The notes: generated from the letters alone by a model not told the origin. Shown: positions 1 through 64,000, numbered from the stretch's first letter. The stretch: DNA of 64,000 nucleotides from Dehalococcoidia bacterium (GCA_964291495.2 OZ219871.1:1216001-1280000); one strand, 5' to 3'. Program-made: numbers and translations.

Positions 1-543
1 GCTCGCCCCGCTCAGCGCCTCGACCCCAACGATGGCGCCCGAGGCGTCGCGCATCAGCTCGCGCCCCGGCGTCTCGAGCAGCACCTCGATCTCGCGCGCG
101 CGCAGCGCCGCGGTGAGCGTCTCGAAGAGACGCTGCTTCCCCAGCTCGCCGTCGACGCCGATGTACCCGCCGTAGGACTCGCTGCCGGGCAGCTCCGGGA
201 ACTCGGGGCGGTAGTCGCCGTGCACGGCGACACGCGCGCCGAGGCTCTCGACCCAGGCGGAGTTCTTCGCCGTCTCCCGCGCCCAGACCTCGATCACCTC
301 CTCGGGGACGGGGAAGTCACCGCAGAGGGCGCGCAGGTAGGTGGCGGCGCCCTCGGGGTCGGTGTTGTCGAACCAGACGCCGCCGGAGACGCGCGTGTTC
401 CCGCCCTCGCGGCCGGCGGGCATCTTCTCGAGGACGATGACCTCCGCCCCGGCGTCGTGCGCCGCGATGGCGGCGGCACAGCCGGCCGCGCCGAGCCCGA
501 GCACGACGACGTCCGCCTCGCGATCCCACGCCGCTTCGGTCAT
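1..543 (-). CDS. FAD-dependent oxidoreductase (FAD_binding_2 / 3-ketosteroid dehydrogenase/TcuA-like), 3' end beyond window
   Basis: Manual translation from ATG at 543: MTEAAWDREADVVVLGLGAAGCAAAIAAHDAGAEVIVLEKM, a Rossmann GxGxxG FAD motif; GAGGAG RBS upstream. Not in ORF track because it runs off the window. Confidence 0.8.
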   Translation of the reverse strand, partial: MTEAAWDREADVVVLGLGAAGCAAAIAAHDAGAEVIVLEKMPAGREGGNTRVSGGVWFDNTDPEGAATYLRALCGDFPVPEEVIEVWARETAKNSAWVESLGARVAVHGDYRPEFPELPGSESYGGYIGVDGELGKQRLFETLTAALRAREIEVLLETPGRELMRDASGAIVGVEALSGAS

Positions 544-579
544 CGCGCACTCCTCGCTGCTGCAGAGTGTTGGTGAGGA

Positions 580-655
580 TGGCGCGCCGGGAAGGATTCG
601 AACCCTCGACCATCAGATCCGAAGTCTGACGCTCTGTCCCCTGAGCTACCGGCGC
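580..655 (-). tRNA. tRNA-Arg(UCG)
   Basis: Reverse complement folds as a cloverleaf: acceptor GCGCCGG/CCGGCGC, D-arm GCTC/GAGC, anticodon stem TCAGA-CT TCG GA-TCTGA, T-loop GTTCGAATC, encoded CCA. Confidence 0.95.
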
Positions 656-734
656 GCGGCCGACCGGGACGCTACGAGTGTACCCGCGGGCGCGCTAGGA
701 TCGCGCCGGGCGGCACGGCCGCGGGGGAGACGCG

Positions 735-953
735 ATGCAACCTCGCTACAGCCAGCATGCGACGGAGCGAATGACTGAGCAGGGCATCACCCGCGAGATG
801 GTCGAGGCGGTGCTTGCATCCCCCGAGCGAACCATCGAGGGCGCCACCGCCATTGAGCACGAGGCGACCGTCTCAGGCCGCCTTGTGCACGTGGTGCTCT
901 CTTCAAGCCCGGAATCCCCTATCGTGATTACGGTCTACTGGGTGGCAGAGTGA
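735..953 (+). CDS. DUF4258-family putative RNase toxin
   Basis: 72 aa with YSQHATERM..GIT..V..VL..P and a C-terminal IVITVY, typical of DUF4258; directly upstream of a DUF2283-like gene. Confidence 0.75.
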   Translation: MQPRYSQHATERMTEQGITREMVEAVLASPERTIEGATAIEHEATVSGRLVHVVLSSSPESPIVITVYWVAE

Positions 954-966
954 GAGGAGCGTCGGG

Positions 967-1212
967 ATGCAAGTCCGCTACGACTCGGAAGCCGATGTGA
1001 TCTTCCTGACGCTCCGCGCAGCCGAGGGCGGCGAGGCCGGTGGGCAGCGCCTTGACGAGAGCCGGATCGCGCATCTCGATCGCGCCGGCCACATCTTCGC
1101 CTACGAGTTCCTCGCTGTGAGCAGCGGTGTCTCGCTCGACGGCATTGAGGCGGACGACGCAACGCTGATCCGTGAAGCACTCCAGCCGGTCGGACAGCTT
1201 GCCGTCGCCTGA
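967..1212 (+). CDS. DUF2283-family putative antitoxin
   Basis: MQVRYDSEADVIFLTL...D..G.I..YEF pattern; AGGAG RBS. Confidence 0.75.
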   Translation: MQVRYDSEADVIFLTLRAAEGGEAGGQRLDESRIAHLDRAGHIFAYEFLAVSSGVSLDGIEADDATLIREALQPVGQLAVA

Positions 1213-1254
1213 TTGCACTCGCCCGGGCGCACGCCCGCGGGATGGGACGCGACG

Positions 1255-1629
1255 ATGCGGGTCACGAGGATCTACACCGGAGACGACGAGCAGTCGCACT
1301 TCGAGGACATCGACATCGAGACGGGCGCGGGCGGGACGCAGCGCTCCCCGGACTTCCCGGCGACCGCCGTCGGGCTGCGCGAGTCCGACGGCGCACGCGA
1401 CCTCGATTTCCACCCGGCGCCCCGCAGGCAGCTGGTGGTCGTCCTCGCCGGACGGCTGGAGATCGAGGTGGGCAACGGCACGAGGCGAGAGTTCGGGCCG
1501 GGCGAGATGTTCCTCGCCGACGACACGAGCGGGCAGGGCCACATCCTCCGCGACATCGGCGGCCCGCACCGAGGCGTCGTCGTCCCCCTCGCGCCCGGGT
1601 TCGACCTCGAGGCGTTCCGCGGCGGGTAG
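1255..1629 (+). CDS. Cupin-like protein
   Basis: MRVTRIYTGDDEQSHFED...HPAPRRQ...G.LEIEV..G..R.FGPG...D..GQGH; paralog at 15787. Confidence 0.75.
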   Translation: MRVTRIYTGDDEQSHFEDIDIETGAGGTQRSPDFPATAVGLRESDGARDLDFHPAPRRQLVVVLAGRLEIEVGNGTRREFGPGEMFLADDTSGQGHILRDIGGPHRGVVVPLAPGFDLEAFRGG

Positions 1630-1670
1630 CTGCTGCCCGGCCGGAGCCGGAGCGGCGCAAGCGCCGCAGG

Positions 1671-1709
1671 CCCTCACCCCCGCCCTCTCCCTCGGGGAGA
1701 GGGAGCCGG
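1671..1709 (+). repeat. BoxC/REP-like palindromic repeat, copy 1
   Basis: CCCTCACCCCCGCCCTCTCCC-TCG-GGGAGAGGG; same core at 2038, 40708, 53547 (inverted) and 53645. Confidence 0.85.
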
Positions 1710-1712
1710 ACG

Positions 1713-2027
1713 CTACGGCAGCGGCGAGTAGTCGGTGGGCGCGAGGATATCGGAGCGGATGCGCCTGACAAACGACCCCTCGGCGCGGATGCGATGCCAC
1801 TCCTCATCGGCGAAGAACGCCGCCCACTTGCGGTCACGCTCAGCCATGTCGCCGAACCGCATCAGGTAGACGAGCCGGTCGCTCCAGCCGCCGTGAGCGT
1901 GGGTCCAGAGGCCGACTACGGGCATCTCGAGGCGCTCGAAGATCGGCAGCAGGCGTTCGCGAAAGCGAGCGTGCTGCTCGGGCATTGCGCCCGCCACGGC
2001 CTCGTAGGTTCGCAGTTCGTAGATCAT
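1713..2027 (-). CDS. NIPSNAP family protein (copy 1)
   Basis: MIYELRTY...W..F..DEEW...IRSDILAPTDYSPLP. Confidence 0.9.
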   Translation of the reverse strand: MIYELRTYEAVAGAMPEQHARFRERLLPIFERLEMPVVGLWTHAHGGWSDRLVYLMRFGDMAERDRKWAAFFADEEWHRIRAEGSFVRRIRSDILAPTDYSPLP

Positions 2028-2037
2028 CGCCGGCTCC

Positions 2038-2078
2038 CCCTCACCCTAGCCCTCTCCCGCCAGGGGAGAGGGGACCGG
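2038..2078 (+). repeat. BoxC/REP-like palindromic repeat, copy 2
   Basis: CCCTCACCCTAGCCCTCTCCC-GCCAG-GGGAGAGGGGACCGG. Confidence 0.85.
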
Positions 2079-2085
2079 CCGGAAG

Positions 2086-2412
2086 CTACGGCAGCGGCGA
2101 GTAGTCGGTAGGCGCGAGGATGTCGGAGCGGATGCGCGTGACGATCGCGCCGTCGCGCTCCGAGTCGGCGCGGACCTGCCGCCACTCCTCGTCCGCCCGG
2201 AACGTGGCCCACTTGCGGTCGCGGTCGGCCATGTCCTCGAACTTCATCAGGTAGACGAGCTGATCGCTCCAGCCGCCGTGGGCGTAGGTCCAGAAGCCTA
2301 CGACGTCCAAGCCATGGTTCGCGAAGATGCGCAGCGTGTGGTCGCGGAAGCGAGCGTTGAGCGCGCCCAGCTTGCCCGGAGCTGCCTCGTAGATTCGCAG
2401 TTCGTAGATCAT
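2086..2412 (-). CDS. NIPSNAP family protein (copy 2)
   Basis: ATG at 2412 with GGAGGAG RBS; MIYELRIYEAAPGKLGALNARFRDHT...PTDYSPLP. Confidence 0.9.
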   Translation of the reverse strand: MIYELRIYEAAPGKLGALNARFRDHTLRIFANHGLDVVGFWTYAHGGWSDQLVYLMKFEDMADRDRKWATFRADEEWRQVRADSERDGAIVTRIRSDILAPTDYSPLP

Positions 2413-2437
2413 CGTGGCTCCTCCCGTGAGCGCGCCG

Positions 2438-2764
2438 CTAGGGCAGCGGCGAGTAGTCCGTGGGCGCGAGGATGTCGGAGCGGATGCGCGCGGTGAGCGG
2501 GCCATCGCGGTGTGACTCCGCGACGACGCTCTGCCACTCCTCGTCGGCGATGAACGAGGCCCACTTGCGGGCACGGTCGGCCATGTCCTCGAACTTCATG
2601 AGGTAGACGAGCTGGTCGCTCCAGCCGCCGTGGGCGTAGGTCCAGAAGCCGACGACGTCGAGCCCGTGGTTCGCGAAGATACGCAGCGTGTGGTCGCGGA
2701 AGCGGCGATGGAGCGCGCCCAGCTTGCCCGGCGCCGCCTCGTACGTGCGTAGCTCATAGATCAT
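2438..2764 (-). CDS. NIPSNAP family protein (copy 3)
   Basis: ATG at 2764 with AAGGAG RBS; nearly identical to copy 2. Confidence 0.9.
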   Translation of the reverse strand: MIYELRTYEAAPGKLGALHRRFRDHTLRIFANHGLDVVGFWTYAHGGWSDQLVYLMKFEDMADRARKWASFIADEEWQSVVAESHRDGPLTARIRSDILAPTDYSPLP

Positions 2765-2846
2765 CGCTGCTCCTTCCGCCGCGGCGCCGACGATACGCCC
2801 TCGCGGGGCGCACGGCGAGATGGCGATTGGGGGCAGCGAGGCCCCG

Positions 2847-3740
2847 CTACGCCTGGAGCGCGGGGAGGTGCTCCGCTCCGAACTCGGCGAGGAGCTCGGG
2901 GGTGCGGTCGATCTGCCCGGGATCGGCGCGGATGGTCGTGTGCTCCACGCCGGCCTCGCGGAGCCGGTGCATGTCCTCCGCCAGCCGGTCCAGCTCCCCA
3001 GCGACGAGGAAGCCCGCGCCCCCGGCGTGCAGGGTGATCGAGGCCGGATCGCGTCCCGCACCCTCGGCGATCTCGCGGACGCGCTCCCAGTCCACCAGCG
3101 TCTTCTCGAGGGGACTGCGCGGCGCGGCCATCCAGCCGTCGCCGAAGCGCACGGTCCGCTCCATCTGCGGGCGCGTGTCGCCGCCGAACCAGAAGGGGAT
3201 CGGCCCGGCCGGTTGCGGGCGGCAGGTCCAGCCGTCCACCCGGTAGAACTCGCCGTCGAAGTCGACCCAGTCCTGCGACCAGAACGCGCGCAGGAGTTGC
3301 AGCGCCTCGTCCGTCCGCCGCCCGCGGCGGTCGTACGGGAGGTCGAGTACCTCGAACTCCTCCTCGCACCAGCCGACGCCCACGCCGAGGATCAGTCGCC
3401 CGCCACTCAGGTGGTCGAGCGTCGCGAGCACCTTCGCGAGCAGCACCGGTTGCCGCATCGGCAGCACGAGCACCGAGGTGCCGAGCCGGATGCGCTCGGT
3501 CGCCCCGGCCACGAACGTCAGCAGCGAGAGCGCCTCGAGCATGATGTCGGGCGGGTAGATGGTGCTGTTGATGCCGTCCGCCGCATACGGGTAGGGCGAA
3601 CGGAACTCCCGAGGCACCACCACGTGGTCGGCGGCCCACAGCGAGTCGAACCCTGCGGCGTCGGCGGCCCGTGCACAGCGCAGCACGTGCTCCCTCGTGG
3701 CCGTCGGTCCGAACTGCGGGAGCGAGAGTCCAACCTGCAT
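2847..3740 (-). CDS. LLM-class (luciferase-like) flavin/F420-dependent oxidoreductase
   Basis: GFDSLWAADHVV, TERIRLGTSVLVLP, GRLILGVGVGW motifs. Confidence 0.9.
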   Translation of the reverse strand: MQVGLSLPQFGPTATREHVLRCARAADAAGFDSLWAADHVVVPREFRSPYPYAADGINSTIYPPDIMLEALSLLTFVAGATERIRLGTSVLVLPMRQPVLLAKVLATLDHLSGGRLILGVGVGWCEEEFEVLDLPYDRRGRRTDEALQLLRAFWSQDWVDFDGEFYRVDGWTCRPQPAGPIPFWFGGDTRPQMERTVRFGDGWMAAPRSPLEKTLVDWERVREIAEGAGRDPASITLHAGGAGFLVAGELDRLAEDMHRLREAGVEHTTIRADPGQIDRTPELLAEFGAEHLPALQA

Positions 3741-3825
3741 GATGCCCCGGGCGCCATGATGCACCGTGCGGCGCGCGGCCTGCTACCCTCGCGGCTGCGC
3801 CGTGCGTGCGACGAAGGGGGTTGCC

Positions 3826-5028
3826 ATGGGCGCCGGACCCGCGGCGGGACTGCCGCTTTCCGAGCTGCTGGTGATCGACCTGACGCGAGCGCGCTCGGGC
3901 CCGACCTGCGTGCGTCAGCTCGCGGACTGGGGCGCCGACGTGATCAAGATTGAGCCGCCGCCCGCCTCGGGTGTGCAGGCGACGATCACCGGCGGCCGCC
4001 ACGGCTTCGACTTCCAGAACCTGCACCGCAACAAGCGCAGCCTCACCCTCGACCTCAAGGCTCCCGAGGGACGCGACGTGCTGCTCAAGCTCGCGGAGAC
4101 GGCCGACGTGGTCGTCGAGAACTTCCGGCCGCTCGTCAAGCAGCGGCTCGGCATCGACTACGCGACGCTGCGCGAGGTGAACCCGCGAATCATCTACGCG
4201 AGCATCTCCGGGTTCGGGCAGAGCGGCCCCTATCGCGACCGCCCCGGCTTCGACCAGATCGCGCAGGGCCTCGGCGGCATCATGTCGGTCACCGGCCTGC
4301 CGGGGCAGGGCCCCGTGCGCGCCGGGGTGCCGATCGCCGACCTCAGCGCGGGGCACTTCCTCGCGCAGGGCGTCCTGCTCGCGTTGATCGAGCGCGATCG
4401 CTCGGGCGAGGGCCAGTGGGTCCACACCTCGCTGCTCGAGGCGCAGATCGCGATGATGGACTTCCAGGCCGCGCGCTGGTTGATCGAGCAGGACCTGCCG
4501 GGCCAGGCGGGGAACGACCACCCGACCTCGATTCCCACGGGCGTCTTCCCCACCGCCGACGGCCACATCAACATCGCCGCCTCCGGCCAGCCGATCTACG
4601 AGCGCTTCTGCAAGGCGATCGGCGCCCCCGAGCTGATCGAGCGCCCCGAGTACGCGGACGGACAGTCGCGCTCGGAGCACCGCAAGGAGCTCAACGCCGA
4701 GCTAGCCGCGATCACCGGCGCCCGGACCAGCGCCGAGTGGATCGAGGACCTCAACGCGGCGGGGGTGCCCTGCGGGCCGATCTACCGCGTCGACGAGATG
4801 GCGGAGGACGAGCAGGTCCGCCACCTCGGCATCGCCCGGCCGGCTTCGCACCCGGAGCTGGGCGAGATCGAGCTTGTCGGGCAGGCGATGCAGCTCGAGC
4901 GGACACCACAGCCGCCGCAGATGCGCAGCGCCGCGCCCGCGCTCGGCGAGCACAGCGACGAGGTGCTCACCAGCCTCGGCTACGACGACGAGGCGATCGC
5001 CGGGCTGCGCGAGCGCGGCGTCGTCTAG
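3826..5028 (+). CDS. CaiB/BaiF family (class III) CoA-transferase
   Basis: GADVIKIEPP, NLHRNKRSLTLDLK, DVVVENFRP, APALGEHSDEVL motifs. Confidence 0.93.
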   Translation: MGAGPAAGLPLSELLVIDLTRARSGPTCVRQLADWGADVIKIEPPPASGVQATITGGRHGFDFQNLHRNKRSLTLDLKAPEGRDVLLKLAETADVVVENFRPLVKQRLGIDYATLREVNPRIIYASISGFGQSGPYRDRPGFDQIAQGLGGIMSVTGLPGQGPVRAGVPIADLSAGHFLAQGVLLALIERDRSGEGQWVHTSLLEAQIAMMDFQAARWLIEQDLPGQAGNDHPTSIPTGVFPTADGHINIAASGQPIYERFCKAIGAPELIERPEYADGQSRSEHRKELNAELAAITGARTSAEWIEDLNAAGVPCGPIYRVDEMAEDEQVRHLGIARPASHPELGEIELVGQAMQLERTPQPPQMRSAAPALGEHSDEVLTSLGYDDEAIAGLRERGVV

Positions 5029-5068
5029 CGCACGGACCAGCGAGCAACCTCGGAGCCCCGGAGGAGCG

Positions 5069-5863
5069 ATGGAGACCACGACCGACCAGCTGATCGCAGA
5101 GGTCGAGGACGGCATCGGCTGGCTGACCTTCAACCACGCGGAGCGGCGCAACGCGCTGACCGTCGCGATGACGGCGGCGCTGCCCGGCGTCCTCGAGCAG
5201 TTCGCCGCCGACGACTCGGCGCGGGTGCTCGTGATGAAGGGCGCGGGCGATCGCGCCTTCGTCTCCGGGGCGGACATCTCCGAGTTCGAGCAACGCCGCG
5301 CCTCGCCCGAGGCGATCGCGAAGTTCGACAAGTCGGGCCGGCGCATGGCGGCTGCCTTCGCGGAGTTCCCGAAGCCGATCGTAGCGATGATCCGCGGCTT
5401 CGCGATGGGCGGCGGGCTGATGATGGCGATGCGCGCCGACATCCGCATCGCCGCCGAGGACTCGCAGTTCGGCATCCCCGCCGCGCGCCTCGGACTCGGC
5501 TACGGCTACCAGGGCGTCGAGAACCTCGTGAACCTCGTCGGACCCGCCCACGCGAACGAGATCCTGCTGACCGGCGGGCGCTTCGACGCCGAGACGGCGC
5601 TGCGCTGGGGCCTGATCAACCGCGTCGTCCCCGTCGAGCGGCTCGAGGCGGAGACGCGCGAGGTGGCGGGCGCGATCGCGGAGAACGCCCCGCTCACCGT
5701 CGCCGCACTGCGCGCCTCGATCCGCCAGACGCTGCTGGACCCGGCACGGCGCGACATGGACACGATCACGGAGATGATCGCGGCCTGCTTCGCGAGCGAG
5801 GACTACATCGAGGGCCGCCGCGCCTTCATGGAGAAGCGCCGGCCCGAGTTCACGGGGCGCTGA
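5069..5863 (+). CDS. Enoyl-CoA hydratase/isomerase
   Basis: AFVSGADI, KPIVAMIRGFAMGGG, EGRRAFMEKRRPEFTGR; GGAGGAG RBS. Confidence 0.92.
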   Translation: METTTDQLIAEVEDGIGWLTFNHAERRNALTVAMTAALPGVLEQFAADDSARVLVMKGAGDRAFVSGADISEFEQRRASPEAIAKFDKSGRRMAAAFAEFPKPIVAMIRGFAMGGGLMMAMRADIRIAAEDSQFGIPAARLGLGYGYQGVENLVNLVGPAHANEILLTGGRFDAETALRWGLINRVVPVERLEAETREVAGAIAENAPLTVAALRASIRQTLLDPARRDMDTITEMIAACFASEDYIEGRRAFMEKRRPEFTGR

Positions 5864-5870
5864 GCCCCGC

Positions 5871-6239
5871 ATGAACCTCGTGCTGATCGCCCTCGGCGGC
5901 GCGGCCGGCGCGCTGCTGCGCTACGGCGTCAGCGAGTGGGTGACGGCGCCGCGAGGCGGCTTCCCGCTCGCCACGCTGCTCGCGAACGTAACGGGCGCCT
6001 TCCTGCTCGGCGTCGCCTCGATCCTGCTCGTGCGCCTCGAGGTTTCCGCCGCCGTGCGGCTCGGCCTCACCGTCGGCGTGCTCGGCGCCTACACCACGTT
6101 CTCGACATTCAGCGTCGAAACGCTGGACCTCGTCAGCGACGGCCAGTGGCGGACGGCCGCGCTCTACGTCGTCGCCAGCGTCGCGGGGGCCCTCGCGGCG
6201 GCGTGGGCAGGGCAGAGCCTCGCGCGCGCTACGGGGTAG
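5871..6239 (+). CDS. crcB: Fluoride efflux channel Fluc/CrcB
   Basis: GGAAGALLRY, TLLANVTG.FLLG, GVLGAYTTFSTFSVET. Confidence 0.93.
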   Translation: MNLVLIALGGAAGALLRYGVSEWVTAPRGGFPLATLLANVTGAFLLGVASILLVRLEVSAAVRLGLTVGVLGAYTTFSTFSVETLDLVSDGQWRTAALYVVASVAGALAAAWAGQSLARATG

Positions 6240-6256
6240 GGGCGGGAGACCTTTTC

Positions 6257-6298
6257 TTGACTCGCAAAGCACCCTACTACACAATAAGATTGTTGTGT
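6257..6298 (+). promoter_or_regulatory. Sigma70-type promoter with overlapping inverted repeat
   Basis: TTGACT(6257)-17 bp-CACAAT(6280); inverted repeat ACACAA(6279-84)/TTGTGT(6293-98). Confidence 0.55.
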
Positions 6299-6300
6299 CA

Positions 6301-6741
6301 GTGATCCCCGACGTCAACGATCGCGGGCTCCTCCCACCCGGAGTTCACCTCGCGAGTTGGGACGAGGTTGCGGCCAGACTCGGGACCAATCCGTGGAGGC
6401 AACACCTGTTGACTGGACTCAGAGCCGCGCTTGAGAACCTGAGGGCCGCAGGTTGCCGAAGGATCTACCTCGACGGGAGCTTCGTGACGAGCAAGACCAT
6501 CCCGAACGACTACGACGCCTGTTGGGAAGAGGCGGACGTCGATCCTGACATCCTCGATCCCGTGCTGCTGACTTTCGACCCGGGGCGGGCGATGCAGAAG
6601 GCCAAGTACCTGGGCGAGTTGTTCCCCGCATCGGTGGTCGCCGGTCTGGATGGACTGTCGTTCCTTGATTTCTTCCAGACCGACAGGGAGACCGGGGAAC
6701 GCAAGGGCATCATCGCGATCGACCTGGAGGGCCTGACATGA
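6301..6741 (+). CDS. DUF6932-like minimal nucleotidyltransferase
   Basis: G.LPPGVH..W, IYLDGSFVTSK..PNDYD (GS...DxD pol-beta motif); less GC-rich than flanks; GTG start uncertain. Confidence 0.7.
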   Translation: MIPDVNDRGLLPPGVHLASWDEVAARLGTNPWRQHLLTGLRAALENLRAAGCRRIYLDGSFVTSKTIPNDYDACWEEADVDPDILDPVLLTFDPGRAMQKAKYLGELFPASVVAGLDGLSFLDFFQTDRETGERKGIIAIDLEGLT

Positions 6742-7148
6742 TCAAGAACGAACGCCAATACCGGATCACCAGATCGCAGGCCGCCCGCTTCGCGACAACC
6801 CTCGAGCACCTGGAGCAGCACCCAGGCGGGGTCGAGGGGGTGCACCCTCGCATCGCCCAGGCACAACGGGATGCGCTGAAGAGCCAGCTCGAAGACCTTG
6901 AGCGTGAGTTGCGCGAGTACGAATCACTGAGGGCAGGAGAGTTCGATCTCGAAGAGTTGCGCGTCGTCGGCGAACTGGCGACGTTTCTGATCAAGGCACG
7001 CATCGCCTGCGGGCTGAGCCAGAAGGACCTGGCGGAGCGCATGGGACTCAAGCACCAGCAGATCCAGCGCTACGAAGCCACGGACTACGCATCCGCCAGT
7101 CTCGCTCGCATCAAGGAGGTCGCGAGCGCCCTCGGCATGACGAGCTAG
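6738..7148 (+). CDS. XRE-family HTH protein (putative antitoxin/regulator)
   Basis: MIKNERQY N-terminus; LIKARIACGLSQKDLAERMG..QQIQRYE HTH; ATGA overlap with upstream gene. Confidence 0.85.
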   Translation: MIKNERQYRITRSQAARFATTLEHLEQHPGGVEGVHPRIAQAQRDALKSQLEDLERELREYESLRAGEFDLEELRVVGELATFLIKARIACGLSQKDLAERMGLKHQQIQRYEATDYASASLARIKEVASALGMTS

Positions 7149-8020
7149 CCCCGCGCAGCCGCGAGCGAGTAGAGCAGCCCCTCCACATCCCGCGGCGGCA
7201 GCGCCGGGCCGGGGGCGAGCAGGCAGTGGGTGACGCCCGCACCGCCGAGGGCGGAGGCGGTTTCGAGGATGGCGGCGGCGGGCTGCTCGGGGGAGACCGG
7301 GAGCGGGGCGCAGACGTCGATGGCGGCGAAGTCGCGGGCGGCGGCCTCGCAGGCCTCGCGCGCCGCGCCGACCGCCGCGGCCGGGTCCGAGGCGGCGTCG
7401 AGGATCAGGCCGTCGCCGCCGGCGGCGAGGCGGGCGAGGGCGCTCGGGCCCTCGTCGCGGACGTAGATCGGCGGGTGCGGCTTGCGGATCGGCTTCGGGT
7501 AGGCGCCGATGTAGCCGAAGCGGATGTAGGCGCCCTCGAAGGTGCTCGGGTCGTCGCTCTCGCGCCACAGCTCGCGGCAGATCGCCAGCCACTCGTCGGC
7601 CACCTCGGCGCGCGGCTCGTGGTAGTCCTCGACGCCGAGCGCGGCGAACTCGCCGGGCGAGGCCTCCTGCGAGACGCCAAAGAGGAGCCGACCCTTCGCG
7701 ATGCAGTCGAGGGTGCTCACCGCCTTGGCGAGGAAGAGCGGGTTGCGCAGCGGCAGCACGCAGTCGAGCGTCCCGACCTCGATGCGCTCAGTGTTGGCGG
7801 CGATGCCGGTGAGCAGCGAGATTGGCTCCAGCACCTCCTCGCGCCAGGCGTTCGCTCCGCCCTCGCCGCGCAGCGGCGTGGCGAGCCGGTCGGAGGCCCA
7901 GACCGAGTCGAGGCCGAAGCGCTCGGCCGCCTCGGCGAGTCCCACGAGCGCCGAGGCGTCGAGGGCGCGCGCGGGGCCGGCGGCGTTGGGCAACACCAGT
8001 CCGAAGCGCATCGGCGTCAC
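7145..8020 (-). CDS. LLM-class oxidoreductase (divergent)
   Basis: GLDSVWASDRL, TERIEVGT, YPKPIRKPHPPIYV. Confidence 0.82.
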   Translation of the reverse strand: MTPMRFGLVLPNAAGPARALDASALVGLAEAAERFGLDSVWASDRLATPLRGEGGANAWREEVLEPISLLTGIAANTERIEVGTLDCVLPLRNPLFLAKAVSTLDCIAKGRLLFGVSQEASPGEFAALGVEDYHEPRAEVADEWLAICRELWRESDDPSTFEGAYIRFGYIGAYPKPIRKPHPPIYVRDEGPSALARLAAGGDGLILDAASDPAAAVGAAREACEAAARDFAAIDVCAPLPVSPEQPAAAILETASALGGAGVTHCLLAPGPALPPRDVEGLLYSLAAARG

Positions 8021-8030
8021 CTCGCTCTGC

Positions 8031-9011
8031 TCACGCGAAGGCCGGGAGGATCTCGTCGGCCATGACCTGGATGCCGCGCATGATCCGCTCGAAGGCGGGC
8101 TCGCGGCCCTCGACGCGAGGCAGCGTCATGAAGTGGCGCACGCCGGCCTTCGCGAACTGGCGCAAGTCGGAGACGATCTCGTCGGGAGTGCCGCTGCAGA
8201 GCTGCCGCTCGCCGTCGCGTCGGCCGTTCAGCTGGAAGCGCATGCCGTGCGCGCCGCTCGCGTTGAGCAGCCAATTCTTCGAGATCTCGATCTCCTCGGG
8301 GTCTCGGCCTTCGGCGAGGCAGATGCGGCGGAACTCGGCGATGCGCTCGGTCAGCTCCTCGATCGTGTCGCCCGTGCAGTCGAAGCCCTGGCCGAGGCGG
8401 ACGGCACGGCGCATGGCGGCGCGGCTGTGGCCCCCGATCACGATCGGCGGGTGCGGCTGCTGCAGCGGCTTGGGGTAGGCGCCGACGTTCTCGAAGTTGA
8501 CGAACTCGCCGTGGAAGCTGGAAGGGCCGCTGCTGGTCCACAGTTCCTTGACCGCGCGCAGGTACTCATTGGTGACGGCGCCGCGCCGGGGGAAGTACCC
8601 GGGCGGCAGGTTGAGCGCCGTGAACTCCTCCTCCATCCAGCCCAGCCCCGCCCCGAGGGCGAGCCGTCCGTTCGAGAGGTGGTCGACCGCCGCCAGCATC
8701 TTGGCCAGCACCACGGGGTGGCGCAGCGGGATGATCAGCACGCCCTGGTTGAGGATCACGTGCTTCGTGCGCACCGCGAGCGCGCTGAGCAGCGTGACCG
8801 GCTCGTAGACCGGGTACTGCCAGCGCGTCGCGCCGCGGCGGTCGGCGTGCGCCTCGTCGTAGCCGATCTGCGCCGGCAGCACGACGTGGTCGCCCATCCA
8901 GACCGAGTGGAAGCCGAGCGCGTCGGCGGCCTCGGCGATCTCGATGCAGCCCTGGACGCCGACGCTCTGACCGAGGTTGCCGACGTTGGAGACGGAGATG
9001 CCGAACTTCAC
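8031..9011 (-). CDS. LLM-class oxidoreductase
   Basis: [41 protein letters not shown]. Confidence 0.9.
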   Translation of the reverse strand: MKFGISVSNVGNLGQSVGVQGCIEIAEAADALGFHSVWMGDHVVLPAQIGYDEAHADRRGATRWQYPVYEPVTLLSALAVRTKHVILNQGVLIIPLRHPVVLAKMLAAVDHLSNGRLALGAGLGWMEEEFTALNLPPGYFPRRGAVTNEYLRAVKELWTSSGPSSFHGEFVNFENVGAYPKPLQQPHPPIVIGGHSRAAMRRAVRLGQGFDCTGDTIEELTERIAEFRRICLAEGRDPEEIEISKNWLLNASGAHGMRFQLNGRRDGERQLCSGTPDEIVSDLRQFAKAGVRHFMTLPRVEGREPAFERIMRGIQVMADEILPAFA

Positions 9012-9047
9012 GGGCGACTCCTCGAGCGCTGCGTCGCTGCGCGCACC

Positions 9048-9893
9048 TTACACGCCGATCTCGCCGCGCTGGAACGCCTCGATGGTGGCGCGCAGGCCGT
9101 CGCGGGTGATGCGGCGGTTCATCTCGTGCACGGCGTCCGAGTGGTGCGCCGTGACGTTGACGTCGACGGACTGCAGCATCGCCTCGCGGAAGCCACGCAG
9201 GTCCTGCGTGCGGTTTATCGCGCGCTTCTGCAGGGTCAGGATGTCGCGAGGCGTCCTCGCGAGCCGCTGCGCGTACTCCTCGACGGCCTCGTCGAGCTCG
9301 TCTGGCGGGAAGGCGCGGTTGAAGAGGCCGATCCGCACGGCCTCCGTGCCGTCGATGATCGAGCCGGTGTTGAAGAACAGCTCCTTCGTCTTCTTCGGGC
9401 CGATCAGCCAGGCCCAGTAGACGGAGTTGAAGCCCGCGCCGAGCGGCAGCTGCGGCGCGCCCACCCGCGCATCCGCGGCGACAAAGGTGATGTCGCAGAC
9501 GGCGGCGAGCTGGACGGCGCGCCCGAGGCAGTAGCCGTGCACCTTCGCGATCACCGGCAGCGGCGAGTCCCAGATGCGGAAGTAGCGCTGCAGGTTCAGC
9601 TCGCGACCGGCGCGGTCGTCGACGGTCGAGGTCGGGACCGGGTGGCCGGAGGCCTCGTCGCGCTTGGTGTCGGCTCCGGCGGAGAAGGAGCGGCCGGCGC
9701 CCGCGATGACGGCGCAGTGGACGCCCTCGTCGGCGGCGGCGCGATCGAGGAGCGCCAGCAGCTCGTCGTCGAGCGCCGGGCTGATCGCGTTGAGGCGGTC
9801 CTGGCGGTCGATCGTGAGGGTGGCGACGCGGCCGTCGACCTCGTAGCGGACGAAGCCCTCGAGCGGCGCGTCGCCGGCAGTCTCAGCGCTCAC
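9048..9893 (-). CDS. Enoyl-CoA hydratase/isomerase family protein
   Basis: GRSFSAGAD, PVIAKVHGYCLG motifs. Confidence 0.88.
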   Translation of the reverse strand: MSAETAGDAPLEGFVRYEVDGRVATLTIDRQDRLNAISPALDDELLALLDRAAADEGVHCAVIAGAGRSFSAGADTKRDEASGHPVPTSTVDDRAGRELNLQRYFRIWDSPLPVIAKVHGYCLGRAVQLAAVCDITFVAADARVGAPQLPLGAGFNSVYWAWLIGPKKTKELFFNTGSIIDGTEAVRIGLFNRAFPPDELDEAVEEYAQRLARTPRDILTLQKRAINRTQDLRGFREAMLQSVDVNVTAHHSDAVHEMNRRITRDGLRATIEAFQRGEIGV

Positions 9894-9952
9894 GCGCCAA
9901 CCCCTCTCCAGTTCGGTCTCCGCTGCGGCTCCGGGTCTGCGATGATAGCGAG

Positions 9953-10507
9953 GTGAGCGAGAACCTGGTCGGCAAGCTGTTGGTCGCGACGCCGCTGCTG
10001 CAGGATCCGAACTTCGTGCGCACGGTGGTGCTGATCTGCCAGGAGAACGAGGACGGCTACCTCGGCCTGATCCTCAACCGGCCGCTGGAAGCCACGGTCG
10101 CCGAGCACCTGCCGGAGTGGGAGCACCTCGTGTCCGCGCCGGCCCGCATCTTCGAGGGCGGCCCCGTGCAGCGCGAGGTCGCGCTCGCCCTCGGCCGCCG
10201 CAGCGACGGCGGCGCGGACGGCGGCTGGACGGCGGTGGGCGAGCAGCTGGGGCTGCTCGATCTGCGCGGCACGCCCTCGGAGCTGTGGGGCGTGGTCGAG
10301 GAGCTGCGCATCTTCAGCGGCTACTCCGGCTGGGGCGCCGGGCAGCTACAGGGCGAGCTGCGCGAGCAGGCCTGGTTCGTCGTCGACGCCGAGCCGGGCG
10401 ACCCGTTCGCCGAGGACAGCGAGGGCATGTGGCGGCAGGTGCTGCGCCGCCAGCCCGGCAACCTCGCGATGTTCGCCGACTTCCCGCCCGATCCGGCCCT
10501 GAACTGA
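9953..10507 (+). CDS. YqgE/AlgH (DUF179) family protein
   Basis: LLVATP.L.DPNF.RTVVLIC, GGPV, GYSGWGAGQL..E. Confidence 0.92.
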   Translation: MSENLVGKLLVATPLLQDPNFVRTVVLICQENEDGYLGLILNRPLEATVAEHLPEWEHLVSAPARIFEGGPVQREVALALGRRSDGGADGGWTAVGEQLGLLDLRGTPSELWGVVEELRIFSGYSGWGAGQLQGELREQAWFVVDAEPGDPFAEDSEGMWRQVLRRQPGNLAMFADFPPDPALN

Positions 10508-10514
10508 CTCGCCG

Positions 10515-11723
10515 CTACGAGGCGAGCAGCAGCGGGATGCGGATCTCCTCAGGCCGCAGCCCGGAGTGGTGCGAGGCGTGGCGCAGCAGCTCGCGCGCCC
10601 CGTTCGCGGGGTGGTAGCCCAGCACCTGCGCGCCTCGGGAGATCGCGACGAAGTCGCCGAGGCGCGCGGCCGTGAGCGGGCTCAGCGGCTCTGGTCCGAA
10701 CAGCCGCAGCTCGTCCACCTCCTGCGTCGTCAGCAGCAGGAACGCCTCGCCGAAGCGCTCGCGGAAGCGGGCGGCGAACGTCTCGTGGGCGCCGGGCCGC
10801 ACGCGGAAGTGCAGCACGCGCGAGTCGCCGGCGGGCTCGGCGGCGAGCAGCTCCGGGATCCCATCGTCCTCGCGGATCAGCAGCACCTCGTCCTCGGTCA
10901 CGCCGAGGTGCCCGTGATCGGCGCTCAGCGCGACCACGGCCTGGCCGTGCAGCTCTTTCGCAAGCAGGCCGAACACCTGGTTGATGCCGTGCAGCGCCTG
11001 GGTCGCCTCGGGGCTCCACGGGCCGTGCTCGTGCGCCGCGTGGTCGAGATGCGGGATGTAGAGGTAGACGAAGCTGGGCCCGTCGGCCCCGAGGACGGCC
11101 TTGATGGTCTGCTCCACGCCCTCGGCGAGCGTCTCATAGCCGCTCGCGGGCTCGCCGCCCGTGCCGTAACGCGAGTAGACGCTGCCGGCGATCGCCTGCG
11201 GCACGAGGACCAGCGTGTCGCGCGTCATCCTCGGCGTGAGCGCGGGGAGCGGGAACAGATCCTCGGGCCGCACGCCGAGCTCGGCGAGCGATCGATCGTC
11301 GCGGCGGCGCACGTATGGAAGGACGGTGGCCGGCCCGCCGATCGCCTCGACATGCGTCCACCAGCCGGTGACGGCGTGCCGCGCCGGCCACTCGCCGGTC
11401 ATCAGCGTGGTCAGCGCCACGACCGTGGAGGCGGGGAAGATCGCCCGCAACTCCATCGCGAGGTGCGCGCGCAGCACGTTCGCGCCGTCGCCGCCCTGCT
11501 CGATCATGTCGAGCCCGAGCCCGTCGGCGAGCACGAGCACGATGTGCTCGCGCTGCTCGAGCCGTTCGGCGATGGTTTGCGCGTTCGCGCTTCGCGGGAC
11601 GCCCCGTACGCCGCAGGCGGCGCCGACGGCGCGGGAGAGGTCGAGGAAGTTCGGGACATCGGGGTCGGGGCGAAGCAGCTCGCCTGCCTCGAACGCCGCG
11701 AGCAGTGCATCGACATCGCTCAT
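10515..11723 (-). CDS. Alkaline phosphatase superfamily (type I phosphodiesterase/nucleotide pyrophosphatase)
   Basis: LVLADGLG, FPASTVVALTT, LDHAAHEHG, SADHGH, HSGL motifs; AGGAGG RBS. Confidence 0.85.
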   Translation of the reverse strand: MSDVDALLAAFEAGELLRPDPDVPNFLDLSRAVGAACGVRGVPRSANAQTIAERLEQREHIVLVLADGLGLDMIEQGGDGANVLRAHLAMELRAIFPASTVVALTTLMTGEWPARHAVTGWWTHVEAIGGPATVLPYVRRRDDRSLAELGVRPEDLFPLPALTPRMTRDTLVLVPQAIAGSVYSRYGTGGEPASGYETLAEGVEQTIKAVLGADGPSFVYLYIPHLDHAAHEHGPWSPEATQALHGINQVFGLLAKELHGQAVVALSADHGHLGVTEDEVLLIREDDGIPELLAAEPAGDSRVLHFRVRPGAHETFAARFRERFGEAFLLLTTQEVDELRLFGPEPLSPLTAARLGDFVAISRGAQVLGYHPANGARELLRHASHHSGLRPEEIRIPLLLAS

Positions 11724-11865
11724 CGGCGTCCTCCTGTCACCACCATCATGGCCCGCAGCGCGGAGGTTGAACAGCGGCAGCCGGGCAGGGCGACGGCGCG
11801 CCGCGCTCAAGGCGCGCTGCGGCTATGCTGGCGGTCGCGATCCGGGCAGCGAGGAGGAGGGCGAC

Positions 11866-12930
11866 ATGCTGAAGCTGGCGATCTCGTGCGGCGGCGCGAC
11901 CTACGCGATCCAGGACTTCGATGAGACGGCGATCTACGCCCAGGAGGCGGAGAAGATCGGCATCGACACGATCTGGACCGCCGAGGCCTGGATCCACGAC
12001 GCGATCACGCCGCTCGCCTTCCTCGCGGGCAAGACGGAGCGCGTGCGCCTGGGCACGGGCATCATGCAGGTCGGCGCGCGCACGCCGGCGATGGCCGCAA
12101 TGACGGCGATGACGATGACGCGGCTGACCGGCGGGCGCTTCATCATGGGCTTCGGCACATCCGGCCCGCAGGTGATCGAGGGCTGGCACGGCATCTCCTT
12201 CGACCGCCCGATCGCGCGCACGCGCGAGTACATCGAGGTGGTCCGCCGCGCGATCAGCGGCGAGCCGCTGACCTACGAGGGCGAGTTCTACACGCTGCCG
12301 CTGCCCGGCGGAGACGGCAAGGCGCTGCGCCCGACCGGGGCGGCGACGCCGGACGTGCCGATCTGGATCGCCTCGATCGGCCCTCGCAACCTGGAGCTGA
12401 CCGGCGAGCTGGCGGACGGCTGGCTGGGCACGGTCTTCATCCCGGAGGAAGCGGAGCTGTTCTTCTCCCACATCCGCACCGGCGCCGAGCGGGTCGGCCG
12501 CAGCTTCGACGACATCGAGACGCAGGCGGGGGCAGGCGTCTGGTTCACCGAGGACGACGAGCAGTACAACCAGGCGCTGGAGGCGCTCAGCGTCGGCGTC
12601 GCGTTCAGCCTCGGCGGGATGGGCTCGCGCCGCTACAACTTCTACAACCGCGCCTACGCCCGCCAGGGCTACGCCGACGAGGCGAAGCTGGTGCAGAACC
12701 TCTGGCTCGACGGCAAGCGCGACGAGGCGCGCGCGGCCGTGCCTCGCGAGCTGGCCGGCAAGGTCAATCTCGTCGGCGACGACGCGATGGTGAAGGAGCG
12801 GCTGCGCCTCTACCGCGACATCGGGATGGACATGATCTTCGTCTCGCCGCACGGCGACACGGTCGAGGAGCGCCTCGAGACGCTCGGCCGCGTGATGGAC
12901 CTGACGAACGCCGTCAACGCGGAGGAGTAG
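11866..12930 (+). CDS. LLM-class F420-dependent oxidoreductase
   Basis: WTAEAW..DA, LGTGIMQVGARTPAM, GTSGPQVIEGWHG; GGAGGAGG RBS. Confidence 0.9.
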   Translation: MLKLAISCGGATYAIQDFDETAIYAQEAEKIGIDTIWTAEAWIHDAITPLAFLAGKTERVRLGTGIMQVGARTPAMAAMTAMTMTRLTGGRFIMGFGTSGPQVIEGWHGISFDRPIARTREYIEVVRRAISGEPLTYEGEFYTLPLPGGDGKALRPTGAATPDVPIWIASIGPRNLELTGELADGWLGTVFIPEEAELFFSHIRTGAERVGRSFDDIETQAGAGVWFTEDDEQYNQALEALSVGVAFSLGGMGSRRYNFYNRAYARQGYADEAKLVQNLWLDGKRDEARAAVPRELAGKVNLVGDDAMVKERLRLYRDIGMDMIFVSPHGDTVEERLETLGRVMDLTNAVNAEE

Positions 12931-14275
12931 CCGGCGGAGACGCCTCCGGCGGTTGCGCGTCGTCCGAGGGCGAGGTGATGCGCAGCCGCTCGCGCGCGGC
13001 GATCTCCGCCCAGGTCGGGCGGCGCACCAGCGCGACGCAGAGCGCGGACACCATCACGAGCCCGCCGAAGATCATGAAGATGCCCTGGTAGGTGCCCGTA
13101 CGGTCGAAGACGATGCCGGCGATGATCGGGAACGCTACCCCGAACGGCATCTGCGTCATCATCGCGAGCCCCCGGATCGTCGAGAACCGCGCCGAGCCGA
13201 AGTAGTCGGCGATCAGGGTCATGAAGAGCACGACGTAGAGGCCGTGCCCGAAGACGTAGAACGGGTAGAAGATCGCGAGCATCCAGGCGCGCTCGGACGT
13301 CACGTGGGCGAAGATGATCAGCCCAATGCCCTGCGCCAGGAAGCAGGCGATGTACGCACGCTTGCGCCCGAGGAAGTCCGCGACGTAGCCGAAGAAGAAG
13401 CGCCCCGGCACCTGCAGCGCGCCGTACGCCGCGACGGCGAGGCCGGCATGCACCGCCGAGAATCCGACGTTCTGGAGATGCGGCACCTGGTGCACGATCC
13501 AGACGTTCTGCGTGGTGCCGCCGAAGGTGATCGCCGCCGCCAGCAGGTAGATGGCGGGCGTGCGCAGCGCCTCGGCGACGGACATCCCGCTCGTCGAGGC
13601 GAGGTGCGCGACCTGGTCTCCCCGCCGCTCCGCCTCCTCGGGGGAGATGCCGTCCGGGTACATCCCGTACGGCTCCGGGCGGTCGCGCAACACGAAGGCC
13701 ATCGGCAGGCCGATGGAGAGGATGGCGAAGGCGGCGATCACGAGCGTCGCGCGCCACCCGAACTGCACGATCAGCGTGGCGACGATGGGCGCCATCATGT
13801 AGCCGGCAGCGTTGCCCGAGAAGAGCAGGCCCATCGCGCGCGGGCGGCCTCGCTGGAACCAGTTCATGACCGCAGCCGAGAACGGCGTGAACCCGCTCGC
13901 GCTCTGACCGACCGCGATCACGAGGCTCGCGGAGTAGTAGTGCCAGATCGTCTGCGCGGAGGCGAAGTAGAGCATCCCGACGAAGACGATCAGCAGGCCG
14001 CCAATCGCCATCCGCCGCGGCCCTAAACGGTCCACGAGGTAGCCGGTGAACGGGGCCATCAGCCCGGACTCGAAGGCGCGCAGCGAGTAGCCGATCGTGA
14101 TCGCCGCGACGGTCCAGCCCATCTCGTCGCGGATCGGCTCGATGAAGACGCCGAAGCTGAACCCGATGACGCCGCCGGCGAGGAGATTCGTCGTTCCGCC
14201 GGCCAGCACGATGTACCAGCCGTAGAACAGCGGACCGCCCGTCAGCCGGTTGACGACGCGCGCGAGCGCCCTCAC
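12914..14275 (-). CDS. MFS transporter
   Basis: About 12 hydrophobic segments; GYLVDRLGPRR and GYVADFLGRKR motif A repeats. Confidence 0.9.
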   Translation of the reverse strand: MRALARVVNRLTGGPLFYGWYIVLAGGTTNLLAGGVIGFSFGVFIEPIRDEMGWTVAAITIGYSLRAFESGLMAPFTGYLVDRLGPRRMAIGGLLIVFVGMLYFASAQTIWHYYSASLVIAVGQSASGFTPFSAAVMNWFQRGRPRAMGLLFSGNAAGYMMAPIVATLIVQFGWRATLVIAAFAILSIGLPMAFVLRDRPEPYGMYPDGISPEEAERRGDQVAHLASTSGMSVAEALRTPAIYLLAAAITFGGTTQNVWIVHQVPHLQNVGFSAVHAGLAVAAYGALQVPGRFFFGYVADFLGRKRAYIACFLAQGIGLIIFAHVTSERAWMLAIFYPFYVFGHGLYVVLFMTLIADYFGSARFSTIRGLAMMTQMPFGVAFPIIAGIVFDRTGTYQGIFMIFGGLVMVSALCVALVRRPTWAEIAARERLRITSPSDDAQPPEASPPATPPR

Positions 14276-14398
14276 GACCGTCCCATGGGCCGCGCCCTCC
14301 GGTTCCCGTTCGAGTTCATGGCCGGCGTCACGCCAATGCTAGCGGAGGGTCCTCGCGCACAACAGGCGCGCCGCTATAGTCCCGCGGGGAGGTGGCGC

Positions 14399-15231
14399 AT
14401 GAGTGGACGGCTCGAAGGCAAGCGGGCGGTAATCACAGGCGCGGCGAACGGCCTCGGCCGCGCCTGCGCGGAGCGCTTCGCCGAGGAAGGCGCGTCGATC
14501 GTCGTCGCCGACCTGCTGGCGGACGGCGCGGAGGAGGTCACCGAGGCGATCCGCGCGGCCGGCGGCTCGGCCGTCGCCGTGCAGGTCGACACACGCCGCG
14601 ACGAAAGCAACGCCGCGCTGGCGAAGAGCGCCGTCGACGCCTTCGGCGGCATCGACATCGTGATCCCGGCCGCCGGGGTGGCGCACCCCGGCTACGTCAC
14701 CAACGACGTCGAGCACAACGCGCAGCACCTGGCGGCCTTCGCCGAGGATCCCCTGGCCCACAGCTTCATCTACCAGCCGCTGGAGATGTGGGACTACGTC
14801 ATGGACGTGAACCTGACCGGCGTGCTGCTCACGCTGCGCCACACGCTGCGACCGATGATCGAGGCCGGCGAGGGCGGCGCCGTCGTCACGATCGCCTCGA
14901 TCCTCGCGAAGCTGCCCGTGGCGCAACCTCGGCCGCCTACCAGGTGGCGAAGGCGGGTGTCTGGATGCTGACCAAGTCGATGGCGCCGGAGCTCGCGAAG
15001 CACGACATCCGCATCAACGCGATCGGGCCCGGCTACTTCGAGACCTCGATGACGGAGATGCTCCGCCAGGACGAGGCGACGGAGCAGGCGGTGCTGGGGA
15101 TGGTGCCGCTGGGCCGCATGGGCACGCCGCGCGAGCTGGCCAACACCGCGCTCTTCCTCGCCAGCGAGGAGTCCTCGTACTTCACGGGTCAGCTGCTGAT
15201 CCCGGACGGCGGCTGGTTCCCGACGGCGTAG
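14399..15231 (+). pseudogene. Short-chain dehydrogenase/reductase with a frameshift near 14915 (pseudogene or sequence error)
   Basis: N-half (TGAANGLG, VNLTG) is in ORF 14285-14971; C-half (YQVAK, IRINAIGPG, PLGRMG, DGG) is in ORF 14392-15231; they join by a -1 shift around CTGCCCGTGGCG. Confidence 0.8.
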
Positions 15232-15236
15232 CCCGG

Positions 15237-15698
15237 CTAGAGGAGCGCCGCGAGGCCGAGCGAGACCGCGCCGAGGATCAGCACGAGCGAGGCGGCGGCA
15301 GCCCAGAGCGAGAGCAGCCAGTACCACGGCGCGGCGATCATTCCGGCCCCGCGCTCGCGCAGCGCGAGGCGCAGCGTGCGCGCCATCAGCCGTCCGTCGT
15401 CCGACCACGGCTCGCCGCGCACCACGGCCTCGCCGAGCTGCTGCCGCAGCTCGTCGAGCATCGCGGCGGTGCGGTAGAGCGTGCGCGCGAGATGGACGAG
15501 CAGGAGGCCGGGCAGCAGCAGCGCGGCGGCGATGACCGCTGCGAGGGCGTACTCCACCGGCGCCGCAGGGCCCTCGCGACCCGCGATCAGCCACCAGACG
15601 AGCGCGCCCGCCACGAGCGAGGCGAACGCAAGGAGCTCGATGGCGCGCAGGCCGCGCCGCGCGAGCCTCACGGGATCGGCTACCCGCCAGCTATGCAT
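15237..15698 (-). CDS. Hypothetical membrane protein (about 3 TM)
   Basis: Hydrophobic stretches; fills the gap between SDR and cupin; start uncertain. Confidence 0.5.
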   Translation of the reverse strand: MHSWRVADPVRLARRGLRAIELLAFASLVAGALVWWLIAGREGPAAPVEYALAAVIAAALLLPGLLLVHLARTLYRTAAMLDELRQQLGEAVVRGEPWSDDGRLMARTLRLALRERGAGMIAAPWYWLLSLWAAAASLVLILGAVSLGLAALL

Positions 15699-15786
15699 CC
15701 GTCACCACCAGTGCGCCTCCCGGCGAGACGATCCGGACGCCCGCCGGACGCTAGACTGCGGCAATCACCCGGAGGGAGGCAACGCC

Positions 15787-16128
15787 GTGGGCACATACCG
15801 CCTGTACACCGGAAGCGACGGCGAGTCTCACGTCGAGACCATCGACCTGGCGGAGACCCCCGAGTGGACGGCTGGTCTGGACACCACGGCCATCCGCTTC
15901 CGGGAGGACTCCCCGGGGCGGTTCGTGGACTGGCACCCGGCGCCGCGCCGGCAGTTCGTCATCATCCTCTCCGGTCAGCTCGAGATCGGGCTGAGCGACG
16001 GGTCGACGCACGTGTTCGGCCCCGGCGACGCGCGGCTGGTCGAGGACACGACCGGCAAGGGCCACACCACAGCGGTGCACGGCGACGAGCCCTGCGTAAC
16101 GGCCACCATCCCCCTCGCCAACCAGTAG
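15787..16128 (+). CDS. Cupin-like protein
   Basis: GTG start after GGAGG; YRLYTGSDGESH...WHPAPRRQF...EDTTGKGH; paralog of 1255. Confidence 0.8.
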   Translation: MGTYRLYTGSDGESHVETIDLAETPEWTAGLDTTAIRFREDSPGRFVDWHPAPRRQFVIILSGQLEIGLSDGSTHVFGPGDARLVEDTTGKGHTTAVHGDEPCVTATIPLANQ

Positions 16129-16287
16129 CACCCTCCCAATCCCCGGCGGGCCGGGCAGCGCGCGCGACTCCGCCTCGAATCTACCTAAATCGACGGCTCG
16201 ATTCGGCAGTTTCGAGGCCGCCCGGTTGTCGCTTCGCGGACGTTGGCGGAAGCTCGCGAGGGCGTCCAACCGGCGAGGGGACCAGGC

Positions 16288-17322
16288 ATGCGCTATCGCA
16301 CGATCGCGGGCACGGACATCTCGGTCTCTGAGCTCGGCTTCGGCGTCTGGACCGTCGCCGCTGGCTGGTGGGGCGACTACAGCGACGAGCAGGCCGTGAC
16401 GCTGCTGCGGCAGGGCCATGAGCGCGGCATCAACTTCTTCGACACCGCCGACACCTACGGCAACGGCCGTGGCGAAACCATCCTCGCCGAGGCCTTCCCC
16501 GGCGCCGAGCGCGACAAGATCGTGATCGCCACCAAGTTCGGGTACGACTGGGAGTCGCAGATCGGCAAGCGCCGCGAGGGCCACCAGGAGGCCCCGCACT
16601 GCTTCGAGCCGGACTTCCTGCAGCGCGCGCTGGACGGCTCGCTGCGCCGTCTCGGCACCGACCGCATCGACCTCTGGCAGCTGCACAACGTGCGCATGGA
16701 GCACCTCGAGCGCGACGACGTCTGGAGCTTCCTCGACCGCGTGCGCCGCGAGGGCAAGGTGCGCAGCGTCGGCGCCGCGCTCGGCCCGGCGATCGGCTGG
16801 CGCGAGGAGGGGCTGTACGCCCTCGCCGAGCGGCAGGTCGAGGTCGTGCACATGATCTACAACGCGCTCGAACTGGACCCCGGCCGCGAGCTGATCGCGG
16901 CGGCGCGCGCGGCCGGACGCTCGCTGATGGTGCGGGTGCCGCACTCCTCGGGGATGCTCGAGGGCAAGTACACCGTGGACACGGTCTTCGACGAGAACGA
17001 CCACCGCCGCCACCGCCCGCGCGCCTGGCTGATCAACGGCCTCAAGAAGATCGAGCAGCTCGACTTCCTCACCGAGACGACGGGCGGCGTGCTCGGGCAG
17101 GCGGCCCTGCGCTACATCCTCAAGGACCCGGAGATCGTCTGCACGCTGCCCAACATCTACGGCCTCGAGCAGATCGAGGAGTTCGCGGGCGCCTCGGACT
17201 GCGGCGACGTGACTCCCGAGGTCGCCGCGCGCATCGAGGCGCTGTACGACTCCAACTACGGCCTGCCGGTCGAGCAAGAGGCCGCCGTGACGGCGGCGGC
17301 CGGAGGACGGGAATCGCGATGA
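16288..17322 (+). CDS. Aldo/keto reductase
   Basis: GINFFDTADTYG, IATKFG, SLRRLGTDRIDLWQLH. Confidence 0.92.
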   Translation: MRYRTIAGTDISVSELGFGVWTVAAGWWGDYSDEQAVTLLRQGHERGINFFDTADTYGNGRGETILAEAFPGAERDKIVIATKFGYDWESQIGKRREGHQEAPHCFEPDFLQRALDGSLRRLGTDRIDLWQLHNVRMEHLERDDVWSFLDRVRREGKVRSVGAALGPAIGWREEGLYALAERQVEVVHMIYNALELDPGRELIAAARAAGRSLMVRVPHSSGMLEGKYTVDTVFDENDHRRHRPRAWLINGLKKIEQLDFLTETTGGVLGQAALRYILKDPEIVCTLPNIYGLEQIEEFAGASDCGDVTPEVAARIEALYDSNYGLPVEQEAAVTAAAGGRESR

Positions 17323-18122
17323 CGACGACCGAGGCCCACAGCGGCTCGCACCCGGCGTCCGGCTACCACTCACGGCCGGAGGCGGCGAGCGACGGCGCAC
17401 CGCGCAGCCCGCGCGGGGTGCAGTCGGTGAAGTTCAGCTTCTACCGCGTGCGCGACGAGGTGCGCGCGCTCCCCGCGGCCGAGCGCGAGGCGATCGCCGA
17501 GGGCCTGGAGGAGCTGCTGGAGCGCTCGGCGACCTCGATGCTGACGCGGCTCTACTCGACGGTGGGGATGCGCGCGGACACGGACTTCCTCGTCTGGCAG
17601 GTCCACGACGACCTCGCGCCGATCCAGGACTGGCACGCGCTGCTGCTCGGGTCCGCGGCGGGCGCGGCGCTGGAGCGCCCGCACTCCCTCCTCTCGATGA
17701 CAATGCGCTCGATCTACACCAACCCGCTGCACGAGGGCTCGGGCGCGCGGGACCGGCTGCGCGAGGACGGCGGCGTGAAGGACTACCTCTTCGTCTACCC
17801 GATGGTGAAGACCCGCGCCTGGTACACGCTACCCCGCGACGAGCGGCAGCGGATCATGAACGAGCACATCGCGATCGGCCACCGTTATCACGACATCCAG
17901 ATCAACACGACCTATTCCTACGGCCTCGACGACCAGGAGTTCGTCGTCGCCTTCGAGGGCGACGACCCCGGCGAGTTCCTGGCGCTGGTGCGCGAGCTGC
18001 GCGATTCGGAGTCGTCCTCCTACACGGAGCGCGACACGCCGATGTTCACCTGCCGCCGCATCGACACGCCTCGCGAGCTGACGGCGCACGTCGGCCTGCG
18101 CGCTTCCGGGGGCGCCTCGTGA
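17319..18122 (+). CDS. Chlorite dismutase family, probable coproheme decarboxylase (ChdC/HemQ)
   Basis: YPMVK..WY.L...R..IM.EH...G...TYSYGLDDQEFVVAFE: ChdC-type Y-P-M-x-K plus proximal His; no Cld distal Arg evident. Confidence 0.8.
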   Translation: MTTTEAHSGSHPASGYHSRPEAASDGAPRSPRGVQSVKFSFYRVRDEVRALPAAEREAIAEGLEELLERSATSMLTRLYSTVGMRADTDFLVWQVHDDLAPIQDWHALLLGSAAGAALERPHSLLSMTMRSIYTNPLHEGSGARDRLREDGGVKDYLFVYPMVKTRAWYTLPRDERQRIMNEHIAIGHRYHDIQINTTYSYGLDDQEFVVAFEGDDPGEFLALVRELRDSESSSYTERDTPMFTCRRIDTPRELTAHVGLRASGGAS

Positions 18123-18421
18123 GCGTGCGGCTCGCAGCGCTGTTCACCGCCGCGCCCGGCGGCGAGCAGCGGCTGCGCGAGGTGCTGGTAGCAGACGCGC
18201 GCTCGACGCAGGACGACGCCGGCGCGGAGCGCTTCGAGCTGTTCGTGAGCGCCGAGAACGACCGCCGCCTGGTGCTGATCGAGCAGTGGCGGACGCAGGA
18301 GGATCTGGACGCGCACAAGACGCACGACCACCGCAACGAGACCCACGCCGCCCTGCACGGCGAAGACATCCTCGAGGATCTCGAAATCTGGATCTGCGAG
18401 CCGAGGGACGGCCCTGCATGA
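18119..18421 (+). CDS. ABM (antibiotic biosynthesis monooxygenase) domain protein 1
   Basis: LIEQW.T..DLDAH...H ferredoxin-like ABM pattern. Confidence 0.75.
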   Translation: MSVRLAALFTAAPGGEQRLREVLVADARSTQDDAGAERFELFVSAENDRRLVLIEQWRTQEDLDAHKTHDHRNETHAALHGEDILEDLEIWICEPRDGPA

Positions 18422-18714
18422 GCATCAAGCTGACCGTGTCGATCACCGCCAACCCGGAGGGCCGCGACCGGCTGCTTGAGATCCTCCGCGAGGACGTCGC
18501 CGGCAGCCGCGAGGAGCCGGGCAACACCCGCTTCGACCTCTACGTGCAGGACGACGACCCGAACCGCTTCGCGCTGATCGAGGAGTGGCCCAACCAGGAG
18601 GCGTTCAACCATCACATCCAGCAGGACTACCTGCTGAAGCTGCGCGAGGCCTTCGCGGACCCCGCGCTCTGCGCCGGGCGCGATGTCTGGCGGCTGGTGG
18701 AGGACGACGAGTGA
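18418..18714 (+). CDS. ABM domain protein 2
   Basis: SREEPGN..FDL..DDPNRF.LIEEW...AFNHH. Confidence 0.85.
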   Translation: MSIKLTVSITANPEGRDRLLEILREDVAGSREEPGNTRFDLYVQDDDPNRFALIEEWPNQEAFNHHIQQDYLLKLREAFADPALCAGRDVWRLVEDDE

Positions 18715-19022
18715 GCCTGCGCGCAACGGTCTTCCTCAACACGAACCCGGACGGGGTGGAGGGGGTGCTGGCCCTGCTGCGCGCCTACGCCGAGGCGGGC
18801 CCGAACGAGCCGGGGAACCTCCTCTTGCGGGTCGGCCAGGACATCCTCGATCCCTCGCGGTTCGTGATGTGCGAGGAGTGGGAGACACAGGAGGCGCTGG
18901 ACGCGCACATGGCGCACGACCACACCCGCGCGGTCCTCGCGGCGTTCGGCAACCCGGAGCTGATCACGGGGACCGAGATCTGGCAGAGCTTCGAGGTGGA
19001 ACCCTCCGGAGAGGCGGCATGA
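18711..19022 (+). CDS. ABM domain protein 3
   Basis: GTG start; EPGN...DPSRFVMCEEWETQEALDAHMAHDH. Confidence 0.85.
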   Translation: MSLRATVFLNTNPDGVEGVLALLRAYAEAGPNEPGNLLLRVGQDILDPSRFVMCEEWETQEALDAHMAHDHTRAVLAAFGNPELITGTEIWQSFEVEPSGEAA

Positions 19023-19312
19023 CGGGTCGCGTGACGGTCTTCTTCGAGGCGAACCCGGAGGGGCGGGCGCGGCTGCTCGAGCTGCTGCGCGCGGACGCCG
19101 AGGGCTCGCCCGCCGAGCCGGGCAACGTCTGCTTCCGGGTGAGCCAGGACATCCTCGACCCCGACCGCTTCGTGATCTGCGAGGACTGGGAGAGCCGCGA
19201 GGCGCTCCACGAGCACTTCGAGCAGGACTACGCGAAGGCGGCGAAGGCCGCGTTCACGGATCCTCAGCTGATCACCGGCTTCGACACCTGGTTCGCCGGG
19301 GAGGGCGCATGA
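19019..19312 (+). CDS. ABM domain protein 4
   Basis: EPGN.CF...DPDRFVICEDWESREALHEH. Confidence 0.85.
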   Translation: MTGRVTVFFEANPEGRARLLELLRADAEGSPAEPGNVCFRVSQDILDPDRFVICEDWESREALHEHFEQDYAKAAKAAFTDPQLITGFDTWFAGEGA

Positions 19313-20445
19313 CCACCGAGGCGGCCGTCCCGGCCACAGTCGACGACCCGACCAACGCCGCCATCCTCGCGGTCTCCGAGGACCGCGTGGCCGGCTTCCA
19401 GCGCGACCCGCTGGGCCGCATCGCCGAGCGCTCCGGCGTGGCGCTGCCGGTCGTCGTCGAGCGCATCCGCGCGATGCTCGACGCGGGGACGATCCGCCGG
19501 GTGCGCCAGACGCTGCTCGCGAACAAGCTGGCGCCCGGCGCGCTCGTCGCCTGGCGGCTACCCGAGGATCGCCTGCACGCGGGCTTCGACTACCTCTTCC
19601 AGCAGGACCCCTTCTCCGGCCACGTCGTGATCCGCAGCGCCGACCCGGCCACGCCGGGGGCCAGCTACCGCCTCTGGACCACGCTCAAGACGCCCGTCGG
19701 CTTCTCGCTGGAGCGGCACTGCGAGCTGCTCTCCGAGCGCATCGGCGCGGAGGCGTTCCGGCTGATGCCGGCAAAGCGTCTCTTCACCCTCGGCGTCGGG
19801 CACGTGCGGCGGCGCGGCCTCGAGCCGGGCGCGCGCAGCGATGAGCCCGCGAGGGTGATCGACACGGAGATCGTGGACCTCGACGAGCAGGACTGGCGCG
19901 TACTGATGGCGCTCAAGCGCGAGTTCGCGCCCGAGGAGATCGGGCCTGACCTGTGGGCGGGCCGCGCTGCTGAAGCCGAACTCACCCTCGAAGCGTTCTT
20001 CGAGGCCGCCGAGGAGCTCGACCGGCGCGGGGTCGTCGGGCGCTTCTCGACGTTCCTCGAGCACGTCAAGCAAGTCGCCGGGGCGGCGCCGGTGACGCGC
20101 TACAACGCGCTGTTCCACTGGGCCGTGCCGCAGGGGCGCGAGCTCGACGCGGGGCGCGAGGTCGGCCGCCACCACGTGATGACGCACGCCTACTGGCGCG
20201 AGGGCGGCCCGGAGTTCCGCAACGTCAACGTGATGGGCGTGGCCCACGGCACCGACAAGGACCTGCTGCTCGCCCACAAGGCGGCGATCGACGAGCACCT
20301 CGCGGAGGCCGGCATCGCGGTGGGCTACACGAGCGTCTTCTGGGGCGGGCGCAGCGAGATCAAGCCCTCGGAGATCGCGCCCGACGCCTACGTCGCGTGG
20401 GCGCGCGAGCAGGGCGTGGACCCGGACGCGCTGCGCGAGGCGTAA
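19309..20445 (+). CDS. Tandem Lrp/AsnC-like protein, AhbA/AhbB (NirDLGH) sirohaem decarboxylase-like fusion
   Basis: Two HTH+AsnC-like halves (GTIRRV...ALVAW...GHVVIR; GVVGRF...NALFHW...THAYWR...MGVAHG), echoing the HxYxR motif of Ahb/Nir proteins. Confidence 0.65.
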   Translation: MTTEAAVPATVDDPTNAAILAVSEDRVAGFQRDPLGRIAERSGVALPVVVERIRAMLDAGTIRRVRQTLLANKLAPGALVAWRLPEDRLHAGFDYLFQQDPFSGHVVIRSADPATPGASYRLWTTLKTPVGFSLERHCELLSERIGAEAFRLMPAKRLFTLGVGHVRRRGLEPGARSDEPARVIDTEIVDLDEQDWRVLMALKREFAPEEIGPDLWAGRAAEAELTLEAFFEAAEELDRRGVVGRFSTFLEHVKQVAGAAPVTRYNALFHWAVPQGRELDAGREVGRHHVMTHAYWREGGPEFRNVNVMGVAHGTDKDLLLAHKAAIDEHLAEAGIAVGYTSVFWGGRSEIKPSEIAPDAYVAWAREQGVDPDALREA

Positions 20446-20481
20446 CTCCCCACCAACACCCGGACGTCTCCCCTCCCGACC

Positions 20482-20500
20482 CTTAATCGCGGGTTAACCG
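20482..20500 (+). promoter_or_regulatory. Putative Pho box
   Basis: CTTAATC and GTTAACC direct repeats at 11-bp periodicity upstream of pstS. Confidence 0.5.
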
Positions 20501-20552
20501 CGCCCGCCGAGCATGCGCGTCGGACGGGGACATACCGAGGAGGTCACAGCGA

Positions 20553-21533
20553 GTGTTCACTATCCGATCGAGGAGACTGCTCCCGCTGATCACGCTCGCC
20601 GTCGCGGCGACGCTGCTGATCGTGGCGTGCGGCGGCGATGACGGCGGCAGCGAGACCACGGCCGGCGACGAGAAGCTGTCCGGCAGCGTGGCCATCGACG
20701 GCTCGAGCACCGTCTTCCCGGTCACCGAGGCGGTCGCGGAGGAGTTCCGCTCCGTCGCGCCCGACGTGCGCGTCACCGTCGGCGTCTCCGGCACCGGCGG
20801 CGGCTTCGAGAAGTTCTGCAGCGGCGAAACCGACATCTCCGATGCCTCCCGCCCGATCAAGCCCAGCGAGGAGGAGCACTGCGCCGAGAACGGCATCGAG
20901 TACCTGCCGCTCCGCGTCGGCCTCGACGGCCTCGCCGTCGTCGCCCACCCCGACGCCGACTTCCTCGAGTGCATCACGATGGACGAGCTGGCGATCCTCT
21001 GGGGCCCCGAGTCCGAAGGCTCCATCACGAGCTGGAACCAGGTCCGCTCGAGTTGGCCGGACGAGGAGATCAAGCTCTTCGGCCCCGACACCGACTCCGG
21101 GACGTTCGACTTCTTCACCGAGGAAGTGAACGGCGAGGGCGGCGCCTCCCGCGCCGACTACACCAACTCCACCGACGACAACGTGCTCGTCACCGGCATC
21201 TCCGGCTCGAAGGGCGGCTCCGGCTACTTCGGCTACGCCTACTACGCCGAGAACCAGGCCCGCCTGCGCGTCGCCGCCGTCGACGGCGGCTCCGGCTGCG
21301 TCATCCCCTCCGACGCCACCGTGGCGGACGGCTCCTACGCCCTCGCACGGCCGCTCTACATCTACGTCTCGCTGGCGTCGCTGGCGGAGAAGCCGCAGGT
21401 CCGCGAGTTCGTGCGCTACTTCCTCAGCGACGCTGCGATTGCGCTCGTGCCCGACGTGGGGTACACCGCAATCAGTGCCGACGAGCTCGCCGAGTCCCGC
21501 GCCAGCCTCGAGGCCGCCATCCCGGGCGGCTAG
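20553..21533 (+). CDS. pstS: Phosphate ABC transporter substrate-binding lipoprotein
   Basis: Lipobox IVAC; [35 protein letters not shown]. Confidence 0.95.
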
Positions 21534-21562
21534 CCACGAGGAGAGAGCAGGGTGAGCGACTG

Positions 21563-22504
21563 ATGGCTGCCGGAACGGCAGCAGCAGGCGAGCCCGCGGC
21601 GGCGCAGTTCCAGCGCCGCCGCGGCCGCGAGCTGTTCGAGAAGGCGATCGGCTACGCGCTGTTCCTCTGCGCGGCGATCACGGTGCTCACCACGGTGGGC
21701 ATCGTGATCATCCTCGTCGTGGAAGGGCTGCAGTTCTTCCGGGACGTCTCGCCCTGGGAGTTCTTCACGGGCACGAAGTGGACGCCGTTGTTCACCAACC
21801 AGGCGTTCGGCGTGCTGCCGCTGATCGGCGGCACGCTGCTGGTCGCGCTCGGCGCGGCGTTGATCTCCGTGCCGGTGGGAAGCGCGAGCGCGATCTACCT
21901 GTCCGAGTTCGCGAGCCCCGCCACGCGCGCGGTACTGAAGCCGATCCTCGAGATCCTGGCGGGCGTGCCGACGGTGGTCTACGGCTACTTTGCCCTCACG
22001 GCGGTGACGCCGCTGCTGCGCGCCACGCTCTTCCCGGAGACCGAGATCTTCAACGCGCTCTCGGCGATGGTCGTGGTCGGGATCATGACCATCCCGATGG
22101 TCTCCTCGCTCTCCGACGACGCGCTGCACGCCGTACCGGCCGACCTGCGCGAGGCCGCCTACGGCGTGGGCGCGACGAAGTTCGAGGTGGTCACGCGCGT
22201 TGTCTACCCGGCGGCGCTGAGCGGGATCATCGCCTCCTACATACTCGCCGCCTCGCGAGCGGTCGGGGAGACGATGGCGGTCACGATCGCGGCGGGGGCG
22301 TCGCCGAACCTGACGTGGAACCCGCTGGAGTCGATCCAGACGATGACCGCCTACATCGTGCAGGTCTCGCTTGGTGATACGCCGCACGGGACGATCGAGT
22401 TCCGCACCATCTTCGTCGTCGCGCTGACGCTGTTCGTGATGACGCTGGTCATGAACATCATCGCCGCGCGGGTCACGGCCCGGTTCCGGGAGGTCTACGA
22501 CTGA
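21563..22504 (+). CDS. pstC: Phosphate ABC transporter permease
   Basis: [32 protein letters not shown]. Confidence 0.95.
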
Positions 22505-23433
22505 TGGCCGCCACGGACCTGCAGGCCGGGAGCGACCAGCGCCTGTACCTCCCCAGGCTGTCCCTCCGCAACAAGCTGGGCGCGGGCTTCTTCGCGATCT
22601 GCCTCGCAGGCACGCTTGTCGGCGTCGTCTTCCTCGTCTTCCTGCTGGTGGACGTCTGGCGGGACGGCGCGGGCTTCCTGCGCTGGGAGTTCCTCCAGAA
22701 CTTCCCCTCGCGCTTCGCGGAGCGCGCCGGCTTCCAGTCGGCGCTGTGGGGCAGCCTCTGGCTGATCGCGACGACGGCGACCCTCGCCTTCCCGATCGGC
22801 GTCGGCGCGGCGATCTACCTCGAGGAGTACGCGCCGCGGAACTTCGTGACGAAGGCGATCCAGACCAACATCTCGAACCTCGCCGGCGTGCCCTCGATCG
22901 TCTTCGGCATCCTCGGCCTGCAGCTCTTCGTGCGCGGCACGATCGGCATTGGGCCGAGCATCGCGGGCGGCTTCGGGCGCTCGATCATCGCCGGCGGCGC
23001 AACGATGGCGCTGCTGATCCTGCCGATCGTGATCGTCGCGGCGCAGGAGTCGATCCGGGCCGTGCCGCCCTCGCTGCGCGAGGCCTCGTACGGGGTGGGC
23101 GCGACGCGCTGGCAGACGGTCTGGCACCACGTGCTGCCGCAGGCGTTCCCGGGGATCATGACGGGGACGATCCTGGCGCTGTCGAGGGCGATCGGCGAGA
23201 CGGCGCCGCTGATCATGATCGGCGCGCTGACCTTCGTGGCGTTCCGGCCGGAGAGTCTGCTGGACCCGTTCACGGTGATGCCGATCCAGATCTACAACTG
23301 GGTGGCGCGGCCGCAGCCGGAGTTCCAGGACCTCGCGGCCACGGGCATCATCGTACTGCTGGTGATGCTACTCTCGATGAACGCGATAGCCGTGCTGCTG
23401 CGGCAGTGGACCGGACGGCGCTACGGACGCTAG
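22504..23433 (+). CDS. pstA: Phosphate ABC transporter permease
   Basis: [21 protein letters not shown]. Confidence 0.95.
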
Positions 23434-23490
23434 GACGTACGCGGGCGCCGGTTCCCCTCGCGGGTTCCGGCGGGAGTGAGGAGCCCACGA

Positions 23491-24372
23491 ATGGTGGGGA
23501 ACGTGACCGACGAGGCGGAGCGAACGGCAGCCTCCGCGGCGGCCCGCGCAGCCGGCGTGAGCGTGCAGGCCGGCGTGCGCGCGACGGAGCCGGAGCCGGC
23601 GGAGGAGACCGGCGTCGCCGTCGAGGTTCGCAACGTCAGCCTCTGGTACGGCCAGAAGCAGGCGATCGGTAACGTCACGTTCGATGTGCCGCAGAACCGC
23701 GTGACGGCGCTGATCGGGCCCTCCGGCTGCGGCAAGAGCACGCTGCTGCGCTGCATGAACCGCATGAACGACCTGATCGACGGCGTGCGCTTCGAGGGCG
23801 AGGTGATGATCGACGGCGCGAACATCTACGCGCCCAACACGGAGCCCTCCCAGGTCCGCCGGCACGTGGGCATGGTCTTCCAGAAGCCCAACCCGTTCCC
23901 CAAGTCGATCTACGACAACGTCGCCTTCGGGGCGAGGATCAACGGCTACACCGGCAACATGGACGACCTCGTCGAGGAGTCGCTGACCAAGGCGGCGCTC
24001 TGGGACGAGGTCAAGGGCGAGCTCAAGAAGTCCGGGCTGGCGCTCTCCGGCGGGCAGCAGCAGCGGCTCTGCATCGCCCGCGCGATCGCGGTGAACCCGG
24101 AGATCGTGCTGATGGACGAGCCCTGTTCCGCCCTCGACCCGATCGCGACGCAGCGGATCGAGGACCTGATGCTCGAGCTGGCGAACGACTACACAATCGT
24201 TGTAGTCACGCATAACATGCAGCAGGCTGCGCGCGTCTCGCACAAGACGGCGTTCATGCTCGCCGAGGACGACCTGGTCGGACGGCTGGTCGAGTTCTCC
24301 GATACGGACGAGATCTTCCTCAACCCGCAGGACAGCCGCACAGAGGAATACATCACCGGCCGCTTCGGCTAA
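23491..24372 (+). CDS. pstB: Phosphate ABC transporter ATPase
   Basis: [30 protein letters not shown]; start uncertain. Confidence 0.95.
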
Positions 24373-24481
24373 TCCCCGACGCAGCCCCCGAGGCAACCCC
24401 CGGCTGCAGCGACGCGGACGCGCAGCATCGGGAACCTCAGGCGGAAGGGTCCGACACCGCCAGATCGGAGCACCAGCGGAG

Positions 24482-25147
24482 ATGCCGCGCGAGCAGTTCC
24501 AGGCTGACCTCGACCGGCTGCAGGACGGCCTGCTCGAGATGGGCGCGATGGTAGACCGCCAGATCGAGCGCTCGATCGTGGCGCTGGTCGAACGCGACGT
24601 CGCGCTCGCCGACGCGGTGATCCGCGACGACGCCGAGGTCAACCGCAAGCGCTTCGACCTCGACAACCAGGTGCTGCACCTGCTCGCCCAGCAGGGACCG
24701 ATGGCGCGCGACCTGCGCATCGTGATCTCCGTGCTCTCGATGGTCGTGGACCTCGAGCGCATGGGCGACCACGCCAAAGGCATCGGCGCGATCGTGCAGA
24801 TGATGTCGGACGAGCCGCTGGTCAAGCCGCTGGTCGACATCCCGGAGATGGCGACGCGCGCGCGCGCCATGCTCAACAATTCCCTCGACGCCTTCGTCAA
24901 CGGCGACATCGAGGCCGCCTACCGGGTCGGGCAGGCGGACGACGGCGTGGACGAGTTGCAGGACCGCGTCTACCAGGATCTGGTCGCGATCATGATCAAC
25001 GATCCGACGACGGTCGAGCCCTGCACGCACCTGCTCTGGGTGGCGCACAACCTCGAGCGGATCGCGGACCGCACCACGAACATCGCCGAGCGCGTGGTCT
25101 TCGCCGAGACGGGCGAGATCGTCGAGATGGACCTCTCGACGTACTAG
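24482..25147 (+). CDS. phoU: Phosphate signalling protein PhoU
   Basis: PMARDLR, DLERMGDHA, LERIADRTTNIAE. Confidence 0.95.
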   Translation: MPREQFQADLDRLQDGLLEMGAMVDRQIERSIVALVERDVALADAVIRDDAEVNRKRFDLDNQVLHLLAQQGPMARDLRIVISVLSMVVDLERMGDHAKGIGAIVQMMSDEPLVKPLVDIPEMATRARAMLNNSLDAFVNGDIEAAYRVGQADDGVDELQDRVYQDLVAIMINDPTTVEPCTHLLWVAHNLERIADRTTNIAERVVFAETGEIVEMDLSTY

Positions 25148-25158
25148 GCGCTCACCCT

Positions 25159-25863
25159 CTAGCCCGTGTCCGCCTCCTCCGAGCCCGGCGGGCTTGCCGC
25201 TCGCACGAGCTGGTAGAGCAACGCACCGAGGATCGCGCCGGCGATCGGCCCGACCCAGTAGACCCAGTGGTCCGTCCACGTGCCGGAGAGCAGCGCCGGG
25301 CCGAACGAGCGCGCCGGGTTCATCGAGGCGCCCGCGATCGGGCCGGAGAAGATCGCGGCGAGGCCGACGTAGCCGCCGATCGCGATCGCCGCCGTGCCGC
25401 GTACGGCGCGCGCGTCGGTGGCAACGGCCATGATCACGAACATCAGGAAGGTGGTGATCACCACCTCGAGGCCAAGCGCCTGGGCGGCGCCATCGCTTGG
25501 CACGGTGCTGCCGAGGCCGGCGACACGCCCGAACAGCCAGCGCAGCACCAGTCCGGCGGCGGCCGCCCCGGCCAGCTGCGCGCCGAGGTAGGGCAGCATC
25601 TGTGCGCGCGGGAAGCGCCCGACGACCGCGAAGGCGATGGTCACGGCCGGGTTGATGTGCGCCCCGGAGATGTGCCCGGTCGCGAAGACCGCCGCCATCA
25701 CCGCCAGGCCGAAACTGAGTCCGATCCCGAGCGAACCGACCCCGCCTCCCGAGACGGCGTCGATGACGACCGCGCCGGGGCCGGCGAAGACGAGCAGGAA
25801 CGTGCCGAGCGATTCGGCCGCGTACGCCCGCCCGTGGTCGAACCTCGGGAGCCAGTCACGCAT
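25159..25863 (-). CDS. MIP family aquaporin/aquaglyceroporin
   Basis: HISGAHINPAVT and GASMNPARS motifs. Confidence 0.92.
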   Translation of the reverse strand: MRDWLPRFDHGRAYAAESLGTFLLVFAGPGAVVIDAVSGGGVGSLGIGLSFGLAVMAAVFATGHISGAHINPAVTIAFAVVGRFPRAQMLPYLGAQLAGAAAAGLVLRWLFGRVAGLGSTVPSDGAAQALGLEVVITTFLMFVIMAVATDARAVRGTAAIAIGGYVGLAAIFSGPIAGASMNPARSFGPALLSGTWTDHWVYWVGPIAGAILGALLYQLVRAASPPGSEEADTG

Positions 25864-25962
25864 CGCCGGAGCGTAGCGCGAGACGATTATGCCGTCGTTA
25901 ATCGGGCGGCCCGCGCACCCACCAGGCGAGGGCTTGCGCGGCGGGCCTACACTCAGGCTCCG

Positions 25963-27579
25963 GTGCAGCGAGCAGTCTCCCCAGCCGACTCGCCTCCCTG
26001 CCTCGATCACGAAATCGAGTGGCAGTTCGCCGTCGCCGAGACAGCCGAGGCCGAGCGCATCCTGCGGCGCGAAGCGGCGGCGGCCGGGCTAGGCCTGGAG
26101 CCACTCGGCGAGCAGCGGCTCGTCGATCAGTACCTCGACACGGACGGGTGGGCGTTCCAGCGCGCGGGCTTCGCGCTGCGCCTGCGCGAGGGTGGCGGCC
26201 CGCCGCTGGCCGAGCTGAAGGCGCTGACCGGGCGCGACGACACCGAGGATCACGCGCCGCTGCGAAGGCTGGAGATCAGCGAACGCCTGAGCGCGGCCTA
26301 CCCGCTCGATCCCCTCGCCGGGCTGCGGGCCGGGTCGGGACCGGTCTCGCGGCGCGTGCGCGACGTCGTCGGGAACGCCACCCTGCGGCTGCTGTTCACG
26401 CTGCGCACCGTGCGGCGCCGCTTCGCGCTGCGCTCGGGCTGCGCCACGCTCGCCGAGATCGCGATCGATGACACCTCGATCCTGCGCGCGGACGGCGCTG
26501 CGGCGACCGAACTGCGCCGCCTCGAGGTCGAGGTCGGCCGCGAGGGCACGCCGGAGCGTGTCGCGCCGTTCGCGCGACGGCTGCGCGAGCAAGCCGAGCT
26601 GCGGCAGGCCGAGGGCTCGAAGTTCGAGGCCGGCCTCGAGGCCGTCGCGCTGCAGCCCGCGCCTGCGCCCGACCTGGGGCCGACGGACTATGACCACGCC
26701 TCGAGCCTCGTCGAGGTGGCCCGCGCCGCGCTGCGGCGCCAGCTCGCGGCCTGCCTCGCCGAGGAGCCGGGGACGCGGCTCGGCGACGACATCGAGGCGC
26801 TGCACCACATGCGCGTCGCGATCCGCCGGATGCGTGCCGTGATCCGCAGCTTCGCCGAGGCGCTCCCGCCGGAGCTGCTCACGCTGCGCGATGAGTGGCG
26901 CTGGATCGGGGACGCGCTCGGCGAGGTCCGCGACCTCGACGTCCAGATCGAGGCGCTCGACGAGACGGACGCCGCCCTCGCCCCGCTGCGCGAGCAGCTG
27001 CAGGCCGCGCGACGCGCGGCGCGCGCCGAGCTGCTGGCGGCGCTGAACTCACCACGCTACGAGGCGCTGACCGAGGGAGCGGCCGAAGCGCTGCGCGGCG
27101 CAGCCACGAGCACAGACGCCGGGACGCAGCCCGCGCACCTCGCGGTCCCGGGCCTGCTGCGCCGGGCCCGCAAGCGGCTGCGGCGCACCGTCAGGCGACT
27201 CGATAGCGACGCGCCGGCCCGCGAGTACCACCGGGCGCGGATCCGCGCGAAGCGCGTGCGCTACGCGACCGAGTGCGTCGCGGACCTCTACGGCGAGCCG
27301 GCCCGGGAGCTGATCGAGGCGCTCAAGGACGTGCAGGACGTGCTCGGCCGCAGCCAGGACGCCGCGATCGCGATCACGCGGCTCCAGGGGATCGCTTGCG
27401 CGGATCGCGATACTCCGTCCGGGACGCTGTTCGCGATGGGCCGCCTGGCCGAACGCGAAGCCCGCGTGCTTGCCACGCGGGACGAGGCGTTCCGCGTCGC
27501 GTGGGCTCGCTTCCGGAAGTCCTGGAAGCGGTTCGATCGGGCGCTCGATCAGGCCGCCCGCCCCGGGGAACCGCGATGA
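25963..27579 (+). CDS. CYTH + CHAD domain protein
   Basis: EIEWQF, YLDT, ALRLR, LEVE (CYTH); LHHMRVAIRRMR, HRARIRAKRVRY, QDVLG (CHAD); start inferred. Confidence 0.85.
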   Translation: MQRAVSPADSPPCLDHEIEWQFAVAETAEAERILRREAAAAGLGLEPLGEQRLVDQYLDTDGWAFQRAGFALRLREGGGPPLAELKALTGRDDTEDHAPLRRLEISERLSAAYPLDPLAGLRAGSGPVSRRVRDVVGNATLRLLFTLRTVRRRFALRSGCATLAEIAIDDTSILRADGAAATELRRLEVEVGREGTPERVAPFARRLREQAELRQAEGSKFEAGLEAVALQPAPAPDLGPTDYDHASSLVEVARAALRRQLAACLAEEPGTRLGDDIEALHHMRVAIRRMRAVIRSFAEALPPELLTLRDEWRWIGDALGEVRDLDVQIEALDETDAALAPLREQLQAARRAARAELLAALNSPRYEALTEGAAEALRGAATSTDAGTQPAHLAVPGLLRRARKRLRRTVRRLDSDAPAREYHRARIRAKRVRYATECVADLYGEPARELIEALKDVQDVLGRSQDAAIAITRLQGIACADRDTPSGTLFAMGRLAEREARVLATRDEAFRVAWARFRKSWKRFDRALDQAARPGEPR

Positions 27580-28124
27580 ACCTCTACCTCATCCGCCACG
27601 CGATCGCCGAGGAACGAGACGCCCGGCGCTGGCCCGACGACGCACTGCGCCCGCTCTCCGATCGCGGGCGGCGGCGCTTCGAGCGCGCGGCTGCCGGGCT
27701 GCGCCGGCTCGGCATCGAGGTGGACGTGCTGCTGACCAGCCCCTACATCCGCGCCTGGGCGACCGCCGTGATTCTCGCCTCCGAGGCCGGCTGGCCCGCC
27801 CCCGTCGTCTTCGACTCCGCTCGGCCGCGGAGCAGACCTCAGCACGCGATCGCCGAACTCGCCCGGATCGCGGAGCAGCGCAGCAGCATCGGCGAGGGTC
27901 GCGCGATCGCCCTGGTCGGCCACGAGCCGGACCTCAGCCAGCTTGCCTCGGTGCTGCTGACGGGCGAACCGCATGCGCTGTGGCTGCACTGGCGCAAGGG
28001 CGGCGTGGCCTGCCTGCGCTGCGATCCGGCGCTGGTGCCGGGCAGCGCGACCCTCGAGGAGTACCTGCCGCCGAAGGTGCTGCGCGGCATCGCGGGCCGC
28101 CGCGCGCGCGGCGGCGACCCCTAG
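27576..28124 (+). CDS. sixA: Phosphohistidine phosphatase SixA
   Basis: LYLIRHA, D..RPL, SPY.RA..TA, LVGHEP. Confidence 0.9.
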   Translation: MNLYLIRHAIAEERDARRWPDDALRPLSDRGRRRFERAAAGLRRLGIEVDVLLTSPYIRAWATAVILASEAGWPAPVVFDSARPRSRPQHAIAELARIAEQRSSIGEGRAIALVGHEPDLSQLASVLLTGEPHALWLHWRKGGVACLRCDPALVPGSATLEEYLPPKVLRGIAGRRARGGDP

Positions 28125-29671
28125 CCTCCGCCGAGGACGCCGACCTTCCCCCACTCGTCCTCGATCACCAATCGCCTGCCGAAGACCTGCTCGAGGCGCG
28201 TGGCGATCCGATCCGGGCGCCAGCTGGAGCGCCCCGGCAACAGCACGCGCAGATCGCCGGCGGCGTCCAGTGTCACATGCGGCGGTGCGCCGGGCGGCAG
28301 GCGCAGCTCCATGGCGTCGGCAAGCACGAGGAGCGCGGCCGCCCGTTGCAGCGCCTCGTCGTCCTCGGGGCCGAGCAGCGGGCGCAGCACGCGCGCCAGC
28401 GTCTGCGGGCGATGCGCGATGCGGATCAGGGCGGCGAGGCGCGCCACGTCCGCGTGCGCGAAGCCGCTGAGGTCCGCGCCCAGCACGATCTCCGCGGCGG
28501 CGCGCTGGCGGCGGTAGGCGTCGACGGAGCCGCCGATGTCGTACAGCGTCGAGGCGTAGCGCAGCGTCTCGCGCACGCCCTCGTCCGCCTCGGGATCGAG
28601 CAGCGCGAGCAGCAGCTCGACGATCCCGGTGCGGCGACGGGCCCGATCGTCGTCCCAGCTCGCGAAGCGCCGCGCGAGCGCGCCGACCGAGGCGCGACGC
28701 ACGACCGGCGGGTCGGGCAGTGGGCCGTCGCCGCGCGCCACGCCCTCGCGCAGGCCCTGCCCGGAGACGAGCAACGAGCGGGCGCGCACGTGCTCGATAG
28801 CGGCGAGCACGGCGCTGGCGCCGGCGACGATGATGTCGCTGCGATCGCGGTTGAGGCCGGGCGCCAGGCGGCGTTGCGCCGGTGGCAGGCCGGCGAGCCG
28901 GTTGCGGACGCGCCGCAAGCGGCGCCGCGTGAGCGTGTAGCCGTGGACGCGCACGATCGGGTAGCGCCGCCCGCGACGGCTGACCGCCGCGAGGTTGCGG
29001 ACCGTGCCGCCGGTCCCCACCAGCACCTCGTCCGCCGCGAGGCGTGGCACGCCGGCGCTGACGAACTCCGCGCGCACGTGCAGTCGCAGCGCCTCGATCT
29101 CCTCGTCCGCGGGCGGGTCCGAGGGCAGGAAGCGGTCGGTGAGCCGCAACGTGCCGAGCGGGAAGCTCCACGTCTCGGCAATCGCGCGGTCGCGGAAGCG
29201 CGCGATCTGCAGGCTGCCGCCGCCGAGGTCCACGACCAGCCCGTGCTCGACGGGCAGCCCGTAGATCGCGCCCAGCGCGGCGCGGCGGCCCTCGGTGGGC
29301 CCGTCCAGCACCTCCAGCTCGATGCCCCAGCGGTCGCGGATCACGGCCTCGAGGTCGGAGGCGTTGCCGGCGTCGCGCAGGGCCGCGGTGCCGACGGCGC
29401 AGACGCGGGCGACCCCGCGCCGCGCGGCGAGCGCCATGAAGTCATCGAGGACGGTCAGCGCGCGATCGATCGCCTCCGCCGAGAGGCCGCCCGTGGCATC
29501 GACGGCGCGGGCGAGCCGCACGGTGGCGCGCGGCTCGGCGATGACCTCGAGGTACCCGTCGCCGCGCGGGCGGGCGATCATCATGCGCAGGGAGTTCGAG
29601 CCGACGTCGATCACGGCGATCGGCTCCGGCTCGCCGGGGCCGGCGTGCGGACCCCTCAGGCGTACATTCAT
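28121..29671 (-). CDS. ppx: Ppx/GppA exopolyphosphatase
   Basis: IDVGSNSLR, TAALRDA.N, DLGGGSLQ, GTGGTVRN, GLREG. Confidence 0.88.
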   Translation of the reverse strand: MNVRLRGPHAGPGEPEPIAVIDVGSNSLRMMIARPRGDGYLEVIAEPRATVRLARAVDATGGLSAEAIDRALTVLDDFMALAARRGVARVCAVGTAALRDAGNASDLEAVIRDRWGIELEVLDGPTEGRRAALGAIYGLPVEHGLVVDLGGGSLQIARFRDRAIAETWSFPLGTLRLTDRFLPSDPPADEEIEALRLHVRAEFVSAGVPRLAADEVLVGTGGTVRNLAAVSRRGRRYPIVRVHGYTLTRRRLRRVRNRLAGLPPAQRRLAPGLNRDRSDIIVAGASAVLAAIEHVRARSLLVSGQGLREGVARGDGPLPDPPVVRRASVGALARRFASWDDDRARRRTGIVELLLALLDPEADEGVRETLRYASTLYDIGGSVDAYRRQRAAAEIVLGADLSGFAHADVARLAALIRIAHRPQTLARVLRPLLGPEDDEALQRAAALLVLADAMELRLPPGAPPHVTLDAAGDLRVLLPGRSSWRPDRIATRLEQVFGRRLVIEDEWGKVGVLGGG

Positions 29672-29858
29672 GCGCCCATCCGTATGCGCGCCACACGCCG
29701 CGCCGGGGAGCTATCGGGTAGCCATGATACCGGGGGTGCCCATTGTGGTACGCAGGACTCCCGACGCCGAGCGAGCGCAAGGTGAAGAGCGCGTCCCGGC
29801 TGGACTCGGGGCGGGGGCGGCGCACATCATGGAAGTGCATAGCGAAAGGCGCTCCGCC

Positions 29859-30032
29859 ATGAAGATATTCCGCAGGCTCTTCGTCCTCGCCGCCCTCGCA
29901 GGCATCGTGGCCGTCGTCGCCAGAAAGCTCGGGCTCATCGGAGCGCACGAGGACGAGACGTTCGATTTCGTGTTCGAGGATCCTGCGGGCGAAGACTCAG
30001 CGGACGGCGGCGAGGACGACGCTTCCGAGTAG
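29859..30032 (+). CDS. Small protein with N-terminal TM/signal and acidic tail
   Basis: MKIFRRLFVLAALAGIVAVVARK...; GAAAGG RBS. Confidence 0.5.
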   Translation: MKIFRRLFVLAALAGIVAVVARKLGLIGAHEDETFDFVFEDPAGEDSADGGEDDASE

Positions 30033-30182
30033 CGCTATCAGCACGATCGCCATGAGGATTCGCAACAGCACGATCCCCCAGGCACGGTGGGCCGGCGGAT
30101 CCCAGTACGCGTATCCCGCCTCTTCCGTGAGATCGGGGTCGAGATCGCCCTCGCTGGACTCGATCCAGTCGCCATCGCTCAC
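29997..30182 (-). CDS. Small membrane protein (acidic N-terminus, C-terminal TM)
   Basis: 61 aa, GAGG RBS; overlaps the convergent small ORF by 36 nt. Confidence 0.5.
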   Translation of the reverse strand: MSDGDWIESSEGDLDPDLTEEAGYAYWDPPAHRAWGIVLLRILMAIVLIALLGSVVLAAVR

Positions 30183-30273
30183 GCGCGCACCTCGCCCTTC
30201 CCGGAACGCCGTCCATGCAGGCTAGCGAACGCGGCCGCGAGGCCGCCAGTGCCCGCAGCGAACGGGCGGCCGC

Positions 30274-31203
30274 GTGACCGCGCCCGAGCCGCCGGCCGGG
30301 GATGGCGCCCTTCCGGCGATCGAGGAGGCCGCCCTCGAGTTCGGCCGGCTCGCCGGCGAGCGCATCGCGGAAGCGCTCGAACACGAGATCGTGGTCGAGT
30401 ACAAGGACGAGACGACCACCGCGGGCGGCGCTCCGACCAACCCCGTCTCCGAGACCGACCGCGCGATCGAGGCGCTGCTGCGTGAGCGCATCGCGGAGCG
30501 CTTCCCGGAGCACGGCGTGATCGGCGAGGAGGTGGGCGCCGACGACGAGGCCGGGCGCGAGTTCGTCTGGGTCCTCGATCCGGTCGACGGCACCGCGAAC
30601 TTCGTCAACGGGTTCCCGCTCTTCTCCAGCTCGATCGGCGTGCTGCAGCGCGGGCGGCCCGTCGTGGGCGCGATCTGGTGCTCGACCTCGCACGCGCTGC
30701 GCCCCGGCGTCTACCACGCGCGCGAGGGCGGCCCGCTCTGTTTCGAGGGCGCACCGGCGCCGCTCGGGCGGCCCAGCGTCGGCGTCACGCGTCGCCTCGG
30801 CGCAGCGCCGGGCGGCGCGCCCGGCCGGCTGCGGCGGCTCGATACGCGCGTGACGGGATCGGCGGCGCTGGAGTGTGCCTTCGTCGCCGCCGGCATCTTC
30901 CAGTCGGCGATCTTTGGCGCGCCGAGCATCTGGGACGTCGCCGCCGGCGCCTGCCTCGTTCGCGCATCGGGACGCGTTGCGGTCACGAACGGGTCGGGCG
31001 GCTGGGGCGCCCTCGATCGCTTCGAGGCGCCGTCGTCCGTCCGGGGAGACCGAACGCCGACGATCCGCGACTGGAGGCAGCCACTGATCCTCGGCACGGA
31101 GGATGAGGCGGAGGCGCTGGTGCGTCGCGCCGGCAGCCTGGGGGTGCGCTGGATGCGGGCGCGCTGGCGGCTCAGGCAGCGCCTGCGGCGCTGGCTGCCG
31201 TGA
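30274..31203 (+). CDS. Inositol monophosphatase family
   Basis: GEE, WVLDPVDGTANF, GSAALE, WDVAAG. Confidence 0.92.
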   Translation: MTAPEPPAGDGALPAIEEAALEFGRLAGERIAEALEHEIVVEYKDETTTAGGAPTNPVSETDRAIEALLRERIAERFPEHGVIGEEVGADDEAGREFVWVLDPVDGTANFVNGFPLFSSSIGVLQRGRPVVGAIWCSTSHALRPGVYHAREGGPLCFEGAPAPLGRPSVGVTRRLGAAPGGAPGRLRRLDTRVTGSAALECAFVAAGIFQSAIFGAPSIWDVAAGACLVRASGRVAVTNGSGGWGALDRFEAPSSVRGDRTPTIRDWRQPLILGTEDEAEALVRRAGSLGVRWMRARWRLRQRLRRWLP

Positions 31204-31213
31204 CGGGCAGCGA

Positions 31214-31975
31214 CTAGATCGGCGGCCAGGGGACGCAGCGCCAGGGGTACATCTCGGGCAGCACCGGATTTGCCAAGAGCTCCGTGCTGCGCTCGATCAG
31301 CGCCTCGACCTCGGCGACGCTGAGGCAGGCGCGCAGCGCGTCCGTCGAGGGGTCCGCGGCGCGCAGGCAGTCGCGCACGCGGCGGATGTCGTGCTGCCAG
31401 CCCTCGGGCAGCCGCTCGCCGGCGAAGTCCCAGATCACCGTGCGCAGCTTCTCGTAGCTGTGGAAGCAGAGCGCGTTGTCGATGCACCAGAGCCGCCCCG
31501 AGCCGTCGAGCAAGACGTGCCCGCCCTTGCGGTCGGCGTTGTTCGCGAGCAGGTCGAAGGCGGCGATGCGGACCAGCGCCTCGCGCAGCTCCTCGCGATC
31601 GCGCAGCTCGAAGAAGTGCTCGGCCGGGTTGTGCTCGATGAAGAGCTGGAACGAGCCCGCGCCCTCGGGCCCCTCGCGCTCGAGGGTCGGCGGTACGATT
31701 TCCCAGCCAAGCAGCCGCGCGTACTCGTAGGTCGCGATCTCGCGGAGATGGAGCGTGCCGTAGGGGAAGTCGCCCAGCGGGCGCTCGCCTCGCTGCGGCT
31801 TGTAGACGGCGAGTCCCTCGCCGTGCGCGGGGTGCGCGAGGTCCACGAGGAAGACGTAGTTGGAGGAGTCGTAGAGCAGCCGCGAGCGCACCACCTCGGC
31901 GTCGCGCAGCGCTTCCTCGACGTAGGGGGCGTCGGGTCGCCAGGCGTTGCGGAGGTCACGGATGCTCTCGGGCAT
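31214..31975 (-). CDS. SCO1664-family PI3/4-kinase-like protein
   Basis: SNYVF, AVYKP..GERPL.DFP.GTL..RE, NNADRKGGH, IDN.LCFH, WPPI. Confidence 0.85.
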   Translation of the reverse strand: MPESIRDLRNAWRPDAPYVEEALRDAEVVRSRLLYDSSNYVFLVDLAHPAHGEGLAVYKPQRGERPLGDFPYGTLHLREIATYEYARLLGWEIVPPTLEREGPEGAGSFQLFIEHNPAEHFFELRDREELREALVRIAAFDLLANNADRKGGHVLLDGSGRLWCIDNALCFHSYEKLRTVIWDFAGERLPEGWQHDIRRVRDCLRAADPSTDALRACLSVAEVEALIERSTELLANPVLPEMYPWRCVPWPPI

Positions 31976-32036
31976 GCGCCCTCGCTTCCGGCGGTTCGGT
32001 TGGCGATTGTAGCGCTCGCCGCCGGGCCCGCAGCGG

Positions 32037-32864
32037 CTAGGGCTGCTCGACGACCTCGCGCGCGCGGATGCCGAGGCCGAGCCGCAGCGCGGTGCAGTGC
32101 ATCATCATCGTCGCCAGTGCGGGCAATGCGGCGTCGACGACGGCGCGCGCCTCGGCGATGGCCTCCCCGCGCACCCCGGCGGCGCGCAGCGCCTCCTCGT
32201 CGGCGCGCAGCGGTTGCGCGAGGAAGCGCGTCGAGGAGCGCGCGTAGAAGTAGAGCGCACGCCCGCGCTGCCGGAACAGCGGGTAGGCCGAGAGGTGCTG
32301 CAGCTCGTCCCACGCCGCCTCGAGGTAGCCGGGCCAGACCGCGATCGCGCGGTACAGCTCCGGAGGGCGCGCCAGCTGCAGCTGCTCGGCCACCTCGGGC
32401 AGCGGCCCGGCGACCGCCGAGGCGAATTCCACCTCGCGCTCCCTGTGTGCGCGCTCGCGCTCGCTGCTCTCGCGCGGGGCGGGGCGGCCCTGCCCGCCGA
32501 CCGAGGGCGCCTCGCGCGCCTCGGCCAGCGCGGCGCAGAGCAGCAGCAACTGCGGCTGCACGAGGTGGAAGACGTCGAGCACGCCGAGCAGGCAGTCGAG
32601 GTCGTCCGCCGTGAGCGCGCCGCCGAGCAGCGTCTCGCGGCTGAGCGCGGGCTGGTAGACCTCCTCGACGGCGTCGAGCGCCATGTCGGCCATGTAGAGC
32701 GCGCTGCCGAGGAAGCCCGCGGTCTCGACGGACGGCTCGAGCTGCGGCCAGACGGCCTCGAGCACGCCCTCGCAGGCCCCGAGGTGGGCAATCACCTCGG
32801 GCACGAAGGGAGAGCGGAGCGCGGCCGCGACGGCCTCGGCTGTGGGTGACGGCGCGGCGGTCAT
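32037..32864 (-). CDS. DehI (group I haloacid dehalogenase)-like protein
   Basis: Two internal repeats (LRSPFVP...LEAVWPQL / LARPPELYRAIAVWPGYLEAAWDEL). Confidence 0.55.
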   Translation of the reverse strand: MTAAPSPTAEAVAAALRSPFVPEVIAHLGACEGVLEAVWPQLEPSVETAGFLGSALYMADMALDAVEEVYQPALSRETLLGGALTADDLDCLLGVLDVFHLVQPQLLLLCAALAEAREAPSVGGQGRPAPRESSERERAHREREVEFASAVAGPLPEVAEQLQLARPPELYRAIAVWPGYLEAAWDELQHLSAYPLFRQRGRALYFYARSSTRFLAQPLRADEEALRAAGVRGEAIAEARAVVDAALPALATMMMHCTALRLGLGIRAREVVEQP

Positions 32865-32912
32865 CGAGCGGAGGATAGCGCGACGCGGGCACGTCGCCCG
32901 CGCAGTCCGGGG

Positions 32913-33512
32913 CTATCCGGCGGGAGCGGCGTGCGGTCCCGCCTCCCAGCCGACGACGGCGAGATGCTCGCGCGCGAACCCCGCCGGAAGCGGGTGCGTC
33001 TCCGTGGCCATGATGTTGTTCCAGTGATTGAGGAAGCCGCGCCAGCTGATCACGGCGACCAGCTCCACGATCTCGCCGTCGTCGAACCACTCGCGCAGGG
33101 CCTCGAAGTGCTGCTCGGTAACGAGGTTCGGCACGACCGAGCCGTCCCGGGCCAGCCGCAGCGCCGCCTTCTCGCGCGCCGTGAACAGCTCGCTCTCCTC
33201 GAAGTCGTAGACCGCGCGCAGCTTCTCGACGGGCATCCCGTTGCTCGCCGCCCGGAAGGTGGCGTGGGACTGGGTGTGCGAGCAGCGCGCCGCGATGTCG
33301 ACGGCCAGCGAGACGATGCTCTTCAGCTCGCGCTCGACGGTGCCGGAGCGGGTGGCGGCGAGCATGACGCTCATGGCCTTCACCAGCTCGGGCCGCCGCG
33401 CCATCGTGAGCTGCCCTCGAGGGATGTAGCCGCCCGTCTCCTCCATCGCCTGTAGCGAGTCCCGGATCTCCGGGTCCACGTCCTCGATCGCCAGGGCTGC
33501 GACGTGCGCCAT
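32913..33512 (-). CDS. Carboxymuconolactone decarboxylase/AhpD-like protein
   Basis: RRPEL, ELK, CSHT..H, FT.REKAAL, EIVELV. Confidence 0.85.
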   Translation of the reverse strand: MAHVAALAIEDVDPEIRDSLQAMEETGGYIPRGQLTMARRPELVKAMSVMLAATRSGTVERELKSIVSLAVDIAARCSHTQSHATFRAASNGMPVEKLRAVYDFEESELFTAREKAALRLARDGSVVPNLVTEQHFEALREWFDDGEIVELVAVISWRGFLNHWNNIMATETHPLPAGFAREHLAVVGWEAGPHAAPAG

Positions 33513-33620
33513 CGGGGGTCTCCTTTGCGCTGCATCCGCGAGATCTCAGCGAGGCTCACGATAGGAGACGGAGGCCGGAACCGGCACTTCCGGGTTGAAG
33601 GGTGCGCAACCCCGAGGTAC

Positions 33621-33656
33621 TGTGGTACCACAAGAACACAACGCAATATCTTGTGG
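33621..33656. promoter_or_regulatory. Putative TA operator
   Basis: Perfect palindrome TGTGGTACCACA (33621-32) and inverted repeat CCACAAGA/TCTTGTGG (33628-56) immediately upstream of the antitoxin. Confidence 0.55.
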
Positions 33657-33663
33657 AGTAGCC

Positions 33664-33939
33664 TTGAAGACGATCAGCGTGTCCGTGGACGATGGGACCC
33701 ACCGGCTGGCGCGAGTCAGGGCTGCCGAGACCGGCACGACCGTATCCGCCATGATGCGGAACATGCTGCTGGAGATGCTCAAGAGACCAGCAACTACCGA
33801 ACCCGTGGAGACCGAGCACGAAAGACGGGCCCGGCTCCTCGGCGACGTCCTCGAGCGGTTCAGCAACAAGGGCATCGGCGTGGACACCAGCCAGCTGCTG
33901 ACCCGCGAGGAACTGTACGACCGCGATGCGGCTCGCTGA
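33664..33939 (+). CDS. RHH-like antitoxin (VapB-like)
   Basis: TTG start; KTISVSVDD...ARVRAAE.GTTVSAM.R; C-terminal LTREELYDR; overlaps the PIN gene. Confidence 0.75.
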   Translation: MKTISVSVDDGTHRLARVRAAETGTTVSAMMRNMLLEMLKRPATTEPVETEHERRARLLGDVLERFSNKGIGVDTSQLLTREELYDRDAAR

Positions 33940-34363
33940 CACCAACATCCTCCTCTACGCCGTGAGCAATCAGGAGGATGTCGCCGCGAAGAAAGTCACG
34001 GCCGCGGCCACCCTGATGGAGCCGGACCTGGCGCTCTCCGTTCAGGTGCTTCAGGAGTTCTACCATCAGGCCACCAGGCCCCGCGGGCCGGCGGGGCTGA
34101 CCCACGAGCAGGCCATCGAGTTCCTGAGACCCCTCGGCACGCTCCCGACTCAGGACATCACAGTGGAGCTGTTCACCAGCGCGACCGGGATCAGGGCGAG
34201 GTTCGGCGTGTCCTACTGGGACGCCGCCATCCTCGCGGCGGCGAAACTGCTGGGATGCGAGGCCGTGTACTCGGAGGACCTGAGCCACGGGCAGAACTAC
34301 GGCGGGGTCATGGTGATCAACCCGTTCCTGGAGGAACGAAGAGCAGAGGAACCAACCACCTGA
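33926..34363 (+). CDS. PIN-domain toxin (VapC-like)
   Basis: DTNILLYA, QVLQEF, SYWDA.I, YSEDL..G, INPF. Confidence 0.92.
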   Translation: MRLADTNILLYAVSNQEDVAAKKVTAAATLMEPDLALSVQVLQEFYHQATRPRGPAGLTHEQAIEFLRPLGTLPTQDITVELFTSATGIRARFGVSYWDAAILAAAKLLGCEAVYSEDLSHGQNYGGVMVINPFLEERRAEEPTT

Positions 34364-34400
34364 CCAGCCGGAACACACCCGCGCTGCCACGCTCGCACTA

Positions 34401-34421
34401 AGAACGCACGTTCGCTATACT
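34401..34421 (+). promoter_or_regulatory. LexA (SOS) box abutting -10 element of ruvB
   Basis: AGAAC-GCAC-GTTCG (34401-14) followed by TATACT (34416-21). Confidence 0.8.
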
Positions 34422-34450
34422 GTGCGAGGCGGGGTACGGCAGGAGGCGGC

Positions 34451-35518
34451 GTGGACGACGAGAAGCGCGGTCCGCTGGCCCGCACGCAGACCCCCGAAGA
34501 CATCTCGATCGAGCCCACCCTGCGCCCCCGGCGCCTCGAGGAGTACTTCGGTCAGGACACCGTCAAGGAGTCGCTGCGGATCGCGATCGCCGCGGCGAAG
34601 GGGCGGGGCGAACCGCTCGACCACCTGCTGATCCACGGCCCGCCCGGCCTCGGCAAGACGACGCTCGCGATGATCCTCGCGTCCGAGATGGGCGTCTCGA
34701 TCCGCGTCACCTCGGGGCCTGCGATCGAGCGCGCGGGCGACCTCGCCTCGGTGCTCACGAGCCTGCAGCCGGGCGACGTGCTGTTTATCGACGAGGTGCA
34801 CCGGCTGCCGCGCGTCGTCGAGGAGATCCTCTACCCGGCGATGGAGGACTGGGCGCTCGACATCATCCTCGGCAGCGGGCCGAAGGCGCGCGACGTGCGG
34901 CTCACGCTCAACCGCTTCACTCTGATCGCCGCGACCACGCGCTACGCGCTGGTCTCGCAGCCGCTGCGCGACCGCTTCGGGGCGAGCTACCGGTTGGACT
35001 TCTACGACGAGGCGGCGCTGAGCGAGATCGTGCGCCGCTCGGCCGGCGTGCTCGGCTGCTCCATCGACGCCGGCGGGGTCGCGGCCATCGCCAGCCGGGC
35101 GCGCGGCACCGCGCGCGTCGCCAACCGGCTGCTGCGCCGCGTGCGCGACTACGCCGAGGTGGAGGCGGACGGCGTGATCACGGAGCCGGTGGCCGCGCTC
35201 GCCCTCGCGCAGCTCGGTATCGACGAGCTGGGCCTCGACGCGATGGACCGCGAGCTGTTGCGCGTGTTGGTCGAGCGCTTCGGCGGCGGACCGGTGGGCC
35301 TCGAGACGCTGGCCGCAGCGGTCTCCGAAGAGGCCGACACGATCATGGACGTCTACGAGCCGTACCTGCTGAAGATCGGCTACCTGCAGCGCACCCCGCG
35401 CGGGCGGGTCGCCTCGCGGCTGGCGTACGACCGCCTCGGCCTGGAGCCGCCCCCGGCGCTGCTGGCCGCCGTCGCGCAGCAGCCCGCGCTGTTCGAGGAG
35501 AACGGCGCGAGCGCCTGA
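34451..35518 (+). CDS. ruvB: Holliday junction helicase RuvB
   Basis: [37 protein letters not shown]...RTPRGR. Confidence 0.97.
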
Positions 35519-35522
35519 GGCC

Positions 35523-35729
35523 TCAGCGCACCCCCAGCACCATCGCGTCCACCGGGTTGCCGGCGTCGAAGACGGCGACGGCGAGGCGGCGGCCGGCCGT
35601 GAGCTGCGCGGCGGGGATGGCGCGCGAGACCGGCACGGACGTGACCACCGAGGAGAGCGATCCGGCGAAGCGCACGCTCGCCGTCCAGGCGGCGCTGTCG
35701 AAGGCGACCAGGGTGGCGCGCTCCAGCAC
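35523..35729 (-). CDS. 68-aa beta-rich protein, putative phage spike/OB-fold-like
   Basis: GTG at 35729 after GGAGG RBS, 2 nt after the preceding stop; TASVRF.GS....VPV...GRRLAV..FD.GNP.DA.VLG resembles the OB-fold of baseplate spike N-termini (inference). Confidence 0.55.
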   Translation of the reverse strand: MLERATLVAFDSAAWTASVRFAGSLSSVVTSVPVSRAIPAAQLTAGRRLAVAVFDAGNPVDAMVLGVR

Positions 35730-35731
35730 CG

Positions 35732-37702
35732 TCAGACCTCCCCGAGCGTCAGCGTCTGCTCGTAGCGCGGGCGCGCTCCGCGGGCGAAGCGCAGGCGCAG
35801 GCCGGCGACGCGGAACCGCGCGGCCTCGAGGCCTGCCGCCGCATCGCTGACCTCGACGATGTCGCCGGGCTCCTGCACGACATTGGGCCGGACGAGCAGC
35901 TCGCCGCGCTCGACGGCGAGGCGCGACTGGCGCAACAGCGTGCCCGCGCGGGCGGCGACGCGGTCCTGCGCGCCGAGGTTCTCGTCGACGGCGATGACCG
36001 CGCCGGCGCCCTCGGCGATCGCCGACTCGTCGGTCGCCTCGGCGAAGACGCCACTGCCGAAGACCCGCGCCCAGCCGGCGGTCGGGCGGCCGGCCTCGAT
36101 CGCGTGCGCGAGGATGGCGTGGTCCGTGCCGTAGGCGTAGTCGGCCGCGGCGCTCGCGGCCTGCTCGGACAGCACGAGCAGGCGACCATCGCTGCGCAGC
36201 CGGTCCGGCAGCGCGCGCAGCAGCCGGTGCATCGCGGTGGCGGCGCGCTCGCCGGCGCGCATGGTGAACGCCGGGCGCAGCGCGCCAGATTCGGAGCTCG
36301 CGCGGCGCGCGGTCAGCCGCAGCCCGGCGCGCCGCGCGATCGCGGCGAGGATCTCGCCGGCGCTCCGCTGCCCCGCCTCCCATACAAGCTGCTCCGTGGC
36401 GACCCACGTCTCGAGCAGGCCGAGGCCGTCGACCGCGTCCACCTCGACGGTCGCGGTCCCCCCGCTGCGACGCCGCCGGACCGCGGCGATCCAGAAGCGC
36501 GGCCCCTCGGACGTCTCGATACCGGCGCTGCCGCGGTAGCCGGGATGCACCCGCAGCTCGCCGCCGGCCGCCAGGGCGACCGGGGCGCGGGCGCCGGCGT
36601 AGCGGCCGTCCTCATTGCGCAGCGTCAGCCGCAGCCGTCCCTGCTCGCGCTGATCGATCACGGCCTCCAGCACGTCGTCCGTCAGCTCGTGCTCGACGTG
36701 CGCGATGGGGGCGCGCCAGACCGCGTCCGGCGAGGCGAGCCAGGCGGCAGCGGGTGAGGCGACGGCGCCAAGGCCGTACGGAGAGACGTGGGCGAATGGG
36801 CGCGGATCGCGCCACTCGCCGTCGCCGTGGAGGCTGCCGGCAACGCCCGCCGTGATCTGCACGCGGTCGTAGGCGCCCGTCCCCCGGTACGACTCGGCAA
36901 ACACCGCCTGCGGTGCGTCGGCGCGGAGCAGGCCGCTTGCGAGGTAGCCGACGTCCGACCCCGCGGCGGCCGAGGCAACGGCGGCGAGCGGCAGCCAGTG
37001 ACCGGGCGGCTGCCCGCCGCCCACCCCGAGCACCGTGGACCAGACGCCCGCGGCCCCGTCCACCGTGGTCCCCGAGACCAGCACGTTGCAGTCGACCTCG
37101 AAGTACGCGGCGAGGCCGCTGACCGTCGCGAGCGAGCGCGACCAGGCGACGGGCGCGGACCACGCGCCGAGCCCCTGGCGGCGCACGGCGAACACCGTCC
37201 CGCCCGAGGCGTAGAGCACGGCCGCGGACCCGTCGGGGCCGATCGCCACCGCCACCGCCGTGACGGACGAGGCCGCCGTCGCCACCGTCCGTGGCGCTCC
37301 GAAGCTGGCGCCCGAGTCTGCGCTCTCGCGCACCTCCACGCGCTTGCCGTCGGCGCGGACGCTCGCGAGGAGAGCGCGGCTGCCGGAGGCGGCGAGTCCG
37401 AGGCGCGGCGCGACGGCGACCGTCCCGACGGCGGTCCAGGCGTCGAAGCCCTCCCCCGCGGCGGGGTCGGTCACACGCTGGCGGCTGAAGGCGCCGGTGA
37501 TGGGATCGATCCGCGCGCGCAGCAGCGCGCCGTCGCCCGCCGCGGCGAGGGCGCACGGGCCGTCGCGCTCGGCGCCCTCGTGGATGCGCTGCCAGCGCAA
37601 CCGGATCGCGCCGACGTCGCGGTCGAAGAGCCGCACGCGCAGGTAGGGCTCGGCGCTGGCCGCCTGCTGGGCCGCGCGCAGCGTAGGGGTGAGCGCGCGC
37701 AT
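35732..37702 (-). CDS. 656-aa phage tail-like protein: propeller-like N-half + baseplate-hub-like C-half
   Basis: Asp-box ESADSGASF; C-half LRLTLRNEDGRY...GY...VEVDAVD...GEIL..IA...PGDIVEV.D...FRV..L pattern of GpD/gp27-like hubs. Confidence 0.55.
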   Translation of the reverse strand: MRALTPTLRAAQQAASAEPYLRVRLFDRDVGAIRLRWQRIHEGAERDGPCALAAAGDGALLRARIDPITGAFSRQRVTDPAAGEGFDAWTAVGTVAVAPRLGLAASGSRALLASVRADGKRVEVRESADSGASFGAPRTVATAASSVTAVAVAIGPDGSAAVLYASGGTVFAVRRQGLGAWSAPVAWSRSLATVSGLAAYFEVDCNVLVSGTTVDGAAGVWSTVLGVGGGQPPGHWLPLAAVASAAAGSDVGYLASGLLRADAPQAVFAESYRGTGAYDRVQITAGVAGSLHGDGEWRDPRPFAHVSPYGLGAVASPAAAWLASPDAVWRAPIAHVEHELTDDVLEAVIDQREQGRLRLTLRNEDGRYAGARAPVALAAGGELRVHPGYRGSAGIETSEGPRFWIAAVRRRRSGGTATVEVDAVDGLGLLETWVATEQLVWEAGQRSAGEILAAIARRAGLRLTARRASSESGALRPAFTMRAGERAATAMHRLLRALPDRLRSDGRLLVLSEQAASAAADYAYGTDHAILAHAIEAGRPTAGWARVFGSGVFAEATDESAIAEGAGAVIAVDENLGAQDRVAARAGTLLRQSRLAVERGELLVRPNVVQEPGDIVEVSDAAAGLEAARFRVAGLRLRFARGARPRYEQTLTLGEV

Positions 37703-37713
37703 GCCGGCCCGCG

Positions 37714-38319
37714 CTACCCGCCGCGCGGCGAGGAGAGCACGCCCGAGCGAGCGCGGCGAGCGCGGCCGTGCCGGGCCAGCGCGCGGGCGAACTCGGCGAG
37801 CCGTTCCTGCGCCCAGACATGGTAGTGCCGCCAGGTGTCCGCGCCGCCGACGTTCACCCGGTTGACCGCGAACGAGGCCCACTCCAGGGCCGCGTAGCCG
37901 CCCGCCCCCGTCGCTGCCAGGTCCTCGAGCGCCGGCGGCAGCGTGCTGCCGGCTTCGTCGAGCGTGTGCAGCTTCGAGTAGTGCACCGTGACCGCCTCGC
38001 CCCCGCCCGGCGGCGCAGCGACCTGCAGCGTCAGCGTGTCGCCCCAGAGCGAGAACGGCGGCCGCGAGGGCGGGTACTGCCCCACCGGGTACTCGACGGC
38101 CTCGATGCTGACGCGGTCGCTCAGGGTCGCGACGCTGAGGTCGCGGCTGCCGGCGACCGTCCGCAGCGCCGCGCTCGCCTCGAGCGGCGCGGCGAGCGAG
38201 AGCTCGCGGACGGCGCGCTCGATGTGACGGTCGAGCGCCTCGTCGGGCCAGCGCTGGTTGGCCGGATCGGTGTCGCGGAGGTCGCGGCGCAGCCGCGCGC
38301 GCATCGACGGCAGGTCCAT
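37714..38319 (-). CDS. Putative head-tail adaptor/neck protein
   Basis: MR.RLRRDLRD...RW.DE.L..HI..AV..LS helical N-terminus typical of phage adaptors; directly downstream of the capsid gene; GAGGA RBS. Confidence 0.6.
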   Translation of the reverse strand: MDLPSMRARLRRDLRDTDPANQRWPDEALDRHIERAVRELSLAAPLEASAALRTVAGSRDLSVATLSDRVSIEAVEYPVGQYPPSRPPFSLWGDTLTLQVAAPPGGGEAVTVHYSKLHTLDEAGSTLPPALEDLAATGAGGYAALEWASFAVNRVNVGGADTWRHYHVWAQERLAEFARALARHGRARRARSGVLSSPRGG

Positions 38320-38413
38320 CTCGTCCTCGATTCGGGCTGGAAGGCGCTGGGTGGGGAGGAGGGCGGCCGTCCGGCGCACCGGCCGGACGAGCCGCCCTCG
38401 TGCCGGCCTCGGC

Positions 38414-39304
38414 CTAGGGGCGGACGCCGCTGAGCTTCGCGAGCTTCAGCTCGTTGAAGAGCGCGACGGAGACGTACCACTTGACGCGCACGCGGGTGGC
38501 GTCCTTCGTCTCCAGCGCGCCGACCCGCTCGATCGTCAGTCCGCCCGGCGCGGTCAGCCCGGCCACGGCGCCCTCGCCGAACTGCAGGGCGTAGATCGTC
38601 GAGGTGTCCTCGGAGGCGCCGGTGGTGTCGTCGTCGGCGATGTGGTCGTTCACGCCGATCGGGATGCCGTCGTAGAAGGCGACCATGCGGCCGAACTCGT
38701 CGCGGTCGTGCTCGACGATCCCGCCGCCGCTGGCCCGCGCGAGCTTGTTGAGCGTACGCCGCGAGCGGCGCGACATCAGCAGCATCTCCGGCTTGCCGCC
38801 GCGCACGGAGTCGATCAGCTCGTCGAGCTTGTCGAGCGTCAGCGTCGCGCCGTTCGTCCCCATCGAGACCGTCTGGGCCGAGGCGCACAGCTCGGCGAGG
38901 CCGTCGAAGGACTTCGCGTCGCCGCTGGTATCGCCGTTGATGAAGGTGTCGTCGAACTTCTGCTGGACGGACTTCGCCTTGAGCGCGACGACCGCCGCCT
39001 CGATGTCCTGCACGTTGTTGCGGGTGCGGGCGATGTAGTTGTCGATGTCCGCGTCGCCGCCGAGGATCGTCAGCGCCGTCGTGATCTGCGTGAAGGTGGG
39101 CGTGTCCTCGGACCAGGTGTCGCCCACGTTGTAGAAGGCGGCCGAGGCCCCGAGCTTCTCGCGGTTGTAGGTCAGCCCGTTGCCGACGATCTCGATGAAC
39201 GGCAGCCGCTGCAGGATCGGGCTGTCGTAGACGACGGTCTCGATCACGCCCTCGAGCAGCACGTCGTTCGAGAGCTTCGCGCCTTCGGTCAGTGTCAGTG
39301 CCAT
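38414..39304 (-). CDS. Phage major capsid protein (HK97-like fold)
   Basis: MALTLTEGAKL, SPILQRLPF..I.GN.L.YNRE, LGGDADID, FINGD....FDGL, LDELID, IYALQFG, RVKWY..AL; AAGGAG RBS. Confidence 0.88.
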   Translation of the reverse strand: MALTLTEGAKLSNDVLLEGVIETVVYDSPILQRLPFIEIVGNGLTYNREKLGASAAFYNVGDTWSEDTPTFTQITTALTILGGDADIDNYIARTRNNVQDIEAAVVALKAKSVQQKFDDTFINGDTSGDAKSFDGLAELCASAQTVSMGTNGATLTLDKLDELIDSVRGGKPEMLLMSRRSRRTLNKLARASGGGIVEHDRDEFGRMVAFYDGIPIGVNDHIADDDTTGASEDTSTIYALQFGEGAVAGLTAPGGLTIERVGALETKDATRVRVKWYVSVALFNELKLAKLSGVRP

Positions 39305-39417
39305 GGTGTCGTGTCTCGCTCCTTCCGGCGCGCGCCGCGCGCCTCGCTCGTGATTGCCGCGGGCACGCTAGGGGCGCGCGCCGCCTGCTCCGAGGGCCAT
39401 GTGGCAGCGCTCGCCGG

Positions 39418-39906
39418 CTACGCCCGGGTCCGCTGCTCGAGGCCGTACGCGATCTTCTCGGCGGTGCTCATCGCCTCCGTGCGCGGCCCGCGCCGCTCCG
39501 GCGCACCGGCCGGGAAGCCGCGCACCGCCTCGTCCTCCGACTCGCGGGCGATCCGCTCGCGGATCTCGGCGACCGTGCGGCGCGCCGCCTCGACCGAGGC
39601 GTCGACCGCCTCGACGTCGTCGCCCTCGATCAGCTCCGGCGGCAGCGACGGCTCGGCCTGCAACAGCGCACCGCGATAACGCGCGACGGTGGCGCGGCGC
39701 GACGCTCGCTCCGCGTCGAGGGCGTCGCGGGCCTCCTGCAGCTCGCTGCGCAGCGTCGCCAGCTCATCGCGTTCCGCCTCGGCGACGGCCGCAAGCTCCG
39801 CCGCTGCCTCGTCGGGCAGGTCGTCCCCGGCCTGTTCGGGATCCGCGAGCGTCTCGCTCGAGGCCGCGTTCGCGCCGTCCTGCTCCATCGCGTCGTGCTC
39901 TGTCAT
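39418..39906 (-). CDS. Putative capsid scaffolding protein
   Basis: Acidic N-terminus, coiled coil, Pro/Gly linker, short C-terminal helix MSTAEKIAYGL; immediately upstream of the capsid gene; GAAGGAG RBS. Confidence 0.7.
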   Translation of the reverse strand: MTEHDAMEQDGANAASSETLADPEQAGDDLPDEAAAELAAVAEAERDELATLRSELQEARDALDAERASRRATVARYRGALLQAEPSLPPELIEGDDVEAVDASVEAARRTVAEIRERIARESEDEAVRGFPAGAPERRGPRTEAMSTAEKIAYGLEQRTRA

Positions 39907-40021
39907 GCGTCTCTCCTTCGGGCATCCGGTGTTCCGGATCGGGGTCGTCGAAGGGGCACGCTGCGCGTTGCGCGTGGAAACTCCGAGGGTCGGGTGGCGC
40001 TCGGCGCGGTACGATCCGGCC

Positions 40022-40684
40022 ATGGCCACTTCCGAGACCGCGGCCTCCGAAGTCACGACGCCTCCCGAGGGAGCACGGATCGCGATCCGCCCGCTCGCGC
40101 CCGCCGACGTGCGCGCGGTGCGGCGGCTGGAGCGCGCCGCCTACGGATCCGCCAACCCGCGCACCGCGTTCGAGCGCGAGCTGCGCAACGGCCTCGCGAG
40201 CTACCTCGCCGCCGTTGACGCCACGCCCGGCGCCGCGCCCGGCGCCGCGCCACCGGCGCGACGAGGACCGCTCGCCTGGCTCCGACGGCGCCTCGGAGCT
40301 GCCGAGGGGCCGCCGATCCTCGGCTTCGCGGGCGCCTGGTACACGCACGAGCAGCTGCACCTGGTGACGCTCGCCGTCGATCCGCGGGCGCAGCGGCGGG
40401 GGATCGGGCTCGCGCTGGTGCTCGCCGTCTGCGACCTGGCGATCGAGGCCGAACTCGACAGCATCGCGCTGGAGGTGCGCGCCTCGAACGCGGGGGCGAT
40501 GCGGCTCTACAAGCGCTGCGGCTTCCGGCGCGTCGGGCGGCTGCGCAGCTACTACAGCGACAACGGCGAGGACGCGATCGTGATGCTGCTCGACGGGCTC
40601 ACCGCGCCCGAGCCGCCGGAGGCGCTGACCCTCGCGCGCCGCGCACGCGACGCTGCCGGTCGCACGGTGGGCGAGGAGGGCTGA
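40022..40684 (+). CDS. rimI: RimI-like GNAT acetyltransferase
   Basis: LAVDP..QRRGIG, LEVRASN..A..LY...GF, YYSDNGEDA.VM. Confidence 0.85.
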   Translation: MATSETAASEVTTPPEGARIAIRPLAPADVRAVRRLERAAYGSANPRTAFERELRNGLASYLAAVDATPGAAPGAAPPARRGPLAWLRRRLGAAEGPPILGFAGAWYTHEQLHLVTLAVDPRAQRRGIGLALVLAVCDLAIEAELDSIALEVRASNAGAMRLYKRCGFRRVGRLRSYYSDNGEDAIVMLLDGLTAPEPPEALTLARRARDAAGRTVGEEG

Positions 40685-40707
40685 GGTGCGCGGCGGAAGC
40701 CGGACCT

Positions 40708-40747
40708 CCCTCACCCTCCGCCCTCTCCCTCGGGGAGAGGGGACCGG
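40708..40747 (+). repeat. BoxC/REP-like palindromic repeat, copy 3
   Basis: CCCTCACCCTCCGCCCTCTCCC-TCG-GGGAGAGGGGACCGG between convergent genes. Confidence 0.85.
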
Positions 40748-40797
40748 ACGGCTCTCGGAGGGTCCGGGTCAGTGTGCCGGGGGGCGGCGGCCGCGGG

Positions 40798-41112
40798 TTA
40801 CGAGGCGGCAGCGGCCTCCTCGGCCTCTTCGAGCTCGGCCGCCGGGTCGTGGACGTAGCGCAGGTAGCGGTCGTCGCGCTCGCCGAGGAGCACGAGCATG
40901 CCGTCGGCCTCCTGCTCGCGCACCCAGCCGGCGAGGCTCGCGCTGTGGCCGAAGATCAGGAAGGTCTCGCCGGTGAAGGAGAAGCGGCGGCCGTTGACGG
41001 TAACGTAGAAGGGCGGCGGCCCGTCGTCCCCGTTGAAGTTCAGGACGAACACGTCGGCGTCTCCCTCGGAGAGCACCGTCAGGTCATCGAAACCGACTTC
41101 GACCTCGCTCAC
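40798..41112 (-). CDS. Hypothetical protein
   Basis: GTG start with GGAGG RBS; acidic, globular-looking 104 aa. Confidence 0.65.
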   Translation of the reverse strand: MSEVEVGFDDLTVLSEGDADVFVLNFNGDDGPPPFYVTVNGRRFSFTGETFLIFGHSASLAGWVREQEADGMLVLLGERDDRYLRYVHDPAAELEEAEEAAAAS

Positions 41113-41173
41113 CTTCGCCTCCCTCGGCCTCCCGCGCGCGGGCGATCGCGCCGCCGATGATACGGTCGTTCCC

Positions 41174-41656
41174 CTACGAGGGGCCAGCGTCCGCCTCGAT
41201 CTCACGAGGCGCCGCGCGCAGGTCCGGTGCGGCGAGCAGCATCAGCAGCGTCACGATCACCGCGGAGCCGACGCACCACACGCAGATCGCCTCGATCTCG
41301 AACAGCTCGAGCCACGTGAGGTACGCGGAGTAGAGCGTGCCGCCGAGGGCGAGCGCGAAGGTCAGGCCGGCCAGTGCCTGCGGCGGCGTTTCGCCGCCGC
41401 GCAGCTCGGCCCACCAGCGCCGCGCCGCGACCAGCGCGAGCAGCGCGAGGTACATCCCGAGGCCGAGCACCGCGATCGGCACGCCGGCGATCTCGGCGAA
41501 CTCGGAACCCTGCACCGTCTGGCAGTCGCCGACGCCGGAGCAGGCCGCCTCTTGCCCCTCATCGAGGGCGACCCAGCTGAGGTAGCCGGCCACCGCGACG
41601 CCGGCGATCGCGAGCGCGAGCAGCAGGTCGTGGCGGCGTGCGAGCAGGAAGGTCAC
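41174..41656 (-). CDS. Vitamin K epoxide reductase (VKOR) family
   Basis: C.....C..V..S, ICVWC redox motif, TM helices. Confidence 0.9.
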   Translation of the reverse strand: MTFLLARRHDLLLALAIAGVAVAGYLSWVALDEGQEAACSGVGDCQTVQGSEFAEIAGVPIAVLGLGMYLALLALVAARRWWAELRGGETPPQALAGLTFALALGGTLYSAYLTWLELFEIEAICVWCVGSAVIVTLLMLLAAPDLRAAPREIEADAGPS

Positions 41657-41668
41657 GGCCCAGGGCGG

Positions 41669-42487
41669 CTAGCTGCCGTCGTCCGGCACGAGGCGATCAA
41701 TCACCTCGCGGAAGCGCTCGATCGGCTGGGCGCCGGGAACCACTTGCCCGTTGATCAGGAAGTTCGGGGTCGACAACCTGCCGAGCAGACCCTGGAGCAC
41801 CTGGGCGGACTGCCGGGCCTCCTCCTCGACGATCAGCTCCTTGATGCCGGACTCGACGCAGTCATCGAACCTGCCGAGGTCGAAGGCGCCCTCGGGCAGC
41901 TGCGCAGCGACCTCGCGCGCGAAGTTCTTGAGGTTGCCCTCGGAAGCCCAGCCGGCGCGGCCCTGGCGCTGGAAGAGCACGTCGTGATACGGCCAGAAGA
42001 GGTTCTGGTCGACGGCGCACTCGGAGGCCGCGGCGGCGTTGACCGAGTCCGGTCCGAGCAGCGGGAGGTGCCGGAACTCGATCGAGACGAGGCCCTGGTT
42101 GATGTACTCCTCCTCGATCAGCGGCTTGGTGTCGCGGCTGAAGTCGCCGCAGTGCCCGCAGGTGAAGTCCTCGTAAGCGACGATGCGCACCGGCGCGTCC
42201 GGGCTCCCGAGCTGCTTCCCGTCGACGGGCGCCGACGATCCGCGGTACTCGAACTCGAGATCCCCGGCGGCGTTGCTGCCGCCGGGGCGATTGAACCAGA
42301 TCAGCGCCGCGACGATGACGACGGTCGCAACGACGATGCCGATGGTGAGGAAGCCGCCGAACGAGTCGATCGTCGCCTTTAGGCCGCGGCCCTCTTGCTG
42401 CGTCTGCTGCTCGGCCTGCTGTTCCTGGGACTGCTGCCCCGCACCCGGTCCTCCTCGGCGGCGGCGACGACGGCGACGACTACCCAC
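41669..42487 (-). CDS. DsbA-family thioredoxin-fold protein
   Basis: G.PDAPV..V.YEDF.CGHC, TP.F.ING; N-terminal TM anchor. Confidence 0.9.
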   Translation of the reverse strand: MGSRRRRRRRRGGPGAGQQSQEQQAEQQTQQEGRGLKATIDSFGGFLTIGIVVATVVIVAALIWFNRPGGSNAAGDLEFEYRGSSAPVDGKQLGSPDAPVRIVAYEDFTCGHCGDFSRDTKPLIEEEYINQGLVSIEFRHLPLLGPDSVNAAAASECAVDQNLFWPYHDVLFQRQGRAGWASEGNLKNFAREVAAQLPEGAFDLGRFDDCVESGIKELIVEEEARQSAQVLQGLLGRLSTPNFLINGQVVPGAQPIERFREVIDRLVPDDGS

Positions 42488-42594
42488 GATGCCTCCGTGC
42501 GCTCACTCCCGGCGGGACGCTGGTGGCCGCTTCGATTATCCGGCGAGGGCGGGGGGCGGGCAACGGCGGGGCGCTGCCCACCCCGGCTGGATGC

Positions 42595-45033
<2,439 letters not shown>

Positions 45034-45078
45034 CGCCGCATCACCCTTCGCACCACGTCGCGTCCCGTCGTCTCGTGA

Positions 45079-45423
45079 TCAGCGCTGGCCGCGGCGCGGC
45101 GTGCGCTCCGGCAGCATCGAGCGCAGCCGATCGAGCTCGGCGCGCGTGTCATCCAGTTCGGCCTGCAGATCCTCGACGCGGCGGCTGAGCCGCAGCAGCA
45201 CCTCGGCTCCCGCGAGGTTCACGCCGAGATCCTCGACGTACTGGCGCAGCCGCCGGAGCACCTCGACGTCGCGCTGCGAGTAGAGGCGCTGGTTGCCGGC
45301 GCTGCGCGCGGGAGCGACGAAGCCCATCCGCTCGTAGGTGCGCAGCGTCTGCTGGTGAACGCCCACCATGCGCGCCACCACCGAGATCTGGAAGACCGGC
45401 TCGTCCTGCGGAATGTTGGTCAT
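45079..45423 (-). CDS. hspR: MerR-family heat-shock repressor HspR
   Basis: PVFQISVVA.MVGVH.QTLR.YE..G...P.RS.GN.RLYS..D...LGVNLAG. Confidence 0.88.
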   Translation of the reverse strand: MTNIPQDEPVFQISVVARMVGVHQQTLRTYERMGFVAPARSAGNQRLYSQRDVEVLRRLRQYVEDLGVNLAGAEVLLRLSRRVEDLQAELDDTRAELDRLRSMLPERTPRRGQR

Positions 45424-45448
45424 GTGCTATCCAGTTCAGCGCGCCCGC

Positions 45449-46420
45449 TCAGGAGGCGCGTACATCCTCGACCGTGGCGGCCTCGGTCTCGCGTTCGCCC
45501 TCGCTCGCGCGCAGCTGCTCGAAGAGCGCGCGCTGCGCCTCGTCGAGCGGCTCGGGGAGGCGCAGCCGCACGCGCGCCAGCAGGTCGCCGTGGCCGCCGC
45601 CGGAGCGCGGCATCCCCTGACCCGCGAGGCGGAAGACGCGCCCGCCCTGTGTCTCCGCGGGGATGCGCAGCGCAAGCGTGCGCCCCTTGAGCGTCGGCAC
45701 CTCGGCCTCGCCGCCCAGCGCGGCGTCGGCGACGGGCACGTCGATCTCGACGTGCAGATCGTCGCCGCGGCGCTCGAAACGCGGGTGGCCGGAGACGCCG
45801 ACGCGCAGGAAGAGGTCGCCCGGGGCGCCGCCGCCGCGCCCCGGACCGCCCTTGCCACGCACGCGCACGCGCCCGCCGTCCTGAATGCCAGCCGGGATGT
45901 CCACCTCGATGCGCCGCGACTCGCCGCCGGCCTCGCGCAATTCGATGGTCCGCGAGGCGCCGTGGTAGGCCTCCTCGAGGCTGATGCGCACGGGATGCTC
46001 GACGTCCTCGCCGCGCGCGCGGGCGGGCCGGCCGGCGCCACGGCCGAAGAGCCCGCCGAAGAGATCCCCGAGGCCGCCGCCGTCGCCGCCGAGATCGAAC
46101 TCGACGTGCCGGAAGCCGCCGCCCGGGCCGCCGGGGCCGCCGCCGAAGCGGAAGCCGCCCGCGCCCTGGCGTCGCATCTGCTCCTCGATCTGCTCGGCGT
46201 TGCGCCAGTTGTCGCCGTACTTGTCGTAGGCGGCGCGGGTCTCGGCGTCCGACAGCACCTCGTGCGCGGCGCTGATCTGCTTGAAGCGCTCCTCGGCCTC
46301 GGCGTTGCCGGGGTTGACGTCCGGGTGGTGCTGGCGGGCGAGCTTGCGGAACGCATCGCGGATGTCCTTCTCGGATGCCGCGCGCGAGACGCCGAGGACG
46401 GAGTAGTAGTCCGTTGCCAT
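45449..46420 (-). CDS. DnaJ-class chaperone without Zn finger (CbpA-like)
   Basis: J-domain HPD motif, G/F region, C-terminal DnaJ_C. Confidence 0.92.
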
Positions 46421-46460
46421 GAACGTAGTATAACAGACTGCCGCCTACGTTCACACACTA

Positions 46461-46481
46461 CCTGAGTTATCTACACTCATA
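46461..46481. promoter_or_regulatory. HAIR-like HspR operator
   Basis: CCTGAGT-N7-ACTCATA vs consensus CTTGAGT-N7-ACTCAAG, between divergent dnaJ-hspR-clp and hsp20. Confidence 0.7.
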
Positions 46482-46485
46482 TCTC

Positions 46486-46515
46486 TTGACAGAGCACACG
46501 CACACACCATAAAAT
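46486..46515 (+). promoter_or_regulatory. Sigma70 promoter of hsp20
   Basis: TTGACA(46486)-18 bp-TAAAAT(46510). Confidence 0.7.
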
Positions 46516-46587
46516 ACGAGCGTGACAGGAGGGGCCCGGCGAGACCCCTCGATGAGCGCGAACAGCGCGTAAGGAGGCACCAGACAG

Positions 46588-47049
46588 ATGGCACACAACA
46601 CGAGCATCGTGCGGCGCGACCCGTTTACCGGCATGCGGCAGATGATGGACCGGCTCTTCGACGACTCCTTCTTCCGCTCCGGCCCCGCCGGCTGGCCCGG
46701 CGCCGCCTGGCGGCTCGAGGAGGGCACCCTGCCCGTCGACCTCTCCAGGGCCGACGGCGAGATCAAGGTCCGCGCCTCGCTGCCCGGCTTCAAGCCGGAG
46801 GACATCGACGTGCAGGTCCACGAGGGCGTGCTCTCGATCAAGGCCGAGCACGGCGACGAGCACGAGGCCGGCGACGAGCGCTTCTACCGGCGCGAGCGCG
46901 TGAGCGGCTCGTTCAGCCGCCGCATCGCCCTCCCCGGCGTCGTGCGCGACGCGGAGGTGGACGCGCAGCTGGAGGACGGCGTGCTCACGCTGACGCTCCC
47001 GCTGCCCGAGCAGCCGCAGCCGAAGCAGATCGAGATCCACACCAGCTAG
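46588..47049 (+). CDS. Hsp20/alpha-crystallin small heat-shock protein
   Basis: LPG.KPEDI.V.V..GVL.I, ER..G.FSR.I.LP, DGVLTLTLP; AAGGAGG RBS. Confidence 0.93.
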   Translation: MAHNTSIVRRDPFTGMRQMMDRLFDDSFFRSGPAGWPGAAWRLEEGTLPVDLSRADGEIKVRASLPGFKPEDIDVQVHEGVLSIKAEHGDEHEAGDERFYRRERVSGSFSRRIALPGVVRDAEVDAQLEDGVLTLTLPLPEQPQPKQIEIHTS

Positions 47050-47090
47050 TTCCGCATCGCGGCTTCCTCCCGGCCGCAGCGGCGCACAGT

Positions 47091-47125
47091 CAACGGCCCC
47101 GGGGCGAACCCCGGGGCCGTTGCTT
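47091..47125 (+). terminator. Intrinsic terminator-like hairpin
   Basis: CAACGGCCCCGGGG-CGAA-CCCCGGGGCCGTTG 14-bp stem; weak T tail. Confidence 0.7.
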
Positions 47126-47208
47126 GTGTGCGCCACACTCGTTGCAATCGGCGCGTCGCGCCATGACACTGGGCGCCTGATTCCGTGTCTCAGGATGGAG
47201 GGACCGAG

Positions 47209-47748
47209 ATGGGCAGGGCATCCTACGTGCTCGGCGCGCTGGCGCTGTGCGCGGCACTGGCGCTGGCGGCGTGCGGCGGCGATTCGGGGCCCTCCGACGT
47301 GGGGGCGCGCGCCTCGGCGACGCTGGCCGGCCCGGACGGCGCGCCGATGGGTGAGGTGACGCTCACGCAAGGCCCCAACGGCGTACTGATCGAAGCGGAC
47401 GTGCGGGGCCTCTCGCCCGGCGCGCACGGCTTCCACATCCACTCCGTGGGCGCCTGCAGCCCGGACTTCAGCGCGGCCGGCGGCCACTACGCGCCTGGCG
47501 GCGAGGGGCACGGCCTGATGCACGAGGACGGATCACACGCCGGCGACCTCCCGAACATCCACGCCGGCGCCGACGGCGCGGCCCGCGCCGATCACTTCAC
47601 GGACGCCGTGACCCTGGACGCGGGCGCCGATCACTCGCTCTTCGACGACGACGGCTCGGCGATCATCATCCACGCGAAGCCGGACAGCTACGGCGAAGCC
47701 CCCGAGGCGGGCGACCGCGTGGCCTGCGGCGTCATCGTGCGAGGCTAG
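47209..47748 (+). CDS. sodC: Cu/Zn superoxide dismutase lipoprotein
   Basis: Lipobox LAAC; HGFHIH, AGGHY, HAGDLPNI, IIIH, RVACGVI. Confidence 0.93.
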   Translation: MGRASYVLGALALCAALALAACGGDSGPSDVGARASATLAGPDGAPMGEVTLTQGPNGVLIEADVRGLSPGAHGFHIHSVGACSPDFSAAGGHYAPGGEGHGLMHEDGSHAGDLPNIHAGADGAARADHFTDAVTLDAGADHSLFDDDGSAIIIHAKPDSYGEAPEAGDRVACGVIVRG

Positions 47749-48583
47749 CGAGCCCTCGCCCGCCGCCTCCGGCGCGGAGCCCTCGACGAAGCCTCGACCA
47801 CCTCGCGATCGTCGGCGTGCGGCAGGCGGACCTCGCGCGGTATGCGCTCCGCCTCCATGCGCGAGAGCAGCGCCAGCGCCTTGCGCGTGTCCGAGGCGAC
47901 GCGCGCCGGCTCCGCCAGGCGGAAGCGGAACTTCGAGCACCAGTAGGTGAACGCGCGCAACTGCGACTGCAGCGCGCGCTGCGGCAACACGTCGCCCGTC
48001 TCCGCCCGGTACTCCACCTGCAGCTCCGCCAGCGTGCGCCCGTAGACGCGCTCGTAGGCGGCGACGTCCGGCTGCGCGCTGCGCGGGCCGTCGAGGTTGC
48101 GCGCCTTCACCAGCTCCAGCTCGGCCTGCAGCAGCAGCACCTCCTCGACGGTGATCCCGTACTGGAAGTTGAGGTGCGCGCGATGCTTCTCGTGCCCGAT
48201 CGCGCGGGCGAACGCCTCCGCGCTGTCGTCGTACCCGCGCGGTGGCTTGCGCTCGAACAGCAGCCGCTCCGCCTCGGCGGCCGGGATCGCCTCGCCCGCG
48301 GCGTCGATCAGCCGCTCGGCGAGGCGCAGCCAGTCGAAGGCCTCGCCGCCGATCAGGTAGCGATAGACGACGCCGTCGGCTTCCTCCTCCGGCGTCACCC
48401 AGCGCGCGATCACGTCCAGCAGCGCCGGATACCACGGCTCGCCGCGCTCGATCGCATCGAGGAAGCTCCGGACGCCCTCGTCCGCCTCCAGCGGCGGAGG
48501 AGGCTCCGGGTCGGCGGACGAGGAGCCGTTCGCGGCGGCATCGGCGCCCGGCCGCTCGCGTGTCGCGGCTCGGCGGCCGGGGC

Positions 48584-48587
<4 letters not shown>
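47745..48587 (-). CDS. Hypothetical protein coupled to secA
   Basis: GTGA overlap with secA stop; globular segment YRYLIGGEAFDWLRLAERL...HLNFQYGITVEE..YW..FR...RVASDTRKAL. Confidence 0.7.
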
Positions 48588-51175
<2,588 letters not shown>

Positions 51176-51195
51176 GCTGCCTCCTCAGGGGCGGT

Positions 51196-52167
51196 TCAGC
51201 GGAACAGGTCGCTGACCGAGCCCCCGGTGTGGATGCGGTGCATCGCGTCGCCGAACAGCGGCGCGATCGAGAGCACCTTCGTCGGGGCCTGCTTGAACGA
51301 CCCCTCGGCGAGCGGGAGGGTGTCCGTGAAGACGATCTCGGAGATCTCGGGGCTGTCGAGTCGCTCGAAGGCCGGCCCGGCGAAGAGCTGGTGCACGCAG
51401 CCGACGTAGATCGAGCGCGCGCGGTGCCGCCGCAGCAGCTCGAGGGCGCTCGCCACGGTGCCGCCCGTCAGGATCTCGTCGTCGATGATCACGGCGTCGG
51501 CGTCCTCGGCGTCGCCGATCAGCGTCAGCGCCTCGGCCTGCTCGTCGTTGCCGGAGCGCCGCTTGTCCACGATCGCCAGGCCGGCGCCGAGCCGCCCGGC
51601 GACATCGCGCGCGCCCTTCGCGCCGCCCACGTCGGTGGCTACGACGACCGGGTTCGCGAGGTTGAGCGAGCGGAAGTACTCGGCGAGTAGGGGCTGCGCG
51701 TGCAGCTCGTCCACCGGGATGTTGAAGAACCCCTGGATCTGCCCCGCGTGCAGGTCCATTGTCAGCAGCCGGTCCGCCCCGGCCACCTCGATGAAGTTGG
51801 CGATCAGGCGCGCGCTGATCGGCACGTGGGGCTGGTCCTTCTTGTCGGAGCGGCCGTAGGCGAAGTAGGGGATCACCGCGGTGATGCGCCCGGCCGAGGC
51901 GCGCTTCGCCGCGTCGATCATGATCAGCAACTCCATCAGCCGCGTGTTCACCGGCGAGCCGATCGGCTGGATCAGGAAGACATCGCGCTCGCGGATGTTC
52001 TGCAGGAAGCGCACGAAGATGTTCTCGTTCGAGAACTCGAACACCTCGCACTCGCCGAGTGGCATCTCGAGGTGGCGGCAGACCGCCTCGGCGAACGAGC
52101 GGTGGGCGTTGCCCGTGAAAACGGCCATCTCGCGAAACACGAACGCGCCACCCGATCCGCGACTCAC
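51196..52167 (-). CDS. prs: Ribose-phosphate pyrophosphokinase
   Basis: AVIPYFAYGRSDKK, DLHAGQIQGFF, IIDDEILTGGT; start uncertain. Confidence 0.95.
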   Translation of the reverse strand: MSRGSGGAFVFREMAVFTGNAHRSFAEAVCRHLEMPLGECEVFEFSNENIFVRFLQNIRERDVFLIQPIGSPVNTRLMELLIMIDAAKRASAGRITAVIPYFAYGRSDKKDQPHVPISARLIANFIEVAGADRLLTMDLHAGQIQGFFNIPVDELHAQPLLAEYFRSLNLANPVVVATDVGGAKGARDVAGRLGAGLAIVDKRRSGNDEQAEALTLIGDAEDADAVIIDDEILTGGTVASALELLRRHRARSIYVGCVHQLFAGPAFERLDSPEISEIVFTDTLPLAEGSFKQAPTKVLSIAPLFGDAMHRIHTGGSVSDLFR

Positions 52168-52315
52168 GGCGCCCTCTTCACACGCTCCCGCACAACGCGG
52201 GCGAGCGCCCCGGGCACGCCATACGCCGCCTGTCGGAGGATGGGCCGGGGCCAACTCGATGGTACCATGACGCACCCGCACGGCACGCAGCCGGCCGCCG
52301 GAGGTACGCCCCCGC

Positions 52316-53488
52316 ATGGACTTCGCCCTCACCCCCGAGGAAGAGCGTTTCGGCGAGGATCTGCGCGCCGTCCTCGCCGATCTGCTGCCTGCCGACTGGT
52401 CCCGGCGCGGCCTGATCGAGCCTGCCGACTCGGCCGAGCGCGCCGCCCTCGCGGAGCGCGTCGCGCGCGCCCTCGGCGAACGCCGCTGGCTGGCGATGGC
52501 CTGGCCGCGCGAGTTCGGCGGCCTCGACGCCTCCTACATGCAGCAGTACGTGCTCAACGAGGAGCTCGCCTACCAGGACGCGCCCGGCGGAGGCGGCGTC
52601 GGCGTCTCCTCGGCCGGCCCGGCGATCATGCAGCACGGCAGCGAGGAGCAGCGGCGGCTCTACCTGCCGCCAATCGCCGCCGGCGAGGACCGCTGGTGCG
52701 CGCTCTACTCCGAGCCGGGCGCGGGCTCGGACCTCGCCTCGATCCAGACGCGCGCCGTGCGCGACGGCGACGAATACGTGATCAACGGCCTCAAGACCTG
52801 GGTCGCCGGCGCCGAACACGCGACGATGGGCTGGCTCGCCGCACGCACGGACCCGGGCGCCCCGAAACACCGAGGCCTCTCCACCTTCGCCCTGCCGATG
52901 GACACGCCGGGCGTCGAGATCCGCCCGATCGAGAACCTCGCCGGCGAGCGCCAGCTCGCCGAGGTGCAGCTGCACGACGTGCGCATCCCGATCGAGCAGC
53001 GCGTCGGCCCCGAGCACCGCGGCTGGTACCACGTCGCCTCGACGCTCGACTTCGAGCGCTCCGGCGTGGCCGCCTACGCGCGCGGCCGCCGTCACATCGA
53101 GGGCCTCGTGCAGTTCGCGCAGGAGCACACGAACGAGGACGAACGCCGCGAGCAGGTGCGCTACGAGCTGGCCGACCGCTGGATCGAGCTGGAGGTCGGC
53201 TTCAACGTCGCGCAGCGCATCCCCTGGATGCAGACGCAGGGCATCTCGCCGAACCACGAGGCCTCAGTCTCGAAGGTCTACGGCGCGGAGCTGACGCAGC
53301 GCATCGCCGGCACGGGCGTGCGCCTCTTCGGCCTCGCCGGCCTGATCGCCCCCGGCGGCGCCGACGCGCCCGCGGGCGGCGCCTTCGCCCGCCACTACCT
53401 CACCTCGACCGGCGCGACGATCGAGGCCGGCACCTCCGAGATCCAGCGCAACATCATCGCCCAGCGCGGGCTGGGGCTGCCGCGTTAG
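52316..53488 (+). CDS. Acyl-CoA dehydrogenase family
   Basis: YSEPGAGSDLAS, ING.K.W, GTSEIQRNIIA..LGLPR. Confidence 0.92.
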   Translation: MDFALTPEEERFGEDLRAVLADLLPADWSRRGLIEPADSAERAALAERVARALGERRWLAMAWPREFGGLDASYMQQYVLNEELAYQDAPGGGGVGVSSAGPAIMQHGSEEQRRLYLPPIAAGEDRWCALYSEPGAGSDLASIQTRAVRDGDEYVINGLKTWVAGAEHATMGWLAARTDPGAPKHRGLSTFALPMDTPGVEIRPIENLAGERQLAEVQLHDVRIPIEQRVGPEHRGWYHVASTLDFERSGVAAYARGRRHIEGLVQFAQEHTNEDERREQVRYELADRWIELEVGFNVAQRIPWMQTQGISPNHEASVSKVYGAELTQRIAGTGVRLFGLAGLIAPGGADAPAGGAFARHYLTSTGATIEAGTSEIQRNIIAQRGLGLPR

Positions 53489-53535
53489 GGCCGTAGCCAC
53501 CCGACCCACAAGGCGCACCTGGCGAAACTCCCACA

Positions 53536-53717
53536 AGCCCGCTCCGCCCCCCTCTCCCTGGGGAGAGGGCGGGGGTGAGGGGGACGACTCCCGCGCCCCT
53601 CCGAAAGCGCCGACGGCGCAACGAAACTCCAGAGGGCGGATCCTCCCTCACCCTGACCCTCTCCCTCGGGGAGAGGGGACCGGAGGCGATGCGGTCGCGG
53701 CCCCCGAGGAGCGGGCT
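53536..53717. repeat. REPIN-like element: two inverted BoxC-like copies (53547-53582 and 53645-53683) inside a 10-bp inverted repeat
   Basis: AGCCCGCTCC(53536-45)/GGAGCGGGCT(53708-17) flank the inverted repeat pair. Confidence 0.75.
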
Positions 53718-53853
53718 ACGCGAGGGTCTCCAACGGCGGGAGCTGACGCCACCTCGCCATTTGACAGCCCTCCCCCGATCCGGCACTCTGCGGGCGAGTC
53801 CCGCACGCGCGTTCGCGTAACGACATAAGCAGATTGTCGGTACCCAAGAGCCG

Positions 53854-56800
53854 ATGTTCACGCACCTCCATACACACACCGAGTACTCACTGCTGGACGG
53901 GCTCAGCACCATCCCGGACCTCATCGCGCGCGCGAAAGCGCTCGGGCAGGACGCCCTCGCCATCACCGACCACGGCAACCTGCACGGCGCCCTCCAGTTC
54001 TACGAGGAGGCCCGCGCCAACGAGCTCAAGCCGATCATCGGCCTCGAGGGCTACGTCGCGCCGGGCAGCCGCTTCGACCGCAGCGCCGCCTCGCGCACGC
54101 CCTTCCACCTCACCCTGCTCGCGCAGAACGAGACCGGCTACCGCAACCTGCTCAAGCTCTCCAGCGCCTCCCACCTCGAAGGCTTCTACTACCGCCCGCG
54201 CGTCGACCGCGAGCTGCTCGAACGGCACAATGAAGGCCTGATCGCGCTCTCCGCCTGCCCCTCCGGCGAGGTGATGACGGCGCTCCAGGAGGAGCGCGAG
54301 CCCGACGCTCGCGAGGCCCTCGGCTGGTACGCCGACGTCTTCCCCGGCCGCTACTACGTCGAGCTACAAGAGCACGGCCAGGAGCAGTTCAGCCGCTTCA
54401 CGCCGCGGCTCGTCTCGCTCGCCCGCGAGTTCGACCTGCCGCTGGTGCTGACCAACGACTCGCACTACACGACGCCCGAGCAGGAGCACCCGCACGACGT
54501 ACTGCTCTGCATCGGCACCAACTCGACGATTCACGAGACCGACCGCATGAAGCTCGAGAGCGGCACCTTCTACCTGCGCTCCGAGGACGAGATGCGCGCG
54601 CTGCTGCCCGAGCTGCCCGAGGCCTGCGACTCCACCTCGCGCATCGCCGAGCAGGTCGACATCCAGCTCGACTTCGGCCGCACGCTGCTGCCCGACCCCG
54701 GCATCCCCGAGGGCCTGACCGCCGACGCCTACCTGCACCGGCTCTGCGAGGAAGGTCTCGAGCGGCGCTACCGTGATCCCGGCGAGGAGCAGCGCGAGCG
54801 GCTCCGCTACGAGATCGAGGTGATCGCGGAGACCGGGTTCGCCGAGTACATCCTGATCGTGCGTGACATCGCCCGCTTCGCCCGCGAGCAGCGCATCCCG
54901 ATGGGCGTGCGGGGCTCCGCCGCCGCCTCGATCGTCCTCTACTGTCTGGACGTCACCGACATCGAGCCGACGCAGTACCGGCTCGTCTTCGAGCGCTTCC
55001 TCAACCCCGAGCGGCGCGAGATGCCGGACGTCGACTTCGACTTCGCCGACGACCGCCGCGAGGAGGTAATCCGCTACGCCGCCGAGCGCTATGGCCGCGA
55101 CCGCGTCGCGCAGATCGTCACCTTCGGGACGCTCGGCGCGAAGGCCGCGATCCGCGACACGGGGCGCGCCCTCGGCATGTCCTACGGCGAGGTCGACCGC
55201 GTCGCCCGGCTCGTGCCCAACTCGCTCGGCATGACCCTCGACCAGGCGCTCAGCGAGGTCGAGGACCTGCGGCGCGCATTCGAGGAGGACCAGGCGGTCG
55301 GCGAGCTGCTGGACACCGCGCGCAGCCTCGAGGGCGTCGCCCGCCATGCGAGCACGCACGCCGCCGGCATCGTGATCTCGCGCGAGCCGCTGGTCGACGT
55401 CGCGCCGCTGCAGCGCGCCACCTCCGCCCGCGAGGACGACGAGCAGCCGCTGCCGACGACGCAGTTCGACATGAACGACGTGGCGAAGATCGGGCTGCTC
55501 AAGCTCGACTTCCTCGGGCTGGCGAACCTCACGATCCTCGGTCGCGCCGCCGACCTGATCGGCGAGCACCTCGGCGAGCCGCTGGACCTCGAGGCGATCC
55601 CCGACGGGGACGAAGCCACGGCGGACCTGCTACGCGAGGGACGAACGTTCGGCGTCTTCCAGCTGGAGGGCGCCGGGATGCGGCGCTGGGTGACGGAGCT
55701 GCAGCCGCGCGACATCCGCGAGCTGGCGGCGATGATCGCCCTCTACCGCCCCGGCCCGATGGAGCACATCCCGCGCTACATCGAGGTCAAGCACGGCCGC
55801 GCCGCGCCGCACTACCCGCACGAGGACCTCGCGGGCGTCCTCGACGAGACGTACGGGGTGATCACCTACCAGGACCAGGTGCTGGAGATCGCGCGCACCT
55901 TCGCCGGCTACTCGCTCGGCCACGCCGACGTGATGCGCAAGGCGATGGGCAAGAAGATCCCGGAGGTGATGCTCGCCGAGCGCGACAGCTTCATCGAGGG
56001 CGCGCTGGCCAACGGCTACGACCAACGCCTCGCGGAGCAGCTCTTCGACATGATCGAGCCGTTCGCCGGCTACGCCTTCAACAAGGCGCACGCCTTCTCC
56101 TACGGGGTGATCGCCTACCGTACCGCCTGGCTGAAGGCGCATTACCCGGTGCAGTTCATGACCGCGGTGCTGATGGCCGCGGGCGCGCACCCGACGGGGG
56201 CGCAGGAGCGCATCGCGGCGGCGGTCGCCGAGTGTCTTCGTCTCGGCATCTCCGTCCTGCCACCGGACGTCAACCGCTCCGGCGTCAACTTCGCGATCGA
56301 GCGCGTCGGCGACCCCGCGGCCTCCGAGGAGCCGGCGATCCGCTTCGGCATGGCGCAGATCAAGAACGTCGGCGCGGCCGCCGTGGAGGGCCTCGTCGCC
56401 GAGCGCGAGAAGGACGGTCCGTTCGCCTCGATCGAGGACTTCGCGCGCCGCGTCAACGCACGAGACTGCAACCGCCGCGTGCTCGAATCGCTCGCCAAGG
56501 CCGGCGCGCTCGACTGCCTCGGCAGCGACGGCGTGGACCGCTCCGCGATCGTCTACGGCGTGGACCGCATCCTCACCGTCGCGCAGGAGGCGCAGCGCCA
56601 GCGCGACACCGGCCAGACCTCGATGTTCGACCTGTTCGGCGACGAGGTGGACACGCCGCTGCCGGCGCTGGAACTCGAGCCCGTCACGACGCCGCAGCGA
56701 GAGCTGCTGGGCTGGGAGCGCGAGCTGCTCGGCGCCTACGTCTCGGCGCATCCGTTTCGGGAGGCGGCGAAGCGCCTCGCGGAGCACGTCACGCACCAGA

Positions 56801-57663
56801 CGCCGGAGCTGACGGCGGAGCTCGCCGGCCTCGAGGCGGCCGTGGCCGGGATGGTCACGGGCGTGCGGCGGCTGACGACGCGCCAGGGCAAGGCCTTCGC
56901 CGCCGTCACCGTCGAGGACCTCAGCGGCACGGCCGAGCTGACCGTCTGGCCCGACTCCTACGAGGAGCACCAGGGTCTGCTGGTGCATGGCAACGTGCTG
57001 CTGGCGAAGGTGGAGATTCGCGAGCGCGGCGACCGCCTCACGCTCGCCGTCGCCGAGCTCGCCCCGTACGACCAGGAACAACGCAAGCTGCTCAACTTCG
57101 ATCCCGCCCGGTTCACGCCCTCGCGAGGCCGGCGCCGGCAGCGCGGCGCGGACCGGGCAGCTGCCAACGGCGCCAACGGCAACGGCGCGGCGCCCCATCT
57201 CGAGGCGGTCCCGCCGATCGCCGAGGCGACAGCGAGCGGCAACGGGAACGGACGCGGTGTCCCGGCTGCGGCCTCGCCGCCGGGCAACGGCATGCACGGC
57301 CCGGCAGCCGCAGCGAACGGCGGCCGCCGCAACGGCGCGCCGGGCGGACGGCGAGCGCGCCCGGCTCCGCCTCCGGACGGGCCGGAGCGGCTCTGGATCC
57401 TGGTCGAGGAGACGACGGACACCGGCGCGGACCGCCGCCGCCTCGGCAAGATCGTGCAGCTGCTCGAGGCCCACCCCGGCGCGCAGCCCGTGGAGATCGA
57501 GCTCCAGGCGCAGGACGGCCGCAGCGAGCGCCTGCGCCTGCCTCCCGTCGCCGACATCGAGGCCCTCGTGCCCCAGCTCAAGCCGCTGCTCGGCGTGCTC
57601 GGCAGCGCCGCCCGCGCCGGCGACGAGCAGCCAGAGGCGCTCACCACGGCGGAGGCGATCTAG
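53854..57663 (+). CDS. dnaE: DNA polymerase III alpha subunit
   Basis: PHP HLHTHTEYSLLDG/TDHG/NDSHY, RGSAAAS, PDVDFD, KLDFLGL, YAFNKAH, OB fold. Confidence 0.97.
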   Translation: MFTHLHTHTEYSLLDGLSTIPDLIARAKALGQDALAITDHGNLHGALQFYEEARANELKPIIGLEGYVAPGSRFDRSAASRTPFHLTLLAQNETGYRNLLKLSSASHLEGFYYRPRVDRELLERHNEGLIALSACPSGEVMTALQEEREPDAREALGWYADVFPGRYYVELQEHGQEQFSRFTPRLVSLAREFDLPLVLTNDSHYTTPEQEHPHDVLLCIGTNSTIHETDRMKLESGTFYLRSEDEMRALLPELPEACDSTSRIAEQVDIQLDFGRTLLPDPGIPEGLTADAYLHRLCEEGLERRYRDPGEEQRERLRYEIEVIAETGFAEYILIVRDIARFAREQRIPMGVRGSAAASIVLYCLDVTDIEPTQYRLVFERFLNPERREMPDVDFDFADDRREEVIRYAAERYGRDRVAQIVTFGTLGAKAAIRDTGRALGMSYGEVDRVARLVPNSLGMTLDQALSEVEDLRRAFEEDQAVGELLDTARSLEGVARHASTHAAGIVISREPLVDVAPLQRATSAREDDEQPLPTTQFDMNDVAKIGLLKLDFLGLANLTILGRAADLIGEHLGEPLDLEAIPDGDEATADLLREGRTFGVFQLEGAGMRRWVTELQPRDIRELAAMIALYRPGPMEHIPRYIEVKHGRAAPHYPHEDLAGVLDETYGVITYQDQVLEIARTFAGYSLGHADVMRKAMGKKIPEVMLAERDSFIEGALANGYDQRLAEQLFDMIEPFAGYAFNKAHAFSYGVIAYRTAWLKAHYPVQFMTAVLMAAGAHPTGAQERIAAAVAECLRLGISVLPPDVNRSGVNFAIERVGDPAASEEPAIRFGMAQIKNVGAAAVEGLVAEREKDGPFASIEDFARRVNARDCNRRVLESLAKAGALDCLGSDGVDRSAIVYGVDRILTVAQEAQRQRDTGQTSMFDLFGDEVDTPLPALELEPVTTPQRELLGWERELLGAYVSAHPFREAAKRLAEHVTHQTPELTAELAGLEAAVAGMVTGVRRLTTRQGKAFAAVTVEDLSGTAELTVWPDSYEEHQGLLVHGNVLLAKVEIRERGDRLTLAVAELAPYDQEQRKLLNFDPARFTPSRGRRRQRGADRAAANGANGNGAAPHLEAVPPIAEATASGNGNGRGVPAAASPPGNGMHGPAAAANGGRRNGAPGGRRARPAPPPDGPERLWILVEETTDTGADRRRLGKIVQLLEAHPGAQPVEIELQAQDGRSERLRLPPVADIEALVPQLKPLLGVLGSAARAGDEQPEALTTAEAI

Positions 57664-57725
57664 CGCCACTTCGGCCGTAGCGCCCGCGCCAGCGCTTGAG
57701 AAGATCGGGCGCTACTATCGGGCTC

Positions 57726-59762
57726 GTGCTACGCATGACCCCCACGGCGCAGCGGTCGGCGCTACGGTTCCGCGAGGTCCTGACCCGCCGGATCGAGCGC
57801 TCGCCCCGCGCGGGGCCGATGGTGCTCGCAGCCGTCGTCGGGCTCGGCGCCGGGCTCGCCGCCGTCGGCTTCTCGATCCTCGTCGAACTGAGCGACCGCT
57901 TCTTCTTCGACATCCTCAAGGACGAGTGGCTGGTCGGACTGCCCAACGCGCGGCTGATCCTGATCCCCGCGATCGGCGGGCTGCTCGTTGGCCCGATCAC
58001 CTACCTCCTCGCGCCGGGGGCGCGGGGCCACTCGATCCCCGAGGTGATGGCGGCGCTGGACTCGCGCGGCGGGCGGCTGCCAGCCACAGATGCGGTCGCG
58101 AAGATCGCCGCGGCGACGATCACGATCGGCTCCGGCGGCGCCGTGGGGAGGCAGGGGCCGGTCGTCTTCATCGGCGCGGCGTTCGGCTCCCTCGCCGGGC
58201 GCATCCTGCTGCTCAACGAGCAGACGATGCGGCTGCTCGCGGCGGCGGGCGCGGCCGGCGGGGTCGCAGGCGTCTTCAACGCGCCGATCGCCGGCGTCTT
58301 CTTCGCGCTCGAGGTGCTGTTGCGGCGCTTCAGCACGCGCAACTTCAGCACCGTCGTGCTCGCCTCGATCGTCGCAACGGTCACCGCGATCGCGTTGCGC
58401 GGCGACGAGCTGGCGATCCCCGTGCCGACCCACCAGCACCTGACGAGCATCGAGGAGGCCCCGCTCTACGCCGTGCTCGGCGTGCTGTGCGGGCTCGTCG
58501 GCGTCGCCTTCATCCGCGTCTTCTACTGGACCGAGGATGGCGTCGCACGCCTCTCCGGCATCCCGGGCTGGCTGCTGCCGGCCGTCGGCGGCGCAATCGT
58601 CGGCGCGCTCGCCCTGTACGACGGGAGCATCCTCGGCATCCGCGAGATCGCCCGCGACGAGGCGCTCACCGGGGAAGGCGTGGTCGGCGTCATGCTGGCC
58701 CTGCTGCTGCTGAAGATGGCGGCGACCTCGATCAGCGCCGGCAGCGGGGGCAGCGGCGGCGTGTTCTTCCCCGCGCTCTTCATCGGCGCGATGACCGGCG
58801 GCGTCTTCGAGGAGGCCGCGGTCTACCTGCTTCCCGACGTTGTCGACGACTCCGGCACGTACGCCACCGTGGGGATGGCCGCCGTGTTCGCCGCCGCCTC
58901 GCGTGCCCCGATCACCTCGACCCTGATCCTCGTGGAGATGACGGATGACTTCGGCCTGATGGTGCCGCTGCTGATCTCCATCACCGCCGCCACCGTCGTC
59001 TCCCAGCTGCTCAGCCGGGGCACGATCTACTCGATCAAGGCGGAGCGCCTCGGCGTCGCCATCGAGGAGGACGTGGAGCCCTCGGACGTGATGGCGCAGT
59101 TGCGCGTCTCGGATGCGATGTCGCCGATGATGGTGGCATTCGGCCCCGACGCCACCCTCGACGAGATCACGCTGGCGTTCGAGGGCGACCCGGATCCGAT
59201 CGCCCTCGTGGTACGGGAGAACGGCGAGATCTACGGCATCCTCACCGGCGCCGACATCGGCGAGGCGCTCGCCCACGGCGAGCAGAACGCCACGGCGGCC
59301 GACATCTGCACGACGTACCTGCGCACGATCCACCCGGACCAGACGCTGCTCGAGGCGCTCAACCTCTTCGCCTCGCAAGACATCCGCGCACTGCCCGTGG
59401 TGGAGCCCGACGACCCGTGGCGCCCCGCCGGGCTGCTGCGCCGCGGCGACATCACGCGCGCCTACGCCGAGGCCGTGGACCGCCGCGCATCGCGCGCCCG
59501 GCGGCGGCGCCTGCGGCCCGTGCGGCGCAGCGACAACGTGCGCTACCTGGAGCTGCGCGTCACGCACGAGAGCGGCCTCGACGGCAAGGAACTCTCCGAC
59601 ATCGATCTCACCGAGGACGCCGTGATCGTCGCGGTCCGCCACGAGGGCGCCACGCTGATCCCGCGCGGCCACACGCGGCTCGCCGAGGGCGACCGCGTCA
59701 CGATCATCGCCAGCGCCGCGGCCGTCGCCGAGGTGCGGGCGACGTTTGAGGGCCACTCGTGA
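57726..59762 (+). CDS. CLC chloride channel family protein with CBS pair and TrkA-C domain
   Basis: GHSIPE, GRQGP, FNAPIAG.FFALE, GGVFFP, TIY; CBS and RCK_C (IPRG.T.L.EGD) at the C-terminus. Confidence 0.92.
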   Translation: MLRMTPTAQRSALRFREVLTRRIERSPRAGPMVLAAVVGLGAGLAAVGFSILVELSDRFFFDILKDEWLVGLPNARLILIPAIGGLLVGPITYLLAPGARGHSIPEVMAALDSRGGRLPATDAVAKIAAATITIGSGGAVGRQGPVVFIGAAFGSLAGRILLLNEQTMRLLAAAGAAGGVAGVFNAPIAGVFFALEVLLRRFSTRNFSTVVLASIVATVTAIALRGDELAIPVPTHQHLTSIEEAPLYAVLGVLCGLVGVAFIRVFYWTEDGVARLSGIPGWLLPAVGGAIVGALALYDGSILGIREIARDEALTGEGVVGVMLALLLLKMAATSISAGSGGSGGVFFPALFIGAMTGGVFEEAAVYLLPDVVDDSGTYATVGMAAVFAAASRAPITSTLILVEMTDDFGLMVPLLISITAATVVSQLLSRGTIYSIKAERLGVAIEEDVEPSDVMAQLRVSDAMSPMMVAFGPDATLDEITLAFEGDPDPIALVVRENGEIYGILTGADIGEALAHGEQNATAADICTTYLRTIHPDQTLLEALNLFASQDIRALPVVEPDDPWRPAGLLRRGDITRAYAEAVDRRASRARRRRLRPVRRSDNVRYLELRVTHESGLDGKELSDIDLTEDAVIVAVRHEGATLIPRGHTRLAEGDRVTIIASAAAVAEVRATFEGHS

Positions 59763-59851
59763 CACAGCGGCGGTCGCCCGGCGCGCCCCTCCCGGCCTGA
59801 ACGGGTAGACTGAACCCACGGCCCCTTCCTGCCCGTTCGAGACGGAAGGCG

Positions 59852-60862
59852 ATGGCGCAGCAATCCCCCGAGGCAGAGGCCCTGCGACCGCCCGACGAAG
59901 CCGGGTCGTCCCGCACGCAGTCCGTGATCGGGAACGTGACGAGCGAGATCGGGCGCGTCATCGTCGGACAGGACCAGCTGATCGAGCGGCTGCTGGTCGC
60001 CCTCCTCACGGGGCAGCACGCGCTGATCGAGGGCGCCCCCGGCCTCGCCAAGACGCTGACGGTCTCGACGCTGGCGCGCACCCTCAAGCTCTCCTTCTCG
60101 CGCATCCAGTTCACGCCGGACCTGCTGCCGGCGGACATCACCGGCACGCTCGTCTTCCAGCAGTCGGACGGCCAGTTCCGGCTGCGGCGGGGCCCGCTCT
60201 TCGCGAACGTCATCCTCGCGGACGAGATCAATCGCGCGCCCGCCAAGGTGCAGTCGGCGCTCCTCGAGGCGATGCAGGAGCGCCAGGTCACGATCGGCGG
60301 CACGAGCTACCCCCTGCCGCAACCGTTCTTCGTGCTCGCCACCCAGAACCCGATCGAGCACGAGGGCACCTACCCCCTGCCCGAGGCGCAGCTCGACCGC
60401 TTCATGCTGAAGATCCTCGTCGGCTACCCGGATCGGGAGTCCGAGCGCAGCATCATCCGCCGCGCGCTCGAGCAGGAGGACGTCGAGGTGGAGCCCGCCG
60501 CCGGACAGCGCGACCTCGAGGCGCTCACCCTCGAGAGCCGGCGGATCGAGGTGAACGAACGCATCCGCGAGTACATCGTGCGGCTGCTGGAGGCGACGCG
60601 GGAGCCCGCGCGCTACCAGCTCGAGGATCTGGAGCCGCTGATCGAGTTCGGCGCATCGCCGCGCTCCGGCGCGATGCTGGCGCAGGCGGTGCGCAGCCTC
60701 GCCTGCATTCGCGGGCGCGGCTACGCCCTGCCCGAGGACGTAAAGGAACTCGCCCCGGACGTGCTCCGCCACCGGCTGGTGCTCACCTACGAGGCCGAGG
60801 CGCGAGGCGTCAGCCCCGACCAGATCGTAGAGCGGCTGCTGGCCGGCGTCGGGATCCCCTGA
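59852..60862 (+). CDS. MoxR family AAA+ ATPase
   Basis: GAPGLAKT, RIQFTPDLLPADITG, DEINRAPAKVQSALLEAMQE, PEAQLDRF. Confidence 0.95.
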   Translation: MAQQSPEAEALRPPDEAGSSRTQSVIGNVTSEIGRVIVGQDQLIERLLVALLTGQHALIEGAPGLAKTLTVSTLARTLKLSFSRIQFTPDLLPADITGTLVFQQSDGQFRLRRGPLFANVILADEINRAPAKVQSALLEAMQERQVTIGGTSYPLPQPFFVLATQNPIEHEGTYPLPEAQLDRFMLKILVGYPDRESERSIIRRALEQEDVEVEPAAGQRDLEALTLESRRIEVNERIREYIVRLLEATREPARYQLEDLEPLIEFGASPRSGAMLAQAVRSLACIRGRGYALPEDVKELAPDVLRHRLVLTYEAEARGVSPDQIVERLLAGVGIP

Positions 60863-60864
60863 GC

Positions 60865-61839
60865 GTGCGCGCACGCCTGCTCGGCCTGCTGCGCGGCGGG
60901 GCGAGGGGGCCCCGCGACACGCACGATCTGCGCCCCGAATCCCTCGAGGGAGCCAGCGCGCCCCCGCTCCCGCCGCGCCTGCTCGCCTCCGCGCGCCGCC
61001 TCGAGATCCGCGCCCGCCGGCTCGTCACCAGCGAGCTCGGCGGCGAGTACCGCAGCACCTTCCGCGGTGCCGGCATCGAGTTCGCCGAGGCGCGCGAGTA
61101 CGTCCCCGGCGACGACGTGCGCCGCATCGACTGGAACGTCACCGCGCGCATGGGCGCGCCCTGGGTCAAGGAGTACATCGAGGAGCGCGAGCTGCACCTC
61201 GTCTGCGCCGTCGATGTCTCCGCCTCGCAGCTGGCCGGGCGGCCCGCGCAGGGCCGTCGCGACGCCGCCGCCGAGGTCTGCGCGCTGGTCACGCTCGCCG
61301 CCGCCTACAGCCACGACCGCACCGGCCTGCTGACCTTCAGCAACCGCATCGAGCGCTACGTGCCGCCCGCCAAGGGCACGCGCCACGCGATGCGCCTCGT
61401 GCGCGAGGTGCTGCAGCCCGACCAGCCGCAGCCGACCACCTCGATCGCCACGGCCTGCGACTACCTCGTGCGCGTGCTGCGCCGCCGCTCCACCGTCTTC
61501 CTCATCTCGGACTTCATCGACGACGGTTACGAGCGGCCCCTGCGCGATCTCGCCCGCCGCCACGAGGTCATCGCCATCGTGCTCGTCGACCCGCTCGACG
61601 AGGCGCTGCCGGACGCCGGCATCGTCGAGCTCGAGGACATCGAGCGCGGGGGACGCCTGCTGGTCGACAGCTCCGACGAGGGCCTGCGCCGCCGCTACGC
61701 CGAGGCGGCTGCGGAGCGGCGGGAGCGGCGCGCCGCCACGCTGCGGCGCGCGGGCGTCGAGGAACTGATCGTGCGCACTGATGCCGACGCCGCCGCGCCC
61801 GTCCTCGAGTACTTCCGCCGCCGGAGCCGCCGCACATGA
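60865..61839 (+). CDS. DUF58 domain protein
   Basis: G.GIEFAEAREYVPGDDVRRIDWNVTAR, VDVSAS, ISDF. Confidence 0.92.
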   Translation: MRARLLGLLRGGARGPRDTHDLRPESLEGASAPPLPPRLLASARRLEIRARRLVTSELGGEYRSTFRGAGIEFAEAREYVPGDDVRRIDWNVTARMGAPWVKEYIEERELHLVCAVDVSASQLAGRPAQGRRDAAAEVCALVTLAAAYSHDRTGLLTFSNRIERYVPPAKGTRHAMRLVREVLQPDQPQPTTSIATACDYLVRVLRRRSTVFLISDFIDDGYERPLRDLARRHEVIAIVLVDPLDEALPDAGIVELEDIERGGRLLVDSSDEGLRRRYAEAAAERRERRAATLRRAGVEELIVRTDADAAAPVLEYFRRRSRRT

Positions 61840-62843
61840 CCCGCGCAGCGCTGGCGGTCGCGGCTCTGGCGCTGGCCGTTCTCGCGGTCGTCGGCGCGCT
61901 CGCCGTCGCGCCGGCCTCGGCGCAGCGGGCCTCGCCGCTGGAGTTGCGCGTCGAGGTGACGCCGCGCACGGCTACCCTCGGCGACCGGGTGCGGATCACG
62001 ATCATCGCCACGCACGCCGAGCCGCTGCTGCTCACCGCCGATCCGCCCTCGCGCGGGGACGAGTTGCAGCTGATCGAGGCGCTTCCCCCAGAAACCGTGA
62101 CGCTTCCCGACGGCTCGCTGCAGACCGAGATCGCGTTCACCGTCGCCGCGTTCACGCTCGGCGCGCAGGACGCCGGCCCCCTGCGCGTCTTCTGGCTGCG
62201 CCAGGACGGCAGCTCCGGCGAGGTGCAGGCGATCCCGCCCACCTTCGAGGTCGCAAGCGCGCTCCTCGACGACTCCGGGGCGCTGCGGCCGCTGAAGCCG
62301 CAGGCGGCGTTCGGCGAGCCGCCTCCCGCCTGGGTGCGCCCCGCGGTTGTGGGCGGCGCGCTGCTGGCGCTCGCGCTCCTCGCGGCGCTTGCCGTGCGCT
62401 GGCTGCGACGGCGCACCCCGGCGCCCGCCCCGCCGCCGGAGCAGCTCGATCTCGCACCCGAGACGTTCGCGCAGCGCCGGCTCGAGGCATTGGCCGCGAG
62501 CGGCGCCCTCGCACGCGGGGAATACGAGCGCTTCTACGGCACGCTCTCGATCGTGCTGCGCGACTATCTGGCGGCGCGCTTCAGCTTCAACGCCCCGGCC
62601 CTCACCACGCCCGAGCTGGACCGTTCGATGGGCGGCCACGGGGTGGAGCGCTGGCAGGCGCGACTCGCCGGCGGCCTGCTCGAACGCTGCGACGCCGCCG
62701 TCTACGCGGGCCGTCACCCCGATCCGGGCTCAGCCGACCACGATCTGACCGTGGCCTTCGAGATCATCGACCTGTCACGCACGCGCCCACCCACCCCCGC
62801 GGGCGCCTACGGCGGGGCCGGCCCGGCAGCGAGGCAACCATGA
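61836..62843 (+). CDS. Bat-operon-associated membrane protein (BatD-like N-terminus)
   Basis: Signal peptide, Ig-like TLGD.V, TM, LRDYL..RF...TTPEL; position between DUF58 and VWA genes. Confidence 0.65.
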   Translation: MTRAALAVAALALAVLAVVGALAVAPASAQRASPLELRVEVTPRTATLGDRVRITIIATHAEPLLLTADPPSRGDELQLIEALPPETVTLPDGSLQTEIAFTVAAFTLGAQDAGPLRVFWLRQDGSSGEVQAIPPTFEVASALLDDSGALRPLKPQAAFGEPPPAWVRPAVVGGALLALALLAALAVRWLRRRTPAPAPPPEQLDLAPETFAQRRLEALAASGALARGEYERFYGTLSIVLRDYLAARFSFNAPALTTPELDRSMGGHGVERWQARLAGGLLERCDAAVYAGRHPDPGSADHDLTVAFEIIDLSRTRPPTPAGAYGGAGPAARQP

Positions 62844-63790
62844 GCTTCGCGACCCCCTGGCTGCTGCTGCTGCTCCCGCTTGCCGGGGCCTTCCTGCTCG
62901 CCCGCGCGCTGTTCCGGCCGCGGCGGCCCCGGCTCGCGGTCGCCGACCTCGCGCCGCTCAGCGCGGCCGCCGCCCCCAGCTGGCGGCTGCGGCTGCGCTG
63001 GCTGCCCTGGCTGCTGCGCGTCGCCGCGATCGCGCTGCTGATTCTTGCCGCCGCTCGCCCCCAGCGCGGTCTCGCCCTTACCACGCTCCCCGAGGACGGC
63101 ATCGACATCGTCGTCGTCCTCGATGTCTCCGGCTCGATGAGCCAGCTCGCCGAGCCGGGCCGGAACGCGCCCAGCAAGCTCGAGGCCGCGCAGGAGGTGA
63201 TCGGCGAGTTCATCGAGAGCCTCGAGGGCGACCGCATCGGCCTCGTCGCCTTCCAGTCGCGCGCGATCCTGCTCTCGCCGCTCACGCTCGATCACGACGC
63301 GCTCGGGCGGCAGGTCGAGGCCGCCGAGTCCGGGCTGATCCCGGACGGCACGGCGATCGGCCTCGGCATCGCCGAGGCGCTCAACCTGCTGCGCGAGTCG
63401 CCCGCGCGGAGCCGCATCGCCGTGCTGCTGACGGACGGCGAGAACAACCAGGGCGAGGTGCCGCCGATGCAGGCTGCGCGCATCGCCGAGACGCTCGGCA
63501 TCCGCGTCTACACGATCGGCCTTCACGGCGCCGCACGCGGCGGCAGCCAGGTCGACGTGCGGCTGCTGCAGCAGATCGCCGCCGTCACAGGCGCCGGCTA
63601 CTTCGACGCCGCCACGCAGGTCGAGCTCTCCGAGGCCTACCGCGAGGTCAGCCGGCTTGAACGCAGCCGCGTGGGAGAGCGGCGCTTCACCGAATTCCAC
63701 GAGTACGGGCCGCTGCTCGCAGTCGCCGCGCTGCTGCTGCTGGCGGCCGAGGCGGGCCTGCGCGCAACCGTCTTCCGGAGATACCCGTGA
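62840..63790 (+). CDS. VWA domain protein (BatA-like)
   Basis: F..PW.LLLL, LARPQ-like AARPQ, MIDAS DVSGSM, GTAIG, LLTDGENN. Confidence 0.92.
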   Translation: MSFATPWLLLLLPLAGAFLLARALFRPRRPRLAVADLAPLSAAAAPSWRLRLRWLPWLLRVAAIALLILAAARPQRGLALTTLPEDGIDIVVVLDVSGSMSQLAEPGRNAPSKLEAAQEVIGEFIESLEGDRIGLVAFQSRAILLSPLTLDHDALGRQVEAAESGLIPDGTAIGLGIAEALNLLRESPARSRIAVLLTDGENNQGEVPPMQAARIAETLGIRVYTIGLHGAARGGSQVDVRLLQQIAAVTGAGYFDAATQVELSEAYREVSRLERSRVGERRFTEFHEYGPLLAVAALLLLAAEAGLRATVFRRYP

Positions 63791-64000
63791 TCGGCCTCGC
63801 CGACCCGCTGGCGCTGCTCTGGCTGGCGATCCTGCTGCCGGTGCTGTTCGCGGCCTCGTACGCGGCGCGCCGACGCCGCGAGGCGGACGACGCCTTTGGC
63901 GGCGCCGCGGCGCTGCGCCGCGGCAGGACCGAGTGGCGTCGGCCGCTGCAGGAGCTGCTGCTGCTCGGCGCGATCGTGCTCGTCGTGATCGCCGTCGCGC
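63787..64000 (+). CDS. VWA/BatB-like protein, partial (runs off window)
   Basis: GTGA overlap; IGLADPLALLWLAILLP...IAVA N-terminal BatA-like TM pattern. Confidence 0.65.
   Translation, partial: MIGLADPLALLWLAILLPVLFAASYAARRRREADDAFGGAAALRRGRTEWRRPLQELLLLGAIVLVVIAVA

What the first reader, a model, noticed from the sequence alone, without database searches (positions are those of the whole stretch)
35523..39906. Minimal five-gene phage-derived particle cassette embedded between core genes: candidate domesticated GTA-like system
Seen: five co-oriented, intact ORFs in canonical virion gene order (scaffold, major capsid, adaptor, 656-aa tail/hub-like protein, 68-aa spike-like protein), most with clear RBSs. 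They are bounded directly by ruvB (stops 4 nt apart) and a divergent rimI (115 nt). The DNA looks as GC-rich as the host, unlike the nearby TA islands. I recognise no terminase, portal, protease, tail tube, tape measure, sheath, integrase, replication, repressor or lysis gene anywhere in the 64 kb, and I see no gene fragments at the edges. Known: gene transfer agents and other domesticated phage modules are host-ameliorated, lack integration and replication genes, and can be split over several loci. Inference: this is a vertically kept structural module of an undescribed Chloroflexota GTA-like particle or capsid-derived compartment, not a decaying prophage.
Basis: partly seen in the sequence, partly recalled or inferred. 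Interest (0 to 1): 0.9.

Follow-up and report, generated by a model that had tools for sequence, protein, structure and literature searches.

The report
Domesticated phage particle genes in Dehalococcoidia
A set of phage head, DNA-packaging and stub-tail genes has been passed down with the chromosome, under selection, across much of a whole class of Chloroflexota bacteria, which points to a so far undescribed gene-transfer-agent-like particle.

Summary
The five co-oriented ORFs are real (window 35523-39906, minus strand). They are a scaffold-like protein, an HK97-fold major capsid protein, an SU10-type adaptor, a 656-aa beta-propeller fused to a gp27/Mu-gp44-type tail hub, and a 68-aa OB-fold protein.

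They are only half of the system. About 300 kb away on the same contig lies a second operon with a large terminase, a Cys-rich HTH protein, an SPP1-type portal and small conserved ORFs. In other Dehalococcoidia families both halves form one cluster.

- The capsid gene is single copy. It was found in 172 of 301 sampled Dehalococcoidia genomes.
- It sits between rimI and ruvB throughout the genus and beyond.
- Its GC3 is host-like, its dS equals that of flanking genes, and dN/dS is 0.13-0.27.
- Its tree is congruent with ruvB.
- No integrase, att repeat or tRNA adjoins the cassette, and no replication gene was recognised among the ORFs I scanned.
- The best phage capsids are only about 42% identical.

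My reading is a vertically inherited, domesticated phage-derived DNA-packaging particle with a stub tail. It is GTA-like and not found in the literature I could search. Particle production, DNA content and transfer are untested. Some species have lost the packaging half, and others have lost everything.

The parts
39418..39906 (-). Scaffold-like protein, 162 aa, acidic coiled-coil
   Evidence: ORF and RBS read. Weak PHROG head-scaffolding hits (phrog_9857 E 0.0072, phrog_1793 E 0.016). Sits directly upstream of the capsid gene. Conserved in relatives at 76-90% in the near clade. dN/dS 0.22-0.35.
38414..39304 (-). HK97-fold major capsid protein, 296 aa
   Evidence: phrog_212 at 1.4e-71; PF05065 at 2.7e-12; SU10_MCP at 1.6e-6. 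Single copy in the genome. Found in 172 of 301 class genomes. dN/dS 0.13-0.27.
37714..38319 (-). Head-to-tail adaptor, 201 aa (SU10 adaptor family)
   Evidence: PF24175 at 1.1e-9, 39.5 bits against cut-off 27, covering 1-190 of 201. dN/dS 0.20-0.28.
35732..37702 (-). 656-aa tail hub: N-terminal all-beta propeller-like half plus C-terminal gp27/Mu gp44/VgrG-type hub half
   Evidence: AF2 pLDDT 92.2, pTM 0.88. Foldseek PDB hits 7aef_q, 7b5h_AJ, 9qgm_8A, 1wru (Mu gp44, TMt 0.71), 3cdd and 9ki1_G at E 1e-16 to 1e-13 over about 340 columns. BFVD hits named 'Phage protein D', 'Mu-like gpP' and '43 kDa tail protein'. Weak phrog_1887 tail protein hit on residues 339-640.
35523..35729 (-). 68-aa OB-fold protein, candidate hub plug (N-domain of a central spike without a needle)
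   Evidence: AF2 pLDDT 94.3, five strands. No Foldseek hit at E<=1e-3. The top 50 include P2 gpV 3qr8 (7e-3), Mu baseplate 9ki1_V (1.4e-2) and P1 9vzk_q (5e-2), beside IF1 and proteasome-ATPase OB domains. Always follows the hub gene in relatives.
39958..39988 (-). Bipartite motif CCTCGGAG-N17-CAGCGT, 81 nt upstream of the scaffold ATG; candidate promoter or operator
   Evidence: CTCGGA-N18-YAGCGT occurs only twice in the 3.08-Mb genome, both in this cassette. CCCTCGGAG is kept in the 8 near-clade genomes shown.
39365..39395 (-). Second copy of the motif, CCTCGGAG-N17-TAGCGT, 90 nt upstream of the capsid ATG
38360..38399 (-). 17-bp GC-rich hairpin just after the capsid stop codon (no U-tract)
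   Evidence: -50.7 kcal/mol for 95 nt, z -2.09, with 6 of 200 shuffles folding as well. An equivalent inverted repeat is visible in near-clade relatives. Function is inferred only.
34451..35518 (+). ruvB, host flank (context, not part of the element)
   Evidence: 95-99% identical in the near clade. Adjacent to the 68-aa gene in 15 of 17 genus loci.
40022..40684 (+). rimI-like acetyltransferase, host flank (context).
   Evidence: Adjacent in 17 of 17 genus loci. Directly abuts ruvB in two genera that lack the cassette.

Best explanation
The cassette is the head, neck and stub-tail half of a two-locus, chromosomally fixed, phage-derived particle system. It is inherited vertically in the class Dehalococcoidia (Chloroflexota).

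**Locus 1 (this finding)** encodes scaffold, HK97-fold capsid, SU10-type adaptor, a trimeric gp27-like hub with an extra beta-propeller, and an OB-fold plug.

**Locus 2** lies at G000:C5 about 948.3-952.7 kb, roughly 300 kb away. It encodes:
- a small membrane protein and a protein of about 50 aa;
- a 111-aa helical protein, a candidate small terminase;
- an 82-aa membrane-anchored protein;
- the large terminase;
- a Cys-rich HTH protein, a candidate activator;
- an SPP1-type portal.

**Proposed mechanism (inferred):**
1. Scaffold and capsid assemble a procapsid on the portal.
2. The terminase fills it with DNA.
3. The adaptor closes the portal and docks the hub and plug directly, with no tube, tape measure or sheath.
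4. This gives a podovirus-like particle whose propeller domain would bind the recipient.
5. The two loci together hold only about 9 kb of element genes and no replication or integration genes. The particle therefore cannot propagate as a virus and would carry host DNA, as a gene transfer agent does.

**My odds:**

| Claim | Odds |
|---|---|
| Domesticated and vertically inherited | 0.9 |
| Makes DNA-filled particles | 0.65 |
| Transfers host genes like a GTA | 0.4 |
For: **Shown here**
- **Gene identities:**
- **Copy number:** single copy of capsid, portal family and Terminase_6C in the genome.
- **One system:** in other families the portal lies directly upstream of the scaffold. All 4 ORFs I picked there hit PF05133. 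In L034 the terminase, HTH, portal, scaffold, capsid, adaptor, hub and plug form one cluster.
- **Locus 2:** the TerL-HTH-portal trio was present in 20 of 20 fetched loci. The 111-aa ORF lies upstream of TerL across the class.
- **Distribution:** capsid in 30 of 41 relatives and 172 of 301 class genomes, nearly all single and intact.
- **Fixed site:** rimI is adjacent in 17 of 17 genus loci and ruvB in 15 of 17. The same flanks occur outside the genus. An empty ruvB|rimI site is present in two genera without the element.
- **Co-divergence:**
  - Identity to G000 of capsid against ruvB gives Spearman 0.92 (n=23); portal against ruvB gives 0.91 (n=21).
  - The capsid+portal and ruvB trees share 11 of 18 splits, against a mean of 0.18 and a maximum of 2 in 1000 label shuffles. 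Patristic r is 0.91.
  - dS of element genes is 0.11-0.47 against 0.14-0.53 for the flanks.
- **Purifying selection (dN/dS):**

| Gene | dN/dS |
|---|---|
| Capsid | 0.13-0.27 |
| Portal | 0.02-0.12 |
| TerL | 0.19-0.33 |
| Adaptor | 0.20-0.28 |
| Hub | 0.21-0.32 |
| ruvB (host) | 0.06-0.13 |
| rimI (host) | 0.20-0.41 |

- **Terminase motifs:** the Walker-A-like RQxGKN, DExQ and the three nuclease acidic motifs are invariant in 16 TerL sequences.
- **Composition:** host-like GC3.
- **No prophage signs:** no att repeats, no nearby tRNA, and the nearest tyrosine recombinase is 107 kb from locus 2.
- **Phage relatives:** all 291 phage records are under 60% identical, and the 25 listed are 40-42%.
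Against: - **No direct evidence of function.** No particle, packaged DNA or transfer has been observed. Expression evidence is only short contigs of relatives in one metatranscriptome, which may contain DNA.
- **Not universal.** It was not found in 129 of 301 class genomes, including whole families (0/17, 0/7, 0/6) and four genera of the same family.
- **Decay of the packaging half.** Three genus members keep an intact locus 1 but have a truncated terminase. Two of them lack the portal (G014, G017) and one lacks the TerL N-terminus (G009). Either decay has begun there or locus 1 can act alone.
- **Frameshifts** occur in some assemblies (G004, G007, G011, G030). These may be sequencing errors.
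- **Missing parts.** I recognised no lysis enzyme, head-completion protein, fibre or protease. The small-terminase call rests on position and one weak hit (E 0.0078).
- **Method limits.** dN/dS used the simple NG86 method on GC3-saturated genes. The host tree is a single gene.
Confidence: 0.6

Rival explanations
1. A domesticated particle with a function other than gene transfer. Examples are a killing or adhesion particle, a DNA-export or biofilm device, an anti-phage decoy, or an empty protein shell.
For: The same evidence of domestication applies. Three species keep an intact locus 1 after losing terminase or portal parts. The hub carries a lectin-like propeller. No function has been measured.
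Against: Terminase and portal are among the most constrained genes (portal dN/dS 0.02-0.12). The catalytic motifs of both terminase domains are invariant. This is hard to explain unless DNA is packaged. Capsid and portal co-occur: both present in 27 and both absent in 6 of 41 relatives, my count.
Confidence: 0.22
2. A decaying or cryptic prophage remnant with no function.
For: Phage structural genes without replication or lysis genes. Breaks or losses in some genomes.
Against: Intact single-copy orthologues at the same chromosomal site across a genus and beyond. dN/dS is like that of host genes, and dS equals that of the flanks. The tree is congruent with the host tree. GC3 is fully host-like. 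Presence in 172 of 301 class genomes.
Confidence: 0.04
3. A live temperate phage or helper-dependent satellite (PICI-like) that is unusually conserved.
For: IMG/VR lists 299 relatives as viral contigs. Related clusters with a different gene order exist in other Chloroflexota classes.
Against: - The genes are split into two loci 300 kb apart, with host genes between them.
- No integrase, att or tRNA adjoins the cassette.
- The best 80 IMG/VR contigs are 4-27 kb fragments. The 19 loci of 8 kb or more that I printed show the same cluster. None of the 10 flanking or inserted ORFs tested in three of them hit a replication or integration family.
- The chromosomal position is fixed.
Confidence: 0.05
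4. Locus 1 and locus 2 are unrelated remnants of two different phages that merely coexist.
For: They lie 300 kb apart, and the shared promoter-like motif of locus 1 was not found at locus 2.
Against: They are contiguous in several other families. They co-occur across relatives. They show the same divergence pattern.
Confidence: 0.03

Closest known systems
RcGTA-type gene transfer agents of Alphaproteobacteria (features recalled, not tested here)
   Same: A phage-derived head and packaging cluster that is fixed in the chromosome, vertically inherited under purifying selection, ameliorated, without integrase or replication genes, and with genes spread over more than one locus.
   Different: - Different phylum, so presumably an independent capture. 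I did not compare sequences with RcGTA.
- No prohead protease, tail tube, tape measure or head-tail joining set was recognised in the two loci.
- The tail is reduced to adaptor, hub and OB plug.
- Function is not demonstrated.
Other described GTAs and defective-prophage particles: Bartonella BaGTA, Brachyspira VSH-1, Desulfovibrio Dd1, Methanococcus VTA, Bacillus PBSX (recalled)
   Same: Host-encoded phage-like particles that carry host DNA. Each is an independent domestication.
   Different: None is from Chloroflexota. None, as far as I recall, has this gene set. I ran no sequence comparison.
Siphophages with phrog_212 capsids (Pseudomonas Ab18/PaMx11, Xanthomonas Xp15, Streptomyces Rowa)
   Same: Capsids share about 40-42% identity over 99% of the length. 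Rowa has the same order TerS-TerL-portal-(protease)-scaffold-capsid-adaptor.
   Different: Rowa goes on with head closure, neck, terminator, tube, chaperones, tape measure, lysin and repressor. All of these are missing here.
Phage SU10 adaptor family (PF24175) and podovirus necks
   Same: The adaptor matches the family over its whole length, above the curated cut-off. The inferred tail is short.
   Different: The SU10 nozzle and fibres (recalled) are replaced here by a gp27-type hub. The portal is SPP1-type, with only a weak SU10_portal hit in a relative.
Baseplate hub and central spike of contractile and long-tailed systems: T4 gp27-gp5, Mu gp44-gp45, P2 gpD-gpV, VgrG
   Same: The C-terminal half of the 656-aa protein has the hub fold. 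The next gene encodes an OB fold like the spike N-domain.
   Different: An extra N-terminal propeller. The spike is reduced to 68 aa without a beta-helix needle. No tube, sheath or baseplate wedge genes were recognised.
Encapsulins (HK97-fold compartments)
   Same: An HK97-fold shell protein encoded in the chromosome.
   Different: The capsid hits phage families, and no encapsulin family appears among the Pfam hits at E<=1. Terminase, portal, adaptor and hub are present.
IME1 elements of Dehalococcoides (bioRxiv 10.64898/2026.09.15.751708; outline, abstract and found passages read)
   Same: Virus-like elements of Dehalococcoidia.
   Different: IME1 elements are 21-28 kb integrative, episomal elements that lack tailed-phage hallmark proteins (abstract). 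They are unrelated to this cluster.

Membership tests
Gene transfer agent (functional class) | Phage-derived structural and packaging genes encoded in the host chromosome, without replication or integration genes | tested here: met
   Searches identify the genes. No att repeats, nearby tRNA or integrase. No replication gene was recognised among the ORFs I scanned in the two loci.
Gene transfer agent (functional class) | Vertical inheritance under purifying selection | tested here: met
   Synteny. Trees share 11 of 18 splits against at most 2 in shuffles. dN/dS is 0.02-0.35 for seven genes, and dS equals that of the flanks.
Gene transfer agent (functional class) | Particles package more or less random host DNA, less than needed to carry the element's own genes | not testable with these tools
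   Needs purified particles and sequencing of DNase-protected DNA.
Gene transfer agent (functional class) | Particles deliver DNA to recipient cells | not testable with these tools
   Needs culture experiments.
RcGTA-like cluster (homologous family) | Gene set with prohead protease, head-tail connectors, tail tube and tape measure (recalled) | tested here: not met
   None of the proteins of the two loci hits such families. Genome-wide absence was not tested.
RcGTA-like cluster (homologous family) | Sequence homology of capsid, portal and terminase to RcGTA proteins | not tested
   No RcGTA sequence was at hand.
HK97-fold major capsid protein (PF05065 / phrog_212) | Profile match over the full length | tested here: met
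   phrog_212 at 1.4e-71 (1-295 of 296); PF05065 at 47.1 bits against cut-off 24.2.
SU10 adaptor (PF24175) | Profile match above the curated cut-off | tested here: met
   39.5 bits against 27, profile positions 1-187 of 194.
SPP1-type portal (PF05133) | Profile match above the curated cut-off | tested here: met
   52 bits against 25.5 for the own protein. 47.8 bits in the genome scan.
Large terminase | RNaseH-like nuclease domain, plus ATPase Walker motifs | tested here: met
   PF17289 at 31.9 bits against 22.6. PHROG TerL families. RQxGKN, DExQ and the acidic nuclease residues are invariant in 16 sequences. No Pfam ATPase-domain family hit.
Small terminase | Profile or fold match; oligomeric DNA-binding protein | tested here: inconclusive
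   The 111-aa ORF has no hit. Its L066 homologue hits phrog_1889 at E 0.0078 only. Its position upstream of TerL is conserved.
gp27 / Mu gp44 / VgrG hub | Hub fold | tested here: met
   Foldseek E 1e-16 to 1e-13, TMt up to 0.71-0.72, on a pLDDT-92 model. No sequence-family hit in Pfam.
Central spike (gpV / gp45 / gp5) | OB-fold N-domain plus trimeric beta-helix needle | tested here: not met
   Only the OB fold is present, in 68 aa. The spike matches are below significance.
Integrated prophage | Integrase, att direct repeats, often a tRNA target, and a replication/lysogeny module | tested here: not met
   The flanks are ruvB and rimI. An empty site is present in relatives.
Encapsulin | Encapsulin shell family match and no portal or terminase | tested here: not met
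   No encapsulin family among the Pfam hits at E<=1. Portal and terminase are present.

The most novel reading that the evidence does not exclude
Dehalococcoidia, a class abundant in ocean, subsurface, sponge and dechlorinating communities, carry an ancient gene transfer agent of independent origin.

It would be a podovirus-like particle whose whole tail is an adaptor, a propeller-bearing gp27-type hub and an OB plug. It is encoded by a cluster that has been broken up and dispersed among core genes over the life of the class.

This would be a new GTA lineage, the first in Chloroflexota, with the smallest tail apparatus known for such a particle.
Probability: 0.4. Interest if true: 0.9.

Novelty: new variant of a known kind. 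Interest (0 to 1): 0.8.

Why it matters
Only a handful of independent GTA lineages are known (recalled), and all were found through cultured organisms. A class-wide, selected, phage-derived packaging particle in Dehalococcoidia would have three consequences:
- It would add an independent origin in a phylum where gene exchange mechanisms are almost unknown.
- It would offer a route for horizontal spread of genes in mostly uncultured lineages.
- It would show how far a tail can be reduced and still be kept by selection.

It also matters practically. Public virus catalogues list at least 299 contigs with this capsid as viral. The 19 longest loci I examined show the same chromosomal cluster rather than a phage genome. 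Virus-host links and prophage counts for Chloroflexota may therefore be inflated.

The hypothesis is directly testable wherever a cultured carrier exists. MAGs labelled Tepidiformaceae carry the capsid.

Tried and rejected
- **Wrong frame.** I translated 35523-35760 in the wrong frame. I then set the 68-aa ORF from the sequence itself.
- **'up1_338' artefact.** The ORF upstream of TerL that I first treated as a host gene is an antisense artefact. The real plus-strand genes are the 111-aa and 82-aa ORFs, so its rows mean nothing.
- **Hub plus plug complex.** Complex prediction on the hub half with the 68-aa protein gave 'no answer' (score 0.01). This is neither for nor against binding.
- **Small terminase.** Not confirmed.
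- **Motif at locus 2.** The promoter-like motif of locus 1 was sought at locus 2 and not found.
- **Accessory ORFs of other lineages.** These are the 127-132 aa family, the 154 aa, 89 aa and LamG proteins, and others. They have no homologue in this genome by tblastn, except L066_110 (which is the 111-aa ORF) and two hits elsewhere that I did not follow: L034_149 at C5:1365587 and L075_136 at C5:122814.
- **Sequencing runs.**
  - Only X1 holds the stretch fully, and it may be the source sample.
  - All other shares are 0.14 or lower, so I draw no habitat conclusion from them.
  - The RNA run X23 gave short contigs at about 86-96% identity on hub, adaptor, capsid, scaffold and ruvB. An RNA library can hold DNA, so this is a hint only. 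Parts without cover mean nothing.
- **G011 second copy.** Contig C4 carries a second copy together with its own ruvB at 83% identity. I take this to be a second organism in the bin, not a duplication.
- **Rows dropped.**
  - The tree used 21 genomes that had capsid, portal and ruvB in fetched loci. It left out G002, G005, G007, G014, G016, G017, G019, G026-G028, G030, G032, G033 and G036, because of missing, broken or unfetched genes.
  - The correlation left out G007, G011, G026, G027, G030 and G036, because their matches were partial or split.
- **Literature.** These searches found no description of this element:

| Terms | Papers |
|---|---|
| 'gene transfer agent' + Dehalococcoidia | 2 |
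| 'gene transfer agent' + Chloroflexi | 36, 15 listed |
| 'gene transfer agent' + Chloroflexota | 15 |
| Dehalococcoidia + major capsid protein + terminase + portal | 0 |
| Dehalogenimonas + prophage | 13 |
| Dehalococcoidia + capsid protein | 3 |

I judged these by listings and abstracts only, except the IME1 preprint. The library lacks most subscription journals. Supplements were closed.

Full report
**1. Observation**

The window is G000:C5:1216001-1280000 of a 3.08-Mb, 8-contig genome of about 72% G+C. Titles of its closest relatives name them as Dehalococcoidia or Chloroflexota MAGs.

Five co-oriented ORFs lie on the minus strand between ruvB (34451-35518, +) and a rimI-like gene (40022-40684, +). 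The ruvB stop and the stop of the last ORF are 4 nt apart. The first ORF and rimI diverge across 115 nt.

**2. What the five proteins are**

- **Capsid (38414-39304).** A typical HK97-fold major capsid protein: phrog_212 at 1.4e-71 and PF05065 at 2.7e-12.
- **Adaptor (37714-38319).** Matches the SU10 adaptor family over its whole length, above the curated cut-off.
- **Scaffold (39418-39906).** Called only from weak PHROG hits (E 0.007-0.016), its acidic coiled-coil look and its position.
- **656-aa protein (35732-37702).**
  - It has no Pfam family. An AlphaFold model built on 28 orthologues is confident: pLDDT 92.2, pTM 0.88.
  - The C-terminal half, about 335-656, is a gp27 / Mu gp44 / VgrG-type hub. 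Foldseek gives E 1e-16 to 1e-13 against chains from the Algoriphagus, Anabaena, Photorhabdus and Streptomyces contractile injection system structures. It also matches Mu gp44 (1wru, TMt 0.71), MuSo2 and P1.
  - Viral models named protein D, gpP and 43-kDa tail protein match as well.
  - The N-terminal half is an all-beta, propeller-like domain.
- **68-aa protein (35523-35729).** A five-stranded OB fold with pLDDT 94.3. Foldseek finds nothing at E<=1e-3. The spike proteins P2 gpV, Mu (9ki1_V) and P1 (9vzk_q) appear among generic OB domains at E 0.007-0.05. In context I read it as the OB 'plug' domain of a central spike that has no needle. This is an inference.

**3. The missing half**

In four other Dehalococcoidia families, the ORF directly upstream of the scaffold is an SPP1-type portal. 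All 4 ORFs I picked there hit PF05133 at 1e-18 to 4e-32.

Searching the own genome gave one portal-family match, at C5:951553-952638. tblastn with those portals and their neighbours placed three genes at C5:949725-952710. They are:
- a large terminase of 491 aa, with PF17289 at 31.9 bits against 22.6 and PHROG TerL families;
- a 126-aa Cys-rich HTH protein, with phrog_836 'late transcriptional activator' at 6.5e-6;
- a 408-aa portal, with PF05133 at 52 bits.

Further conserved small ORFs are read upstream on the same strand, and most overlap or abut the next ORF:
- a membrane protein of about 100 aa;
- a protein of about 50 aa;
- a 111-aa helical protein that is kept upstream of TerL across the class;
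- an 82-aa protein with a C-terminal hydrophobic helix.

The 111-aa protein is my candidate small terminase. Support is only its position and one weak hit of a homologue (phrog_1889, E 0.0078).

I did not scan every ORF of the window. The only portal-family and Terminase_6C-family matches in the genome lie about 300 kb away on the same contig.

**4. One system, split**

- In L034 (G038) the order is 111-aa homologue, TerL, a divergent Ig-domain gene, HTH, portal, scaffold, capsid, two ORFs, adaptor, one ORF, hub, plug.
- Contiguous TerL-HTH-portal...scaffold-capsid...adaptor-hub-plug clusters are also seen in L066, L075, L100 and L107 and in IMG/VR contigs.
- Within such clusters, host genes can sit between the parts: a dCTP deaminase in L107 and HcyBio in L075.
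- The distance between portal and capsid varies:

| Lineage | Portal to capsid |
|---|---|
| G020 | 11 kb |
| G030 | 32 kb |
| G029 | 47 kb |
| Own genus | Hundreds of kb, or another contig |

The simplest reading is an ancestral contiguous cluster that has been progressively dispersed in the chromosome.

**5. Distribution**

- **Own genome:** the capsid is single copy.
- **Relatives:** found in 30 of 41 genomes. That is 17 of 18 other genomes of the genus, 1 of 6 other genera of the family, and 11 of 16 other families.
- **Class sample:** found in 172 of 301 genomes, and in 134 of 223 high-quality ones. Nearly all are single and full length, with E below 1e-120. Some families have none (0/17, 0/7, 0/6).
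- **Phylum sample:** 40 of 301 genomes match, and 20 of these are marked as outside the class. By my count of the family table, about 266 of the sample were outside the class. The outside hits lie in a few families at lower scores. Six such loci show TerL and portal nearby in a different order, and no hub or plug by BLAST.
- **Species-representative collection:** it holds at least 584 capsid relatives. The best 80 (70-96% identity) all carry Chloroflexota-type labels.
- **Downstream genes:** of those 80 loci, 52 hold at least 6 kb downstream of the capsid. Of these, 39 show adaptor, hub and plug.
- **Portal:** found in 33 of 41 relatives. By my count:

| Pattern | Genomes |
|---|---|
| Capsid and portal both present | 27 |
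| Both absent | 6 |
| Capsid only | 3 (G014, G017, G011-like cases aside) |
| Portal only | 5 |

Most of the discordant genomes are assemblies of 120 or more contigs.

**6. Vertical inheritance**

- **Same site.**
  - In 17 loci from 16 genus genomes, rimI is adjacent in 17 and ruvB in 15. One contig ends early, and G006 differs.
  - rimI, dsbA and vkor upstream and ruvB downstream are also seen outside the genus, for example in L055, L057, L058, L064 and L112. ruvB starts within 1.5 kb of the plug gene in 13 of 43 loci with room to see it.
- **Empty site.** Two genera of the same family that lack capsid and portal have ruvB and rimI back to back, followed by the same downstream genes. These are G022, a single contig, and G024.
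- **Equal age.**
  - Identity to G000 of capsid and portal tracks that of RuvB: Spearman 0.92 with n=23, and 0.91 with n=21.
  - A capsid+portal tree and a RuvB tree of 21 genomes share 11 of 18 splits. Label shuffles gave a mean of 0.18 and a maximum of 2 in 1000. Patristic distances correlate at r=0.91.
  - Pairwise dS of element genes (0.11-0.47) matches that of flanking host genes (0.14-0.53) in the near clade.
- **Selection (near-clade dN/dS).**

| Gene | dN/dS |
|---|---|
| Capsid | 0.13-0.27 |
| Portal | 0.02-0.12 |
| TerL | 0.19-0.33 |
| HTH | 0.10-0.32 |
| Adaptor | 0.20-0.28 |
| Hub | 0.21-0.32 |
| Scaffold | 0.22-0.35 |
| Plug (short) | 0.12-0.73 |
| ruvB (host) | 0.06-0.13 |
| rimI (host) | 0.20-0.41 |
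| dsbA-like (host) | 0.15-0.42 |

- **Composition.** Cassette GC3 of 0.93-0.98 equals that of the host genes.

**7. Not a prophage**

- No direct repeats bracket the cassette.
- The only tRNA in the window is at 580-655.
- The genome has three tyrosine-recombinase matches. The nearest is at C5:842207, 107 kb from locus 2.
- All 291 matching phage records are under 60% identical. The 25 listed are 40-42% identical.
- One of these, Streptomyces phage Rowa, carries the full siphovirus tail, lysis and repressor genes that are missing here.
- IMG/VR holds 299 relatives.
  - The best 80 lie on contigs of 4-27 kb.
  - The 19 loci of at least 8 kb that I printed show the same cluster, and several end right after the plug gene.
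  - Ten flanking or inserted ORFs of three of them gave Ig-domain, signal-peptidase-like or no hits, and no replication or integration families.

**8. How it probably works (inferred)**

The gene set is enough for a procapsid (portal, scaffold, capsid), for DNA packaging, and for a neck (adaptor). On the packaging side, the Walker-A-like RQxGKN, DExQ and the nuclease acidic motifs of TerL are invariant in 16 sequences across the class.

Nothing resembling a tube, tape measure, sheath, terminator or fibre was recognised in either locus. I therefore propose that the pseudo-hexameric hub trimer docks on the adaptor ring and is closed by the OB plug. This would give a stub-tailed particle. The propeller half of the hub is the only candidate receptor-binding part.

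The small membrane proteins of locus 2 could serve in release, and the HTH protein in activation. Both are guesses.

Scaffold and capsid share a bipartite motif, CCTCGGAG-N17-YAGCGT, 81 and 90 nt upstream of their start codons. The core pattern occurs only at these two places in the whole genome, and CCCTCGGAG is kept in the near clade. It is absent from locus 2.

A GC-rich hairpin follows the capsid gene (z -2.1, which is modest).

The element has no replication or integration genes and lies in two places. The particle could not propagate itself, and host DNA is the likely cargo, as in gene transfer agents.

**9. Evidence against, and limits**

- No particle, cargo or transfer has been observed.
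- One metatranscriptome holds short contigs of close relatives (about 86-96% identity) on hub, adaptor, capsid, scaffold and ruvB. DNA carry-over cannot be excluded.
- The element was not found in 129 of 301 class genomes.
- G014 and G017 keep an intact locus 1 but have TerL truncated (residues 1-423 and 1-384) and no portal. G009 lacks the first 218 residues of TerL and the small ORFs. Either decay is under way there or locus 1 can act alone.
- Apparent frameshifts in G004, G007, G011 and G030 may be assembly errors.
- dN/dS was computed by NG86 only. The host tree is a single gene.
- The complex prediction for hub and plug gave no answer.

**10. Comparison and novelty**

Functionally the closest known things are gene transfer agents. 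The evolutionary hallmarks are met, but the defining activities could not be tested.

It is not an RcGTA-type cluster by gene content. I did not compare sequences.

The parts belong to known families: HK97 capsid, SPP1 portal, SU10 adaptor, gp27-type hub. The combination appears unusual in four ways:
- a tube-less tail;
- a propeller-bearing hub;
- a 68-aa plug;
- dispersal among core genes across a class.

Six literature searches found no description of it. The one Dehalococcoidia virus paper I opened concerns unrelated filamentous-type IME1 elements. The library lacks most subscription journals, and supplements were closed, so prior mention cannot be excluded.

I rate it a new variant of a known kind, with high interest.

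Noticed in passing
window 33595-34363: A vapB/vapC-like antitoxin-PIN pair just upstream of ruvB. Its GC3 (0.74 and 0.87) is lower than its neighbours'. It is absent from this position in several relatives, where the ahpD-like gene is closer to ruvB.
   Followed up: partly
L041 5000-6700 and 7120-7400 (G000:C5 about 947.0-949.4 kb); window about 40686-40780: A repeated GC-rich element whose translations read '...LTLRPLPRGEGTG...'. It occurs several times upstream of and inside locus 2, and once downstream of rimI. It looks like a REP- or MITE-like intergenic repeat.
   Followed up: no
L017 15685-16011 (G014): A duplicated fragment of the ruvB 3' end (residues 263-354) abutting a fragment of the 68-aa gene (residues 41-68). 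It lies about 3.8 kb beyond the intact cassette, which suggests a local rearrangement at the junction.
   Followed up: no
L026 (G011 contig C4) and L037 (G011 contig C1): G011 holds two cassettes, each with its own ruvB (95% and 83% identical to G000). This is probably two organisms in one bin. The C4 copy has a broken hub gene and no scaffold hit.
   Followed up: partly
L034 11701-14139; L230 2199-4049; L187 529-2418: In a low-GC lineage, a divergent 616-812 aa protein full of TIG/Ig domains lies next to the HTH-portal genes, between TerL and HTH in L034. It could be a lineage-specific fibre or a host surface protein.
   Followed up: partly
L107 6915-7601; L075 4723-5955: Host metabolic genes (a dCTP deaminase-like gene and homocysteine biosynthesis HcyBio) lie between portal and scaffold in other lineages.
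   Followed up: partly
L100 5245-5628; L107 10977-11375; L070 6467-7198: A shared family of small proteins (127-132 aa module, 43-68% identical) lies between capsid and adaptor in several lineages. It has no family hit and no homologue in this genome. It may be an accessory head or neck protein that was lost here.
   Followed up: partly
L233-L238 (G560, G462, G508, G578, G487, G422): Chloroflexota outside the class carry capsids 50-55% identical, with TerL and portal nearby in another order and no detectable hub or plug. I did not resolve whether these are prophages or a sister domestication.
   Followed up: partly
L241 5563-7209 (G014); L242 8593-10286 (G017): The deletion that removed the TerL C-terminus, HTH and portal also removed half of the neighbouring host gene. 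It left about 1.6-1.7 kb of unexamined DNA, possibly an insertion sequence.
   Followed up: no
L153, L154, L184, L223, L224 (IMG/VR): Several contigs catalogued as viral end within about 10 nt after the plug gene. This looks like provirus-boundary trimming at the edge of this chromosomal cluster.
   Followed up: no
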